This document shows, one piece after another, positions 1 through 64,000 of a DNA stretch of 64,000 nt. The translations under genes and the position numbers were made by a program. Location: the IMG/VR virus record IMGVR_UViG_3300012988_000001, positions 186,001 through 250,000 of that record, one strand, 5' to 3'. The first letter of the stretch is position 1, and each line of letters starts with the position of its first letter. The notes beneath the pieces are model-generated. The model saw nothing but the letters and a program-made list of their open reading frames with translations. It searched no databases and was not told the origin of the DNA.

Positions 1-1
1 T

Positions 2-1279
2 GAACAATATGACCAACAGCTTCAAACCAACAAAGTGTTAGTGCTAAACAAGATTAATGAGCTAAAAGCTATTGATATTAGTGCGGAATTAGCATTACAT
101 GAAGAATTAGATGTGTGGTATCAATTAGAAGGTATTCTAAAACAAAATACCAGTACTAAAGTGTTCAAAACACAGACTATCAAACAAACTGAGTCTGAAT
201 TAGTACGCTTGAATGATTCCCTCACTAAAGAATACAACAAATTGAAAACAATTGAAGATAGCAAATGTCCAATGTGTGATGGTGAATTGAAAAATGACCA
301 TAATCATTCAGAAATGATTGTTAAAATAAAAGATACAATTGAGGATTTATCTTCTCAGATATTACAAGCGGAATATAACATTTCTGTTATCACTGAAGAG
401 ATTGATGACCTTGAAATTTTTGAAATGCCACCCAAACCAGTGACTAAGTACAGTACTCTAGCAGAAGCTAAACTTCATGAGCACATGTTAGCTGAGAATA
501 CAGCGAAATATGAAGCAGAAGAAGTGAATATCTATGACGAGGAACTAATCAGTACTTATACTGAGTTGGAAGGAACTGAATTGAAGGAATATGACGTAGT
601 ATTCAGTACTCATGAAGTACAGCAGCTTGAAATGAAGTATAAGTCCCTAAAGGAACAATTACAGCGTGAAGAAAGTAATGCTAACCCATATTTCGACCAA
701 ATTGAGACATTGAAGACTGATTCATTGCAGGTTGTAGACTATAGTCTATATAATGAGATGGAAAAGCTAGCTACACACCAAGATTTCTTGGTTAAGCTAT
801 TACTCAATAAAGATTCTTATGTTCGTAAGCGTATTATCGAGCAAAACATCACATTCTTGAATAGTAGATTACAATTCTACATCGAGCAATGTGACTCTGA
901 ACACTTTGTGAAGTTCATGAACGACCTAAGTGTTGAGATTACCCTAAATGATCAGTCCTATGACTACAAGCAATTGTCTCGTGGGGAGCGTACACGTGTA
1001 AACGTGGCCTTGTCATTGGCATTTAGAGACACTTATGAGTCATTATACCAAGGAATCAACCTTATCATGATTGATGAGATGATTGATGTGGGTCTAGATC
1101 CGTCTGGTATCACTCGTATGTGGACAATCTTTGCTGATTTAGCAGTAATTCAGCGTAAAAACGTCTTTGTTATCTCTCATAAAGAGGAATTACTAAGTAA
1201 GACGGACAATATCTTGAAGATTGTCAAAGAAGATGGTTTTAGTACTATCGAATATTCATCACTTGATGACATGTTTTAA
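2..1279 (+). CDS. SbcC/Rad50-like recombination ATPase (T4 gp46-like), 5' part outside window
   Basis: Frame open to window edge; CxxC zinc hook (CPMC), coiled coil, ABC signature LSRGE, Walker B IMIDE, ISH H-loop. Confidence 0.93.
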   Translation, partial: EQYDQQLQTNKVLVLNKINELKAIDISAELALHEELDVWYQLEGILKQNTSTKVFKTQTIKQTESELVRLNDSLTKEYNKLKTIEDSKCPMCDGELKNDHNHSEMIVKIKDTIEDLSSQILQAEYNISVITEEIDDLEIFEMPPKPVTKYSTLAEAKLHEHMLAENTAKYEAEEVNIYDEELISTYTELEGTELKEYDVVFSTHEVQQLEMKYKSLKEQLQREESNANPYFDQIETLKTDSLQVVDYSLYNEMEKLATHQDFLVKLLLNKDSYVRKRIIEQNITFLNSRLQFYIEQCDSEHFVKFMNDLSVEITLNDQSYDYKQLSRGERTRVNVALSLAFRDTYESLYQGINLIMIDEMIDVGLDPSGITRMWTIFADLAVIQRKNVFVISHKEELLSKTDNILKIVKEDGFSTIEYSSLDDMF

Positions 1280-1284
1280 AAACT

Positions 1285-1310
1285 AAAGGGAGCATTAGCT
1301 CCCTTTTTTT
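1285..1310. terminator. bidirectional intrinsic terminator
   Basis: AAAGGGAGC-atta-GCTCCCTTTTTTT between convergent genes. Confidence 0.85.
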
Positions 1311-1789
1311 ATATTAAGCATATCCAGCTTACCTTCTTTTATTAATTTACGAGCTTGATTGGCTCTTTTCTTAACATTACTCTCTGGAACAACGCCAAAT
1401 GACTCTAAAATGTCGCATTGTTGTTTAGCAGGTAGTGCTTTATACTTTTTAACATCAACTGATAGTGCTGTATGATGAATTACCATCTCTTCTTCAGGGA
1501 TAGATCCGTTTCTCTCTAAGTAATCTGCTAAATTTCTTAGTACTTCATAAAGTGGCTTATCAGTTAAGTGTTTCATGTACCTATTAAAGCTGTTAGTTAC
1601 TTTCCCTTCCCATGCGTTGCATTCATTTTGTAATACTTCACGACAATGCTGGTGGCCTTGGTGATAGTGATCAAGTACTGGTTTGGTAATTACTTCTTTT
1701 GTGATTGGATCTATGCCATTCTGCTTTTTCAGCAAATCGTTACGGTACTTTGCCGCATCCTTTGCATCCTTTAATCGTTTTTTACTCAT
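1295..1789 (-). CDS. recombination endonuclease VII-like (T4 gp49-like)
   Basis: LDHxH...CNAWEGK matches the Endo VII His-Me core (DH, N, E). Confidence 0.8.
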   Translation of the reverse strand: MSKKRLKDAKDAAKYRNDLLKKQNGIDPITKEVITKPVLDHYHQGHQHCREVLQNECNAWEGKVTNSFNRYMKHLTDKPLYEVLRNLADYLERNGSIPEEEMVIHHTALSVDVKKYKALPAKQQCDILESFGVVPESNVKKRANQARKLIKEGKLDMLNIKKGS

Positions 1790-1832
1790 AATAGTACTTC
1801 CTTAAAATAATTATTATGTAGTATTTACATTT

Positions 1833-1863
1833 TTGGGACAAAACCAGTTTTATGTCCTATAAT
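1833..1863 (+). promoter_or_regulatory. phage TTGGGACA-class promoter
   Basis: TTGGGACA-17nt-TATAAT; no ORF downstream. Confidence 0.8.
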
Positions 1864-1867
1864 ATAG

Positions 1868-2317
1868 TTAACCCAGTGTGGAGGCGTCAGCCTACGAATG
1901 AATCCTGATCCTATCGAAAATGTAGATGGCAGATGAGCAGACCACACGTGCGAAGTGCAGAAGAAACCCGTTAGGAGTTGGCATAGTTAATACCACCCAC
2001 GGCAATACGGCACTATAAACGAGCGTGTTAGACAGATTGACGCTTGCTAGATAGATATATGAGGGACACCTGACCACACTTGTTAAGGGAGTTCAATTTA
2101 AGGCTAGCTATAGTTGCGTCTTGAATTTGGACAACATTAAGATTCGATTGTATGGATTTTAATGTGAGCGTACTAAGACTACGACCGTTGCACATGACAG
2201 TGATAGAGAGAAACAGAGCAACCCGCTTTCGTTCTAGATTATCTAGAAATTCACTATACAATAATTCCGATGCTATCAGCGTCAAGCAATATTCAGATCC
2301 TTAATTGGGTCTTTTTT
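1868..2317 (+). ncRNA. candidate large structured non-coding RNA (or origin primer RNA)
   Basis: Own promoter and terminator, no + strand ORF of 60 aa or more, multiple nested helices and a long-range pairing. Confidence 0.6.
2295..2317 (+). terminator. intrinsic terminator
   Basis: AGATCC-ttaatt-GGGTCT then T-run. Confidence 0.65.
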
Positions 2318-2518
2318 ATTGTCTTCATTCCCCTGCGGGGGGATGAAATTGCCTCAACAAATCTCGTCAAGATATAAAGTACAATAACAATAAGTAACGA
2401 ATTGAGATAATGAATAACGAACGAAGTGAGTTATGAAGTATCGATAATTCTTAGACAATCGTAGATTGGCTAATCAAACAAGTTAGATAAGAATAAATTC
2501 CTATCAAAATTAGAATAC

Positions 2519-2541
2519 AAAAAAACCAGCTAAAAAGCTGG
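2519..2541 (-). terminator. intrinsic terminator after the frameshift extension
   Basis: Minus strand CCAGCT-tttt-AGCTGG-TTTTTTT immediately after the TAA at 2545-2543. Confidence 0.8.
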
Positions 2542-2542
2542 C

Positions 2543-2761
2543 TTATTGTTTGTTTTCTTTAGTTACCTTTTTGTTGTATGCACGAACCAGAAGATCACGT
2601 TCATTTGTAGGCATGTTAAGTAGCATCTCATAATTGGTATTAGTGATATACGCTGCTATTTCTGCAAGTGATGACTTTATCTCCTTGACATTCAGTTCCA
2701 TATCACTAATGACCTTGCTTATTTCTTCTGGCTTTGAGATGAGAAGCTGTATCCGAAAAAA
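2543..2761 (-). CDS. -1 frame extension of the gp26-like gene (gp51-like segment), 70 aa
   Basis: Open frame RIQLLISKPEEI...YEMLLNMPTNERDLLVRAYNKKVTKENKQ starts at slippery T TTT TTC and ends just before a terminator; missed by the ORF track. Confidence 0.75.
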   Translation of the reverse strand, partial: FFRIQLLISKPEEISKVISDMELNVKEIKSSLAEIAAYITNTNYEMLLNMPTNERDLLVRAYNKKVTKENKQ

Positions 2762-3594
2762 TGTGTAGGATCATATTTCAATCCAGTAATTGTCCATTCA
2801 TGCGAACACTCTGAACATTGCACATCCATTTCATGACTAATCCCAACTTCTTGGATTTTGTCAGTCTCGTCACGAACTTCTTTAAGTGTTGCTTTAGGTA
2901 GCGAACTTACCCATTCTGAAATAAATTCTTTTTCTACTACTTCTGTTCCATCAGGTGTATCAATTTTTTCAATACTATCAACAATCATATCAAAGTTTAG
3001 TTGAGTCATTGCTTCAAACACTTCTGTGAACAATTTCTTCTTCTGTTCAACAACTTCGTCCGAATCACCTTCCAACATATCAATGTATTCTGATTTCTTT
3101 TGTTCTTGGAACATACGTTGACTAAAGTCGCTATATTCATTCCATGTATAAGGTTTAAAATACACTTTTAGACCATTAGAAAGTTCTAGAGATGGTTGTT
3201 CACTAAAATAACTCATGCTATCTAGTAGTACTTGAAGATCTCGACTAAAAGCACCTTCATGACTGCAATGAGGGCAGGTTGTTTGAATTTCGTAGTCTTC
3301 TTCCTTGGATGCCACTTTAATCGCAATTAAAAGTTGCTCAACATCGTTAACATAAAGACCACCAGCATCATTAACACCCGGCACACAGTTCTCGATAACA
3401 CGAATTACGGCCTCTCCACTAATTAATGCATCAGGTGTGTTTAGCATGATCTCATCACGTGCTGCACGAGCACATACTCCAAGTTTAATTTTTTCAACAA
3501 CATCTTTATTGTACTTAATGATATTGTTAGAAGCTAGTTTTACAAAGATTTCTTCAATCTTAGTGTACTGGGCTAAAGGGTTCATCTTACTCAT
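2719..3594 (-). CDS. baseplate hub / tail assembly protein (T4 gp26-like)
   Basis: N-terminal NPLxxY, two CxxC (CPHC, CSEC), next to tape-measure-like gene. Confidence 0.7.
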   Translation of the reverse strand: MSKMNPLAQYTKIEEIFVKLASNNIIKYNKDVVEKIKLGVCARAARDEIMLNTPDALISGEAVIRVIENCVPGVNDAGGLYVNDVEQLLIAIKVASKEEDYEIQTTCPHCSHEGAFSRDLQVLLDSMSYFSEQPSLELSNGLKVYFKPYTWNEYSDFSQRMFQEQKKSEYIDMLEGDSDEVVEQKKKLFTEVFEAMTQLNFDMIVDSIEKIDTPDGTEVVEKEFISEWVSSLPKATLKEVRDETDKIQEVGISHEMDVQCSECSHEWTITGLKYDPTHFFGYSFSSQSQKK

Positions 3595-3608
3595 AGGGAC
3601 TCCATATA

Positions 3609-3615
3609 ATAAATA
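3609..3615 (+). promoter_or_regulatory. T4-like late promoter
   Basis: ATAAATA upstream of tape-measure-like gene. Confidence 0.55.
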
Positions 3616-3629
3616 ATTCTATATAATTT

Positions 3630-3637
3630 TATTTATA
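3630..3637 (-). promoter_or_regulatory. T4-like late promoter
   Basis: TATAAATA on minus strand upstream of gp26-like gene. Confidence 0.65.
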
Positions 3638-3641
3638 AGGA

Positions 3642-5861
3642 ATGTATATGGCAATTGATAACAGTTTCCTTCTTCAACAAATATTGACGGAGCAAACGAA
3701 AAGTAATGATAATATGTCTGCCATGCGTGAAATTTTAGCTGATAGCTTAAAAGTTCAAATCCAGATTGCCAAGAAACAAAGTGGCGGCAGCGGAAACGGA
3801 AATGGTGGTAATCCACCACGGACGGATGGCAATGGCAACCCAGATAGACGAAGAAGACCCCCAGCAAATGCTGGGAAAGATATCTTTAAAAATCTCTTCA
3901 AGGAAATGAATAATTTCACCAGAACAACCATTGGGAATAATGCCACAGCAGCGAACGTAGTAGGCTCTCTAGGGACTTCTGTATCATCAGTGGCTGGTTC
4001 TCTAAAAATGATTCCCGGCCCCGTAGGGCTTGCGGCAAACGCATTCTCGATGATCGTTGATGCGGGTATGGCTGTCTATAACTATATGAATGAACAACTC
4101 CAGATGTATAACCAGCTAAACAGTGCAGGTTTGACATTGCGTGATGGTATGCTAACTGCACGTGCTGCAAGTTCCAAATCATTTATGAGTCTAAACGAAT
4201 TTAGTTCAGCCTTAGAGAAGAACAGCGGTGCATTAGCAGCGATGGATGGTCAGTATGGTGATGGTGTACAATACTTCTCACAACTAATGGGTTCTGTCAC
4301 CGAGTTACAACGTGTAAATGGCCTTTATGGTGTATCTCAACAACAATTAGCAGATCTTGCAGCTAAAAACTTCAAATACAATAAACTATATTCTTCACAA
4401 GATGCATTGCGTAGTATAAACCAACAGCAAAGTACTACAGAATTTGTAACACAAATGACATATCTAAGTAAAACTGTCGGTAAGTCAGTCGATGAGCTAT
4501 TGGGTAAATTTGATTCTATGGGCGACACACTTGATAGTACTGTATCACAATTTGCAATGACTGATAACTGGGGTGTAGATCCAGATAAAGCAGCGGAAGT
4601 GACTAAATCTATGAATAGTGTTTATTCTAGTATGGGTGAAACCGGAGCAATACTTCAAAAGATTAACGCATCTAGATTATCATTATTCTCATTACCAGAT
4701 GAGTATAATAACAACTTTATGCAAAGTTATGCTGATATGATGGAACAATTACAACGGGAAGGTGTAACTGATGCCAAAGAAATTCGTGAACGTATGCATA
4801 ATTTCACAGTTCAGCACCAAGATCAATTGGAACAAGAATTAATAGCACAACAACGTAGTGGAAATATTCAAGCAGCAGCGTTATTGACACAAATTAGAAA
4901 CCAAGAAAAACTCTTCAATGAAAGCAACACTAAAACTAATGCACAACTTGAAGCATATACAAATAATTTCAATATATGGATTAGTAAAACATTTACTCAA
5001 CCATTTAATGAAATGTATACCAAAATGCAATTGGGTGCTATGAAGTACTTAAGTGATCTAGCAGATCGTAGTGATGGTGCATTTGACTTTTTAGCTAATA
5101 TGGCAACTGATGCATACAAATATTTCAACGATAATGTGATTGGAATGTTTGGAGTACTAACTGATTTACCGGGTCAATTGGGTTCATTAATATTTGGTGA
5201 ACAATTTGACAATGTTAAAGCTGCATATAATGACTTTATGGGTGATTTGGTGCAAATTCCTGCTCGTTTAGGTTCATTAGTATGGGATTGGCTAACTGGT
5301 AGTGATATGTCTAAATCCAAAGAACAATTAAAAGGTACAGTTGATAATATTTTTGCAGATTATGATAAATTCTGGAAAAGTATTGGAGATATGAAGTTTA
5401 ATTATGATGATATGAAGACTAGAATTTCAGATGCATTCAATAGTATGAAGAAATCAATAGCTGGCTGGTGGGATACTGCGAAGGGATGGTTTAGTAGTGA
5501 TGATCCAGTACCTGCTGAAGCGAAACAAACTTCAAAAAACGGCGTCCCGGCGACAATAAATACAAATACTAATCAGGTACAACAACAGGCACAGGTTATT
5601 GCACAAAATAAACCTCAAGCTCCCCCAGTGGTAGCCGAACCGCCTAGTAAAATGCCCGAACGTATTTCAGAAGAAGCTAAAAAGAAAGATGACCAACCGA
5701 CAAATCCTATACAACCACCATTGGTAAATTACGATGAGTCAATCCTAGCAACATTAAAAGCTATATCTGGATCTTTAGATTCTAATAATAGTAATACTCA
5801 ACAGCTAGCTCAACTTCTTCGTCAAATTTCGGAGAACACCGAAGCACAACGCCAAACTTAA
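3642..5861 (+). CDS. tape-measure / baseplate hub protein (gp29-like)
   Basis: 739 aa helical, Ala/Gln/Ser-rich, periodic W/F in C-terminal half; beside gp26-like and portal genes. Confidence 0.6.
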   Translation: MYMAIDNSFLLQQILTEQTKSNDNMSAMREILADSLKVQIQIAKKQSGGSGNGNGGNPPRTDGNGNPDRRRRPPANAGKDIFKNLFKEMNNFTRTTIGNNATAANVVGSLGTSVSSVAGSLKMIPGPVGLAANAFSMIVDAGMAVYNYMNEQLQMYNQLNSAGLTLRDGMLTARAASSKSFMSLNEFSSALEKNSGALAAMDGQYGDGVQYFSQLMGSVTELQRVNGLYGVSQQQLADLAAKNFKYNKLYSSQDALRSINQQQSTTEFVTQMTYLSKTVGKSVDELLGKFDSMGDTLDSTVSQFAMTDNWGVDPDKAAEVTKSMNSVYSSMGETGAILQKINASRLSLFSLPDEYNNNFMQSYADMMEQLQREGVTDAKEIRERMHNFTVQHQDQLEQELIAQQRSGNIQAAALLTQIRNQEKLFNESNTKTNAQLEAYTNNFNIWISKTFTQPFNEMYTKMQLGAMKYLSDLADRSDGAFDFLANMATDAYKYFNDNVIGMFGVLTDLPGQLGSLIFGEQFDNVKAAYNDFMGDLVQIPARLGSLVWDWLTGSDMSKSKEQLKGTVDNIFADYDKFWKSIGDMKFNYDDMKTRISDAFNSMKKSIAGWWDTAKGWFSSDDPVPAEAKQTSKNGVPATINTNTNQVQQQAQVIAQNKPQAPPVVAEPPSKMPERISEEAKKKDDQPTNPIQPPLVNYDESILATLKAISGSLDSNNSNTQQLAQLLRQISENTEAQRQT

Positions 5862-5876
5862 TTGGAGAATTAATTA

Positions 5877-7622
5877 ATGAGTTGGACTAAATTTATGACA
5901 ACAGCGAGGTCGAAAGTATCGACCTCCAAAATAGAGCAAAGCAAAAGTCCTTCAAAGACAACTGGCTCTAAGTCGAATTACGCGTCATATTTGCCAGTAG
6001 TATATACTGGCTTATCTAACCGTACTGATCGATACAGACAATATGAACAAATGGACCAAGATCCTGAAATTAGAACTGCTCTTGATATTATCGCAGATTT
6101 TTGTACTCAAAGCGTTGAGGATTATGGTCTACCATTTAAAATTCGCTACAAAGATAATAGCATTGGTGATTCGGAAGTAACAACTTTAGAAGACCGTCTA
6201 GAATCATGGGCTGAACAAAATGATTTCAAAACTCGAATTTATGAAATTGTACGTGGACTTCTTAAGTACGGCGATCAATTCTTTATTCGTGACCCAGAAA
6301 CAATGGAATGGATTTGGGTATCACCTGCAAACGTAGAAGGTGTATTCGTCAACGAAGAAACTGGTAAAAATCCAGTTGCTTACTTTATTCGTGACGTTTC
6401 TTATAATATGCAGGATAAAATTTTCACAAACCTTCAAATAGGATATGACAAAATGGCATATCCGGGTACTATGCCAAACGCATTAGCAGGTTCTGCTAGT
6501 CAATTTGGTGGTATCGGTGGTGGTTATGCTAATGCTAGTAATGCTAACAGTGCAGACCCATTTAGTATGGCTGCTGGACGTAAAGATGTTATTCCAGTTG
6601 CAGCAGAACACGTTGTTCACTTAACTTTAAATACCGGACAAGACCCAGTATGGCCTTTCGGTACTAGTATTCTTGAATATATCTTTAAAGTATATAAACA
6701 AAAAGAATTACTAGAAGACAGTATCATCATTTATCGTGTACAACGTGCTCCAGAGCGTCGTGTATTCAAAATTGATGTTGGTGAAATGCAAACTCACCAA
6801 GCAATGGCATATGTTGAACGTTTCAAAAACGAAATCCACCAGCGTCGTATACCTTCTAATAAAGGTGGCAGTACTTCACTAATGGATGCAGCATATAACC
6901 CACTTAGTATTTTAGAAGACTATTTCTTCCCTCAAAGTTCTGAAGGTCGTGGTAGTTCTGTAGAAACATTACCGGGTGGTGATAACTTAGGTCAGATTGA
7001 CGACTTGCGTTATTTTAACAACAAATTAATTCGTGGTCTACAAATTCCAGCATCTTATCTTCCACAAGGTCCAGATGATGGTGGTGTAGCGTTATTTGGT
7101 GATGGTGCGACACAAGCTATGGCTAGTGAATTGCGTTTCAATAACCAATGTCAACGTTATCAACGTTTAATTGCGAAAGTATTTGATATGGAATTTAAAC
7201 GCTTCATGGTTAAAAGCGGTTATAGTATTAGTGCTTCATCCTTTGAAGTAATCTTCAATCCACCAATTAACTTTGCTTCTTATCGTAAAGCAGAATTGGA
7301 TGCGAAACTTATTAATACTTACATGCCACTTGATAGCTTAAGTTATATGTCTAAACAAACCATCCTTAAGAAAATGGGATTCGAACAAAGCGATATCGTA
7401 GAGAACGAACAAAATTGGCTCAAGGAAAATCCAGATGCAATGGAAAAACAAGCTGCTTCTGATGAAGCTGGATTACAATCTGTCGGTATTGATGCACCTA
7501 ACGATCCGGGTATGGATTTAGGCATGGATGAAGACGGTAATATGGAAAGTGCTGATAAAGAGTTCCAAGATATGGTTGGAAACAATGATTTTAACCCGAA
7601 TAATTTAGGTTCTTCTTTCTAA
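5877..7622 (+). CDS. portal protein (T4 gp20-like)
   Basis: LEDSIIIYRVQRAPERRVFKIDVG, EDYFFP, GSSVETLPGG, IDDLRYF motifs. Confidence 0.96.
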   Translation: MSWTKFMTTARSKVSTSKIEQSKSPSKTTGSKSNYASYLPVVYTGLSNRTDRYRQYEQMDQDPEIRTALDIIADFCTQSVEDYGLPFKIRYKDNSIGDSEVTTLEDRLESWAEQNDFKTRIYEIVRGLLKYGDQFFIRDPETMEWIWVSPANVEGVFVNEETGKNPVAYFIRDVSYNMQDKIFTNLQIGYDKMAYPGTMPNALAGSASQFGGIGGGYANASNANSADPFSMAAGRKDVIPVAAEHVVHLTLNTGQDPVWPFGTSILEYIFKVYKQKELLEDSIIIYRVQRAPERRVFKIDVGEMQTHQAMAYVERFKNEIHQRRIPSNKGGSTSLMDAAYNPLSILEDYFFPQSSEGRGSSVETLPGGDNLGQIDDLRYFNNKLIRGLQIPASYLPQGPDDGGVALFGDGATQAMASELRFNNQCQRYQRLIAKVFDMEFKRFMVKSGYSISASSFEVIFNPPINFASYRKAELDAKLINTYMPLDSLSYMSKQTILKKMGFEQSDIVENEQNWLKENPDAMEKQAASDEAGLQSVGIDAPNDPGMDLGMDEDGNMESADKEFQDMVGNNDFNPNNLGSSF

Positions 7623-7685
7623 GACTAAATAACAATGATTAATTCACTTCTCGTACCGGGAAGTGAATACATCAGGAGAATGTAT

Positions 7686-7925
7686 ATGTTAAACGAACTA
7701 TTTGAATCAAGAAATGATTCAATGTACGACCCAGAAGACGATCAAACAGTGTATAAACTAACTGATACTCGTAAACCAAAATTAACTTTGAAAGTACTAA
7801 ACAATTTACGTAAGTACCGTGAATTTAAAGCTAATGAAGTTGAAAAACGAGCACAGGTAGTGGCTGTAGTTTATGCCAAACCCGCTGATGATGCTGGCGG
7901 TGGTGATATGGGCGGCTTAATGTAG
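7686..7925 (+). CDS. small prohead-associated protein
   Basis: AGGAG SD favours start at MLNELFES; between portal and core genes. Confidence 0.6.
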   Translation: MLNELFESRNDSMYDPEDDQTVYKLTDTRKPKLTLKVLNNLRKYREFKANEVEKRAQVVAVVYAKPADDAGGGDMGGLM

Positions 7926-7971
7926 AAAATTCCGCTTTTAAAGCTCTTTTTGAAAGAGGAATTTTAGTACT

Positions 7972-7979
7972 TATAAATA
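7972..7979 (+). promoter_or_regulatory. T4-like late promoter
   Basis: TATAAATA. Confidence 0.7.
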
Positions 7980-8025
7980 ATAGCATACTTAATTTAAAAA
8001 ATTTGTATATCTTTTGGAGGATATA

Positions 8026-8889
8026 ATGGCTAACAAAAAACTATTGCAAGAAGCTATTCAGGCTTTTGCTAACAACGAACAAGATCTTGCTGCTAAGAAA
8101 ATGCGTAAGTATTTCCTAGAAGCTGCACAAGAGATCAATAAAGAACTCGAAGAAGCTATGGAAGAAGAAGATTGTGATCTATCTGAAGCTGACGAAGTTG
8201 AAGATGAAGAAGTAATTGAAGAAGATTTCAATACTGACCCATCACAAGGTTTAACTGGTGAAATCCAATATGATCTATCTGAAGAAGATGAATCAGAAGA
8301 AGAAGTTGCTGAATTTGGTGCGGAAGATGGTGCTGATGGTGATGACTCTGAATTCGGTGCTGAAGAAGAAGTATCTGGTGATGTACCAAGTGGTGACGAA
8401 TGGGAATCTATCAAGGATGCATTTGCTGACCTAGAAGACCTATTTGACCGTATCGGCGGTGAAGAAGATTTTGATGTTGATGCAGAATCTGACGGCCTAG
8501 GTGATGGCGAAGAAGAAGTTGATTTCGACATGGATAAAGATGGCGAAGATGAATTTGCTGATGTAAGTTTCGGTGACGAAAAAGTTGGCGAAGGTTATAA
8601 AATGAAATCTGTTGCTAAACCATCTAACACTGCTGAAAAATCTAAATCTCCAGTTGCATCTAACGCTAAATCTCCAGTAGACGGCGTAGCACCTGTTAAG
8701 ATCAAAGACGGTACTGTTACCCTAAATGATGGTGACAAACTCAAAAATAAAGATGCGGAAACTGCTAAAGTTGACGACATGAACAACGTAATGGACAGTG
8801 CTAAAGGCATGATGAAAGACGCGAAAAAGCCTACTAATAAAGCTGAAAAATCCCGTTCTCCACTACCGAAAAACGCACCTAAATTTTAA
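8026..8889 (+). CDS. highly acidic prohead core/scaffold protein
   Basis: GGAGG SD before ATG 8026; D/E-rich middle, basic C-terminus; head gene cluster. Confidence 0.65.
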   Translation: MANKKLLQEAIQAFANNEQDLAAKKMRKYFLEAAQEINKELEEAMEEEDCDLSEADEVEDEEVIEEDFNTDPSQGLTGEIQYDLSEEDESEEEVAEFGAEDGADGDDSEFGAEEEVSGDVPSGDEWESIKDAFADLEDLFDRIGGEEDFDVDAESDGLGDGEEEVDFDMDKDGEDEFADVSFGDEKVGEGYKMKSVAKPSNTAEKSKSPVASNAKSPVDGVAPVKIKDGTVTLNDGDKLKNKDAETAKVDDMNNVMDSAKGMMKDAKKPTNKAEKSRSPLPKNAPKF

Positions 8890-8923
8890 TCATAAATAAA
8901 CAAAAGAAAGGAGATCATTAACT

Positions 8924-9547
8924 ATGAGTATGATACGTGAGTGGTCTTCATTCAATGATTCTAAAATTGTACTAGAACACCGTGATAACCCGTTTGGTGG
9001 TAAAGATTGTTACCTTCGTGGTATTTCAATCCAAGCTGACCAACGTAATAAAAACGAACGCATCTACCCATTTGCAGAAATTGCACATGCGGTAGAGAAT
9101 ATGAATCAACGCTTAATGAGTGGTGAGAGCATTCTTTGTGAATGTGATCACCCTGAAACCTTAACCATTAACTTAGACCGTGTAGCAGCAATGATTACTA
9201 AAGTCTGGATGGAAGGTAAAAACGGTATGGCTGAAATCAAGCTACTACCAACATCTCATGGCGAGAATATTCGCAAGATGATCGAAAGCGGTGTGAAATT
9301 AGGTGTTAGTTCTCGTGGTTCAGGTAACGTTGATCATAATGGCATTGTTTCTGATTTTGAAATCGTAACTATTGACATTGTAGCACAACCAAGTGCTCCA
9401 GATGCGTATCCTACTGCGGTATTTGAATCTCTTATGAGTAAGTACGGTTCACCTCTTAGTGGAAGTAAAAAAGCAATAGTGGAATCTAAATCATCAAATG
9501 GTGTAGAAAACGAAATTCACGCTTTTTTTAAGAAATTAAAAGGCTAA
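8924..9547 (+). CDS. prohead protease (T4 gp21-like)
   Basis: N+NERIYP, CECDHP, LGVSSRGSG, DIVAQPSAPDA. Confidence 0.95.
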   Translation: MSMIREWSSFNDSKIVLEHRDNPFGGKDCYLRGISIQADQRNKNERIYPFAEIAHAVENMNQRLMSGESILCECDHPETLTINLDRVAAMITKVWMEGKNGMAEIKLLPTSHGENIRKMIESGVKLGVSSRGSGNVDHNGIVSDFEIVTIDIVAQPSAPDAYPTAVFESLMSKYGSPLSGSKKAIVESKSSNGVENEIHAFFKKLKG

Positions 9548-9558
9548 CAAAAAAAATT

Positions 9559-9566
9559 TATAAATA
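9559..9566 (+). promoter_or_regulatory. T4-like late promoter
   Basis: TATAAATA. Confidence 0.7.
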
Positions 9567-9614
9567 TTTGTACATCAAAAGTGCAAATATTAATGTACTT
9601 TACAGGAGAATATA

Positions 9615-10733
9615 ATGTCTAAATTAGATAAGTTTCTAAATGAATCATCTCTTTCTGATGAAGCGAAACAGCTAATTCAGGAAGCATGGAATGAAGAAAA
9701 ACAAGCAGTCGCTGCTGAAATGCGTGAGGAAATGAAAGGTCGTTATCAAGAAGACCTAGCAAAACTCACAGAAGGGCTAGATAAAATGGTTACTCAAGTA
9801 ATTTCGGAAGAAATGAACGCAGTATATGACGAAAAAGCAAAACTCGTTGAAGACCGTGTTACTCTACGTAAAACCCTTGGCAACTTCGGTGCATTCGCTA
9901 ACGGCGTTCTAGCAGAAGAAGTTAAACAAATGCGTAATGAGCGTAAGCTCGTTAAAGAAAGTCTAGATAAATTCGCAGGGTTCTCTAACCGTATCCTAGC
10001 AGAAGAACTAAAAGACTTCCACCAAGAAAAACGTCAACTAGTTGAAACCCGCGTTAAACTAATTGCACAAGGTGCTCAACAAATTAATGAAGCTAAACAG
10101 CGTGTCATTAATCGTATCACTGAAACTTCCGCTCAATATATTGCTGAGACAACTCACAATAACCTAAAAGAGCTAAAGACAGAACTACGTGAAGCCCGTC
10201 AGAATATGTTTGGTCGTAAAATTTTCGAAGCCTTTGCTAACGAATTCTATAACAACCAATACAAAGAGAACTCAATCCTACGTTCTCTAAATGAATCTAT
10301 TAAACAGAAAGAATCTGAAGTAATTAGCATGAAAATGAAACTTCAAGAATCCGAAACTAAAGTAGAAGAAGCAAATACCAAAATGCGTATCATGGAAGAT
10401 ACACAAGCTCGTACTGCTATTATCTCCGAACTAGTTAAACCTCTTACTGTTCAACAGAAGCAAATCATGGAATCTCTACTTCAAGCTACCCCAACGGATA
10501 AACTTGACGCTGATTTCAGAAAGTACCATAAGTCAGTACTTAAAGGTACTATCAATGAGTCTGCTGCTAAAACCAGCCGCCCGGCAGTTAATACACAGGC
10601 AAAAAATACACTCACTGAAGGTAAAGTCGTAACTGGCAACCGTGATGGTATTCTTAAAGAAAGTGAACTCGATTCCGACGACCTAGATTTCCTAAAATCA
10701 CTAGAACGGAACGCAGGAATCCACAAAAAATAA
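9615..10733 (+). CDS. prohead core scaffold (T4 gp22-like)
   Basis: Long coiled coil between protease and capsid genes; FGRKIFEAF motif. Confidence 0.8.
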   Translation: MSKLDKFLNESSLSDEAKQLIQEAWNEEKQAVAAEMREEMKGRYQEDLAKLTEGLDKMVTQVISEEMNAVYDEKAKLVEDRVTLRKTLGNFGAFANGVLAEEVKQMRNERKLVKESLDKFAGFSNRILAEELKDFHQEKRQLVETRVKLIAQGAQQINEAKQRVINRITETSAQYIAETTHNNLKELKTELREARQNMFGRKIFEAFANEFYNNQYKENSILRSLNESIKQKESEVISMKMKLQESETKVEEANTKMRIMEDTQARTAIISELVKPLTVQQKQIMESLLQATPTDKLDADFRKYHKSVLKGTINESAAKTSRPAVNTQAKNTLTEGKVVTGNRDGILKESELDSDDLDFLKSLERNAGIHKK

Positions 10734-10761
10734 ACATTTTTAATAAGCAATTTTTTTCAGT

Positions 10762-10769
10762 GATAAATA
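10762..10769 (+). promoter_or_regulatory. T4-like late promoter
   Basis: GATAAATA upstream of capsid gene. Confidence 0.65.
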
Positions 10770-10813
10770 ATAACATACTGAAAAACGAAAAAACATCTTG
10801 AAGGAGATATATA

Positions 10814-11989
10814 ATGTCACAACTATTAACTGAATCTAAATGGGCTGCGGTTAAAGAGAAACTTGTTGAAGGTCTAAAAGACAATCGCAAAACCGTTATG
10901 GAAGCTGTTCTAGAAAACCACCGCAAAGTAATGCTACGTGAAAGTGCTTCACAAGGTGCTACCTCTGCTGGTAACATCGCAACGCTAAACAAGGTAATCC
11001 TACCTATTATGCGTCGTGTAATGCCTACCGTTATCGCTAACGAAATCATCGGTGTTCAACCTATGACTGGCCCTGTTGGTCAAATCCACACTCTACGTGT
11101 TCAATATGCTGACAACGCACCGGGCGTAATCGCTGGTGAAGAAGCACTATCACCGTACAAAATCGCAAAATCTTATACTGGTGAAGTAAACTCTGATAAC
11201 GATAATCCACGTGCTGCACCTACTAGCCAACTAGAAGGTACTATGGGTCGTCGCGTCAACATCCGTATCCTACGTGAAACCGTTGAAGCGAAATCTCGTC
11301 GTCTATCTGCTCGCTGGACCGTTGAATCTGCACAAGACGCTCAATCCCAACACGGTATCGACGTTGAAGCAGAACTAATGGCTGCTATCGCACAAGAAGT
11401 TACTACTGAAATCGACCAAGAACTACTTCACAAACTACGTGCTCTACCGGGTGCTGCTGCTGTAACTTATGACCAATCTAAAGTTACTGGTGTTGCTACC
11501 TTCGTTGGTGACGAACACGCCGCTCTAGCTACCCTAATTAACCGTCAAGCAAACGAAGTTGCTCGTCGTACCAAACGTGGTGCTGCTAACTGGGCTGTTG
11601 TTTCCCCAACTGCACTAACCATTCTTCAATCTGCTACTACTTCTAGCTTCGCTCGTACTACTGAAGGTACTTTCGATGCACCAACTAACGTTAAATTTGT
11701 TGGCGTACTAAACAGTACTATGAAGATCTACGTAGACACCTATGCTGATGATAGCACAGATGTATTGATCGGTTACAAAGGTAACGCAGAAACTGATGCT
11801 GGTGTATTCTATTGCCCATACATCCCACTAATGGCGTCTGGTACTGTAATGGACCCTAACACTGGGGAACTCGTTACAACGTTTCTTACAAGATATGGCT
11901 ACGTTCAACTTACCGATAGTACTTCATCTCTTGGTAACGCTGCTGACTACTTCAGCAAAATTGCAATCCGCAACGTAACCTTCATGTAA
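10814..11989 (+). CDS. major capsid protein (T4 gp23-like)
   Basis: RRVMPTVIANEIIGVQPMTGPVGQI, VEAKSRRLSARWT, YCPYIPL, TRYG; strong codon bias. Confidence 0.97.
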   Translation: MSQLLTESKWAAVKEKLVEGLKDNRKTVMEAVLENHRKVMLRESASQGATSAGNIATLNKVILPIMRRVMPTVIANEIIGVQPMTGPVGQIHTLRVQYADNAPGVIAGEEALSPYKIAKSYTGEVNSDNDNPRAAPTSQLEGTMGRRVNIRILRETVEAKSRRLSARWTVESAQDAQSQHGIDVEAELMAAIAQEVTTEIDQELLHKLRALPGAAAVTYDQSKVTGVATFVGDEHAALATLINRQANEVARRTKRGAANWAVVSPTALTILQSATTSSFARTTEGTFDAPTNVKFVGVLNSTMKIYVDTYADDSTDVLIGYKGNAETDAGVFYCPYIPLMASGTVMDPNTGELVTTFLTRYGYVQLTDSTSSLGNAADYFSKIAIRNVTFM

Positions 11990-12034
11990 TTGAAGTTGAA
12001 CTAAGTTAGATTCAAAAATTTAATAAAAACATTT

Positions 12035-12064
12035 AAGGGACTCTTGACGAGTCCCTTTTCTTTT
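12035..12064 (+). terminator. intrinsic terminator after capsid gene
   Basis: AAGGGACTC-ttgac-GAGTCCCTTTT. Confidence 0.85.
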
Positions 12065-12072
12065 GCTATAAT
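12044..12072 (+). promoter_or_regulatory. sigma70-type promoter
   Basis: TTGACG-17nt-TATAAT with extended -10 TG. Confidence 0.75.
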
Positions 12073-12099
12073 TTTATTATTATTGACGAGGAAACCAAA

Positions 12100-13011
12100 A
12101 TGAATGCCAATGAACACAATTTTATTAATCGCGTCAACGCAAAGTATGGTGAAGGTAAGTACTCATTTGACAAAATGACATACATCAACGCACACACCAA
12201 AGTAGAACTGTTTTGTGCGAATGGAAACCATTACTTCACAATCGCTCCGATGCATATGGTATCAAAAAGTTCCAAAGGCTGCAATATTTGTCAGAAAAAC
12301 ACACCATACAGTACTGAAGAATTTGTAGCAAAAATATCAAAAATGCATCCGACGCTAACCTTTGAAAAAACCGTTTACAAAAAACAGAGGGAAGGAAATG
12401 TGATTGTAACGTGCCATGCAGATCCTGATAATGTTCACGATTGGGAAGTTGCCGCCCAAACACTACTTAAGGGTAACATATCATGTGGAATATGCACAGG
12501 CCGCAAACGCCGCACAAAAAATCAATTCATTTCTGAAGCCAAAAAGATTCATGGTAATAAGTATGATTACTCTAAAGTTGACTATGCAAATAGTGAAACC
12601 TATGTGACTATTACTTGCCCCGATGATGGTGATTTTCGCCAGCAACCAAAGGCACATATTTCAGGTCGTGGTTGTCCAAAATGTGGTAAGTATGGCTATC
12701 AGCCAAGTAAACCGGGATATTTCTACGTACAGAAATTGGTATCTGCTGATAAAGTACTGTACAAGTACGGAATTACTGGTGATATGGATCGTAGGATTAC
12801 AGAACAATCACGAAATTCGGTTTTCAAACACACTATTTTAGTAGAAAGGTACTTTGAAGATGGTAAAAAGCCTTTAGTACTTGAAAAGTTCCTAAAAACA
12901 TACATTGAAAGTGGCATTGCTACACCAGATGAGTTACAATCTGGATTTACAGAGACATTTGACGAGAAATACTTGTCATTAGTTTTAGAAATCGTAAATA
13001 ATTTCAAATAG
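12100..13011 (+). mobile_element. free-standing homing endonuclease (Zn-ribbon repeats plus GIY-YIG-like domain)
   Basis: Three repeats of type YDYSKVDY...ITCP...H..G.GCPKC; C-terminal FYV...YKYGIT..MDRR. Confidence 0.8.
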
Positions 13012-13036
13012 CCCCTATAAAGAGGATAAAAAGAAT

Positions 13037-13441
13037 ATGAGAGTCAAGGATGACATGATAGTAACGGTATACAAGTTTCCTAATCAGGGATTTTACCCTA
13101 ATATAGAGGGTGGATTTGACATGTATATTGATATGTACACAGAAGTTGCGTTTTGTGAGGCATTACAGCAGTTATATGTTAGTATAGAAGCTGTGAAGTA
13201 CTTAAAAGCTCAATATGTAGCTGACATTCTCAAAGTTGAGAGTGAAGAAATGCTTTACAAGGACTACGTTCAGATGTATAAAGATAAGTTGAACGCAAAA
13301 TACCCGGATGCACCAGTACTGGCGACCATTGAGTTGGATGCATCTGGAAGACCCAAGCCCCCAACACCAGATTATTTGAAACCACAGGATGGTTTTCAAA
13401 AATTGCGTGATGCAGGGTTAAATTTCAGTATTTCGAGATGA
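13037..13441 (+). CDS. hypothetical protein
   Basis: 134 aa ORF with GAGG SD. Confidence 0.6.
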   Translation: MRVKDDMIVTVYKFPNQGFYPNIEGGFDMYIDMYTEVAFCEALQQLYVSIEAVKYLKAQYVADILKVESEEMLYKDYVQMYKDKLNAKYPDAPVLATIELDASGRPKPPTPDYLKPQDGFQKLRDAGLNFSISR

Positions 13442-13447
13442 TAAATA
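13440..13447 (+). promoter_or_regulatory. T4-like late promoter with RBS-occluding hairpin
   Basis: GATAAATA followed by CCTCC-N7-GGAGG. Confidence 0.65.
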
Positions 13448-13469
13448 CCTCCAATGATAGGAGGAATAT

Positions 13470-13778
13470 ATGTCTCAAATTTGTTATGTAATTACGAATC
13501 CAGCATGGCCTGAATGGGTAAAGATTGGATTCACATCTAAGTCGGAAATGAAAACACGCTTAAGTACTTACCAGACCGGAACACCATTCCGTGATTTTGA
13601 AGTATACCATGAAGTACACTTTGATGATGCGAAAGAAGCTGAAAAAGAAGTACATAAGAGATTGAAGCAAATGAATGCTTCAAGGAGTCCCGGTACTGAA
13701 TGGTTTAAGATGCCTAAGAAATTAGCTGCTAACATGATTGATGGAGTAGCAGACGACTTGGATAATGGACTTCTATAA
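13470..13778 (+). CDS. T5orf172 / GIY-YIG family protein
   Basis: CYVITNPAWPEWVKIGFT..RLSTYQTGTP..AEKEVH. Confidence 0.85.
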   Translation: MSQICYVITNPAWPEWVKIGFTSKSEMKTRLSTYQTGTPFRDFEVYHEVHFDDAKEAEKEVHKRLKQMNASRSPGTEWFKMPKKLAANMIDGVADDLDNGLL

Positions 13779-13784
13779 TAAATA
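13778..13784 (+). promoter_or_regulatory. T4-like late promoter
   Basis: ATAAATA upstream of tail fibre gene. Confidence 0.55.
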
Positions 13785-13816
13785 TCATTATAGTATACAC
13801 ATAAAAGGATTTATAA

Positions 13817-15400
13817 ATGAGTATTAGTTTTAATCATCCTAAAAATACGATGACTAGTACTGGAACATTGAATTTAACAGTTAGTGGTGGTAACACTACT
13901 TCACCACAGCCTATTAGATTTAATTCCACATCAGTAATTATGCCAGTACGTGCATTACCAGCGGGTGAAGCAGGTGCAATGGTATTTGATACTGGTACTA
14001 GAACCATGAAATATCATGATGGAACAAGTTGGATTGCTATTGAATCATCAGACGTTATTCTTGCACCGATTTATTCACAAATCAACACAATTAATCAAAA
14101 GCTAAATGGTAAAGTAGATACAGTTAGTTATATGTCAGGTGCAGTTCCACAAGCATCGATTAGTGGTACACAACTTAACATTACGTTTCCATTATCAAGT
14201 GGTGGCGGTGGTGGTTCCAACGGACTTTTCACCTCATCAAAACAAGGTGCGATTCAGTACTACTCACTGACTAGTGGTATGAACGCAACTACAATTCGTG
14301 CACAAATGGCTGGTGCAGGTAATAGTCAAACTGGTCGAGCAGGGACACAAGCATCACCGTGGCTCACAAATGATGGCTGGGTTTATGCAGACGGAATGTG
14401 GTGGACATGGCAGGGAGATTCTGGTACAGTAACGATGCAAGTACCAAACTTGAACCGTCAAGCGTATCTAAAACCGATGGATGTATCTGGTATTACCCAA
14501 ACTGCAACTATCATTGCCTCTTCTGGTACAGTATCTGCAACGGCACTAACCATTGATCAATTACCACCACATAGCTTTACTGTTAGTGGACAAACATCAG
14601 TAGGTGGGGAACACTCCCACATTCTACGTTACAACCCAATGGGTTGGAGTGGTACGTCTAACGTTAAAGATGGTACTGGTCGTTATAGTGGTTCTGGTAC
14701 ACATACAACTGATGTTGCTGGTAACCACATTCACACATTCACAGGTACATCCAATACTATTGGTTCTGGAAATAGTCATACACACTCACTTAATAATGTG
14801 GATGTGGCTCACTTCAATGTGGCAGTACTTTATAATATCGCAACACCTTCTTTTGCATTAAACGAAGCAGCGGCTAATGATAAGTATGTATTAAAATCTG
14901 GTGATACTATGACGGGTTCTTTGCAAATTGCAAGTTCGGCTGTTATTGCTGGTAATGATAACAACATTACATTAACTTTCCGTAACTCCGCAAATGCTGA
15001 ACGTGCTATGATATACCATAGTAGTACTAACAATACGTTGAGAATGCGTAGTGCAGGTGGTTCAGAGGTAACAATAACAAATGCTGGACTTCTAACTGCT
15101 CCTAGTTTGGTTGTTACAAATAACTCTGCAACAGTGGGTGGACGAAATGTAGTACGTTCTGTTAATGGTTCAACTGCTGATGCTAGTGGTAACGTAACAA
15201 TAACTGCTGGAATTCAAGATATACGTTTGGGTGTTCAAGTACAAGTTACTACCCGAAATACAGCTATGCTACCAGATGGATATGTTTGTGTTGGTTCTCA
15301 TTCTAACTATAATGATAGCAACTGGGAATTCGATACAATGTATGGCTGTCCTATAGAAAAACAAATTAGTGGTCAATGGTATGTGGTGAATAAAGTATGA
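13817..15400 (+). CDS. tail fibre protein
   Basis: Collar-like WVYADG/VPNL, HxH repeats (GEHSH, GNHIH, SHTH), KSGDTMTG, fibre-tip IQDIRLG...QISGQW. Confidence 0.85.
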   Translation: MSISFNHPKNTMTSTGTLNLTVSGGNTTSPQPIRFNSTSVIMPVRALPAGEAGAMVFDTGTRTMKYHDGTSWIAIESSDVILAPIYSQINTINQKLNGKVDTVSYMSGAVPQASISGTQLNITFPLSSGGGGGSNGLFTSSKQGAIQYYSLTSGMNATTIRAQMAGAGNSQTGRAGTQASPWLTNDGWVYADGMWWTWQGDSGTVTMQVPNLNRQAYLKPMDVSGITQTATIIASSGTVSATALTIDQLPPHSFTVSGQTSVGGEHSHILRYNPMGWSGTSNVKDGTGRYSGSGTHTTDVAGNHIHTFTGTSNTIGSGNSHTHSLNNVDVAHFNVAVLYNIATPSFALNEAAANDKYVLKSGDTMTGSLQIASSAVIAGNDNNITLTFRNSANAERAMIYHSSTNNTLRMRSAGGSEVTITNAGLLTAPSLVVTNNSATVGGRNVVRSVNGSTADASGNVTITAGIQDIRLGVQVQVTTRNTAMLPDGYVCVGSHSNYNDSNWEFDTMYGCPIEKQISGQWYVVNKV

Positions 15401-15924
15401 TAATTTTAAGAGATTTTAAAATATATATACCAACTAGTGAAGATAAATTGGAATTATACAATCGAGGTGTAAAATTTATTGAAAATGAAGTTGGTGATTG
15501 GTATGATGTACGTTATACGTTAACGGAGGGTAAAACTAAGGTTCTTCTTGATGTTGAAACCAAATGTGTAGTAGCACAAACCAATTCTATAAATGGTTTG
15601 TGGCCTATGGGTTTTATTTTAGTAGAAATTGACGATGAATCTGCTGGTGATTTGATTGGATTGGCATTTGATGAAAAAACCAAAACATTCAAAGAATACG
15701 TTCCGTCAGATGATGAAGTACTAGAAACTGCTGAAAGAAAACTAGTTAGTCTACGCAAGTCTGCACAATCGGAACTTGAGTCATTAAAATTGGCTGAAGA
15801 AATCGATAAACTTGATAAAGATGAAAAAGCTAGAATGAAGGTCATCAAAGCGTATCTTGTTGATCTCATGCGTGTGCCTAAACAAGATGGCTATCCACGC
15901 AACATCAACTGGCCTACCTTGTAA
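15397..15924 (+). CDS. tail fibre assembly chaperone (Tfa-like)
   Basis: Overlaps fibre stop; C-terminal YLVDLMRVP...INWP. Confidence 0.8.
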   Translation: MIILRDFKIYIPTSEDKLELYNRGVKFIENEVGDWYDVRYTLTEGKTKVLLDVETKCVVAQTNSINGLWPMGFILVEIDDESAGDLIGLAFDEKTKTFKEYVPSDDEVLETAERKLVSLRKSAQSELESLKLAEEIDKLDKDEKARMKVIKAYLVDLMRVPKQDGYPRNINWPTL

Positions 15925-15928
15925 AAAC

Positions 15929-15959
15929 TTGGGACAGAAAACACTTCATGTGATATAAT
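15929..15959 (+). promoter_or_regulatory. phage TTGGGACA-class promoter
   Basis: TTGGGACA...TGTGATATAAT. Confidence 0.85.
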
Positions 15960-15961
15960 AG

Positions 15962-15998
15962 AAGCACGATGAGCAATGACGCTCTCGTGCTTTTTTTA
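15962..15998 (+). terminator. intrinsic terminator overlapping promoter start site
   Basis: AAGCACGA(T)GAGC-N6-GCTCTCGTGCTT then T-run. Confidence 0.75.
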
Positions 15999-16014
15999 TA
16001 TATGGAGAAACACA

Positions 16015-16314
16015 ATGGCTAAGAAAACTGAAAACAAAGTACAAATTCAAGACCTAAACGACGAACAACGTAAACGTCTTGGCTCTGCACTAAACAACGC
16101 AGTCGTCCAGCTAACCTATATGGAAGATACCAAAGCTGCATACGGTGATTTCATCAATTCCGTGGCTGATGAACTAGGTATTGACGCTAGTACCATCAAA
16201 CAAGCTGCAACTCGTATGCACAAAGGTGATTTCTTCGATAAAGTCCGTAAACAAGACGAAATCGAAACCATCCTTTCAATTACTGGTAACCTACCAGAAG
16301 ATAACGACGAATAA
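16015..16314 (+). CDS. dsDNA-binding protein (T4 DsbA-like)
   Basis: GGAG SD; ELGIDASTIKQAATRMHK resembles DsbA ELGVDGKMFNRLLALYHK. Confidence 0.6.
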   Translation: MAKKTENKVQIQDLNDEQRKRLGSALNNAVVQLTYMEDTKAAYGDFINSVADELGIDASTIKQAATRMHKGDFFDKVRKQDEIETILSITGNLPEDNDE

Positions 16315-16322
16315 TCGTCTAC

Positions 16323-16346
16323 AGCCTCCTAGATTGGGGGCTTTTT
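16323..16346 (+). terminator. intrinsic terminator
   Basis: AGCCTCC-N6-GGGGGCT-TTTT. Confidence 0.7.
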
Positions 16347-16377
16347 AATTGAAGTATGTTTATTATAAGGAAATAAG

Positions 16378-19300
16378 ATGTATATAGATGGATTTATGGA
16401 ACGTAAACGAACTGGTGATATTCTCCACGTAGCAGAACGTATCAACGGTCGTCGTGTCCTACGACAGCTTGACCCTGTATATGAATACTATGTCGAATCA
16501 CCAACCGGAACTTTCAAAACTATTCACGGTACTATGGCAGAACAGAAAACGTTCTCTAATAGTAGAGATTTGAAAAATTCCGTCGAGTTAGATGCAGGTA
16601 GAAGAATTTACGAATCAGATTGTAACGTAACATTCAAAACACTAGCTCGTGAATATATGGGTAAAGGATCACCAGATCTAAATATGGCATTTTTCGATAT
16701 TGAAACCGACTTTCACAAGAAGCTCGGATATGCCCCACCAAGTAACCCATTCAACCGTGTAACTGCAATTTCCATTTATCAAAGTTGGACAGATAAAGAT
16801 TACGTTCTTACTCTTGCTCCAGAAGATATGGATACAGTTGAAGCACAAGATATTATCAACCGTCTTAATGCGGAAACTAACAACCCAAACAGTACTGTAA
16901 TACTTTATACCGAAGAAACAGAAATGTTTAATGACTTCTTCGATCTAATCGATGATGCCGATGTACTTTCTGGTTGGAATAGTGAGTTTTATGATATTCC
17001 ATATATGATAAACCGTACTGCTAAAATCTTCAACGCTGCTACAACCGCTCGTTGGTGTTTGTGGAATAAGAAACCTGTAGCTCGTGAAGCTGATATGTTT
17101 GGTAAGACGATTACTACTTATGACCTAATTGGTCGTGTTCACCTAGATTATCTAGCATTGTATAAGAAACACGCAGGACAAGTAGAACAATCATATAAAC
17201 TAGACTTTATCGGTGAGAAAGTAACTGGTGAAAACAAAGTTGCTTATGAAGGTTCTCTTGACAAATTGTATCGTGAAGATTATGCTACGTTTCTACGTTA
17301 TTCTAAGCAGGATAGCATTCTACTTAAAAAGATTAACGATAAACTAGACTACATCAATCTACACAATCGACTAGCACACAAAGAATGTGTACTAATCAGT
17401 ACTACAATGGGTTCGGTAGCACTAATCGACACCGCAATAATCAACTTGGCACACAGCCGTGGTGAAGTAGTGTTCGATAAGAAACCACAAGAAGATGGGT
17501 TTGAGAGTGATGATCGTTATGATTATCTAATGGAAGACGAAGACGATGGCTCGGACAATGAACCAGTATCAGCTAAAGCAGCAGGTGCATGGGTACAAGA
17601 TCCAGTACTAGGACTAGTAGATTTCCTAGGATGTACTGACTTTAACTCACTATATCCAACGGTACTACGTGCACTTGGTATGAGTACTGAATGTATTCTA
17701 GGTCAAATCCGTCAAGATTATACTGATGCTCACCTTGCAGCACGTGTAGAAGAACAGCGTATTAAATCTAAATCGAAGAAATTCGAGCCAGATTGGACGG
17801 CTGCTTGGCACGGTCTATTTGCGAGTGTAGAATTCACTATGGTTCGTGAAAAATCCCAGAAGATTCTAAACGTAGATTTGGAAGACGGTTCAAGTTTCCA
17901 AGTAACTGGTGAAGAACTTTACAATATCATTTATGCACCTGATAGTACAATTGTACTTTCTGCAAATGGTACAATGTTCGATAAAACCAAATACGGTGTT
18001 ATCCCTGAGATTCTAACGCAGTGGTACTCTGAACGTAAATCACAGCAGAAGATGGTTATTGACTTTAAACACATCTATACTGATGGTTGGGAAATGCCAG
18101 AAGATGCAATTGCACGTATAGAGGCTGCTATGGCCCTCCACAGCCGTTCTGAGCGTATGTATCGCACAAACCTACACGAAGACGATCCAGTTTATTTGAT
18201 TCGTCAGGCGTTGGTACAGGCTGATTATGAGGGTGTTGGGAAGCTAATCACCGAGAATGGTCTATTGTTAGAAGATGGTCGTATCAAATGTACTAAAGAA
18301 GAGAAGTCTTATTGTAAGACACAATCTGCATTCTGGAAACAGAACCAACAGATTCGTAAAATTCTTCTAAACTCATTGTATGGTGCACTACTAAACAAAG
18401 GTTCTCGTTTCTTCGATAAACGTCTAGGTCAATCTGTTACACTAACTGGTCGTTCAATGACTAAACACATGGCATCCCGTATCAACGAGATCTGCACTGG
18501 TGTTTACGATCATGGCGGTGGTGTAGTAATCTATGGTGATACTGACTCCGTGTATTTCAGCGTAGCTCACTACATGAAAGAACAAGGTCTACCATTTGAT
18601 CTTACAAAAGAAGAAGTTGTCGATTTGTATGTTAAAATCGGTGACGAAATGGGTGCAACCTTCCCTGAATTTATGGATGAGACATTCAACACTGGTATTG
18701 AGAATGGTAAAATTGTAGGTGCTGACTTAGAAATGGTAGGCTCTCGTGGTCTATTCTTGAAGAAGAAGCGTTACGCTATTCTAAAGTACTGGGAAGATGG
18801 ATTCCGTAAAGATGAAGGTGATTCACCGGGTGAAATCAAAGCGATGGGCTTGGAAATTAAACGTTCCGATACGCCAAAATACATCCAAGATTTCTTACAA
18901 GAAACTCTTATCGCATTACTAGTTGGCGAACAAGAGGAACAACTACGCAATCGCGTTCGTGCGTTCAAAACTATTTTCAAAGACAAACCAGTACAACAGA
19001 AAGGTCAACCACGTACAGTGAAGAACTATTCGAACCTAGAAGAAGAGTACAAGAAAGTCGGTAAGATTTCTGTATCTCACGTTCTAGCAGCAATTCAATG
19101 GAACAAACTACGTGATATCTATGAAGATCAATCTGTACCAGAAGCAACTGACGGTACTAAAGTTATCGTTTGTAAGTTGAAGCCAAATCCAATGGGAATA
19201 AAAGCTGTCGGCTACCCAATTGATTGTGCTGAGTACTTACCAGAGTGGTTCTTGGATTTACCATTTGATGAAGATGAAATGGAAAAATCGGTCTTGACCA

Positions 19301-19395
19301 AAAAACTAGGTAACATTTTCGGTATCCTAAACATGGATATCGCAATAAACGAGAAGAGTACTATGGAAATGAACACAGGCTTCTTCTCATGGTAA
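16378..19395 (+). CDS. family B DNA polymerase (T4 gp43-like)
   Basis: Exo FDIET and GWNSEFYDIPY; Pol DFNSLYP, KILLNSLYG, YGDTDS. Confidence 0.98.
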   Translation: MYIDGFMERKRTGDILHVAERINGRRVLRQLDPVYEYYVESPTGTFKTIHGTMAEQKTFSNSRDLKNSVELDAGRRIYESDCNVTFKTLAREYMGKGSPDLNMAFFDIETDFHKKLGYAPPSNPFNRVTAISIYQSWTDKDYVLTLAPEDMDTVEAQDIINRLNAETNNPNSTVILYTEETEMFNDFFDLIDDADVLSGWNSEFYDIPYMINRTAKIFNAATTARWCLWNKKPVAREADMFGKTITTYDLIGRVHLDYLALYKKHAGQVEQSYKLDFIGEKVTGENKVAYEGSLDKLYREDYATFLRYSKQDSILLKKINDKLDYINLHNRLAHKECVLISTTMGSVALIDTAIINLAHSRGEVVFDKKPQEDGFESDDRYDYLMEDEDDGSDNEPVSAKAAGAWVQDPVLGLVDFLGCTDFNSLYPTVLRALGMSTECILGQIRQDYTDAHLAARVEEQRIKSKSKKFEPDWTAAWHGLFASVEFTMVREKSQKILNVDLEDGSSFQVTGEELYNIIYAPDSTIVLSANGTMFDKTKYGVIPEILTQWYSERKSQQKMVIDFKHIYTDGWEMPEDAIARIEAAMALHSRSERMYRTNLHEDDPVYLIRQALVQADYEGVGKLITENGLLLEDGRIKCTKEEKSYCKTQSAFWKQNQQIRKILLNSLYGALLNKGSRFFDKRLGQSVTLTGRSMTKHMASRINEICTGVYDHGGGVVIYGDTDSVYFSVAHYMKEQGLPFDLTKEEVVDLYVKIGDEMGATFPEFMDETFNTGIENGKIVGADLEMVGSRGLFLKKKRYAILKYWEDGFRKDEGDSPGEIKAMGLEIKRSDTPKYIQDFLQETLIALLVGEQEEQLRNRVRAFKTIFKDKPVQQKGQPRTVKNYSNLEEEYKKVGKISVSHVLAAIQWNKLRDIYEDQSVPEATDGTKVIVCKLKPNPMGIKAVGYPIDCAEYLPEWFLDLPFDEDEMEKSVLTKKLGNIFGILNMDIAINEKSTMEMNTGFFSW

Positions 19396-19406
19396 TAGGA
19401 ATATAA

Positions 19407-19985
19407 ATGACAATTTATCAACGCATTGGGGAGGCTATTGCCTCCCAAGGAAAAGTAACATTAGTAGCAGCATTAACTCCAGCAGAGGAACATATTCTAA
19501 CTACTAGTGGCTTCAAGAAAGTCGGTACTATGGATCTTAATGGTACTAACATCGATCTATTTGAAGTTAAAGTAACGCAAGTAGTCAACGCACCAGTACC
19601 ACCATATAACGGAATCCGTACTCCATCTCCGGGTGTACAACCGTATAAGACTAATGATACATATCCACGCAAGTATGAAGCACAATGGCCTGAGAACTAT
19701 CGTCTATATACTTACGGTACTGGTACTCCACCAGATGTTCAATATCGTGGTAGTACTACATCTCTTGTAGATGCAGCTTACAATCCACTTAGTATTCTAA
19801 GTGATTATACCTTACCGGAAAATAAAACATTACTAAAAATTGATATTGGTTCTTTGTCAACTGATGAAGTCCAAAAGGTATGTGATGATATCAAACGTGA
19901 TTACACGCCACGTGTGTACACAAACGATAGCTGGACCTCTTATAATCAAGGCTATACTGGAAACCGTGATTTCCGTAGCTGGTAA
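19407..19985 (+). CDS. hypothetical protein with portal-derived segments
   Basis: AGGA SD; contains TSLVDAAYNPLSILSDY and KIDIG segments matching the portal. Confidence 0.75.
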   Translation: MTIYQRIGEAIASQGKVTLVAALTPAEEHILTTSGFKKVGTMDLNGTNIDLFEVKVTQVVNAPVPPYNGIRTPSPGVQPYKTNDTYPRKYEAQWPENYRLYTYGTGTPPDVQYRGSTTSLVDAAYNPLSILSDYTLPENKTLLKIDIGSLSTDEVQKVCDDIKRDYTPRVYTNDSWTSYNQGYTGNRDFRSW

Positions 19986-20001
19986 GAAAATTTAGAAAAA
20001 G

Positions 20002-20032
20002 TTGGGACGTATGACTGATTATGTGATATAAT
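20002..20032 (+). promoter_or_regulatory. phage TTGGGACA-class promoter
   Basis: TTGGGACG...TGTGATATAAT. Confidence 0.85.
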
Positions 20033-20088
20033 ACATACGTCACAACGATTAAACGTTAATAACAAAATGGAAATTTGGAGATTTAAAA

Positions 20089-20820
20089 ATGGATTTACGC
20101 AACGTACTACGCGACCTAGTTAACACCACCAACGGTATGGATTTCTCTTGCATTGCAGTTTCACGAGAAGACCGTGGCAATGGTAATCGTGTTTTTCTAG
20201 AAGCATACACTGATGATAAAACCCTAATCATGCGAGCAACTACCAAAGAAGACGTACCTGAAGTTGAAGGTCGTTTCGGTCTTGGTAACCTCGGAATGCT
20301 ACAAGGTCTTATGAATCTAAAAACCTACAACTCTGAATCTGCTAAGATCGCAGTCAACGCAGCAAACGGTGTTGTTAAAAGCCTAGCATTCTCTTCTGAT
20401 GACGCTAGCACGAACTTTATTGTTCAATCTGAGAAGTTTATTCCTGCTCAACCACGCTTTACTCCACAACCATATGATGTACAGGTTACACCTAGTGCTG
20501 CAAAGGTTGGCGAACTAAAGTCATTCTCTGGTGTATTCAAATCATTCTCTGCCTTAGTTACTCCTTATACTGAAGGTGATACACTATACTTCCACGTGGG
20601 AGAGAAGAATAAATCTAATCACAGCGGTGCACTAGCATTCACCAAAACTGATGGTGAACTAAAACTAGGATATGGTTACGCAATCGACCGTCTTCTACAA
20701 GCTCTAAACCGCGTATCTAATGCTGAGTCTATCACATTAGGTCTAACCAAAACAGGTATGTTGAACGTAACAGTCGATACTGGTATCACTGTGTTCGAAT
20801 TCTACATCCAAGGTTGCTAA
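20089..20820 (+). CDS. sliding clamp (T4 gp45-like)
   Basis: 243 aa alpha/beta protein near PolB; FGLGNLGMLQGLM resembles clamp FgIydL..fl. Confidence 0.7.
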   Translation: MDLRNVLRDLVNTTNGMDFSCIAVSREDRGNGNRVFLEAYTDDKTLIMRATTKEDVPEVEGRFGLGNLGMLQGLMNLKTYNSESAKIAVNAANGVVKSLAFSSDDASTNFIVQSEKFIPAQPRFTPQPYDVQVTPSAAKVGELKSFSGVFKSFSALVTPYTEGDTLYFHVGEKNKSNHSGALAFTKTDGELKLGYGYAIDRLLQALNRVSNAESITLGLTKTGMLNVTVDTGITVFEFYIQGC

Positions 20821-20827
20821 GTAATAC

Positions 20828-20854
20828 AGGGGAACATGATGTTCCCCTTATTTT
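20828..20854 (+). terminator. intrinsic terminator
   Basis: AGGGGAACA-tga-TGTTCCCCT-TATTTT. Confidence 0.75.
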
Positions 20855-20869
20855 GTTTACGGAGTAATT

Positions 20870-21493
20870 ATGAGTACACCACGCTTTATCGCAGACCTAC
20901 ACTTAGGTCACCGCAACATTTATAAGTACCGTCAGGTGTTTGATAGTACTAAACACAATGACCTGTACTTTATCCGCATTCTCCAAGAGTATTGTAAGAA
21001 ACGAGACACCATGTATTTTCTTGGTGATATTTGTTTTGATGAATTCTACTTGGATATGATCAAAGAATTACCCGGACAGAAAATCCTAATTGCAGGAAAT
21101 CACTGTACTGAGTACATTCCAATGAAGAAGTTGGTTGAAGTCTATGATGATATTCACGCACTTCTAAAATACAAAGACTTCTGGCTTTCTCACGCTCCAC
21201 TATCTGATGTAGAACTACGTGGTAAAAGAAATATCCACGGACACGTTCACGCACAATCAGTTCCAGATATCAAATACCTAAACACTTCAGTTGATAGTGA
21301 ATTCATGCGTTTCTTACCAAGAACACTACACGAAGTACGTCAAGCATTTGAAACAATGGAAAGTACTGGATTGCACTTCGGTGGTATTGATGACCGTGAA
21401 GATGCATTAGAAGTAATTATGTCTGATCCTGTTTCTAAATCTGCTTATGAGTGGGCTAAGAAAGAGGCAGAAAGGATTTCGGTATTTCAATAA
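20870..21493 (+). CDS. calcineurin-like metallophosphoesterase
   Basis: ADLHLGH, LGD, GNH, LSHAP, HGHVH. Confidence 0.92.
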   Translation: MSTPRFIADLHLGHRNIYKYRQVFDSTKHNDLYFIRILQEYCKKRDTMYFLGDICFDEFYLDMIKELPGQKILIAGNHCTEYIPMKKLVEVYDDIHALLKYKDFWLSHAPLSDVELRGKRNIHGHVHAQSVPDIKYLNTSVDSEFMRFLPRTLHEVRQAFETMESTGLHFGGIDDREDALEVIMSDPVSKSAYEWAKKEAERISVFQ

Positions 21494-21503
21494 GGATTTT
21501 TAA

Positions 21504-21707
21504 ATGCCACTATATACATACAAATGTCAGAATGAAGACTGTCAACATTCTGAAGATAAAATCGTCAAGATTTCGAATCGTGATGATGACCGCACCTGTT
21601 CCAAATGTGAAACAGGATCACTAAAACGTGAAGAAGTTTCACCGGGTGATAAAGGGGCAACATTCCGCTATAAAGGCAATTGGTTTAATACAACAGGGAG
21701 ATACTAA
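21504..21707 (+). CDS. FmdB-family zinc-ribbon protein
   Basis: MPLYTYKC..C...CSKC...FRYKGNWF. Confidence 0.88.
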   Translation: MPLYTYKCQNEDCQHSEDKIVKISNRDDDRTCSKCETGSLKREEVSPGDKGATFRYKGNWFNTTGRY

Positions 21708-21708
21708 T

Positions 21709-21996
21709 ATGGGCTTAAAAATGATTAACGACTTCGTTCTAGTCGAACAACTAGTAAATGCATCCGTCAGTGGTGGTGGTATTATTCTATCAAACGTAGA
21801 ACCGCCATGTATGGGACGTGTCATTTCTGTGGGACCGGGCCGCATCCTAAATAATGGTGAAAGGGCTGAACACAATATTGAAGTTGGTGACGTTATCGTA
21901 TTTGGTAAACCATCACTAAACCAGCCACTAGAATATGAAAAAGTAACATACTATGTTATGAAAATTGATGAGGTATATGGCAAAGCGAATGTCTAA
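21709..21996 (+). CDS. groES: co-chaperonin GroES
   Basis: GGAG SD; DFVLVE, SGGGIIL mobile loop, GRVISVGPG, VGDVIVF. Confidence 0.92.
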   Translation: MGLKMINDFVLVEQLVNASVSGGGIILSNVEPPCMGRVISVGPGRILNNGERAEHNIEVGDVIVFGKPSLNQPLEYEKVTYYVMKIDEVYGKANV

Positions 21997-22690
21997 GAAA
22001 TTACCATTTTGGATTATCCCTGCACATTGGGGATTATCCGGTAAAGCTAAAGAGATTGCTAAAGTAAATTATCATTTTGAAGGATATGAGGCTGACATTA
22101 GGTTGGCCCCATTAACATATCTAACGGAATATGAAATTGACAAAGCACTCGCAGAAATTGATATAAAATACAACAAGATCAAAGAACTTGAGTTCGATCT
22201 TAAAGTACTAGATATTGATTTAAAGTATAAAAGAATTACAAATGATGAACACGCACTAAAAGTTATTGAAACGCGTTATAAGCATCATGATATGAAAGAA
22301 TATGATTATGATGCAGCACTAATTGAAATAATGCCCGATGGGGATGAAAAACGTATTGCTGCTATTGAATTTGCATTCAAATATCATGAAATTACTGAAC
22401 GTGAGTACAGTAAAGAGATGTATACTATGCGTAAAGAACCGTGGATGGATTTTGGTGTAGAATTCAATGAGGACTCAAATGAAGTCGAATTTTCTTTCGA
22501 TTATAACGAGTACTTTTGGAAGAAGTTAAAAGCTGAAGGTCATCCGGGTAATGATGAATACGAAATCATTGATAATTTTATCAAAGATTGGGGTAGGAAG
22601 TTAGAAGGTGAGGAATATATCGGTGATGAAGATGTTGACCTAACTCGAATGACTGATGAGTTGCCCGATAATTTAAAATTTTACAAATAA
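21965..22690 (+). CDS. hypothetical protein
   Basis: 241 aa ORF; start may be 21977 or 21989. Confidence 0.65.
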   Translation: MMRYMAKRMSKKLPFWIIPAHWGLSGKAKEIAKVNYHFEGYEADIRLAPLTYLTEYEIDKALAEIDIKYNKIKELEFDLKVLDIDLKYKRITNDEHALKVIETRYKHHDMKEYDYDAALIEIMPDGDEKRIAAIEFAFKYHEITEREYSKEMYTMRKEPWMDFGVEFNEDSNEVEFSFDYNEYFWKKLKAEGHPGNDEYEIIDNFIKDWGRKLEGEEYIGDEDVDLTRMTDELPDNLKFYK

Positions 22691-22720
22691 AAAAAGGAGA
22701 ACGTAAGTTCTCCTTTCTTG
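22689..22720. terminator. bidirectional terminator
   Basis: A-run AGGAGAAC-gtaa-GTTCTCCT T-run between convergent genes. Confidence 0.85.
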
Positions 22721-22728
22721 TTTTTATA

Positions 22729-23382
22729 TTAGTCTAGTAACGCTGGGATTGATTTGTAAATCTTAATAGCGAAGTTACCAGCCGCAGCGGTAGCAGAACC
22801 ATTTAGAATTACTTCAGCACCAGTTTTATCCATTAGTGGAACACCAGCTAGATCATCTAGAAGTAGACGACCAGCATCGATAGTCGTGGATGGAACACCT
22901 TGGAAGTTAGTTGCATCACGATCAAATACGTCAGCACGTTCAACTAGGAAAGTAATTACATCAGCAGAAGCAATGTTTGCAGCAGCATCAACACCGTTTA
23001 CAACGTTTTTGAAGCCAGTAACCGCAGCAGCTTTGGCGATATCAGAAGTTGCGATGATAACCGCACGTTGTTGAACTACGTCAACCACACGTTTTAGGTT
23101 AGTCTGAGCAGCATATGCTTCAGTGTAGTCAGCTTGAACAGTTGCTTCAATAAATTGAGAACCGTCAACACGTACAACACCTTTAGCATTTAGGAATGCT
23201 ACGATCTCGTCGTTATTCTGTGTGTTTAGGAAGTGTTGTAGACCTACGAAGGAACATACAGCACCTGTAACTACTAGAGCAATGTCACCAGTAGTGTCGA
23301 TAGCGATTGAAGCTAAGGCGTTCTTACCTTGGAAATAACCAAGTACGCTATCTTCGGAGAAACCATTAATACGTTCTAACAT
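22729..23382 (-). CDS. probable virion structural protein (paralog 1)
   Basis: Highly biased codons, late operon, similar to 23396-23959. Confidence 0.6.
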   Translation of the reverse strand: MLERINGFSEDSVLGYFQGKNALASIAIDTTGDIALVVTGAVCSFVGLQHFLNTQNNDEIVAFLNAKGVVRVDGSQFIEATVQADYTEAYAAQTNLKRVVDVVQQRAVIIATSDIAKAAAVTGFKNVVNGVDAAANIASADVITFLVERADVFDRDATNFQGVPSTTIDAGRLLLDDLAGVPLMDKTGAEVILNGSATAAAGNFAIKIYKSIPALLD

Positions 23383-23395
23383 ATTATTCTCCTTA

Positions 23396-23959
23396 TTATA
23401 CTAGTACTGGTAGAGATGCGAACACTTTAATTGCAACTGGGATTGCACCAGCAGCAGTACCATCTTTCTTACGGAATACACCAGCTTGACCTAGGTTTGC
23501 AGATAGTTCAGCACATGGATCAACTGGAACTGGGTAGTTAGAACCCGGACGTACAGCTTGAGCAGTTAGAACATCTTGACGTTCGATGATGTAAGTGATA
23601 CCGAAAGAGGTAGCAGTTAGAGTACCAGCTTTACCGAAAGCAATTACGTTACCACCGATAGTTTCAAAACCAGAAGCAGTTGCATCAACAGTACCTTTAG
23701 CTAGCATAGAAGTGGTAACTTCAACAGAACGTTGTGCTAGAATTTGAGCAATCATGAATTGGTTATATTCAGCAGCAGATAGTGCTGTTTGAGCAGCGTT
23801 ATCACCAATATCAGTACCATCAGGAACTACAGTAGTTTCACCGATTTCTACATCAGATGGTAGGGAAACAACAACAGTAACGAAACCATTATCACCACCC
23901 CAGTATTCGCGACTATTGGCAGACATACCATAGTTACGATCAAAAGTATTAAGACCCAT
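23396..23959 (-). CDS. probable virion structural protein (paralog 2)
   Basis: GGAG SD, late promoter upstream, shares QR..I/V..S and AIK..+S+P termini with neighbour. Confidence 0.6.
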   Translation of the reverse strand: MGLNTFDRNYGMSANSREYWGGDNGFVTVVVSLPSDVEIGETTVVPDGTDIGDNAAQTALSAAEYNQFMIAQILAQRSVEVTTSMLAKGTVDATASGFETIGGNVIAFGKAGTLTATSFGITYIIERQDVLTAQAVRPGSNYPVPVDPCAELSANLGQAGVFRKKDGTAAGAIPVAIKVFASLPVLV

Positions 23960-24006
23960 TATAAATCTCCTTGTCTAATTTGTTGCAGGATTGTCCTGCT
24001 TAATGT

Positions 24007-24014
24007 TATTTATC
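24007..24014 (-). promoter_or_regulatory. T4-like late promoter
   Basis: GATAAATA on minus strand. Confidence 0.6.
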
Positions 24015-24084
24015 AAATCCTTTACGCCGCTTTAGATAAACGAGTAAAATATCTGATTGTTCATGTGATATTATTTATCAATTC

Positions 24085-24114
24085 TTGGGACAAACGGAAA
24101 AAATGTGCTATAAT
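24085..24114 (+). promoter_or_regulatory. phage TTGGGACA-class promoter
   Basis: TTGGGACA...TGTGCTATAAT (16-nt spacer). Confidence 0.8.
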
Positions 24115-24127
24115 AGTGAAGAAATAA

Positions 24128-25137
<1,010 letters not shown>

Positions 25138-25138
<1 letters not shown>

Positions 25139-25638
25139 TGGCAGTACTAAAGAAACTAACAGACTATTCCTTTATTTTAGAAACCCATGCTGGCGAACAA
25201 CTTGGGATTATTGTGGATTACAGTGCAGGTACATCTGACCGTACTGGTATAGAATTATTCAATCAAGATGGTGCTTTCCCCTTTGCGTCTATTAAAGAAT
25301 TAGAGGAAATGATTGGTGATAATTTTGAAATCCAAGAGAAATCAGAAACCGACCAAACTGTAAGTACTAAAGAAATTGAAGGTTATCCGGTGAATGATAC
25401 AGATTTAATTATCGGTATCAGTAGTGACCCAATTTCTGGATATCCTACTTTCAGAAAGAGCACACGTTCTAAGAAAGAATTTATTCCCGGCTGGTGGGTT
25501 GTTCAAACGGGTGCGGGTGGTTATCTCGCACGGTTAACTCTAAGCCTAGATATCTACAATGAACGTAAAGATACTGGTGAGATTTTTGGACCTTTCAAAA
25601 CTTATATGGAAGCCAACTATCAACTCAAATCACTATAA
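25138..25638 (+). CDS. hypothetical protein
   Basis: 166 aa ORF coupled by TAATG. Confidence 0.65.
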
Positions 25639-25660
25639 GGAGGCTTCGGCCTCCTTTTTT
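25637..25660 (+). terminator. intrinsic terminator
   Basis: AAGGAGGC-ttcg-GCCTCCTTTTTT. Confidence 0.9.
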
Positions 25661-25716
25661 AATTACATATGAAATAATTGCAAATGCAACTATTTAATGC
25701 TATATTTGAAAACTTT

Positions 25717-27401
<1,685 letters not shown>

Positions 27402-27410
27402 AATCTATAA

Positions 27411-28715
<1,305 letters not shown>

Positions 28716-28739
28716 GGGAGAGAAATTCTCCCTTAATAC

Positions 28740-28770
28740 TTGGGACAAAACGCTGTTTTTGTCCTATAAT
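28740..28770 (+). promoter_or_regulatory. phage TTGGGACA-class promoter (ssb P1)
   Basis: TTGGGACA...TGTCCTATAAT. Confidence 0.8.
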
Positions 28771-28848
28771 AAAAGAGTCAGAGAGATGAGCTTAATAAGT
28801 AAATCTCAAAGAATGACAACAGCAAGTCATTAAAAAATGTTGAAAAAC

Positions 28849-28879
28849 ATGGGACATTTTGAATAAAATGTGCTATAAT
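28849..28879 (+). promoter_or_regulatory. phage TTGGGACA-class promoter (ssb P2)
   Basis: ATGGGACA...TGTGCTATAAT. Confidence 0.8.
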
Positions 28880-28995
28880 ATAAACACCGGAGGACATGAA
28901 GTTCGAAGGTGATGCGAAGTCCATATGGAATGGATGGAGCTAACAAAGAAGCAAAAACAAACGTAACAAAGAAACAAAATGTAAAGGAATACAAT

Positions 28996-30039
28996 ATGAA
29001 ATCTTTAGCTGAAATTCGTGCACAACTAAAAGCAGACGCAGAGCGTTCAGAACAAATCAAGAATGGTACATTCACTGGTAATCGTCAACCTGACGCATTC
29101 CTAGCTTTCTGGAACATTCCTGAAAACGAACCTCTAAACCTACGCTTCCTACCAGATGCTGATGAGAATAACCCATTCTTCTGGCGTGAGCGTGACATGA
29201 TTACCCTTGAGTTCAACGGTGTACTAGGTCAACATACTGACAAAGTTCGCGTTCAAGTGCCATGTAACGAAATGTGGGTTCCAAAGTCTTGCCCTGTTCT
29301 AAACGAACTACGTAAGTGGTACGAAAGTGCAAAAGAAACTGGCAATGATGAACTAAAAAATCTTGCTAGCAAATACTGGAAGAAAAAATCTTACCTACTA
29401 CAGTGCTTCATCGCACCTGATTCAGTAGCTGTTAAAGATGATTTGGCTCCAGAAAACCCAATTCGTCGCGTACTTGTAAACAAAGAGATTTTCGATAAAG
29501 TAAAATCTATTCTAATGAACCCAGGCATTAAAGAGCTACCAACCCACTTCCAAGAAGGTCGTGATTTCGGTGTAGTAAAAACTCGTAATGGTGGTGGTTT
29601 CAACAAGTATGACATGTCACAATTCTCTATGTCTGAGCGTCCACTAAACGCAGAAGAACTAGCAGCAATTGAACAGTATGGTCTATTCGACCTAGGCGAA
29701 TTCATGCCTAAGCAACCTACTCCAGAAGAGTTGCAAGCAATCGCAGAAATGTTCGAAGCATCTGTAGATGGCAAACCATACGACCCTGCACGTTGGGCTT
29801 TCGCTTACCGTCCAGCAGGTGTTCAAAAACCAAATGGTACTAACACTGCTCCAGCAGCACAAGCACCAGCTACCCAGACTGTACAACAAACTGTCGTTCA
29901 AACTCCAGTAGTCGAAACAGTAGTTCAACAGCCTGTAGTGAGTGCACCAGTAGTGGAAACTCCTGCGTCTGCTCCTGTTACTAAGACCGCTGTTAACGCA
30001 GCAGATCTAGTAGCTCGTCTAAAGAGCGGTAACAAGTAA
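28996..30039 (+). CDS. single-stranded DNA-binding protein (T4 gp32-like)
   Basis: AAGGA SD; LRFLPD, CPV, KYWKKKSY, GRDF, YD.SQF. Confidence 0.9.
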   Translation: MKSLAEIRAQLKADAERSEQIKNGTFTGNRQPDAFLAFWNIPENEPLNLRFLPDADENNPFFWRERDMITLEFNGVLGQHTDKVRVQVPCNEMWVPKSCPVLNELRKWYESAKETGNDELKNLASKYWKKKSYLLQCFIAPDSVAVKDDLAPENPIRRVLVNKEIFDKVKSILMNPGIKELPTHFQEGRDFGVVKTRNGGGFNKYDMSQFSMSERPLNAEELAAIEQYGLFDLGEFMPKQPTPEELQAIAEMFEASVDGKPYDPARWAFAYRPAGVQKPNGTNTAPAAQAPATQTVQQTVVQTPVVETVVQQPVVSAPVVETPASAPVTKTAVNAADLVARLKSGNK

Positions 30040-30050
30040 TAAGTTTTCAT

Positions 30051-30080
30051 ACGGGGCTACGGATTAGCCCCGTTTTATTT
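30051..30080 (+). terminator. intrinsic terminator
   Basis: ACGGGGCTA-N5-TAGCCCCGT-TTT. Confidence 0.85.
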
Positions 30081-30095
30081 CAAGGAGAAGAAAGT

Positions 30096-31214
30096 ATGAA
30101 AATGACCAGTGGTTTTGCAAATATTCTAAAGAACAGTACCGCATCAGTTAAGAAAAATACTGGTGTGTCAGTCGGGTTTCATGACCCAGACACTTGGGTA
30201 AGTACTGGTAACTTCGCCCTTAACTATCGCATCAGTGGTTACTTTGATCGTGGTATTCCACTAGGTAAAGTAGCAATGTTTGCTGGTGAATCTGGTAGTG
30301 GTAAATCATTTATCGTTAGTGGTAACCTAGCACGTGAAGCACAGAAACAAGGTATCTTCGTAGTCATGATTGACTCTGAGAACGCATTGGATTCTGATTG
30401 GCTTGAAGCACTAGGGGTAGACACTTCCGAAGATAAACTACTAAAAGTGAACATGGGTATGATTGGTGATGTTGCCAAATTTACGTATGAATTCATCGAT
30501 GGTTATCGTAAAGAATATGAAAACACTCCAAAAGATGAAAGACAAAAAGTACTATTCATCATTGACTCTATCGGTATGTTGAATACTGAAGTCGCAAATG
30601 ACCAGATGAAAGCTGGTAACCTAAAAGGTGATATGGGTCACAAGCCAAAACAACTTAAGGCTTATATTACTAACTGTGTAAACTCCATTGGTTCTTTGAA
30701 CATTGGTATGGTTTGTGTAAACCACAGTTATGAATCTCAAGATATGTTCAACCCTGACCCAAAAGTATCTGGTGGTAGTGGTTTGATTTATGCGTCCTCT
30801 ATGGTAATCGCAATGGGTAAACTAAAACTAAAAGAAGATGAAGATGGAAACAAAACTTCTGATGTTAGTGGTATTCGCTCTAAGTGTAAAGTAATGAAAA
30901 CTCGTTACAACAAACCATTCGAAGATGTTGAGATTAAAATTCCTTGGGATACTGGTATGGACCCTCGCAGTGGTCTTCTAGATATGTTCGAGAAGTACGG
31001 GTTAGTAACTAAATCTGGTAACCGTCTATTATACGTTGACATTGATACTGGTGAGCAAATTCTAAAATACCGCAAAGCGTGGATGCAGAATGAAGATTCT
31101 TGCTTAGATCTCATCATGAACCAATTCAAACGTCACCCATTAGTTTCCCCAATTACTGAGGAAGAAAAAGGTTCTGAAACATTCGGTACTGATATCGAAG
31201 GTGAGGAAGAATAA
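30096..31214 (+). CDS. uvsX: RecA/UvsX recombinase
   Basis: AGESGSGKS, IDSENA, IIDSIG, VSGG.GL.YASS, KTRY. Confidence 0.95.
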   Translation: MKMTSGFANILKNSTASVKKNTGVSVGFHDPDTWVSTGNFALNYRISGYFDRGIPLGKVAMFAGESGSGKSFIVSGNLAREAQKQGIFVVMIDSENALDSDWLEALGVDTSEDKLLKVNMGMIGDVAKFTYEFIDGYRKEYENTPKDERQKVLFIIDSIGMLNTEVANDQMKAGNLKGDMGHKPKQLKAYITNCVNSIGSLNIGMVCVNHSYESQDMFNPDPKVSGGSGLIYASSMVIAMGKLKLKEDEDGNKTSDVSGIRSKCKVMKTRYNKPFEDVEIKIPWDTGMDPRSGLLDMFEKYGLVTKSGNRLLYVDIDTGEQILKYRKAWMQNEDSCLDLIMNQFKRHPLVSPITEEEKGSETFGTDIEGEEE

Positions 31215-31675
31215 TGCGACCTTGGCACTGGGTGATTAAAGACGATAAATCCAAGATTGTTGATATGATTACTTATTATGATGGTGAGCTTGAAGAGGCT
31301 CGCCGTGAAGTAAAAGCAATCGGCGTTATTGAAAAAGTTGCACAGCAATTACCTGCTTGGCATGAAACCCGATATAGCCAATTACAACAACTTGAAGCAG
31401 TACTAGAAGTATTGGAGATTGAACTTAAACAGATAGAGACAGAGAAGTTTAAACACTTCTTGGAACATTATAAGCGTCAACTATCTAGTTCAGATTGTAA
31501 ACGTTATGTTGATGGTGACAAAGATGTTGCTGAACTTAACGAGCTAATAAACGAAGTAGCTTATATTCGTAACCAATACACAAGTATTGTAAAGTCATTG
31601 GAAATGAAAGCGTTCCAGTTAAACAACATTGTTAAACTAAGAACGGCTGGCATTGAAGATGCAAGATTAGACTAA
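31214..31675 (+). CDS. UvsY-like recombination mediator
   Basis: Follows uvsX; helical, YVDGD.DV, KAFQLNNIVKLRTAG. Confidence 0.75.
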   Translation: MRPWHWVIKDDKSKIVDMITYYDGELEEARREVKAIGVIEKVAQQLPAWHETRYSQLQQLEAVLEVLEIELKQIETEKFKHFLEHYKRQLSSSDCKRYVDGDKDVAELNELINEVAYIRNQYTSIVKSLEMKAFQLNNIVKLRTAGIEDARLD

Positions 31676-31681
31676 TTTATT

Positions 31682-31710
31682 AAGGACGCAATTCTGCGTC
31701 CTTTTCTTTT
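31682..31710 (+). terminator. intrinsic terminator
   Basis: AAGGACGCA-attc-TGCGTCCTTTT. Confidence 0.85.
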
Positions 31711-31721
31711 GAGAACAATTT

Positions 31722-32540
31722 ATGACTAAGATGGATGAATTTCTACAGAAAGTAATAGTAAACGATACTGAAACAACTGGTGTTGATGAGAATGCCGAAA
31801 TCATTGAATTCAGTGCTTCATTCCCAATGAGTGCGAATGATGGTATTGATGATATCGCAAACTATACTCAACGTTATAAACCAAGTATTCCAGTACCTGC
31901 TATTGCTTCTTCAGTACACTTTATTACTGACGAAGACTTGGCTGACTGTGGAACTTATAAAGATGATATTGAAAATATCGACCAACTATTTTTGGCTCGT
32001 GAATTCTATGTAGGCCACAACGTAGATTTCGACCGTGATATGTATATTCAAAATCACCGTCAACATGTGGGACAAGTCCCAGAATACATGCTAGGTAAAA
32101 CCAAGTGGATTTGCACCTTACGTTTAGCAAAAAAACTATTTGCCGAAGACATGTCTTATGAGAACTTCAAGCTAAGTTACTTGTGGTTCAAATATGATTT
32201 GCATAAAACTGTCAACCGCCCAATCAATGCACATGCCGCTAAAGATGACGTATTCATGTGCTACAAAGTACTAATCAAATTGGTTGAGATTTGTATTGAA
32301 CGTGGTGAGATTGACCCTAACCAAGATATTGGTGAACAAGTTATTGCATTCTGTAACAAACCTTATCGTTATCAAGTGATGCCAATTGGTAAGCACAAAG
32401 GAGAACTCATGAAGAATGTTCCTTTGAACTACTTGAACTGGATGATAACTAATAGTGATATTCTAAATTCAGACCTACCAAACTACGATGTGGATTTGGC
32501 TCACAGTATTGAATGCGAATACGCTGAAAGATCTAATTGA
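31722..32540 (+). CDS. DEDDh 3'-5' exonuclease (DnaQ/ExoX-like)
   Basis: DTETTG, GHNVDFD, HAAKDD; C-terminal MPIGKHKG. Confidence 0.9.
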   Translation: MTKMDEFLQKVIVNDTETTGVDENAEIIEFSASFPMSANDGIDDIANYTQRYKPSIPVPAIASSVHFITDEDLADCGTYKDDIENIDQLFLAREFYVGHNVDFDRDMYIQNHRQHVGQVPEYMLGKTKWICTLRLAKKLFAEDMSYENFKLSYLWFKYDLHKTVNRPINAHAAKDDVFMCYKVLIKLVEICIERGEIDPNQDIGEQVIAFCNKPYRYQVMPIGKHKGELMKNVPLNYLNWMITNSDILNSDLPNYDVDLAHSIECEYAERSN

Positions 32541-32557
32541 TGTAAAAGGACTCAAGG

Positions 32558-34042
32558 ATGAGTGGAGTTTGTAGACTAATACTTCAGGATGAAGTAAACT
32601 GTAAGTTTGAGGGGTTAGAACCCTCACTTAGAAACAAGATGATCAACGAAGTTTCATATGTCCTTCCTTATGCCCGATTCACCCCTGCTGGTCGAATGGG
32701 GCGTTGGGATGGTAAAGTAAACTTTATGAACATGGGTGGTAGTACTTACTATCACATGCTAGATAAGCTATTGCCTCTTCTAGAAAAACATAACGTCATG
32801 ATTGATGTTATCGATGAGCGAATCAAGTTTGATTTGCAATTTGACCCAATTGATGAGAATATCTTCAATGACGTTGAATTTCCTGTGGGTCACCACATGG
32901 AAGGTAAAAAAATCGTTCTACGTGAACACCAAGTAAACGCAGTAAATGCATGTTTACAAAACCACCACGGATTACTTCTAGCGAGTACAAGTAGTGGTAA
33001 AACCCTAATCACAGCAGCACTATCTAAGAGCGTAGAGAAGTACGGACGCAGTATTGTTATTGTTCCAAGTACTGACCTCGTTCAACAGACTTTCGATGAC
33101 TATGAAATGTGTGGTCTTGATGCTGGTGTGTTTTATGGTGGCAAGAAAGAATTAGGCCATCAGCACACAATAACCACGTGGCAATCTTTAAACTCCCTTT
33201 GGAAGAAAACCAAAGCCGGGGAAGTTGCATTGACCGAGGAAGACGTACACGACTTCATAGACGGCGTTGTATGTGTGATGGTGGATGAGGCACACACAAG
33301 TGCTGCCGACGCGTTACAGGCCGTTCTAGGGCAGGTAATGGGTAAGATTCCTTTGCGTTGGGGCTTGACCGGGACAATCCCGAAAGACCCTGTACTTGCA
33401 GCAAAAATCAAATGTAATGTTGGTGATATCATTTACACAATTACTGCTAAAGAACTACAAGATAAAAATATCTTGAGTACTTGTAATGTGAACTGTATAA
33501 AACTAAAGAGTAATTTGAAATTTGCTACGTATCCTGAAGAAATGAAGTTCTTAGTGACTGACAGAGACAGGATGAAGTACGTTGCAACCCTCATAGCAGC
33601 AATTGCGGAAGGGGGTAACACATTAGTTTTGGTTGACAGACTTGAAGCTGGTGAACTATTATGTGAGTTCCTTGGTATTCCTAAGTCTGAATTTGTTCGT
33701 GGTAATACGAAGAAGAAAGATCGTGAAGCATCATACGGTGAAATTCGTTGGGCTGACAATAAGATTCTAATAGCTACTTATGGAGTTGCGAGTACTGGTA
33801 TCAGTATTAGTCGATTATATAATGTAGTACTAATAGAGCCGGGTAAATCTTTTGTTCGTACAATACAAAGTATTGGTCGTGGATTACGCCGTGCTGAAGA
33901 TAAAGACCATGTTGAAATTTATGATATAAGTGGTTCGAACAAATATTCAGCAAAACATTCTAGAGAACGTATTGCTTACTACAAAGAAGTACAATATCCG
34001 TATAACGTGATTGACGTTCCAGATTGGCAAAACTTGGGATGA
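32558..34042 (+). CDS. uvsW: UvsW-like SF2 helicase
   Basis: STSSGKT, DEAH, GLTGT, QSIGRGLR. Confidence 0.93.
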   Translation: MSGVCRLILQDEVNCKFEGLEPSLRNKMINEVSYVLPYARFTPAGRMGRWDGKVNFMNMGGSTYYHMLDKLLPLLEKHNVMIDVIDERIKFDLQFDPIDENIFNDVEFPVGHHMEGKKIVLREHQVNAVNACLQNHHGLLLASTSSGKTLITAALSKSVEKYGRSIVIVPSTDLVQQTFDDYEMCGLDAGVFYGGKKELGHQHTITTWQSLNSLWKKTKAGEVALTEEDVHDFIDGVVCVMVDEAHTSAADALQAVLGQVMGKIPLRWGLTGTIPKDPVLAAKIKCNVGDIIYTITAKELQDKNILSTCNVNCIKLKSNLKFATYPEEMKFLVTDRDRMKYVATLIAAIAEGGNTLVLVDRLEAGELLCEFLGIPKSEFVRGNTKKKDREASYGEIRWADNKILIATYGVASTGISISRLYNVVLIEPGKSFVRTIQSIGRGLRRAEDKDHVEIYDISGSNKYSAKHSRERIAYYKEVQYPYNVIDVPDWQNLG

Positions 34043-34064
34043 ATCCCAAAAAATGTGATATAAT
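34034..34064 (+). promoter_or_regulatory. phage TTGGGACA-class promoter
   Basis: TTGGGATG...TGTGATATAAT. Confidence 0.8.
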
Positions 34065-34098
34065 AGAATTGTAACAAAACTAAAAAGGAATTTAGAAA

Positions 34099-34539
34099 AT
34101 GGAACTTCGATCTTGTATCGCCTTTATTGGCGACTCCGCAACTTTAGAGAAGATCGATTCCTTGATTAACGAGGAATCATTGATTGATGACATGGTTTTT
34201 TCTGTAGACTTTATTGCAGAGCTTGAAACAGAAGACACCTATGTTTATCGTTGCTACAGCGATGCTGATGCATGGATTAATATCTATGAAATACAGAATC
34301 GTTTTGCCGAACACCTTGGCAAAGTAAAATATGACGTAATTTACGCAAGTACTGACTCAAAGACATTTGTCGATGTAGTTAGTATTACGGGTAATTTTGA
34401 TGCTTACATTGATACTGACACTGATAAAATTCAGGAAGTATGTGAGACTTACGGATTGGAGTTCTTTGGTTCTACTGATGATGATGAAGATGATTATCAG
34501 GATGAATATGACTACAACGCTGATAATGATTACTACTAG
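34099..34539 (+). CDS. hypothetical acidic protein
   Basis: 146 aa, D/E-rich tail, AAGGA SD. Confidence 0.65.
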   Translation: MELRSCIAFIGDSATLEKIDSLINEESLIDDMVFSVDFIAELETEDTYVYRCYSDADAWINIYEIQNRFAEHLGKVKYDVIYASTDSKTFVDVVSITGNFDAYIDTDTDKIQEVCETYGLEFFGSTDDDEDDYQDEYDYNADNDYY

Positions 34540-34547
34540 GAGGTATC

Positions 34548-35045
34548 ATGCAAATATTAACTCCCGAAAATTATGCGTATGAAATGGATTTGGTATCCGA
34601 TGAGATCCCAGAAGAAATGTATTGCGTATTAGATTTGAGCGACCACGGAGATTCGGATTTTTACTTCCGACCCATTAACCATACGGTTTCGTTCAATAGT
34701 CTAAGTGCAGACTTACAAATTGGTGATAAAATTATTCAAGTACCATTAGGATGGCAAATCCTATTAGGTGATGAAGATACCGGAATGGTAGAGATGTGTA
34801 CTATTGAAAACATCTTGAATATGAAAGATCCAAAAGCATATGTATATAATCCTATTCGCTCGATGTATGCACGGTTTGAAACTGTGAAAGTACTCCGAGT
34901 GTTTACACTAACAACTAAATGGCAGATGCCAATGGTACAACGCAAGAATTTATTAGCAGTACCATTAACTACTGGGTTTAATCCTCAGTGTGTATTCTTT
35001 GCCGATGAAAACGAAAAGATACCAGACCTTTACTTGGGGATATAA
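34548..35045 (+). CDS. hypothetical protein (possible inactive Hint-like fold)
   Basis: GGAGG SD; beta-rich pattern. Confidence 0.6.
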   Translation: MQILTPENYAYEMDLVSDEIPEEMYCVLDLSDHGDSDFYFRPINHTVSFNSLSADLQIGDKIIQVPLGWQILLGDEDTGMVEMCTIENILNMKDPKAYVYNPIRSMYARFETVKVLRVFTLTTKWQMPMVQRKNLLAVPLTTGFNPQCVFFADENEKIPDLYLGI

Positions 35046-35047
35046 TA

Positions 35048-35890
35048 ATGTTTGATTTCAGCAGCACAAAACAATCTAGTACTGAAGTTTATGAAGTAGA
35101 AAAGAAAATAGAGCTAGACATGAATCTATTACTAGAAAAAATTGATACAGCACAATATGGTTATTTTGAAACACTAAGCGATAATGAAAAGAAAAGTTTT
35201 CAACCTTATGTAATTCAACGTTGGATTAGTTCACTTGATGATTCTATGCAAGTAACTTATTCAGCAAAGGTGGTTGAAGCAATCTTTGGTAAATGGGCTA
35301 AGGGTGGTAAAGAAGCACTTAATGAATTACGTGCAGAATTCAAAACCCAAGGAATTGAATGTATCGGTGTTGCTAAGTATCAACATTCCCAATATGATTG
35401 GCGTATCAAATTTTCAGTTAAAGATAAAGCTAGTGCAGATAAACTAATTCAAGAAATGAAGGAATTTAACTGCACAGGCTATGAGATTGTTTCTCTAGTT
35501 GACAGCACAACCTACAAGTACTTACTAATTATGCTTAATAACATGGTTAATGATGGAATGTGGGATTTGCAGAATTCACCAGAATTGGTGTATAATTTGC
35601 TTTGTTCTGTATCATCTCTTATTGGTGGTCAGAAGCAAGCACACACATGGTTGCCATTCCCGAAAGGATTGAAGAACGTCAACAAAGACTTGTTTGACCT
35701 TATAAAGAAAACGCAATCCGAATTGGTAGCAAACCAACTTAATGAAGTAGAATATAAAATACTTCTCCTAAGTTATACAAAAGAATCTTTCACTGAACTA
35801 TTGACAGATTATGGTTTCCAAGATAGTGATAAGAAGAACTTTTTAAAACAATTCAAAACAGAGTGTGAGAAATATGGCAAAACAATTTAG
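35048..35890 (+). CDS. hypothetical, possibly clamp-loader small subunit (gp62-like) with insertion
   Basis: FQPYVIQRWISS resembles gp62 Y..F+INR.LS; replication cluster. Confidence 0.4.
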   Translation: MFDFSSTKQSSTEVYEVEKKIELDMNLLLEKIDTAQYGYFETLSDNEKKSFQPYVIQRWISSLDDSMQVTYSAKVVEAIFGKWAKGGKEALNELRAEFKTQGIECIGVAKYQHSQYDWRIKFSVKDKASADKLIQEMKEFNCTGYEIVSLVDSTTYKYLLIMLNNMVNDGMWDLQNSPELVYNLLCSVSSLIGGQKQAHTWLPFPKGLKNVNKDLFDLIKKTQSELVANQLNEVEYKILLLSYTKESFTELLTDYGFQDSDKKNFLKQFKTECEKYGKTI

Positions 35891-36593
35891 TTTATCTAAG
35901 AAAGCACCCACATACAAATGTGGGTTCTGTAATAAAGAATATAAAAGAGAAGAAACGGTCATGACACATAAATGTGAAAAACGTGACCGATACAATCAAA
36001 GAGACTCTCGCGAAATGCGGGAGGCTTTTCGTTTATACATGGAATTCATGAATAAACATAAATTGAGCATTGGTAAAAAGGAAGAACCACTAATGCATTT
36101 CATTAAGTCAAAGTACTTTAATGAATTCTACAAATTCGCTGAATACATTTTACAGAATGATATACTAGAGAAGGAAAAGTTCGTTGATGAAATTCTTACT
36201 TCTGGTAAACCAGTTTATGAATGGATGACGCACAAAACTTTAGAAGAGTGGATTATCAAATGTCTTCGTGATGAACATCCCCGCAGAGCAATTGAACGTT
36301 CTATTCCAGCACTCGTAGAGTGGGCTGAAATAACAGAAAGCGATTGGACCAACTTCTTTCACGAAGTCAGCCCGGTACGTGCAATTCAATGGCTAGAGTG
36401 TGGAAAAATATCTCCTTGGTTGATTTTCATCAGCCGTCCAGAATCAGGTAATGCTTTACTATCAAGGCTTTCACCATCAGAACTAGATTACATAGTTCGT
36501 TTCATTGATCCTACCTTCTACCAACGTAAGCAATTAAAGTACACACAGGATTGTAATGATATTCGTGCAATTCTAACAGAGGCAGGACTATGA
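35865..36593 (+). CDS. hypothetical protein with N-terminal C2H2/C2HC zinc finger
   Basis: CGFC...H.C. Confidence 0.65.
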   Translation: MRNMAKQFSLSKKAPTYKCGFCNKEYKREETVMTHKCEKRDRYNQRDSREMREAFRLYMEFMNKHKLSIGKKEEPLMHFIKSKYFNEFYKFAEYILQNDILEKEKFVDEILTSGKPVYEWMTHKTLEEWIIKCLRDEHPRRAIERSIPALVEWAEITESDWTNFFHEVSPVRAIQWLECGKISPWLIFISRPESGNALLSRLSPSELDYIVRFIDPTFYQRKQLKYTQDCNDIRAILTEAGL

Positions 36594-36949
36594 GTAATAT
36601 GTACAGTCAGAACCCACCAAAAGGTTCTTCAACAGTTTATAACACACCAAAAACAGCAGTAAATGAAAGCAAGACTGAAGAAAAAGATTCAGTGCAACAG
36701 GAGATTAAACTTCTTCGAGAAGCACATGTCACCGAGATTACACTCGGAAACCAAACCCTTAGAGTCATGGACGCAGGACATATACAAGGAGTAATTAACA
36801 TGCAGGAGAAGCAGTTTAAAGATATTAAACATCTTCAGAAAACAGTTAATACTCAAACTCGTGTCATCAGTTCCATGTCACAAGCAATTAGCAGCCTAGA
36901 ACGTGAGGTTGACGAATTAAAGAGAAAGTTAAATGGAAACTACTTATAG
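36590..36949 (+). CDS. hypothetical coiled-coil protein
   Basis: Heptad C-terminus; ATGA coupling. Confidence 0.6.
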   Translation: MSNMYSQNPPKGSSTVYNTPKTAVNESKTEEKDSVQQEIKLLREAHVTEITLGNQTLRVMDAGHIQGVINMQEKQFKDIKHLQKTVNTQTRVISSMSQAISSLEREVDELKRKLNGNYL

Positions 36950-37559
36950 AAAAGCCAGAACGGATATTGATATAGACGTTCGAAGTTCAAAAGAAGTTAT
37001 TGACCAACTTCCATGTGTTCGAAGTGTTGAACGGATTACTGAGAACGGAATGCAAGTACATAAAAGTGGGATACACTTTGATAACATTCCAGTAGACCCG
37101 GTTAGTGGATATGCAAGCATTGCATATAAAGAAGCCGAAAGGTTAGGATATCAAAAAGTTGATATACTATCGCAATCGGCATATGTGCATGTTCGAGATC
37201 GTGAACACTTAAAAGAATTAATGGCAAGAGAACCTGATTGGTCTTTATTATTAGTACCGGAAATCGTTGAGCAACTATCTCAGATTAAAAAACACATTGC
37301 ATTATTGCAGGTGTGGAAACCAAGTAGTATTGATGAACTCGCAATCTTTATTGCTATGATTCGTCCGGGTAAAAGGCATTGCCAGAGTATGAATAGTTGG
37401 AATGAGGTATTGGCTACGGTATGGGATTATAGTACAATTGGGCTTGACGGAGAAGGTAATAAGCTACGTTACTTCAAAAAACCTCACGCATATGCGTATA
37501 GTCACATGATAGTAGTACAGCTTAATGCATTAGTTGAGCATCTTACTTCTTCTTCTTGA
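36933..37559 (+). CDS. minimal family C (DnaE-like) polymerase catalytic domain
   Basis: DIDID, HKSG, KVDIL, IAMIRPG, FKKPHAYAY in DnaE order. Confidence 0.85.
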   Translation: METTYRKARTDIDIDVRSSKEVIDQLPCVRSVERITENGMQVHKSGIHFDNIPVDPVSGYASIAYKEAERLGYQKVDILSQSAYVHVRDREHLKELMAREPDWSLLLVPEIVEQLSQIKKHIALLQVWKPSSIDELAIFIAMIRPGKRHCQSMNSWNEVLATVWDYSTIGLDGEGNKLRYFKKPHAYAYSHMIVVQLNALVEHLTSSS

Positions 37560-37893
37560 GGGTAATATTTCGGCGTTTGATTCGTTTTGTTGGAAGGTCG
37601 CTCAATGATATTGAGGGACCGGACAGAAATGTAACACTATCAGTATTAAATCGTAATGTGTGTTCTTCGAAGACTTCCATTTCCTCTTGCATTGCTAGAC
37701 AAATTGGAATTGCACGATTGAACCCCCACCACCAAGAATCCGATAATGTTAATAACTCTTTCTGTTGGGATTCTTCCATTAAGTGGAAACAGTATAAAGT
37801 TGTATATTGTTTACTTCTAATCTTTATAATCCCATAATACATTTTACCGTCATGTTCCAGTACTGTTACATACGGCGGGTAAGTTTTAGTCAT
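37543..37893 (-). CDS. hypothetical protein
   Basis: GGAG SD favours start MTKTYPP; late promoter upstream. Confidence 0.6.
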   Translation of the reverse strand: MTKTYPPYVTVLEHDGKMYYGIIKIRSKQYTTLYCFHLMEESQQKELLTLSDSWWWGFNRAIPICLAMQEEMEVFEEHTLRFNTDSVTFLSGPSISLSDLPTKRIKRRNITLKKKK

Positions 37894-37936
37894 CAATGAG
37901 ACTCCCATAAATATTATATAGTTTAAAAGTACATAG

Positions 37937-37944
37937 TATTTATA
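37937..37944 (-). promoter_or_regulatory. T4-like late promoter
   Basis: TATAAATA on minus strand; divergent CATAAATA at 37906-37913. Confidence 0.6.
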
Positions 37945-37955
37945 GAGGTAAACTT

Positions 37956-38927
37956 ATGGCACATTATGGCGTTTATACGTACCCTACAAACAATCAGGTT
38001 GCTCTTGGCAACTTTAACATGCCTTTCAATCAAGAAAAGGTAACGATTTACAGAGGTGCAAATAACTCAGTCTCTTTTTCAGTACACAATGCTGACGGTA
38101 AGTATACCTTACTAAAAGAAGATGAGTTTTTAATTTTCACAATATTTGATGCCCGGAATAACACGAAGATCTTTGAAGTAGTATTAGAAAAGATTCTTCC
38201 ATCATGGGTATCAGAATCAGGTCAAGCTAGACCTACATTAAGTAACAAGCAAAAAGTGTATTACGGTTGTGTAGTACCTGCTGGTGTAATTCAAGATTTG
38301 AGTCCCGGATCAAAGTACAGATGGAGTATCCACAAAGTACAACTCAATGGTGATTTGGTAGAATCAAATGAATTTTTATATACAGGATTGAACTTTGAAG
38401 CAAGTTCTGATTTAATTATCAGTGATCAAGCTGCTCCGATATTTGTAGCATCGCAAGAGATTAGTGATACTAAAAATTCATCTTGGCTTCCAGTAGCACA
38501 CAAAGAGCGTCAACCTATCGCCAATGGTGTTAAGGGTGATTTCGACGTAATGCGTTCTTCATCTATTCCTGCTGGTGCTCAGTACGGTTTAGTTGATGGG
38601 TTGAGTACTATTGCATTTTATTTCAAGAATTTCGTTGGTAGAATCCAACTCCAAGGATGTTTGGCAAATAATTCCCCTATTGATAGCGAGGAATATAAAT
38701 GGTTTATCATCAAACTTGATGGTCAAGAATACATTGAAAGTGGATGGGATGAACATGGTATACCACGGAGTATCGATGGTATTCAAGCATTCAATTTTAA
38801 AGGGAATTACATGTGGCTTCGTGTTGTATGTTGCATTCCACCAAAAATTGTGCATTATCCACCAGCGGAGATTGTTAAAGAGTACAAGCCATTGTTGACT
38901 GTACCAAAGATTTTAATCAGACGATAA
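37956..38927 (+). CDS. probable virion structural protein (beta-sandwich domains)
   Basis: Beta-rich, late-type promoter upstream. Confidence 0.45.
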   Translation: MAHYGVYTYPTNNQVALGNFNMPFNQEKVTIYRGANNSVSFSVHNADGKYTLLKEDEFLIFTIFDARNNTKIFEVVLEKILPSWVSESGQARPTLSNKQKVYYGCVVPAGVIQDLSPGSKYRWSIHKVQLNGDLVESNEFLYTGLNFEASSDLIISDQAAPIFVASQEISDTKNSSWLPVAHKERQPIANGVKGDFDVMRSSSIPAGAQYGLVDGLSTIAFYFKNFVGRIQLQGCLANNSPIDSEEYKWFIIKLDGQEYIESGWDEHGIPRSIDGIQAFNFKGNYMWLRVVCCIPPKIVHYPPAEIVKEYKPLLTVPKILIRR

Positions 38928-38929
38928 AC

Positions 38930-38960
38930 TTGGGATGAACCTGACAAAATGTGATATAAT
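38930..38960 (+). promoter_or_regulatory. phage TTGGGACA-class promoter
   Basis: TTGGGATG...TGTGATATAAT. Confidence 0.8.
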
Positions 38961-38984
38961 CAACGTACAAGCGAGGATAAAATT

Positions 38985-40034
38985 ATGAATCAGGTTCAAA
39001 TTATTACGGCGAACTTGATGCAAGATCCTGTCCCAGCAATGGGTGCATGGAAGCATCATAACTGCCCTGCCTGTGTTTTCCGTGGACAACCAAGACCGGA
39101 CACACGACAACGTGGAAATCACGTATTTAATAACGATGGTGGGATCGGATATAACTGTTTCAACTGTGGTATTAAAGTAAACTGGTCACCCGGTAGATAT
39201 ATGAGCAACGACTTTGAAACGTTGCTCGTTTCATATGGGGCATCAGATAAAGACATTGCATATCTTAAACTGTTCATTGATGAAATGGTTAAGAGTGGTG
39301 ATTATGAAGTTGAGGAATCAGCAACTAATAAATTGTTCCAACGAATCACCAAAAGAGAATTACCCCAAGGAGCAAAGAGTTTTGCACAATGGGTACAAGA
39401 AGATAACATACCTGAACAATTCCTAAGTGTGTTAAACGCAGTACATGAACGTAATCCATATTTAATTGATTTGGATTTATATTGGAGTCCTGCAAAAGAA
39501 CATCGTATGTATGATAGGTTCATTATACCGTATTATATGCATGGTGAAATTATAGGTTATACGGCTAGGCACAAAGAGGTAGATAGCAATTATCGCTATG
39601 TTAATCAAGTAAGCACTAGCCTTCTTTATAACTTTGATTTACTCAATGATGATAGAATTAAAGTTATATTGGTAGCAGAAGGACCAATCGACGCAGCGTT
39701 GATGTGTGGTGTATCTGCAAACAACTATCAATTACAGCAAGCCCAAATTGAATTATTAAAGGCTGCACAAGAAAAAGGTAAGAAGATAGTAATTGTACCA
39801 GATCGTGATAAGGATGGTATTAAAGCAATCGAGCAAGCATTGGAGCATGGCTTTAGTATTGCGTGTCCAGATTACGGTACTGTACGTACAACAGACGGGC
39901 GAGGGATTCGCCACGTAAAAGATTTAGACGAAGCATGTGCAAAATACGGACGGTTATTCTGTGTGAAGTTAATTCACGAAAGTATTATAGATGACCCGTT
40001 CCTTATTGAAGTACAAAAAGGCAAATGGATTTGA
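38985..40034 (+). CDS. DNA primase (T4 gp61/DnaG-like)
   Basis: CPAC...CFNC zinc domain; TOPRIM AEGPID and PDRD. Confidence 0.9.
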   Translation: MNQVQIITANLMQDPVPAMGAWKHHNCPACVFRGQPRPDTRQRGNHVFNNDGGIGYNCFNCGIKVNWSPGRYMSNDFETLLVSYGASDKDIAYLKLFIDEMVKSGDYEVEESATNKLFQRITKRELPQGAKSFAQWVQEDNIPEQFLSVLNAVHERNPYLIDLDLYWSPAKEHRMYDRFIIPYYMHGEIIGYTARHKEVDSNYRYVNQVSTSLLYNFDLLNDDRIKVILVAEGPIDAALMCGVSANNYQLQQAQIELLKAAQEKGKKIVIVPDRDKDGIKAIEQALEHGFSIACPDYGTVRTTDGRGIRHVKDLDEACAKYGRLFCVKLIHESIIDDPFLIEVQKGKWI

Positions 40035-40043
40035 GGAATTAGA

Positions 40044-41588
40044 ATGAGCTTAGTAAACACGGACGTTAAACAATATGGAATTAACTATCAACTATATCTA
40101 CTATCAAAGGTCTTCAGTAATCCAGATGTATTTGTACGATGCAAGAACATCTTAAAACCTGAATATTTTGATAAAGAATTCCATAATAGCATTACCTTTG
40201 TGCACGAACATGCACAAAAATATAGTACAAGTCCATCCCTTAGTGATATTGAGATGAAAGGTGGCTTTCTTTACAGAAACGAAAAGATTCAAGCAATTGA
40301 TGAACAATCAGTACTTGATGATATTGGTGAATTCTGTCGTCATAAAGCACTAGCACTCGCAGTACAAAAAGGAATGGAATTAGTAAACCAAAAGAAATAT
40401 GGTGGTATCGAAGAACTGATTCGAGAAGCTATGTTAGTAACCGTACAGAATGAATTGGGTCTAGATGTATATGAAAACCCAGAAGAAACTATTCGCTCTT
40501 TGAATAGCAATCAAGGTTCATTCAAAACTGGTTGGGAAACATTAGACTTTAAACTACAAGGTGGTTTCGGTCGTCAAGAACTTGAAATCTTTGCGGCAGC
40601 ATCTGGTGGTGGTAAGTCTGTAGTACTACAGAACTTGGCAGTAAACTTCTCTAAGCAAGGGAAGGTTGGGGCATATATTTCCCTAGAACTAGCAGAGGAA
40701 CTAGTAGCAGTACGTATCTATTCAATGATGGTAAACAAGAAAGGCCAAGAGTTAAAATCTTCCCCTGAAAACTCAAGTATTCAGATTAAATTGGAAGAGA
40801 AGACTAGTGGTTCTTTACGTATTAAACGTATGCCTGAATCAGTTACGACCGTGAATGATATTGAAAGTTATCTTCGTGAACTACAAATTAAAACTGGCCT
40901 AAAGCTAGATTATGTTTGTGTGGATTATCTTGATCTATTAACTTCTGATCGTTGTGGGCCGAACGATGCATCAAACGCATTTGTTAAAGATAAATTCGTT
41001 TCGGAAGAATTACGTGCACTCGCAATGAAAATGGATATTACTGTTGTAACTGCTTGTCAGTTTAACCGTAGTGGTATTAGTGAAGAGAAAAAATCACAGA
41101 GTCAAATCGCTGGTGGTATTTCTAAGATCTATACTGCGGATAACGTAATTTACATTGAGGCAAAACGCGAAACTGGTGAAATGTGGTTTGACTTCCAGAA
41201 AACTCGTAACAGTGGTGCAGTTGGTTCTCGTCTACGTATGTCTTATAATATCGATAGCCTACGAGTACTCGACCATGCAATCACGGTACAGCAAATGGAA
41301 CTAGACGGCTTCGGCTTCAAGCATATGGGTTCATTCCCAATTGGTGGTGGAAACGCAGTCAGCGGCCCAGCAGTGGCCCAGCAGCAAACACCAATGCAGA
41401 TGCTACACTCTCACTTCCAAGCTACTCAGGCACAGTCACAGAGCGTTCCTGACCCTGTTTCTATACCTGCGGCCCAATCTCCCGGTATTCAAGATACTTC
41501 TATTTCTACTGGAATAAATACAACAAATGATCCAAGCAAGAACAATGTGAATCAGCTTGCCATCAGGAGTTTATTGAATAGGAAATAA
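40044..41588 (+). CDS. replicative DnaB-like helicase (T4 gp41-like)
   Basis: AASGGGKS, SLEL, VDYLD, ACQFNR, KTRNSG. Confidence 0.95.
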   Translation: MSLVNTDVKQYGINYQLYLLSKVFSNPDVFVRCKNILKPEYFDKEFHNSITFVHEHAQKYSTSPSLSDIEMKGGFLYRNEKIQAIDEQSVLDDIGEFCRHKALALAVQKGMELVNQKKYGGIEELIREAMLVTVQNELGLDVYENPEETIRSLNSNQGSFKTGWETLDFKLQGGFGRQELEIFAAASGGGKSVVLQNLAVNFSKQGKVGAYISLELAEELVAVRIYSMMVNKKGQELKSSPENSSIQIKLEEKTSGSLRIKRMPESVTTVNDIESYLRELQIKTGLKLDYVCVDYLDLLTSDRCGPNDASNAFVKDKFVSEELRALAMKMDITVVTACQFNRSGISEEKKSQSQIAGGISKIYTADNVIYIEAKRETGEMWFDFQKTRNSGAVGSRLRMSYNIDSLRVLDHAITVQQMELDGFGFKHMGSFPIGGGNAVSGPAVAQQQTPMQMLHSHFQATQAQSQSVPDPVSIPAAQSPGIQDTSISTGINTTNDPSKNNVNQLAIRSLLNRK

Positions 41589-41591
41589 TAC

Positions 41592-41873
41592 ATGTCTAGT
41601 GAAAAGAAAACACTTCTTGATAGTATCTTTAACTATACGCCGGAAAAAGGTAAATTACAGGAATTTAGTTCTAAAGCGGATAACGCTATTAATTCCGTGA
41701 TTTACCTGCTTGAGTATATTGATACGGAATTCAATCAAGACGATGCAGAAGATTTAAAGAAGCGTTTGTTTCTAAGTATCAAAAATCGGGACTATAAAAA
41801 GTTCCAACGTGGTTTAGATAACATTGCTCTTGATGAAAAACGACAATCTAAGGGAGGTCGATTAGATGAGTAA
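41592..41873 (+). CDS. hypothetical protein
   Basis: 93 aa ORF. Confidence 0.65.
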   Translation: MSSEKKTLLDSIFNYTPEKGKLQEFSSKADNAINSVIYLLEYIDTEFNQDDAEDLKKRLFLSIKNRDYKKFQRGLDNIALDEKRQSKGGRLDE

Positions 41874-42033
41874 GAAACTCAAAGAGAATGCTTCTTCTGG
41901 AGCAACAAGTGCAGGTAATATTGCATCTGTTAGTTCTGGATTACACTTTCCACTTCTAAAACGATTACCAGCGACAAACATCTTTGGTGGTTACACAGAA
42001 GTTAAAATGAAGGACAAGAAGGATAAAGAATGA
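41866..42033 (+). CDS. 55-aa protein mimicking mature capsid N-terminus
   Basis: GGAGG SD, overlaps both neighbours; MSKKLKENASSGATSAGNIASV...; below ORF-track cutoff. Confidence 0.8.
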   Translation: MSKKLKENASSGATSAGNIASVSSGLHFPLLKRLPATNIFGGYTEVKMKDKKDKE

Positions 42034-42431
42034 AACCATACACTTTTTACACGATTAATACGATTGTGGATATTGGTGATGGTAGTACTCCCGCAATAAT
42101 CGACGGAAAATTCACTGGTGCAATGAACCTATCAAGGATTGTTGATTCAGTAATGGAATACGATTATCCAATGATGGTAAGCGTAGTTAAAGATGAAGTT
42201 GATTTGTCCAAAGGGAATAATTCTGAATTTTATGGTTTACCTGCTTCGTGGGGTAAATGCATTGTAAGTACTTTCAAGTTCGCATTACCAGTTGATGTTC
42301 ATATCAACGTAAATGGAATACCATTAGTACTTCCAACTACTGTTAACAAAACCAGAATCACACGATTCAATATGGTTTCGTCAACTCGAAATCTTAGTAT
42401 TAGTAAACAGACATTTACTGTTTCTAAATAA
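42030..42431 (+). CDS. hypothetical, probably structural
   Basis: 133 aa; ATGA coupling. Confidence 0.6.
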   Translation: MKPYTFYTINTIVDIGDGSTPAIIDGKFTGAMNLSRIVDSVMEYDYPMMVSVVKDEVDLSKGNNSEFYGLPASWGKCIVSTFKFALPVDVHINVNGIPLVLPTTVNKTRITRFNMVSSTRNLSISKQTFTVSK

Positions 42432-42455
42432 ACAATGTTCTAATAGGAAATACAA

Positions 42456-43391
42456 ATGGATATTCAACAAACCGCAACGGAATTGCAAAAGTTCGCTGAT
42501 GCGAATGGTTTGCAGATGGATGTAACTCCAGTTTTAGATAGTATGGATGCAGGTGATTACGTATCACTTAATCAAGCTATGGATAATTCTGACAATAGAA
42601 GCATTCTATCAATTTTACAAAAATATAAATCCAGAACTCATGAGAGTTATGGTCACTTTGGTGCAAACTTAATCACTGAAGATGAAAGTATCAATATTGT
42701 AAACGATATGGGAACAGATGAACTCATTGAACATTACAATACAATCGAAGGTATGATTCACGGTACTGAACACTTGACATTACAAGAGCTAAAAACTATT
42801 GTATATGAAGATTTAATGTCCAACTTACGTGCCAATCAAATTGTTGGTCGTAATACCACCACACAACAGCAACAAGTAAACCCACAAACACAGGCTAAAG
42901 TTAAGCAAGCTGATATTCAGCGTAATGCCAACAACTCTGCGTTTAAAGTTTCAGTACCGGGTAATCAACAGGGTACTCAGCAAATTGAGCCAGTTGTGGG
43001 TATTGATCCGGGACCAACATCTCAACAAACTTTAGTCGTTACTAAAGACCAAGATCAACCAAATCAATTGGGTGTTTATAGTTTAGATGATGTTGAAACT
43101 GTTCAACAACAGGGTCAGACTAATATTAAAGAAGAACTTTCACCACAAGAAGCTAATGACGAAGTAATGGGTCCACCATCAGGTCATGATAATATTGGTG
43201 GCGGTCCAAGTACTTTTTCAAATACTGCTGCTGGAATGGGTGAAATTCGTCAAGCAATTGATAATGCAGTTAGTTCTAATGTCGAAGATGTAAGTGGTGA
43301 ACAAAGCCCTCTCGGTAATGACGCAACACAAGCAGGTGATGATATGATTGACCAAATTATTGATTTCTGCACACGCATGAGAGGAAGATAA
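42456..43391 (+). CDS. hypothetical Q/N-rich protein, probably head-associated
   Basis: 311 aa; ITE/IKE sites. Confidence 0.6.
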   Translation: MDIQQTATELQKFADANGLQMDVTPVLDSMDAGDYVSLNQAMDNSDNRSILSILQKYKSRTHESYGHFGANLITEDESINIVNDMGTDELIEHYNTIEGMIHGTEHLTLQELKTIVYEDLMSNLRANQIVGRNTTTQQQQVNPQTQAKVKQADIQRNANNSAFKVSVPGNQQGTQQIEPVVGIDPGPTSQQTLVVTKDQDQPNQLGVYSLDDVETVQQQGQTNIKEELSPQEANDEVMGPPSGHDNIGGGPSTFSNTAAGMGEIRQAIDNAVSSNVEDVSGEQSPLGNDATQAGDDMIDQIIDFCTRMRGR

Positions 43392-43606
43392 TGAGACTAG
43401 CCAAAAACGAACATGGCTTTTCTGTAATTATATCCAACGAAGAGTATAGAGTACTTCGTAAAATCAAATCTATGGGGCGGGTTAAAGTTGAACTCGTCCC
43501 CGATTACTATCAAGAATTGGCTGAAAAATTAGTCTCTCGTGGTGTTCTAAATAAAGTAGAATTCGATGAAGAAGAATATTATACACCAGTTAAGGAGAAG
43601 AAATGA
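43391..43606 (+). CDS. hypothetical protein
   Basis: 71 aa, GAGG SD. Confidence 0.6.
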   Translation: MRLAKNEHGFSVIISNEEYRVLRKIKSMGRVKVELVPDYYQELAEKLVSRGVLNKVEFDEEEYYTPVKEKK

Positions 43607-44364
43607 TTGAACGTAATGAAGTAAACGCTTTTGCTGATATATTAGGTTCTTTAAACGATATTGAAGAAGGGACTAATGTAGCTGGACCATCACAACAACA
43701 GTTTGATGCTACCAAGAATTTATTACATAGTCTTAATGATATTGGATTATCCTATGGGAATCTAACAACTCCAGAAAATGCTGTGCCTGATAACATCAAA
43801 TCCATTCCAGTAAATGAAGGATATCAATATGATGATTGGGAAGCACAAGAACAATTAGATAGTATCTATGGTCAAATTCCCGGTGAAAATGGAATTGATT
43901 ATGGTTACTCTGCACCTAAAGTAACACATGTGCATAATATGAATACACAATCTTCTTATGTTCCAACTGGAACTCCAAGTTCTAATTGGTCATTGGTTGA
44001 AAGTATTGTAGAAGGTACTAAGAGTACTAAAATATATTCTATTAAATCAAACCATAGTGGTCAAAAAATTATGGATGGTATCATGATGTATGAAGCAGCT
44101 TTTGCTCTCACTAAATTACTTAATGAGGGTAAGATGATAACTGATACTAAAATTCTTGGTATTATAAGTTCTGGTTTGCAATATACTTCAGTAGTTAATG
44201 AAGGTATTAAAGCAGCGAAAGACCGCAATAAGGTTCTAAAAGAATCACGCTATGATGATGCAAAAGATTTAGATATAATCATTGCTGAAAAGAAAGCGGA
44301 AGCGTACAAGTTGAAAGAACGAGTACTAACCTTTTTGAAGAAAGAAGGTTACATTAGTAAATAA
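43603..44364 (+). CDS. hypothetical, probably head-associated
   Basis: 253 aa; multiple (L/I/V)xE sites. Confidence 0.6.
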   Translation: MIERNEVNAFADILGSLNDIEEGTNVAGPSQQQFDATKNLLHSLNDIGLSYGNLTTPENAVPDNIKSIPVNEGYQYDDWEAQEQLDSIYGQIPGENGIDYGYSAPKVTHVHNMNTQSSYVPTGTPSSNWSLVESIVEGTKSTKIYSIKSNHSGQKIMDGIMMYEAAFALTKLLNEGKMITDTKILGIISSGLQYTSVVNEGIKAAKDRNKVLKESRYDDAKDLDIIIAEKKAEAYKLKERVLTFLKKEGYISK

Positions 44365-44393
44365 ATGGAATTACTCTTATAAGGAAATGAGAA

Positions 44394-45038
44394 ATGTCTA
44401 AACAATTCAAAAAAATGATGGAATCTGAGACTAAAGCTGATGCAATGACTTTCATTCAGTTGACAGAATCCAATATCGAAAAAGCAGAAATCGTACTTGC
44501 TGTTAAGGGCGAAATCGTAGATAAACTACAGCGTCAAGCTGAAGTAATTAATAACATGGGTGTTGACGTATTAGGTCCACTACTTGATCGTATTAAAGCA
44601 GAACATGGTGTTGAACATGCTGATGCATTCCGTAATAACATTAGTGGTCTACTTGATCATACTGTTAAAACTCTAATGGATGTTAAGGACAAAATCAGTA
44701 CTGAAACTCTAAAACTAACTGGTGATATTACCAGTGCTCCCGAAATCTCTGATATCGGTGGTACTGATGCTGGTCTAGGTGGTACTGAAGATGTATCAAT
44801 GGATATTGATTCTCCAGATTTTGATTTTGAAGCAGATGCTGATTTTAACGATGATATGGTAGAGCCAGTTCCCGCTGAACGTGAAATGCGTGAAAGCGTT
44901 AAACCACGTATCGGTGTTAAAATGGAAAGCCACAAAGGTACTGTAGGTACTAAATTCTTTGAGTCCAAGACTGAAATGAAGCAATGGCTAACTGAAAACG
45001 AATCCAAAGTAAAACGTGTAATTAAAATCATCAAATAA
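44394..45038 (+). CDS. hypothetical, probably prohead core-associated
   Basis: 214 aa; MMES/LTES/MRES sites; high codon bias. Confidence 0.6.
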   Translation: MSKQFKKMMESETKADAMTFIQLTESNIEKAEIVLAVKGEIVDKLQRQAEVINNMGVDVLGPLLDRIKAEHGVEHADAFRNNISGLLDHTVKTLMDVKDKISTETLKLTGDITSAPEISDIGGTDAGLGGTEDVSMDIDSPDFDFEADADFNDDMVEPVPAEREMRESVKPRIGVKMESHKGTVGTKFFESKTEMKQWLTENESKVKRVIKIIK

Positions 45039-45047
45039 GGTTAGAGT

Positions 45048-45374
45048 ATGAGATTCAGTGAATTAACTGAAGATGCTCCATCGAAAGACATTCGCAACAT
45101 GATTATGAGTATTGCTCTATCTCTTGTTGCGACTGGTCGTGAAAATGTTAGTGTTCAATCCTTAATTAGTGAAATTAAGAAACGTACTAATATTGATGTA
45201 CCGTACAATGTGATGATGGACATTTTGAATGAACTACCATTCGTGTCAGATGCTAATTCTGATATGGTAACATTCAATGGTGCTGATGATAGCACCAGCG
45301 AAGAGGGTGAGAGTTCAGAAGAAGTCGTATCAGATATGGCTACAAAAGCTGCAAGCAGCAACATGAAACAATAA
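45048..45374 (+). CDS. hypothetical protein
   Basis: 108 aa; MRFSELTE start. Confidence 0.6.
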   Translation: MRFSELTEDAPSKDIRNMIMSIALSLVATGRENVSVQSLISEIKKRTNIDVPYNVMMDILNELPFVSDANSDMVTFNGADDSTSEEGESSEEVVSDMATKAASSNMKQ

Positions 45375-45377
45375 AAC

Positions 45378-45408
45378 TTGAGACAAAACAGAAATAATGT
45401 GCTATAAT
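45378..45408 (+). promoter_or_regulatory. phage TTGGGACA-class promoter
   Basis: TTGAGACA...TGTGCTATAAT. Confidence 0.8.
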
Positions 45409-45421
45409 AGGAGTACAACGG

Positions 45422-46129
45422 ATGTACATACCACCTATGACGAATCGGTACACTTATCTCGGTTATGATCGTATTGAGGGCGGCCCAGAAGGTCGCCTTT
45501 ATTCTACTCCAACCGGGAACCTACCGTCAGTTACAACCATCTTGAGTGCAACCTCAGATGATGAAGGATTAAAACAGTGGCGAGCATTCGTCGGAGATGC
45601 GAAAGCAGATGAAATCGTACAAGAAGCCTGTACCATTGGTACATTCATGCACGAGAATCTAGAACGAAGATTGATTGGGGATGAAGATCATATGGGTGGA
45701 ATGCCTATACGAGTACTAGCCCGTAAAATGGCAGATTGTGTTCAAGCGAACGCATGGCCTAAAATCAATGAAGTATGGGGTCAAGAAGTTCCTTTATTCT
45801 ACGAAGGACTTTGGGCTGGTACTACCGACTTAGTTGGAGTACATGATGGCATTCCAACAATAATGGACTATAAGAACTCTCGTAAACCAAAGAAATGGGA
45901 TAAGATTGAGAATTACCGATTGCAATGTGCAGCATATGCATTAGCACATAATCAAATGTTCGGTACTAATATCAATCGAGGTGTTATTTTTATTTGTGTC
46001 AGAGATGATCCAAATAATTTAAAATACCAAGAATTCGTTATTGAAGGTCAGGATTTTGAAGATGCAAAAGCTGGCTGGATTGCACGTGTTGAACAATACT
46101 ATATTATGAGAGGCGACATACAAGAATGA
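45422..46129 (+). CDS. PD-(D/E)xK exonuclease (lambda-exo/Cas4-like fold)
   Basis: LPSVTTIL, GTFMH, GTTDL..IMDYK, LQCAAY. Confidence 0.88.
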   Translation: MYIPPMTNRYTYLGYDRIEGGPEGRLYSTPTGNLPSVTTILSATSDDEGLKQWRAFVGDAKADEIVQEACTIGTFMHENLERRLIGDEDHMGGMPIRVLARKMADCVQANAWPKINEVWGQEVPLFYEGLWAGTTDLVGVHDGIPTIMDYKNSRKPKKWDKIENYRLQCAAYALAHNQMFGTNINRGVIFICVRDDPNNLKYQEFVIEGQDFEDAKAGWIARVEQYYIMRGDIQE

Positions 46130-46683
46130 ATAGAGCAATGAAAGAAGATATTTTTACAATTAAAGCACTAGAAAGTAAAGGCTATGTGATGGATGAACTA
46201 ATCCTACTAAGCGAAGAAGAACTAGATGCACTACCAATTTCACAACGTCTAATTGATGGCGTTAAAACAGTAAAAGCACGTGGTGGTAAATCCGCTGCTG
46301 AGATCGCTGAAGTACTAGCAGATCTAATGACAGAAGATGTTACAAGTTCAGTTGAAGTAAATGTGGAAGCAGTTGCTGAAGTTTATGAAACGAATACTGA
46401 AGAACATATTATTGTACAAGAAGAAATTCAACAGGAAGTCATCGTTGAAGAAGTACAAGAAGATGAAGTTGTAATCGTTCGAGTAGAATCAGATAAAGCT
46501 GATGTTGAAACAATTGTACAAGTTCTAGATACTAAATCTTACAAGTCATTCCAACCATACATCAAACTCCTACAAGCTGAAGTTCCTAAACCAATTCTTG
46601 ATGCAGTTGATAGTACTCTAATCTCTGAGCTAATCGAGAAACGTATTTCAGTGGTTAAAGCTGAAGCAAAAAACGCTAAATAA
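46126..46683 (+). CDS. hypothetical acidic protein
   Basis: 185 aa ORF. Confidence 0.6.
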   Translation: MNRAMKEDIFTIKALESKGYVMDELILLSEEELDALPISQRLIDGVKTVKARGGKSAAEIAEVLADLMTEDVTSSVEVNVEAVAEVYETNTEEHIIVQEEIQQEVIVEEVQEDEVVIVRVESDKADVETIVQVLDTKSYKSFQPYIKLLQAEVPKPILDAVDSTLISELIEKRISVVKAEAKNAK

Positions 46684-46710
46684 TCCTATAATAATCTAGG
46701 AGATTTAGTT

Positions 46711-47283
46711 ATGGCACAAAAACAAATTGCCTTACAACAAGTTCGCTCTGGTAAACAACGTGATTTACCAGATGCACTTGCGAAAGGCCAAATAGGTTTC
46801 AGTACTGACGTAGGTCGTGTATTCATTGGTTTACCTAGTTCATCAGAACCCGCTTCTATTGTTGCGGGTCGTAATTGGACTAACGCACCGAATAGCGGCA
46901 AAGAAAACGTAGAAATCATTACTGAGTTCACACCGTGGGAAATTATTAACGGTATCGTTAACAAACCCAATATTCTACCACTACCAGCAAACACAGTAAC
47001 TACCACTACTGTTCGTACAACGTCACGAGCGTTTATCGAATATATTGCATATGATAGTAACCAACTATTAGAAACTGGAAGTGTACAGATTGTGGCATTT
47101 AACACAACACGTGTTTTAATTTCACAACAGAATAATACTAATAAAGCTGATGGAATTGTTGCATTAGATTTTCAACAACCATCATACGACACTGCTACAA
47201 AACGTCTTACTATTTCAATTAGTAATAGAAGTTCTAGCAATATCACACTTGAATTTGTTATGAGAGGGTGGGACGAGCAATAA
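46711..47283 (+). CDS. probable tail/baseplate structural protein
   Basis: QVRSG...LAKGQIGFSTDVGRVFIG is typical of fibre-anchor N-termini. Confidence 0.55.
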   Translation: MAQKQIALQQVRSGKQRDLPDALAKGQIGFSTDVGRVFIGLPSSSEPASIVAGRNWTNAPNSGKENVEIITEFTPWEIINGIVNKPNILPLPANTVTTTTVRTTSRAFIEYIAYDSNQLLETGSVQIVAFNTTRVLISQQNNTNKADGIVALDFQQPSYDTATKRLTISISNRSSSNITLEFVMRGWDEQ

Positions 47284-47303
47284 AAGGCGAATCCCGCCTT
47301 TTT
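47282..47303 (+). terminator. intrinsic terminator
   Basis: AAAAGGCG-N5-CGCCTTTTT. Confidence 0.75.
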
Positions 47304-47349
47304 ATTCCCCCTAAATACGAAACTAAAATAATTAACACAAGGAAGTCAA

Positions 47350-49677
47350 ATGTTCAACGTTACTAAACGTAGTGGTGCAAAGGAAGCACTTAATCTAGAA
47401 AAAATTCACCAAATTCTATTTTTCGCATGTGAAGGTTTAAGCGGTGTTTCCGTTTCTGAAATCGAAGTTCGAGCAAAACTACAATTCTTTGAAGGAATTG
47501 AAACTAATGCGATTCATGATATTCTAATCAAAGCAGCTTCTGAACTAATTTCAGTTGATGCCCCTAACTACCAATACGTTGCTGGTCGTCTTATAAATTA
47601 CTCACTACGTAAAACCGTATATGGTAATTATGAACCTACTAAATTCTCCACACATGTCCAAGACATGGTTGACCGTGAACTATATGATCCAGAAATTCTT
47701 GAAAAGTATTCATTACTTGAAATTGAAGAAATGGGAAAATATATCAAACACAAACGTGATGACAAGTTTACCTTTGTTGCAATGAAACAATGGGAAGGAA
47801 AATACCTTGTCAAGAACCGCGTAAGTAAAAAAATCTTCGAAACTCCACAAATGGCTTACATGATGATTGCAGCAATTGTATTCATGGAGTATAATAAAGA
47901 AGAACGTATGAGCTATGTTAAACGCTTCTACGATTCAATCAGTAATTTTGATATTAGTCTTCCAACCCCAATCATGGCTGGATTACGTACTAATACACGC
48001 CAGTTTAGCTCCTGTGTGGTACTAAACGTTGGTGACAGTCTTGACAGTATCGGTGCAGCAAACCACGCTATCCTACGTTATATTTCCCGGAAAGCAGGTC
48101 TTGGTATTAACTACGGGCGTGTTCGTGCATTAGATTCTGAAATCCGTGGTGGTGACGCAGTACATACAGGTTTGATTCCATTCCTTTCAGCAAGTACTAA
48201 AACCGTTAAATCATGTTCACAAGGTGGCGTTCGTGGTGGTGCAGCAACTATTCACTTCCCACTATGGCATCTAGAATTTGAAAACCTTGTAGTACTAAAG
48301 AATAACAAAGGAACTGAATTTAACCGTGTTCGTCAAAGTGACTATTGCTTCCAAGTAAACAAACTTCTTTATGAACGTCTAACTAAACGTGGAAACATTA
48401 CTTTCTTCTCGCCGTCAGATGTACCGGGTCTATATGATGCATTCTGTGCTGATCAAAAAGAATTCAAACGTCTTTATGAAAAATATGAAGCTGATAGTAG
48501 TATTCGTAAGAAATCAGTACCAGCTATTGATGTGTTTACTAGCCTAATGCAACAACGTGCAGAAACGGGTCGTATCTATATTCAGAATATCGATTTAACT
48601 AATGAACATTCAACATTCAAACCAGATTTAGCACCAATTGAGCAAAGTAATCTATGCCAAGAAATCGCACTACCATCTGTTCCTTTTGATGATGTAAACA
48701 GTGGCGAAGATGGACTAATCAGCCTTTGTACTCTAAGTGCAATCAACTGGGGTAACTTTGACAAACCAGAAGATATGGAAAATGCTTGTGATCTAGCTAT
48801 TCGTGCATTAGACTCCTTACTAGATTATCAAGACTACCCCGTAATCCACGCAGAACGAGCCACACGAGCTTATCGACCATTAGGCGTGGGAATCATCAAC
48901 CTTGCGTATTTCCTCGCTAAACGCGGCCTACGTTACGATGATGGAGCTTTAGCAACCATCAATACATGGGCTGAAGCATGGTCTTACTACCTAATCAAGT
49001 CTTCTGTGCAGTTGGCTAAAGAGAAAGGCAAATGTGAATGGTTTGACAAACTAAAATACGCCGATGGTGTACTTCCAATCGATACATACAAAAAGTCAGT
49101 TGACGAACTAGTAGGTACTGAACTAAAAATGGATTGGGAAACTCTACGTGCAGATATTGCGAAATACGGCATTCGTAACGCAACAACAATGGCACTAATG
49201 CCAGCAGAAACCAGTGCACAGATTAGTAATAGTACTAACGGCATTGAACCACCTCGTAGTCTTGTTTCTGTGAAAGCATCTAAAGATGGTATCCTAAAAC
49301 AAGTTGTTCCTGAGATTGGGAAATTGAAGAACAAATACACACTACTATGGGAACAAACCGACAACTCTGGTTATATTAAAATCTGTGGTGTACTACAGAA
49401 ATATATTGATCAAAGTATTAGTGCTAATACCAGTTACAACCCTGAACATCACCCAGATAATAAACTACCAATGAGTCTTCTACTTAAAGAACTTTTAACC
49501 TGCTATAAGTATGGTCTAAAGAATCTTTATTATATGAACACAAATGATGGTAGTGGTGAAATTGATATTGAAGCACTCGAAAAAGAATTAGCCAAACAAG
49601 AACACGAAAGTACAGAAGGTGGATTTATTCTACCAGATCTACCTGAAGAAGAAGATTGTGAAAGCTGCAAGATCTAA
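47350..49677 (+). CDS. nrdA: class Ia ribonucleotide reductase alpha
   Basis: ATP cone, PTP..AG, SSC, QSNLCQE, C-terminal CESC. Confidence 0.98.
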   Translation: MFNVTKRSGAKEALNLEKIHQILFFACEGLSGVSVSEIEVRAKLQFFEGIETNAIHDILIKAASELISVDAPNYQYVAGRLINYSLRKTVYGNYEPTKFSTHVQDMVDRELYDPEILEKYSLLEIEEMGKYIKHKRDDKFTFVAMKQWEGKYLVKNRVSKKIFETPQMAYMMIAAIVFMEYNKEERMSYVKRFYDSISNFDISLPTPIMAGLRTNTRQFSSCVVLNVGDSLDSIGAANHAILRYISRKAGLGINYGRVRALDSEIRGGDAVHTGLIPFLSASTKTVKSCSQGGVRGGAATIHFPLWHLEFENLVVLKNNKGTEFNRVRQSDYCFQVNKLLYERLTKRGNITFFSPSDVPGLYDAFCADQKEFKRLYEKYEADSSIRKKSVPAIDVFTSLMQQRAETGRIYIQNIDLTNEHSTFKPDLAPIEQSNLCQEIALPSVPFDDVNSGEDGLISLCTLSAINWGNFDKPEDMENACDLAIRALDSLLDYQDYPVIHAERATRAYRPLGVGIINLAYFLAKRGLRYDDGALATINTWAEAWSYYLIKSSVQLAKEKGKCEWFDKLKYADGVLPIDTYKKSVDELVGTELKMDWETLRADIAKYGIRNATTMALMPAETSAQISNSTNGIEPPRSLVSVKASKDGILKQVVPEIGKLKNKYTLLWEQTDNSGYIKICGVLQKYIDQSISANTSYNPEHHPDNKLPMSLLLKELLTCYKYGLKNLYYMNTNDGSGEIDIEALEKELAKQEHESTEGGFILPDLPEEEDCESCKI

Positions 49678-49684
49678 TTTAAAG

Positions 49685-49708
49685 AGTCCCACATGATGTG
49701 GGACTTTT
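49685..49708 (+). terminator. intrinsic terminator
   Basis: AGTCCCACA-tga-TGTGGGACT-TTT. Confidence 0.8.
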
Positions 49709-49743
49709 GTTTAACGGAATAAAATAATCAAAAGGAAATTGAA

Positions 49744-50868
49744 ATGTCAGTATTTAAAATTAACAATAAATCTCACTTAGAAAAGAATATGTTCTTTGAT
49801 GAGTCTGTTGATATCCAGCGTTTCGAGTCGGTGAAATACCCAGCACTAGAAAAACTAACTGAACAACAAAAAAGTTTCTTCTGGACACCAGATGAAATTG
49901 ATGTGTCTAAAGATAAAATTGACTTCGCTTCTCTTAATGTAATTGAGCAGCATATTTTCACATCAAACCTAAAACGTCAGATTCTATTGGATTCAGTACA
50001 AGGACGTGGCCCAAACCTAATGCTACTTCCTTATGCATCCCTACCAGAATTAGAGAACTTCATCGAGACTTGGGCTTTCTTTGAAGGTGCAATTCACAGT
50101 CGTTCTTATACCCACATTATTCGTAACATCTATGCTAACCCGTCAGAAGTATTTGACACTATGCTAGATATCCCTGAGATCACATCATGTGCTGAAGATA
50201 TTTCTAAGTACTACGATGATCTAGATCAATTAGGTACTCTACATAAATTACTAGGTGAAGGTACTCACACAATTAATGGTGAAACTGTTGTTGTTAGTAA
50301 CTACGAATTGAAAAAGAAGCTATGGTTATGCTTGAACAGTATTAACATTCTTGAAGGTATTCGCTTCTATGTTTCATTTGCATGTTCTTGGGCTTTCGCA
50401 GAGAACAAACTAATGGAAGGTAACGCTAAGATCATTCGTCTAATTTGCCGTGATGAGAACTTACACTTAGCAGCTACCCAAATGATGCTACGTTTACTCA
50501 AGAAAGAAGATGCAGACTTTGTTAAAATTGCAGAAGAATGCCACGACGAAGTACAACAAATGTTTATGGATGCTATTCGCCAAGAAGAAGAGTGGGCTGA
50601 CTATCTATTCAAAGATGGTTCCATTATTGGTTTGAACGCACAAATCCTTAAAGATTACATTCGTTGGATTGGTTCTAAGCGTATGGGTGCAGTGAATGTA
50701 AAATGTCCATTCAGTGTGTCTAAGAACAACCCACTACCGTGGACCCAAGATTGGATTAGCGGTTCTGATGTTCAAGTAGCACCACAAGAAACTGAAATCA
50801 GTTCTTATATTATTGGTGGTATTACCAACGACATTAAAGAAGACGAATTTAACGACTTCGAACTATAA
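49744..50868 (+). CDS. nrdB: class Ia ribonucleotide reductase beta
   Basis: FFWTPDE, LDSVQGR, IHSRSY, EGIRF, RDENLH. Confidence 0.98.
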   Translation: MSVFKINNKSHLEKNMFFDESVDIQRFESVKYPALEKLTEQQKSFFWTPDEIDVSKDKIDFASLNVIEQHIFTSNLKRQILLDSVQGRGPNLMLLPYASLPELENFIETWAFFEGAIHSRSYTHIIRNIYANPSEVFDTMLDIPEITSCAEDISKYYDDLDQLGTLHKLLGEGTHTINGETVVVSNYELKKKLWLCLNSINILEGIRFYVSFACSWAFAENKLMEGNAKIIRLICRDENLHLAATQMMLRLLKKEDADFVKIAEECHDEVQQMFMDAIRQEEEWADYLFKDGSIIGLNAQILKDYIRWIGSKRMGAVNVKCPFSVSKNNPLPWTQDWISGSDVQVAPQETEISSYIIGGITNDIKEDEFNDFEL

Positions 50869-50875
50869 GTTATAC

Positions 50876-50899
50876 GGGACGCACAAAGCGTCCCTTTTT
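50876..50899 (+). terminator. intrinsic terminator
   Basis: GGGACGC-N5-GCGTCCC-TTTTT. Confidence 0.85.
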
Positions 50900-50913
50900 C
50901 ATGGAGATTAATT

Positions 50914-51076
50914 ATGGATGATGTATTTGAGTTTTATGGTGACATAGTGTACACAATAGTACTAGAGGGTAACATTCAGCTTGTTGGGAAAGTTATCGGT
51001 ACTTTCACGAACGGCATTATGTTGGAAGACGGGACTAGAATCCCACAGGATAAAATTCTATTTTTCCGAGCGGATC

Positions 51077-51096
<20 letters not shown>
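50914..51096 (+). CDS. hypothetical protein
   Basis: 60 aa, GGAG SD. Confidence 0.55.
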
Positions 51097-51371
<275 letters not shown>

Positions 51372-51392
51372 TAAAAGTAAAGGGATTTATAA

Positions 51393-52112
51393 ATGTCTAC
51401 AGTAAAAAAACAAATGGCACAAGTTGCAAACTTCATGAAAGTTGCAGGTCAGGATACACATACTAAACAAGTTGGTGTTGGTCTTGGTGTTGCCAATCTA
51501 CGTTACAGCCTAATCACTGAAGAAATAACTGGTAAGAATGAGTTTGCATATTGTGCAGAGCGAGATGATCTTGTTGGGATGCTAGACGGTATGTGTGATA
51601 TCCTATATGTTGTATACGGTGCGGCATTAACCTTTGGTGTTTCCATTATGGAGCCAATTAATGAGAATGCTGATGAAATCACAGCACATTCTAAGGCAAA
51701 CGGAAAATTAGCACCTGCTCATATAACGGTCCGAACAATTGAAGATTTAAAATATGACGCACTAGAGTTTAAAGCTGGATATAAAGCTGGTGATTATACT
51801 AAGATTCGCACAACACTATCAAACATAGTAAAAGAAGTTTACATGTACTCGAATGAAATTCAAGTTGACCTAATTGGTGCATTTGATGAAGTACACAAAT
51901 CTAATATGAGCAAGTTTGCAAGTACTAAAGAAGAAGCGGAAGCAGCTATTGCAACTCGCCAAGCACAAGGTGATGAGAAGTACCAAAACGTATATGTCGC
52001 TGGTGTGACTGTTGAAGGTGTAGAACATTGGATGGTTAAACGTTCAGATGACCACAAAATCTTGAAGTGCTTAGGTTTCTTCGAACCAGACCTAAAGAAA
52101 TTTGTGAAATAA
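51393..52112 (+). CDS. MazG-like nucleotide pyrophosphohydrolase
   Basis: LITEE, LDGMCDILYV.YG, FDEVHKSNMSK, KILK. Confidence 0.88.
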   Translation: MSTVKKQMAQVANFMKVAGQDTHTKQVGVGLGVANLRYSLITEEITGKNEFAYCAERDDLVGMLDGMCDILYVVYGAALTFGVSIMEPINENADEITAHSKANGKLAPAHITVRTIEDLKYDALEFKAGYKAGDYTKIRTTLSNIVKEVYMYSNEIQVDLIGAFDEVHKSNMSKFASTKEEAEAAIATRQAQGDEKYQNVYVAGVTVEGVEHWMVKRSDDHKILKCLGFFEPDLKKFVK

Positions 52113-52138
52113 AAAAAAGGAGGCATGTGCCTCCTTTG

Positions 52139-52140
<2 letters not shown>
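52111..52140. terminator. bidirectional terminator
   Basis: A-run GGAGGC-atgt-GCCTCC T-run. Confidence 0.85.
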
Positions 52141-53551
<1,411 letters not shown>

Positions 53552-53584
53552 TTATGTAAGTATTTACCGTAAAACAGCAAAAAA

Positions 53585-53615
53585 CTGGGACAACAAGGAT
53601 GATATGTGATATAAT
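53585..53615 (+). promoter_or_regulatory. phage TTGGGACA-class promoter
   Basis: CTGGGACA...TGTGATATAAT. Confidence 0.8.
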
Positions 53616-54027
53616 AATAAAACCATATACTAAAGAGGAAATACCATAATGGCAATCATCGGTCACCTAATAGGCATCTGTTTCTTCGGTGCAATCGCCG
53701 CATCTGGCTTCACACTAACAGTACAAATTATGTATTGGTTGGGGGTCGCATGTATGTTCTTTGTTGCAAGCGGAAACTATTTAAACGCACAGCACGGAAT
53801 GAACAGATTATCACAAAACAAACCACTCCCCAAAGAGCTAGAAACCATTTTACCAGTACTACGCACTATGAATTTTGATGTTAAATGTGTTCATGTTCTA
53901 TTCGCAAATGTAGTACACGCTGTAATCGCTTTACAATTAGCACATGCACCAATACTAGCTGCGTTTATTATGATTGCTGCTTGTACTGGAATTGTGACTT
54001 ACCAGAAACTCAAGGAAATGATGAAAC

Positions 54028-54961
<934 letters not shown>

Positions 54962-54965
<4 letters not shown>

Positions 54966-56365
54966 GTAATATCACGCTTACGGACAAGCAACAAGAAATT
55001 TTCGATGATTTTATTGACCGTGTTCATAACGCCGCAGGTCGGTCTGAATGTGTTTTAGTCGGTTATGCTGGTACTGGTAAAACAACACTAGTAGCAGAAA
55101 TTGTTGAGAATCTATGTAAAGGATGGAATATTGCAGTAACATCCCCAACACACAAAGCTAACTCAGTTATTCGTAACATGTTAGTTAAGAACGTTGGTCT
55201 AAGTAATGACGATGCACAGGTAAGTACTATTCACTCCTTCTTAGGATTGAAACTAGTATATGAAAAAAGCCGTCAAGTACTTAAACATGACCCACAATCT
55301 AAGAACAGCACCTCAATGGTTGATGTACTAATCGTTGATGAATGTTCTATGATTTCCGAAGAACTGTATCAGCACATTAAAGACCAGATGTTCCGGGTTA
55401 GACGTGCTATCATCTTCGTTGGTGATTCATGTCAGCTTCCACCAGTTGAAGCAGAAGGGACTATTGGTGAAGCCAAACTAAGTCCGACATTCAATGCTGA
55501 AATAAAGTACGAACTAACTGAAGTTCTACGTCAAGCATTGGATAATCCAATTATCAGTATTGCTACGGCTATCCGTGAGTGCATTGGTACAAAAGGTGAT
55601 CCACTATCAATACTTGATACAACATACGGCCTAGATACAATCATCCCAATTGATGATGAAGATGTATTCTTGGAAGTATACAAACAAATGATTTGTGAAA
55701 GTACTGGTCTAGAGCGGGACGAAGATGGTATTCTACGTGACTCTAAAGGCCAAGTACGTAGCTATCGTCAAGAGAGTGGTAAGATTTTTGATTTCGTTCA
55801 GGAGAATAAAATCCTAGCCTATACTAACTTCCGAGTTAACCTAGCTAATATCTACATGCGTAGTACTTTGTTTGATGATCCCAATGAATTAGTTAAAGGT
55901 GAACCAATTGTATTCGATACAGTAACTGAAAACTGTCCTTATATGAATCAGGAAATCATCAAATGTCCAGAAGTTCGCAAAGACCAATTTATGGGAATTG
56001 ATTGTTGGCAACTACGTTTACCTAACGGTAACTTCCTATATGCAGTCGGGCCTGAGTCTCGTATTGCAATGGAAACTAAGTTGGATGAACTAGTTAAAAA
56101 GATTGAACGCAAAGATTACAGTGAAGAATTCAAGCGTGTGTATACATGGCAAGATTATTATATCATCAAGAATAAAATCAATGTCATCAATTATCCATAC
56201 GCGACAACTGTACACAAATCGCAAGGTAGTACTTTTGATAAGATTTGGTTTGATACTGATTTCATTGAACGTATTCGCCTAAATGACACTAAATGTCGTA
56301 TCATCTATACTGCTATCACACGTCCACGTGAGTATGTTATGTTCCGTAAAAACGGAATGTTCTAA
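54962..56365 (+). CDS. dda: Dda-like SF1B helicase
   Basis: GYAGTGKTT, VDECSM, GDSCQLPPV, YATTVHKSQGST. Confidence 0.93.
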
Positions 56366-56372
56366 AATAGTA

Positions 56373-56380
56373 GATAAATA
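56373..56380 (+). promoter_or_regulatory. T4-like late promoter
   Basis: GATAAATA. Confidence 0.6.
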
Positions 56381-56410
56381 AGAAAAAGTGTTCTTTATGG
56401 AGAAAATAAC

Positions 56411-56953
56411 ATGAACAATTTATTCAAATCATTTAAAATCACAGTTCCCGGACAAAATCTCGATGACAAACGTTTTTTTGAGTATTCAGATTTTGATTCA
56501 GAGGACATGTCAAGTCCAACCGATGCACAAGTATTGCAAAAAGCAATTGCATATACTCGTATGCAACAAATCAAACGTAAGCTATCAGAACTAACTGTAC
56601 CTATCTATTGCACTGTTGCGTTCACAACTGAAGGTGATGCTGCAACTATTCCAACAGAAGCAATCATTACTGTTGGTTATATTAGCTATGAACCATTTGT
56701 TAGTATTGCTGATCCAATTCCAACTTCAGAAGAAGATCAAATTACTGCTGCGGAAGGTGAGATTAAAAAAATCATCGATGCTGCATTGGCTTCAGAGCTA
56801 ACACAAGAGATGGCAGTAGTACAACGCATTGTAAATCGTACAATCACACCACTTCTAGCAACAACTGAAGATTTACGTGATGTGTACATGGATTACATTG
56901 ATGTACCAGCACTTTCTGGTGTTACAAGTACTGTAGCATTTATTACACTATAA
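56411..56953 (+). CDS. probable virion structural protein
   Basis: Late promoter, GGAG SD, 180 aa. Confidence 0.5.
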   Translation: MNNLFKSFKITVPGQNLDDKRFFEYSDFDSEDMSSPTDAQVLQKAIAYTRMQQIKRKLSELTVPIYCTVAFTTEGDAATIPTEAIITVGYISYEPFVSIADPIPTSEEDQITAAEGEIKKIIDAALASELTQEMAVVQRIVNRTITPLLATTEDLRDVYMDYIDVPALSGVTSTVAFITL

Positions 56954-56963
56954 TTTTTTATAC

Positions 56964-57173
56964 ATGGAGTCACTTGACATGGAACACAAACCGTTTTATG
57001 ATCGTATGCATGAAAGCGAAGATGCTTTCAACAAAGTAATTTTTGAACTTGAGCAGATGATTGCTCAAGCCCCAAATGCTCGTACCCGCTCACAGGCAGA
57101 GCTAGCTAAAAATCAGCTAATTCAGGTACAAGAAATCGCCAAGGCATTTCGCAAGCATTTTGAACAACAATAA
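56964..57173 (+). CDS. hypothetical helical-hairpin protein
   Basis: 69 aa; start could be 56979. Confidence 0.55.
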   Translation: MESLDMEHKPFYDRMHESEDAFNKVIFELEQMIAQAPNARTRSQAELAKNQLIQVQEIAKAFRKHFEQQ

Positions 57174-57179
57174 GAAAAT

Positions 57180-57213
57180 GGGGGTTGACACAACCCCTTT
57201 TTCATTCTACAAT
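57180..57213 (+). promoter_or_regulatory. terminator hairpin containing a sigma70 promoter
   Basis: GGGGTTG-aca-CAACCCC-TTTTT; TTGACA 57185-17nt-TACAAT 57208. Confidence 0.8.
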
Positions 57214-57248
57214 GACCACAACTTAACAATGACTGGAGTCAAACATAC

Positions 57249-57755
57249 ATGAAAGAAATTATTGCCAATACCGAAATCAAAGCTAAATCCGTCCGTCTAG
57301 TAACTGACGCAGGTAGCAATGTCGTGGCAATCAGCGAAGCTCAAAACCGTGCTAACGCTAAAGGACTTGACCTCGTTCAAGTCAACGCTGGTGATGTACC
57401 AGTGGTAAAAATCATGGACTTGAACAAATACAAGTTCGAAATGAAACAAGCAGAGAAAGAAGCACAGCGTAAGCAACGCCAAAATGTAGTTAAAGTGAAA
57501 GAGGTTCAATTCTCATTCAAGACTCAAGAAAATGATCTAAGTGTAAAAGCTAAGAATGCATCTAAATTCCTTTCTGAAGGTAATCAAGTGCGTGTGGTCA
57601 TGGCGATTGAAGGTCGTGTAGTTGGTAATCCAGTACTTCTAGATAAGAATACTGCTTGCCTAAAATCTTTCGTTGACCGTTTCGGTGAAATCGACTTTGT
57701 ACAGAAAATTGAAGTACAAGGTAAAAAGGCCACCTGCGTTATCAAAGCAAAATAA
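57249..57755 (+). CDS. infC: translation initiation factor IF3
   Basis: N.EI....VRL, GLDLVQV...PVVKIMD..KYKFE, VKEVQF, D..VK. Confidence 0.95.
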   Translation: MKEIIANTEIKAKSVRLVTDAGSNVVAISEAQNRANAKGLDLVQVNAGDVPVVKIMDLNKYKFEMKQAEKEAQRKQRQNVVKVKEVQFSFKTQENDLSVKAKNASKFLSEGNQVRVVMAIEGRVVGNPVLLDKNTACLKSFVDRFGEIDFVQKIEVQGKKATCVIKAK

Positions 57756-57764
57756 GGAATAGAT

Positions 57765-58316
57765 ATGAAACAACTTGAAGTACAAGAAGTATTCTCACTA
57801 GATTCTTACAGCGTTATTGCAGCTTCCTACGGTGATAGTAATTACTACATCGCTGGTAAGCATGATATTACTGACTATGTGAAAGATGCTGCTGAATCCC
57901 TAGACACCAAGACTGTAAACAAACAAGTGCTACAGCTTGCTTTTGATTTGTTCAAACGTTTACATCCAAACAAAGTAGTACTAACTGTTCCACAGTTTGA
58001 TTTAGTACTACTTGATGACCCAACAACATCAGCGGAATATGTTCTAGAAATGTGTATGGATCTATTCCATTTCAATGAACGTCAGGCTATTGCGGTTGTT
58101 GAAGGTCTAAATGGTCCAGATCATTCATTCTGTGTAGGAACTTTTTCTGAAGAAATGTGTATTACATACGGGGCAATGTTTGATAATGGAAACGTTCAAC
58201 TAAAACAAAACTTGGGTTACGATTGGGTTCCAAGTTCAAATAAACCAAATAGCTATGAAGCAGCAATGCAAACGCTAGAAAACCTAATCCGTCGCGATTA
58301 CCCTAGCGATATCTAA
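57765..58316 (+). CDS. ClpS-like adaptor domain protein
   Basis: LVLLDDPTTSAEYVLEMCMDLF...CVGTFSEE aligns to ClpS core. Confidence 0.7.
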   Translation: MKQLEVQEVFSLDSYSVIAASYGDSNYYIAGKHDITDYVKDAAESLDTKTVNKQVLQLAFDLFKRLHPNKVVLTVPQFDLVLLDDPTTSAEYVLEMCMDLFHFNERQAIAVVEGLNGPDHSFCVGTFSEEMCITYGAMFDNGNVQLKQNLGYDWVPSSNKPNSYEAAMQTLENLIRRDYPSDI

Positions 58317-58322
58317 TACAAC

Positions 58323-60482
<2,160 letters not shown>

Positions 60483-60483
<1 letters not shown>

Positions 60484-63197
60484 TGCCTAGTAAAAGTAAA
60501 GCACAAGCTAGGTTCTTTGCAGCGGCAGCACACAACCCAGACTTTGCTAAGAAAGCTGGTGTTAGTACTAAAGCTGCTAAAGAATGGAACCAAGCAGACA
60601 AGAAAGCAGGAACTCTTAAAAAGGGTTCTAAGAAACCTGAACATGTGAAAGAAGAAGTTCTTGATGAAGAACTATTAGATGAAGCTAGTGGGGTTGGTAA
60701 TTTCCCAGTACCGCCAAGTTCTCTTAAGCTAATGCAAAAATATGCATCTTCAATTGTGTTGACATATGCTTATAAATCATTTCAACAGATGCAACAGAAT
60801 ACAGATGATGAAGTAGATCAATTGGCTGCGAAAAAGGTTCTTCCGTTTCTAAAACGTTTCCAACAGAAATACGGTGCTCAAGTACTAAACGATAATAGTA
60901 TGCGTAAGTATGTGAACCAAAGTATTAGTATGCCAATCGACCATGCAGCTATTTTCCGGGAACTACCAAAATCACTACAGAATGACATGGTTAAAGTTCT
61001 AATTGAAAAGATGCGTGTATTCGTAACATTCGACGCAAAATATTATAACAGCCGTGCTGGTGGTCATGCTAAGAAGATTAACAACACTACTAGTGAAATT
61101 GTTCTTGCTCTACGTCCTCAGTACTTCACATTTTCTTCAACATCCGGTACTGATGGCCTCGATGCAACAATGGAACGTATGGATTATTTCATGGGTTCTC
61201 TCGAACACGAAATGCAACACGCATTCCAAGAAATTGTCACTTCTCAAGTTAGTTCTCGTAAAGATAAGAATATTGAGATGAAGAAAGACTACGGGGATAT
61301 GGGTGATGCTTATCACGCAAGTGGGGTTGAATTTGGTCCTCAGACAAAAGACATGATTAACGCTGGTATTTTGTGGTTAGATAACCAGAAAGACCGTGGA
61401 GAATTAAGTGGTAATGCCAACAGTGATATTAAAGCTGCTATCCAACATGCATTCAAACGTTTAGAACATGGTCAAGGTAAAGTATATCAGGCTCTTAAGA
61501 ATTACAAAGAAGATGCTAATGCTAAAAAGCACATGACTCTAATCTTTAAAGGTCTTATGAAGCACTACCAAGAAATGGAAAATGAAGTTGATTCTGAGTT
61601 GGATTTAGATCCAAAAGAAGTTGACGGTGGTGAATCCCGTCTGTATCATTCCACTTCTAATGGTCCTGATGCAGATTACGAAAGTGATGATCCGATGGTT
61701 CAGATTTATCGTGCTATGGAATCCAAGAACGGTCTTAAACCATATCACGTAGAAGAAGAACGCGAACATGGTGCACCCCGTGATGATTTTGCTAACCCAT
61801 ATAACAAAATGGCATCAATGGTGTATGCATTGCGTGATGGTGGATCAGTTCGTTTCATGAAGTACAGAGGTAATATTCGAGTTGACGCGTATCGTGATGG
61901 TAAAAGTCCTTCACGTGAAGAAGGTGATTGGTTCGAAGAAGAAATAACACAAGAACTACTACCCCAAGCATTGGAAAATATGACTTCGTTCCGTTCATAT
62001 AATACAATTGAGTACTTCTTCGAAGATATTAAGCATAAAGCTAGCCAAATGGACCTAGAAGATATGGCAACTGCTTTCCCCAAATGGTTTGAAGCTGCTA
62101 AAGAGTTCTCTGGTGTTGACGACCCAAATAAGAAACTATCTTATGATTTTGATGAAGGTACTTTATTCTTTAGATTTGCTGGTGCTCGTGGTTCATGGTA
62201 TATCCAAGATGCACATGATGGTAAATGTGTACTAGAAGATAACGAAACTTATGAACGTAAGGGTTATATCAAATATGACGAAGTAGAAGATGTAATGACA
62301 TTGTTATTCGCCATCTATCAAATGGCTACCGACCGTCAAATCAATCGTGTAATGAAAAATATCAACGAATTGAATATTACTGTTGACTCGTTATCAAATA
62401 CATGGGAATATGTACAAGAATCATCTAAAGCACCAGTTGAAGAATCTTCAATGCGTGGTATGATGGATTTAGTACAAGATGCTGAAATTGCAGATGGTAT
62501 AGATCAAGCAAATAAAAGTACTGATGTTGCTAGAATGGCACAGAAGAAAAAAGATGATAGAATGAATTCATTAAATCAGCTAGGTGAAGAAGAAGAGTTT
62601 GATTTACAGGGTAAGCCTGTTAAACCCGGACAAAAATCAGCAGATGTACATGCTGGTACAAGTACTGAACGTGAGGTTAAACTAGACGAAATGCCAATGC
62701 GATTTGATTCATTCCAAGGCCAAAATGCTGATGAGTTCGTTGACAAAACAGCAGAAATGACAGGTAAAGCAAATCTAGTTCCATTCTCTGAACACGATAC
62801 TTTCACTGTAATGCGTAACAAGAGTTACACTGGTTTTATCGCATTTGATAAACAAGGTAAACAAATTGCAGTTGTAAGTGGTCACCTTTCGGATGATGCA
62901 GTACTTGGTGTTAAGAACGTATTTGAAATTGCGGCGACGGCATCTAAATCAACAGTGAAAGGTGTTATGTATCAAATCTTCATGGATATGACTAAAGCTG
63001 GGATTTCAATACTAAGTGATAAATTACATACAGATAGTGCTATAAAATTCTGGACTCGTCTAATCGGTTCGAATGAAGTATATATCGTAGGTGGTGGTGA
63101 AGTTCTTGCAAAAGCTACACCAGAGAAAATCCACAAATACTGGAGCGATGATGAAAACAGCCCAAGTGCTGAACTTCAACTGCTTCTCGTGGGCTAA
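60483..63197 (+). CDS. multidomain (polyvalent) protein: HExxH domain plus C-terminal GNAT-like domain
   Basis: HEMQH plus YH.SGVE; KGVMYQIF...ILSDKLHTDSAIKFW. Confidence 0.7.
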
Positions 63198-63216
63198 AAT
63201 TGAAAAGATAAATATT

Positions 63217-63253
63217 ATCGGAAGCATCCCTGTGATGTTTCCGATATTTTTTT
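63217..63253 (+). terminator. intrinsic terminator
   Basis: ATCGGAAGCATC / GATGTTTCCGAT then T7. Confidence 0.8.
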
Positions 63254-63282
63254 GAGACAAAGAAGCAAAAATGTGATATAAT
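63252..63282 (+). promoter_or_regulatory. phage TTGGGACA-class promoter
   Basis: TTGAGACA...TGTGATATAAT. Confidence 0.8.
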
Positions 63283-63320
63283 AATATGGCAAAGAAACAA
63301 AGAGACAAAGGACTGTAACA

Positions 63321-64000
63321 ATGACCAAACAAAAGAAATCCTCATCCGTGCTTTCTGAACATGACGTTCAGCGACTAAACGACTATCAACATGCTCGCAT
63401 CCGTACTGAAATGTACTTAGGTTCACGTTCTGTTCATGAACACCAAGTAGTTCTTTTCGGAGAAGAAGGTTACAATGTTCAGAATCTAGAATGGGTTCCA
63501 GCATTGATTACTGCATTCCGTGAGATCATTGATAACTCCCTTGATGAGTTTAAAAAAGCTGGAACGAAAGATCCAGTACTAAAGATTGATTACAACGAAG
63601 AAGATTTATCATTTAGTATTAGTGATAACGGTCGTGGTATTCCAATCGATTACGTACCAGAGTTTGATGTACACTTGTGTACTATGGTACTAACAGAGAC
63701 TAAGACAGGTCGTAACTTTGACGATTCAAAACGCGAAGGTACTATCGGTCAGAACGGTCTAGGTGGTTCCATTACAATGTGCGTTAGTTCTAAAGCAGAA
63801 CTAGAGATTCACCGTGCGGGTCGCCCGTACAAAACAGTAGCATCTAACGATGGCTATGATGGTATCTATAAGTTCACACAGAAGTTTAAAGAAGGCACAA
63901 TCCTTTTCCCTGAACTAGATATTCAAGAACCTAACATTCGTAAGGTTCAAGCGGATAAAACTGGAACTTCTATTAGCTTCACGCTAAGTCCTGAAGTATT
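63321..64000 (+). CDS. type II topoisomerase ATPase subunit (T4 gp39/GyrB-like), truncated by window end
   Basis: R.EMYLGS, EIIDNSLDE, DNGRGIP, GRNFDD, GQNGLG. Confidence 0.95.
   Translation, partial: MTKQKKSSSVLSEHDVQRLNDYQHARIRTEMYLGSRSVHEHQVVLFGEEGYNVQNLEWVPALITAFREIIDNSLDEFKKAGTKDPVLKIDYNEEDLSFSISDNGRGIPIDYVPEFDVHLCTMVLTETKTGRNFDDSKREGTIGQNGLGGSITMCVSSKAELEIHRAGRPYKTVASNDGYDGIYKFTQKFKEGTILFPELDIQEPNIRKVQADKTGTSISFTLSPEV

What the first reader, a model, noticed from the sequence alone, without database searches (positions are those of the whole stretch)
41866..42033. Unannotated 55-aa ORF copies the capsid protein's cleavage site and mature N-arm
Seen: LKENASSGATSAGNIA matches capsid LRESASQGATSAGNIA (10934-10981) at 13/16 with different codons, then FPLLKRLP parallels LPIMRRVMP. 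It has a strong GGAGG SD and is coupled to both neighbours. Inference: a processed minor head protein filling N-arm grooves at symmetry-mismatched sites (portal or vertex), an assembly regulator, or a decoy for capsid-sensing defences (CapRel- or Lit-type). With the portal mimic at 19407, it may indicate a self-mimicry strategy.
Basis: partly seen in the sequence, partly recalled or inferred. Interest (0 to 1): 0.7.

Follow-up and report, generated by a model that had tools for sequence, protein, structure and literature searches.

The report
Small protein copying the capsid N-terminus
A real, conserved 55-residue gene of a Rak2-like jumbo phage copies the cut site and first 30 or so mature residues of the phage's own major capsid protein; it is probably cut by the head protease during assembly, but its job has never been tested.

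Summary
ORF 41866-42033 encodes a 55-aa protein whose residues 5-39 match capsid residues 41-74 (17/35 identical, E 2e-7). A family profile hits only this ORF and the capsid gene in the 366-kb genome, and profile-profile probability is 96%.

The gene is real. It keeps its place (primase, helicase, ~90-aa virion protein, this ORF) in at least 14 Rak2-like phages and in distant metagenomic relatives. dN/dS is about 0.19. It belongs to PHROG 17311 (function unknown) and is annotated "hypothetical protein" in most relatives, but is missing from the RaK2 record.

The copy is old and kept by selection: synonymous sites are scrambled. Eight of the twelve invariant capsid residues in positions 43-72 recur as invariant or near-invariant residues in the small protein. 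A hydrophobic-x-Glu protease motif always precedes the shared core.

In distant jumbo phages the same module is the C-terminal tail of 150-700-aa proteins.

Best reading (about 0.45): it enters the prohead as a mimic of the capsid N-terminus and is cut after Glu7. Groove-filling, decoy and regulator roles remain untested. The portal-segment copy at 19407 is also real and conserved.

The parts
41866..42033 (+). 55-aa gene, member of PHROG 17311 (capsid-N-terminus-like peptide)
   Evidence: ORF; PHROG 17311 E 1.5e-25; conserved in synteny; median dN/dS 0.19
41852..41857 (+). Shine-Dalgarno GGGAGG, 8 nt before the ATG
   Evidence: read from the sequence
41866..41886 (+). Lys-rich leader M1-E7 ending in Leu-Lys-Glu, the inferred prohead-protease site (cut after E7)
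   Evidence: E7 is invariant, with L/I/V at -2 from it, in all 18 family members and in all but one of the 22 module copies listed from the distant hits; that copy starts too close to the core to carry it. Cleavage itself is inferred.
41887..41970 (+). Capsid-like segment N8-P35. By alignment to T4 gp23 it corresponds to the second half of the N-fist plus the N-arm.
   Evidence: BLASTP and hhalign; T4 numbering and PMC7136217/PMC9546572; shared invariant residues
41971..42030 (+). F-G-G-Y block and Lys-rich C-terminal tail (A36-E55)
   Evidence: F40 and G42 invariant, Y43 near-invariant; a K/R-rich tail is present in nearly all members shown
10814..11989 (+). Major capsid protein, T4 gp23 family (PF07068)
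   Evidence: PHROG 138 E 1.5e-99; T4 gp23 structures E about 1e-39; PF07068 on its homologues
10934..11035 (+). Capsid residues 41-74: inferred maturation site (L41-x-E43, cut before S44) plus the mature N-terminal arm, the template of the copy
   Evidence: E43, A45, G48, G53, A56, P64, R68 and P71 are invariant in 49 capsid proteins. 121Q capsid protein runs at 37 kDa against 42.2 predicted (PMC5646251). RaK2 capsid protein also runs low (PMC3622015).
8924..9547 (+). Prohead maturation protease (T4 gp21 type), the presumed processing enzyme
   Evidence: PHROG 207 E 1.5e-57
9615..10733 (+). Presumed scaffold/core protein, judged from its position between the protease and capsid genes; the homologous phAPEC6 gene next to the capsid gene is listed as scaffolding protein
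   Evidence: PHROG 10922, function unknown; gene order; phAPEC6 table in PMC7247149
41592..41873 (+). 93-aa virion protein, always immediately upstream and translationally coupled; predicted helical bundle
   Evidence: PHROG 11854 'virion structural protein'; MS-positive in CBB_292 (PMC5259590) and annotated as virion or structural protein in GAP32, BF, A4 and PHA46; homologues in distant phages; AF2 pLDDT 82.6
42030..42431 (+). 133-aa virion protein, downstream, start overlaps the small ORF's stop
   Evidence: PHROG 14976; CBB_294 detected by MS
42456..43391 (+). 311-aa virion protein; its homologue directly follows the module ORF in distant relatives
   Evidence: PHROG 14883
41514..41520 (+). 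ATAAATA late-promoter-like motif inside the helicase 3' end, 78 nt before the 93-aa gene
   Evidence: ATAAATAC kept at -67 to -78 in 8 of 14 phages, CTAAATAC in 3 more. It matches the CBB late consensus (PMC5259590 Table S7). Function is inferred only.

Best explanation
The gene encodes a stand-alone copy of the major capsid protein's maturation site and mature N-terminal arm, followed by a Lys-rich tail.

The most likely course of events:
1. It is made together with the flanking virion proteins.
2. It enters the assembling prohead through the contacts that the capsid protein's own N-terminus makes there. In T4 this segment lies inside the unexpanded shell, probably against the scaffold core.
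3. The gp21-type prohead protease cuts it after Glu7, as it is inferred to cut the capsid protein after Glu43.
4. This leaves a 48-residue peptide whose first residues mirror those of the mature capsid protein.

In distant relatives the same module is the C-terminal tail of 150-700-aa proteins. The module therefore probably works as a detachable head-targeting or anchoring tag, and this gene is a cargo-less version.

Shown: conservation, purifying selection, significant and ancient similarity, a shared set of invariant residues, the conserved protease motif, conserved synteny among virion genes, and the fused forms. Inferred: entry into the prohead, cleavage, binding partner, and the fate of the peptide.
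For: - Significant similarity restricted to the ORF and the capsid gene in the whole genome.
- Purifying selection: median dN/dS 0.19 over 90 pairs. Two strain variants in a public run are both synonymous.
- Old age with retained residues: synonymous sites are scrambled.
- Capsid invariants E43, A45, G48, G53, A56, P64, R68 and P71 line up with the small-protein invariants E7, A9, G12, G17, A20, R33, P35 and the near-invariant P29.
- Hydrophobic-x-Glu directly precedes the core in all 18 close members and in all but one of the 22 module copies in distant hits, whether the module is N-terminal, C-terminal or stand-alone.
- The genome encodes a gp21-type protease.
- Relatives' capsid proteins run about 5 kDa light (PMC5646251, PMC3622015). 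That fits removal of 43 residues.
- The module sits at the C-terminus of P0150 (701 aa, LysM) and P0157 (603 aa), in the same genomic position after the helicase and the 81-aa homologue of the 93-aa protein.
- The neighbours are virion proteins in the annotations of several relatives, with MS data seen for CBB.
- A late-promoter-like motif lies upstream of the cluster.
- T4 precedent: gp23 residues 66-105 are disordered and internal in the unexpanded head and probably contact the core (PMC9546572).
Against: - None of the annotated relatives examined lists the product as a virion protein. This is weak evidence: the CBB proteome used 12% gel slices, RaK2 searched full tryptic peptides against annotated ORFs only, and RaK2 lacks the ORF in its annotation.
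- No experiment shows cleavage at E43 or E7 in this clade.
- The leader is only 7 residues, so there is no cargo in this version and the peptide's own function stays open.
- The complex prediction with two mature capsid subunits gave no answer (ipSAE 0.01).
- Three other jumbo phages with the same capsid type (63-66% identity) showed no separate module, so it is not universal.
- Transcription timing is ambiguous. The cluster may also be read from the primase promoter, and no terminator separates them.
Confidence: 0.45

Rival explanations
1. Minor capsid protein of the mature virion. After cleavage the 48-residue peptide stays bound in sites that normally hold a neighbouring subunit's N-arm but are empty next to the portal or the pentons. 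Its Lys-rich tail may face the DNA.
For: - It shares the invariant residues of the N-fist/N-arm segment.
- In T4 this segment makes intra- and inter-capsomer contacts after expansion, and the N-fists facing the portal are disordered (PMC9546572, PMC7136217).
- The genome has no gp24-like capsid paralogue, and phAPEC6 counts 1620 capsid-protein copies, the hexamer positions only (PMC7247149). N-arm sites around pentons could therefore be vacant.
- T4 shows unassigned peptide density under the vertex protein (PMC9546572).
- P1 DarA is a protease-processed protein bound at penton-hexon junctions and touching DNA (PMC12810830).
Against: - It is never listed among virion proteins, although about 55-60 copies of a 5-kDa peptide would be hard to detect.
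- In T4 the N-fist/N-arm ends up on the outside of the expanded shell. A free internal peptide would have to get there.
- Complex prediction gave no answer.
- The fused forms on 600-700-aa proteins fit a tag better than a lattice filler.
Confidence: 0.15
2. Assembly regulator. By occupying the scaffold or protease site used by the capsid N-terminus, the small protein tunes capsid-scaffold stoichiometry, or delays or primes maturation cleavage. It is then degraded or lost.
For: - It has the same motif and the same protease site as the capsid protein.
- T4 length mutations A94V and G97S map to this very segment, and capsid N-terminus-scaffold contacts influence head size (PMC9546572).
- Absence from virion proteomes would be expected.
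Against: There is no direct evidence. The conserved Lys-rich tail and F-G-Y block are unexplained. The fused versions are not obviously regulators.
Confidence: 0.15
3. Cytoplasmic mimic acting outside the head. It could be a decoy for a host defence that senses the capsid protein (Lit/Gol or CapRel type), or a binder of a host factor that the nascent capsid N-terminus engages (EF-Tu, chaperonin).
For: - The capsid-like stretch precedes and just touches the most conserved block of the capsid protein. [quoted passage not shown]
- The gene may be co-transcribed with primase and helicase, that is, before late genes.
- A second head-protein mimic (of the portal) exists.
Against: - The copy ends at R33-x-P35, the equivalent of capsid R68-P71. 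It lacks the most conserved block that follows, roughly capsid residues 72-95.
- Strict conservation of the protease motif is unexplained by a cytoplasmic role.
- There is no same-genome co-variation with the capsid protein: 10.4 against 10.6 of 18 identities, permutation p 0.85.
- No PADLOC or defence context was examined.
Confidence: 0.1
4. Chance similarity or a decaying fragment of a duplicated capsid gene with no function.
For: It is short, compositionally simple (Ala/Ser/Gly-rich), and no function is known.
Against: E-values 2e-7 to 3e-9; dN/dS 0.19; conserved synteny over saturated synonymous distances; its own Shine-Dalgarno and coupled starts.
Confidence: 0.02

Closest known systems
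T4 capsid-targeting-sequence proteins (IPI-III, Alt) and other gp21 substrates
   Same: They are carried into the prohead by a short peptide that the prohead protease removes at a hydrophobic-x-Glu site. This is established T4 knowledge; the core components and cleavages are listed in PMC9546572.
   Different: The T4 tag is a roughly 10-residue N-terminal peptide, not known to me to resemble gp23 (from memory; not compared here). Here the conserved part lies after the cut, copies the capsid protein's own mature N-terminus, carries a basic tail, and in relatives sits at the C-terminus of the cargo. No packaging experiment exists.
N-fist / N-arm of T4 gp23* (residues about 78-105)
   Same: Sequence homology to the equivalent capsid segment, with the Gly, Arg-Arg and Pro positions conserved as far as T4.
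   Different: It is a free 55-aa protein without any HK97-fold body. Pfam finds no Gp23 domain in it.
Phage P1 DarA/Hdf
   Same: An internal head protein whose N-terminus is removed by the prohead protease. It is bound to the inner capsid surface at penton-hexon junctions and contacts DNA through a positive surface (PMC12810830).
   Different: No sequence relation was seen. DarA is 639 aa and folded. Its capsid binding is not by mimicry of the capsid N-terminus.
PHROG 17311
   Same: The ORF is a member (E 1.5e-25), as are the modules on P0148-P0159.
   Different: The family has no assigned function. I found no paper describing the link to the capsid N-terminus.

Membership tests
PHROG 17311 (unknown function) | Profile match over the whole protein | tested here: met
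   E 1.5e-25, residues 3-52 on profile 4-52 of 54
Substrates of T4-type (gp21) prohead protease | Leu/Ile/Val-x-Glu motif at the cut site, conserved across homologues | tested here: met
   E7 invariant with L/I/V two residues before it in 18/18 members and in all but one of the 22 module copies in distant hits. The same motif occurs at capsid L41-x-E43.
Substrates of T4-type (gp21) prohead protease | Demonstrated cleavage in proheads | not testable with these tools
   No N-terminal sequencing or semi-tryptic MS for this clade was found (PMC3622015, PMC5259590, PMC7247149)
Substrates of T4-type (gp21) prohead protease | A gp21-type protease encoded by the same phage | tested here: met
   Window 8924-9547, PHROG 207 E 1.5e-57
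Major capsid protein, Gp23 family (PF07068) | HK97-fold body with the Gp23 domain | tested here: not met
   No Pfam hit. Only 35 residues align, and only to the N-terminal arm.
Virion structural proteins of Rak2-like phages | Detected in purified virions by mass spectrometry | tested here: not met
   Annotated 'hypothetical' in the 13 relatives where it is annotated, while neighbours are structural. CBB_293 is absent from the CBB MS table. The methods were biased against 5-kDa peptides.
Capsid decoration/cement proteins (Soc, gpD and similar) | Sequence relation to a solved decoration protein | tested here: not met
   The profile search of the PDB gave only weak PsaE and MutY hits, E at least 0.065
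Gol-type activator peptide of Lit | Covers the most conserved block of gp23-type capsid proteins (here about residues 67-95) | tested here: not met
   The alignment stops at capsid residue 74. The block that follows, IANE..GVQPM..., has no counterpart.
T4 CTS-bearing internal proteins | N-terminal CTS consensus and injection with the DNA | not tested
   No T4 internal-protein sequence was fetched, so the comparison rests on memory only

The most novel reading that the evidence does not exclude
Jumbo phages of the Rak2 supergroup use self-mimicry of head-assembly interfaces as a general device. One element is a portable module that copies the capsid protein's cleavage site and N-arm; it is stand-alone here and C-terminal on 150-700-aa proteins elsewhere. 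It would load, anchor or time proteins in the prohead and be detached by the head protease. A second conserved protein copies a portal segment in the same way.
Probability: 0.3. Interest if true: 0.75.

Novelty: new variant of a known kind. Interest (0 to 1): 0.6.

Why it matters
If the module carries proteins into the head by imitating the capsid protein's own N-terminus, it would be a second, mechanistically different capsid-targeting signal beside the T4 CTS. It would be directly usable for loading cargo into very large phage heads.

It would also show how giant capsids recruit internal or ejected proteins. The stand-alone peptide could bear on how T=28 shells handle vertices without a gp24-type protein.

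It also gives a concrete, testable role to a conserved 'hypothetical' gene that sits among virion genes in every Rak2-like phage examined.

Tried and rejected
1. Complex prediction of two mature capsid subunits plus the mature peptide gave ipSAE 0.01, 'no answer'. It is not evidence either way.
2. AlphaFold2 of the 133-aa neighbour gave pLDDT 55 and is unusable. The 93-aa neighbour is a confident helical bundle, pLDDT 82.6, but has no meaningful PDB fold match, best E 4.7.
3. Same-genome co-variation or gene conversion between the small protein and the capsid protein is absent: 10.4 against 10.6 identities of 18, p 0.85.
4. Public runs: contigs hold the locus, but transcription cannot be shown and a polyA RNA run had no reads. 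The only yield was two synonymous variants.
5. PDB searches found no solved Rak2-like capsid and no chain matching the small protein. The PhiKp24 capsid paper concerns a different, much larger capsid protein.
6. tblastn of the fused protein P0157 and of P0151 against isolated phages found no match.
7. A frameshift fusion of the 93-aa and 55-aa ORFs was rejected. The small ORF has its own strong Shine-Dalgarno, and in GAP32, CBB and others the two genes do not overlap.
8. A sigma-70 promoter and terminator scan of 37.5-49 kb showed nothing above the shuffled background.
9. The ESM Atlas feature search returned only unnamed viral clusters.
The permitted alignment A1 was used instead.

Full report
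**Where the window lies.** The window is bases 186001-250000 of a 366,160-bp IMG/VR virus record with direct terminal repeats. The region around the finding is about 81% identical in DNA to Salmonella phages Munch, 7t3, PHA46 and SE_PL and to Klebsiella phage fENko-Kae01. It is more distantly related to RaK2, K64-1, 121Q, PBECO4, GAP32 and CBB, so this is a Rak2-like jumbo myovirus. The head module reads portal (5877-7622), gp21-type protease (8924-9547), presumed scaffold (9615-10733), then major capsid protein (10814-11989). The capsid protein belongs to the T4 gp23 family.

**The observation.**
- The ORF runs from 41866 to 42033 (55 aa). It has GGGAGG 8 nt upstream, a start that overlaps the stop of a 93-aa gene, and a stop that overlaps the start of a 133-aa gene.
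- Residues 5-39 align with capsid residues 41-74: 17/35 identical, 27/35 similar, E 2e-7.
- A profile of 18 homologues finds exactly two places in the whole genome: the ORF (1.3e-31) and the capsid N-terminus (6.1e-7).
- Profile-profile comparison gives 96% probability, E 2.9e-9.
- The capsid protein scores against PHROG 17311, the small-ORF family, at E 0.0026.
- At the DNA level the shared 20 codons are 55% identical, and only 3 of 13 identical-residue codon pairs are the same codon. The copy is therefore old, and the protein similarity is held by selection.

**It is a real gene.**
- Homologues occupy the same slot (primase, gp41-type helicase, ~90-aa virion protein, this ORF, 130-aa and 310-aa virion proteins) in PHA46, 121Q, GAP32, CBB, fHe-Yen9-04, XbC2, XaC1, pEa_SNUABM_50, Serratia BF, A4, CMSTMSU, Hallingskeid and EJP2. 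An unannotated copy is present in RaK2.
- The same order holds in divergent metagenomic phages.
- Pairwise dN/dS has a median of 0.19 while dS is near saturation.
- Two variants in a public run (41901 A>G, 41979 C>T) are both synonymous.
- The product is annotated 'hypothetical protein' in the 13 relatives where it is annotated. Its neighbours carry 'virion structural protein' labels, and for CBB the MS table was seen directly.

**Anatomy of the family**.
- A Lys-rich leader ends in (L/I/V)-x-E.
- Next comes x-A-S-x-G-A-T-S-A-G-x-I-A-S-V.
- A short variable linker follows, then P-L-x-x-R-L-P.
- Then comes F-F-G-Y and a Lys-rich tail.
- In 49 capsid proteins of this type, residues E43, A45, G48, G53, A56, N59, L63, P64, R67, R68, V69, P71 and T72 are invariant in this stretch.
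- Eight of the twelve that fall in positions 43-71 (E43, A45, G48, G53, A56, P64, R68, P71) align with invariant or near-invariant residues of the small protein (E7, A9, G12, G17, A20, P29, R33, P35).
- Against T4 gp23 the capsid segment maps to residues about 78-109. That is the second half of the 'N-fist' (66-91) and the 'N-arm'.
- In T4 this region is disordered and internal in the unexpanded head, probably on the scaffold core. After expansion it forms intra- and inter-capsomer contacts. The length mutations A94V and G97S map to it (PMC9546572, PMC7136217).
- The capsid cut after E43 is inferred from the L-x-E motif and from gel sizes: 121Q 42.2 to 37 kDa (PMC5646251), and RaK2 also runs low (PMC3622015). 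I found no N-terminal sequence.

**A wider family.** A full HMM search of 1.84 billion representatives gave 22 hits at E up to 1e-3.
- Besides 49-73-aa stand-alone proteins, the module forms the C-terminus of P0148 (147 aa), P0155 (170 aa), P0158 (294 aa), P0157 (603 aa) and P0150 (701 aa, with a LysM domain). It occurs twice in P0159.
- A hydrophobic-x-Glu motif immediately precedes the core in all but one copy. The exception, P0152, begins only four residues before the core.
- In these versions the second block (P-M-M-P-V-I-R-R-M-P) resembles the capsid and T4 sequence more closely than the window's does.
- P0157 lies on a 452,799-bp phage whose capsid protein is 69% identical to the window's. 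It sits after the helicase and the homologue of the 93-aa protein, so the position is syntenic.
- The rest of P0157 has no counterpart in the window's genome.
- Three other jumbo phages with this capsid type showed only the capsid hit. Their capsid proteins read Y-L-K-E then N-A-S-A-G-S-T-S-A-G-N-I-A, closer to the window's small ORF than the window's own capsid protein is.
- There is no same-genome tracking between the small protein and the capsid protein. The likeness is a shared static constraint, not concerted evolution.

**Interpretation.** Two proteins that keep the same invariant residues over saturated synonymous distances most simply share a partner. The protease motif glued to the core, in N-terminal, C-terminal and free versions alike, points to the prohead as the place and to the gp21-type protease as one partner. 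The fused forms suggest a detachable tag that brings or anchors proteins by imitating the capsid N-terminus. The window's gene would be a cargo-less version whose 48-residue product has its own, unknown role. I put about 0.45 on prohead entry plus cleavage. The peptide's later fate is divided among:
- a lattice-site filler at vertices or portal (0.15);
- a competitor or regulator of capsid-scaffold-protease contacts (0.15);
- a cytoplasmic mimic (0.1).

The Lit/Gol version of the decoy idea fits poorly, because the copy ends where the most conserved capsid block begins (PMC3014915).

**Expression.** An ATAAATAC motif lies 67-78 nt before the 93-aa gene, inside the variable helicase tail, in 8 of 14 phages, and CTAAATAC lies there in 3 more. 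It matches the predicted late-promoter consensus of CBB and GAP32 (PMC5259590). The same bases also encode a conserved (I/L)-N-T, and CBB's own list does not include this site. No terminator separates the cluster from the primase promoter. Timing is therefore open.

**The companion claim.** ORF 19407-19985 (192 aa, PHROG 25089) carries residues 114-139 that match portal residues 329-354: 17/26 identical, E 7e-9. This block is the best conserved part of that family, and in relatives it is nearly identical to the portal sequence. Some members even carry a Portal_Gp20 Pfam hit. It aligns to roughly residues 312-339 of T4 gp20. An all-against-all comparison of 615 ORFs of the genome found these two as the only short copies of recognised head proteins. 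A self-mimicry pattern therefore exists at the sequence level. Its purpose is unknown.

**Negative and uninformative results.**
- The complex prediction gave no answer.
- The 133-aa neighbour folded poorly.
- The 93-aa neighbour is a helical bundle without a fold match.
- No solved structure or paper describing the small protein was found.
- P1 DarA is the nearest structural precedent for a protease-processed, shell-bound, DNA-touching internal protein (PMC12810830).

**Verdict.** The gene is ordinary in being a known 'hypothetical' family. The capsid-N-terminus mimicry, its protease motif and its modular spread appear undescribed and are experimentally tractable.

Noticed in passing
window 19407-19985 (aa 114-139 = 19746-19823) versus portal 5877-7622 (aa 329-354 = 6861-6938): The 192-aa protein (PHROG 25089) carries a 26-residue copy of a portal segment: 17/26 identical, E 7e-9. 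It is the most conserved block of that family, and in relatives it is nearly identical to the portal sequence. It aligns to roughly residues 312-339 of T4 gp20.
   Followed up: partly
window 41513-41520 and the same position in L001, L004-L007, L009, L010: An ATAAATAC late-promoter-like motif lies inside the helicase 3' end, 67-78 nt before the 93-aa virion gene. It is kept across diverged sequences, and Hallingskeid, EJP2 and XaC1 have CTAAATAC. It also encodes (I/L)-N-T, so promoter and protein constraint cannot be separated.
   Followed up: partly
L003:1501-1653 (RaK2 JQ513383 120706-120858); K64-1 AB897757 about 120654-120776: No annotated feature lies under the small-ORF match in the RaK2 and K64-1 GenBank records, although in RaK2 the frame is intact and conserved (K64-1 was not read). 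RaK2's MS search against annotated ORFs could not have found it.
   Followed up: yes
whole genome G000; window 10814-11989: No gp24-like paralogue of the capsid protein exists in the genome. The only secondary hits are the small ORF and a weak 35-residue match at G000:86304-86417 (E 0.03, outside the window). The identity of the penton protein is open.
   Followed up: partly
L034:8923-11028 (P0150) and L035:10001-11812 (P0157): These are large proteins with Gly-rich, possibly membrane-like stretches. P0150 also has a LysM domain. Both end in the capsid-like module and have no homologue in isolated phages. They may be internal or ejected head proteins of 450-kb-class phages.
   Followed up: partly
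profile A2 against the PDB: Many PsaE (photosystem I subunit IV) chains match residues 17-43 of the family profile at E 0.07-1 (G-x-V-A-S-V...Y-P-V-I-V-R-F...Y-x-G-Y). This is probably chance.
   Followed up: no
window 42091-42325: One high-depth contig of a wastewater run (X7) joins 42091 to 42325, skipping 233 nt of the 133-aa gene, but with only 20 letters on the short side. It is likely a related phage or a chimeric contig.
   Followed up: no
window 7972-7979, 9559-9566, 10770-10780: TATAAATA or GATAAATA motifs lie in the intergenic regions just upstream of the 291-aa virion protein, the presumed scaffold and the capsid gene. This is consistent with T4-like late promoters in this phage.
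   Followed up: partly
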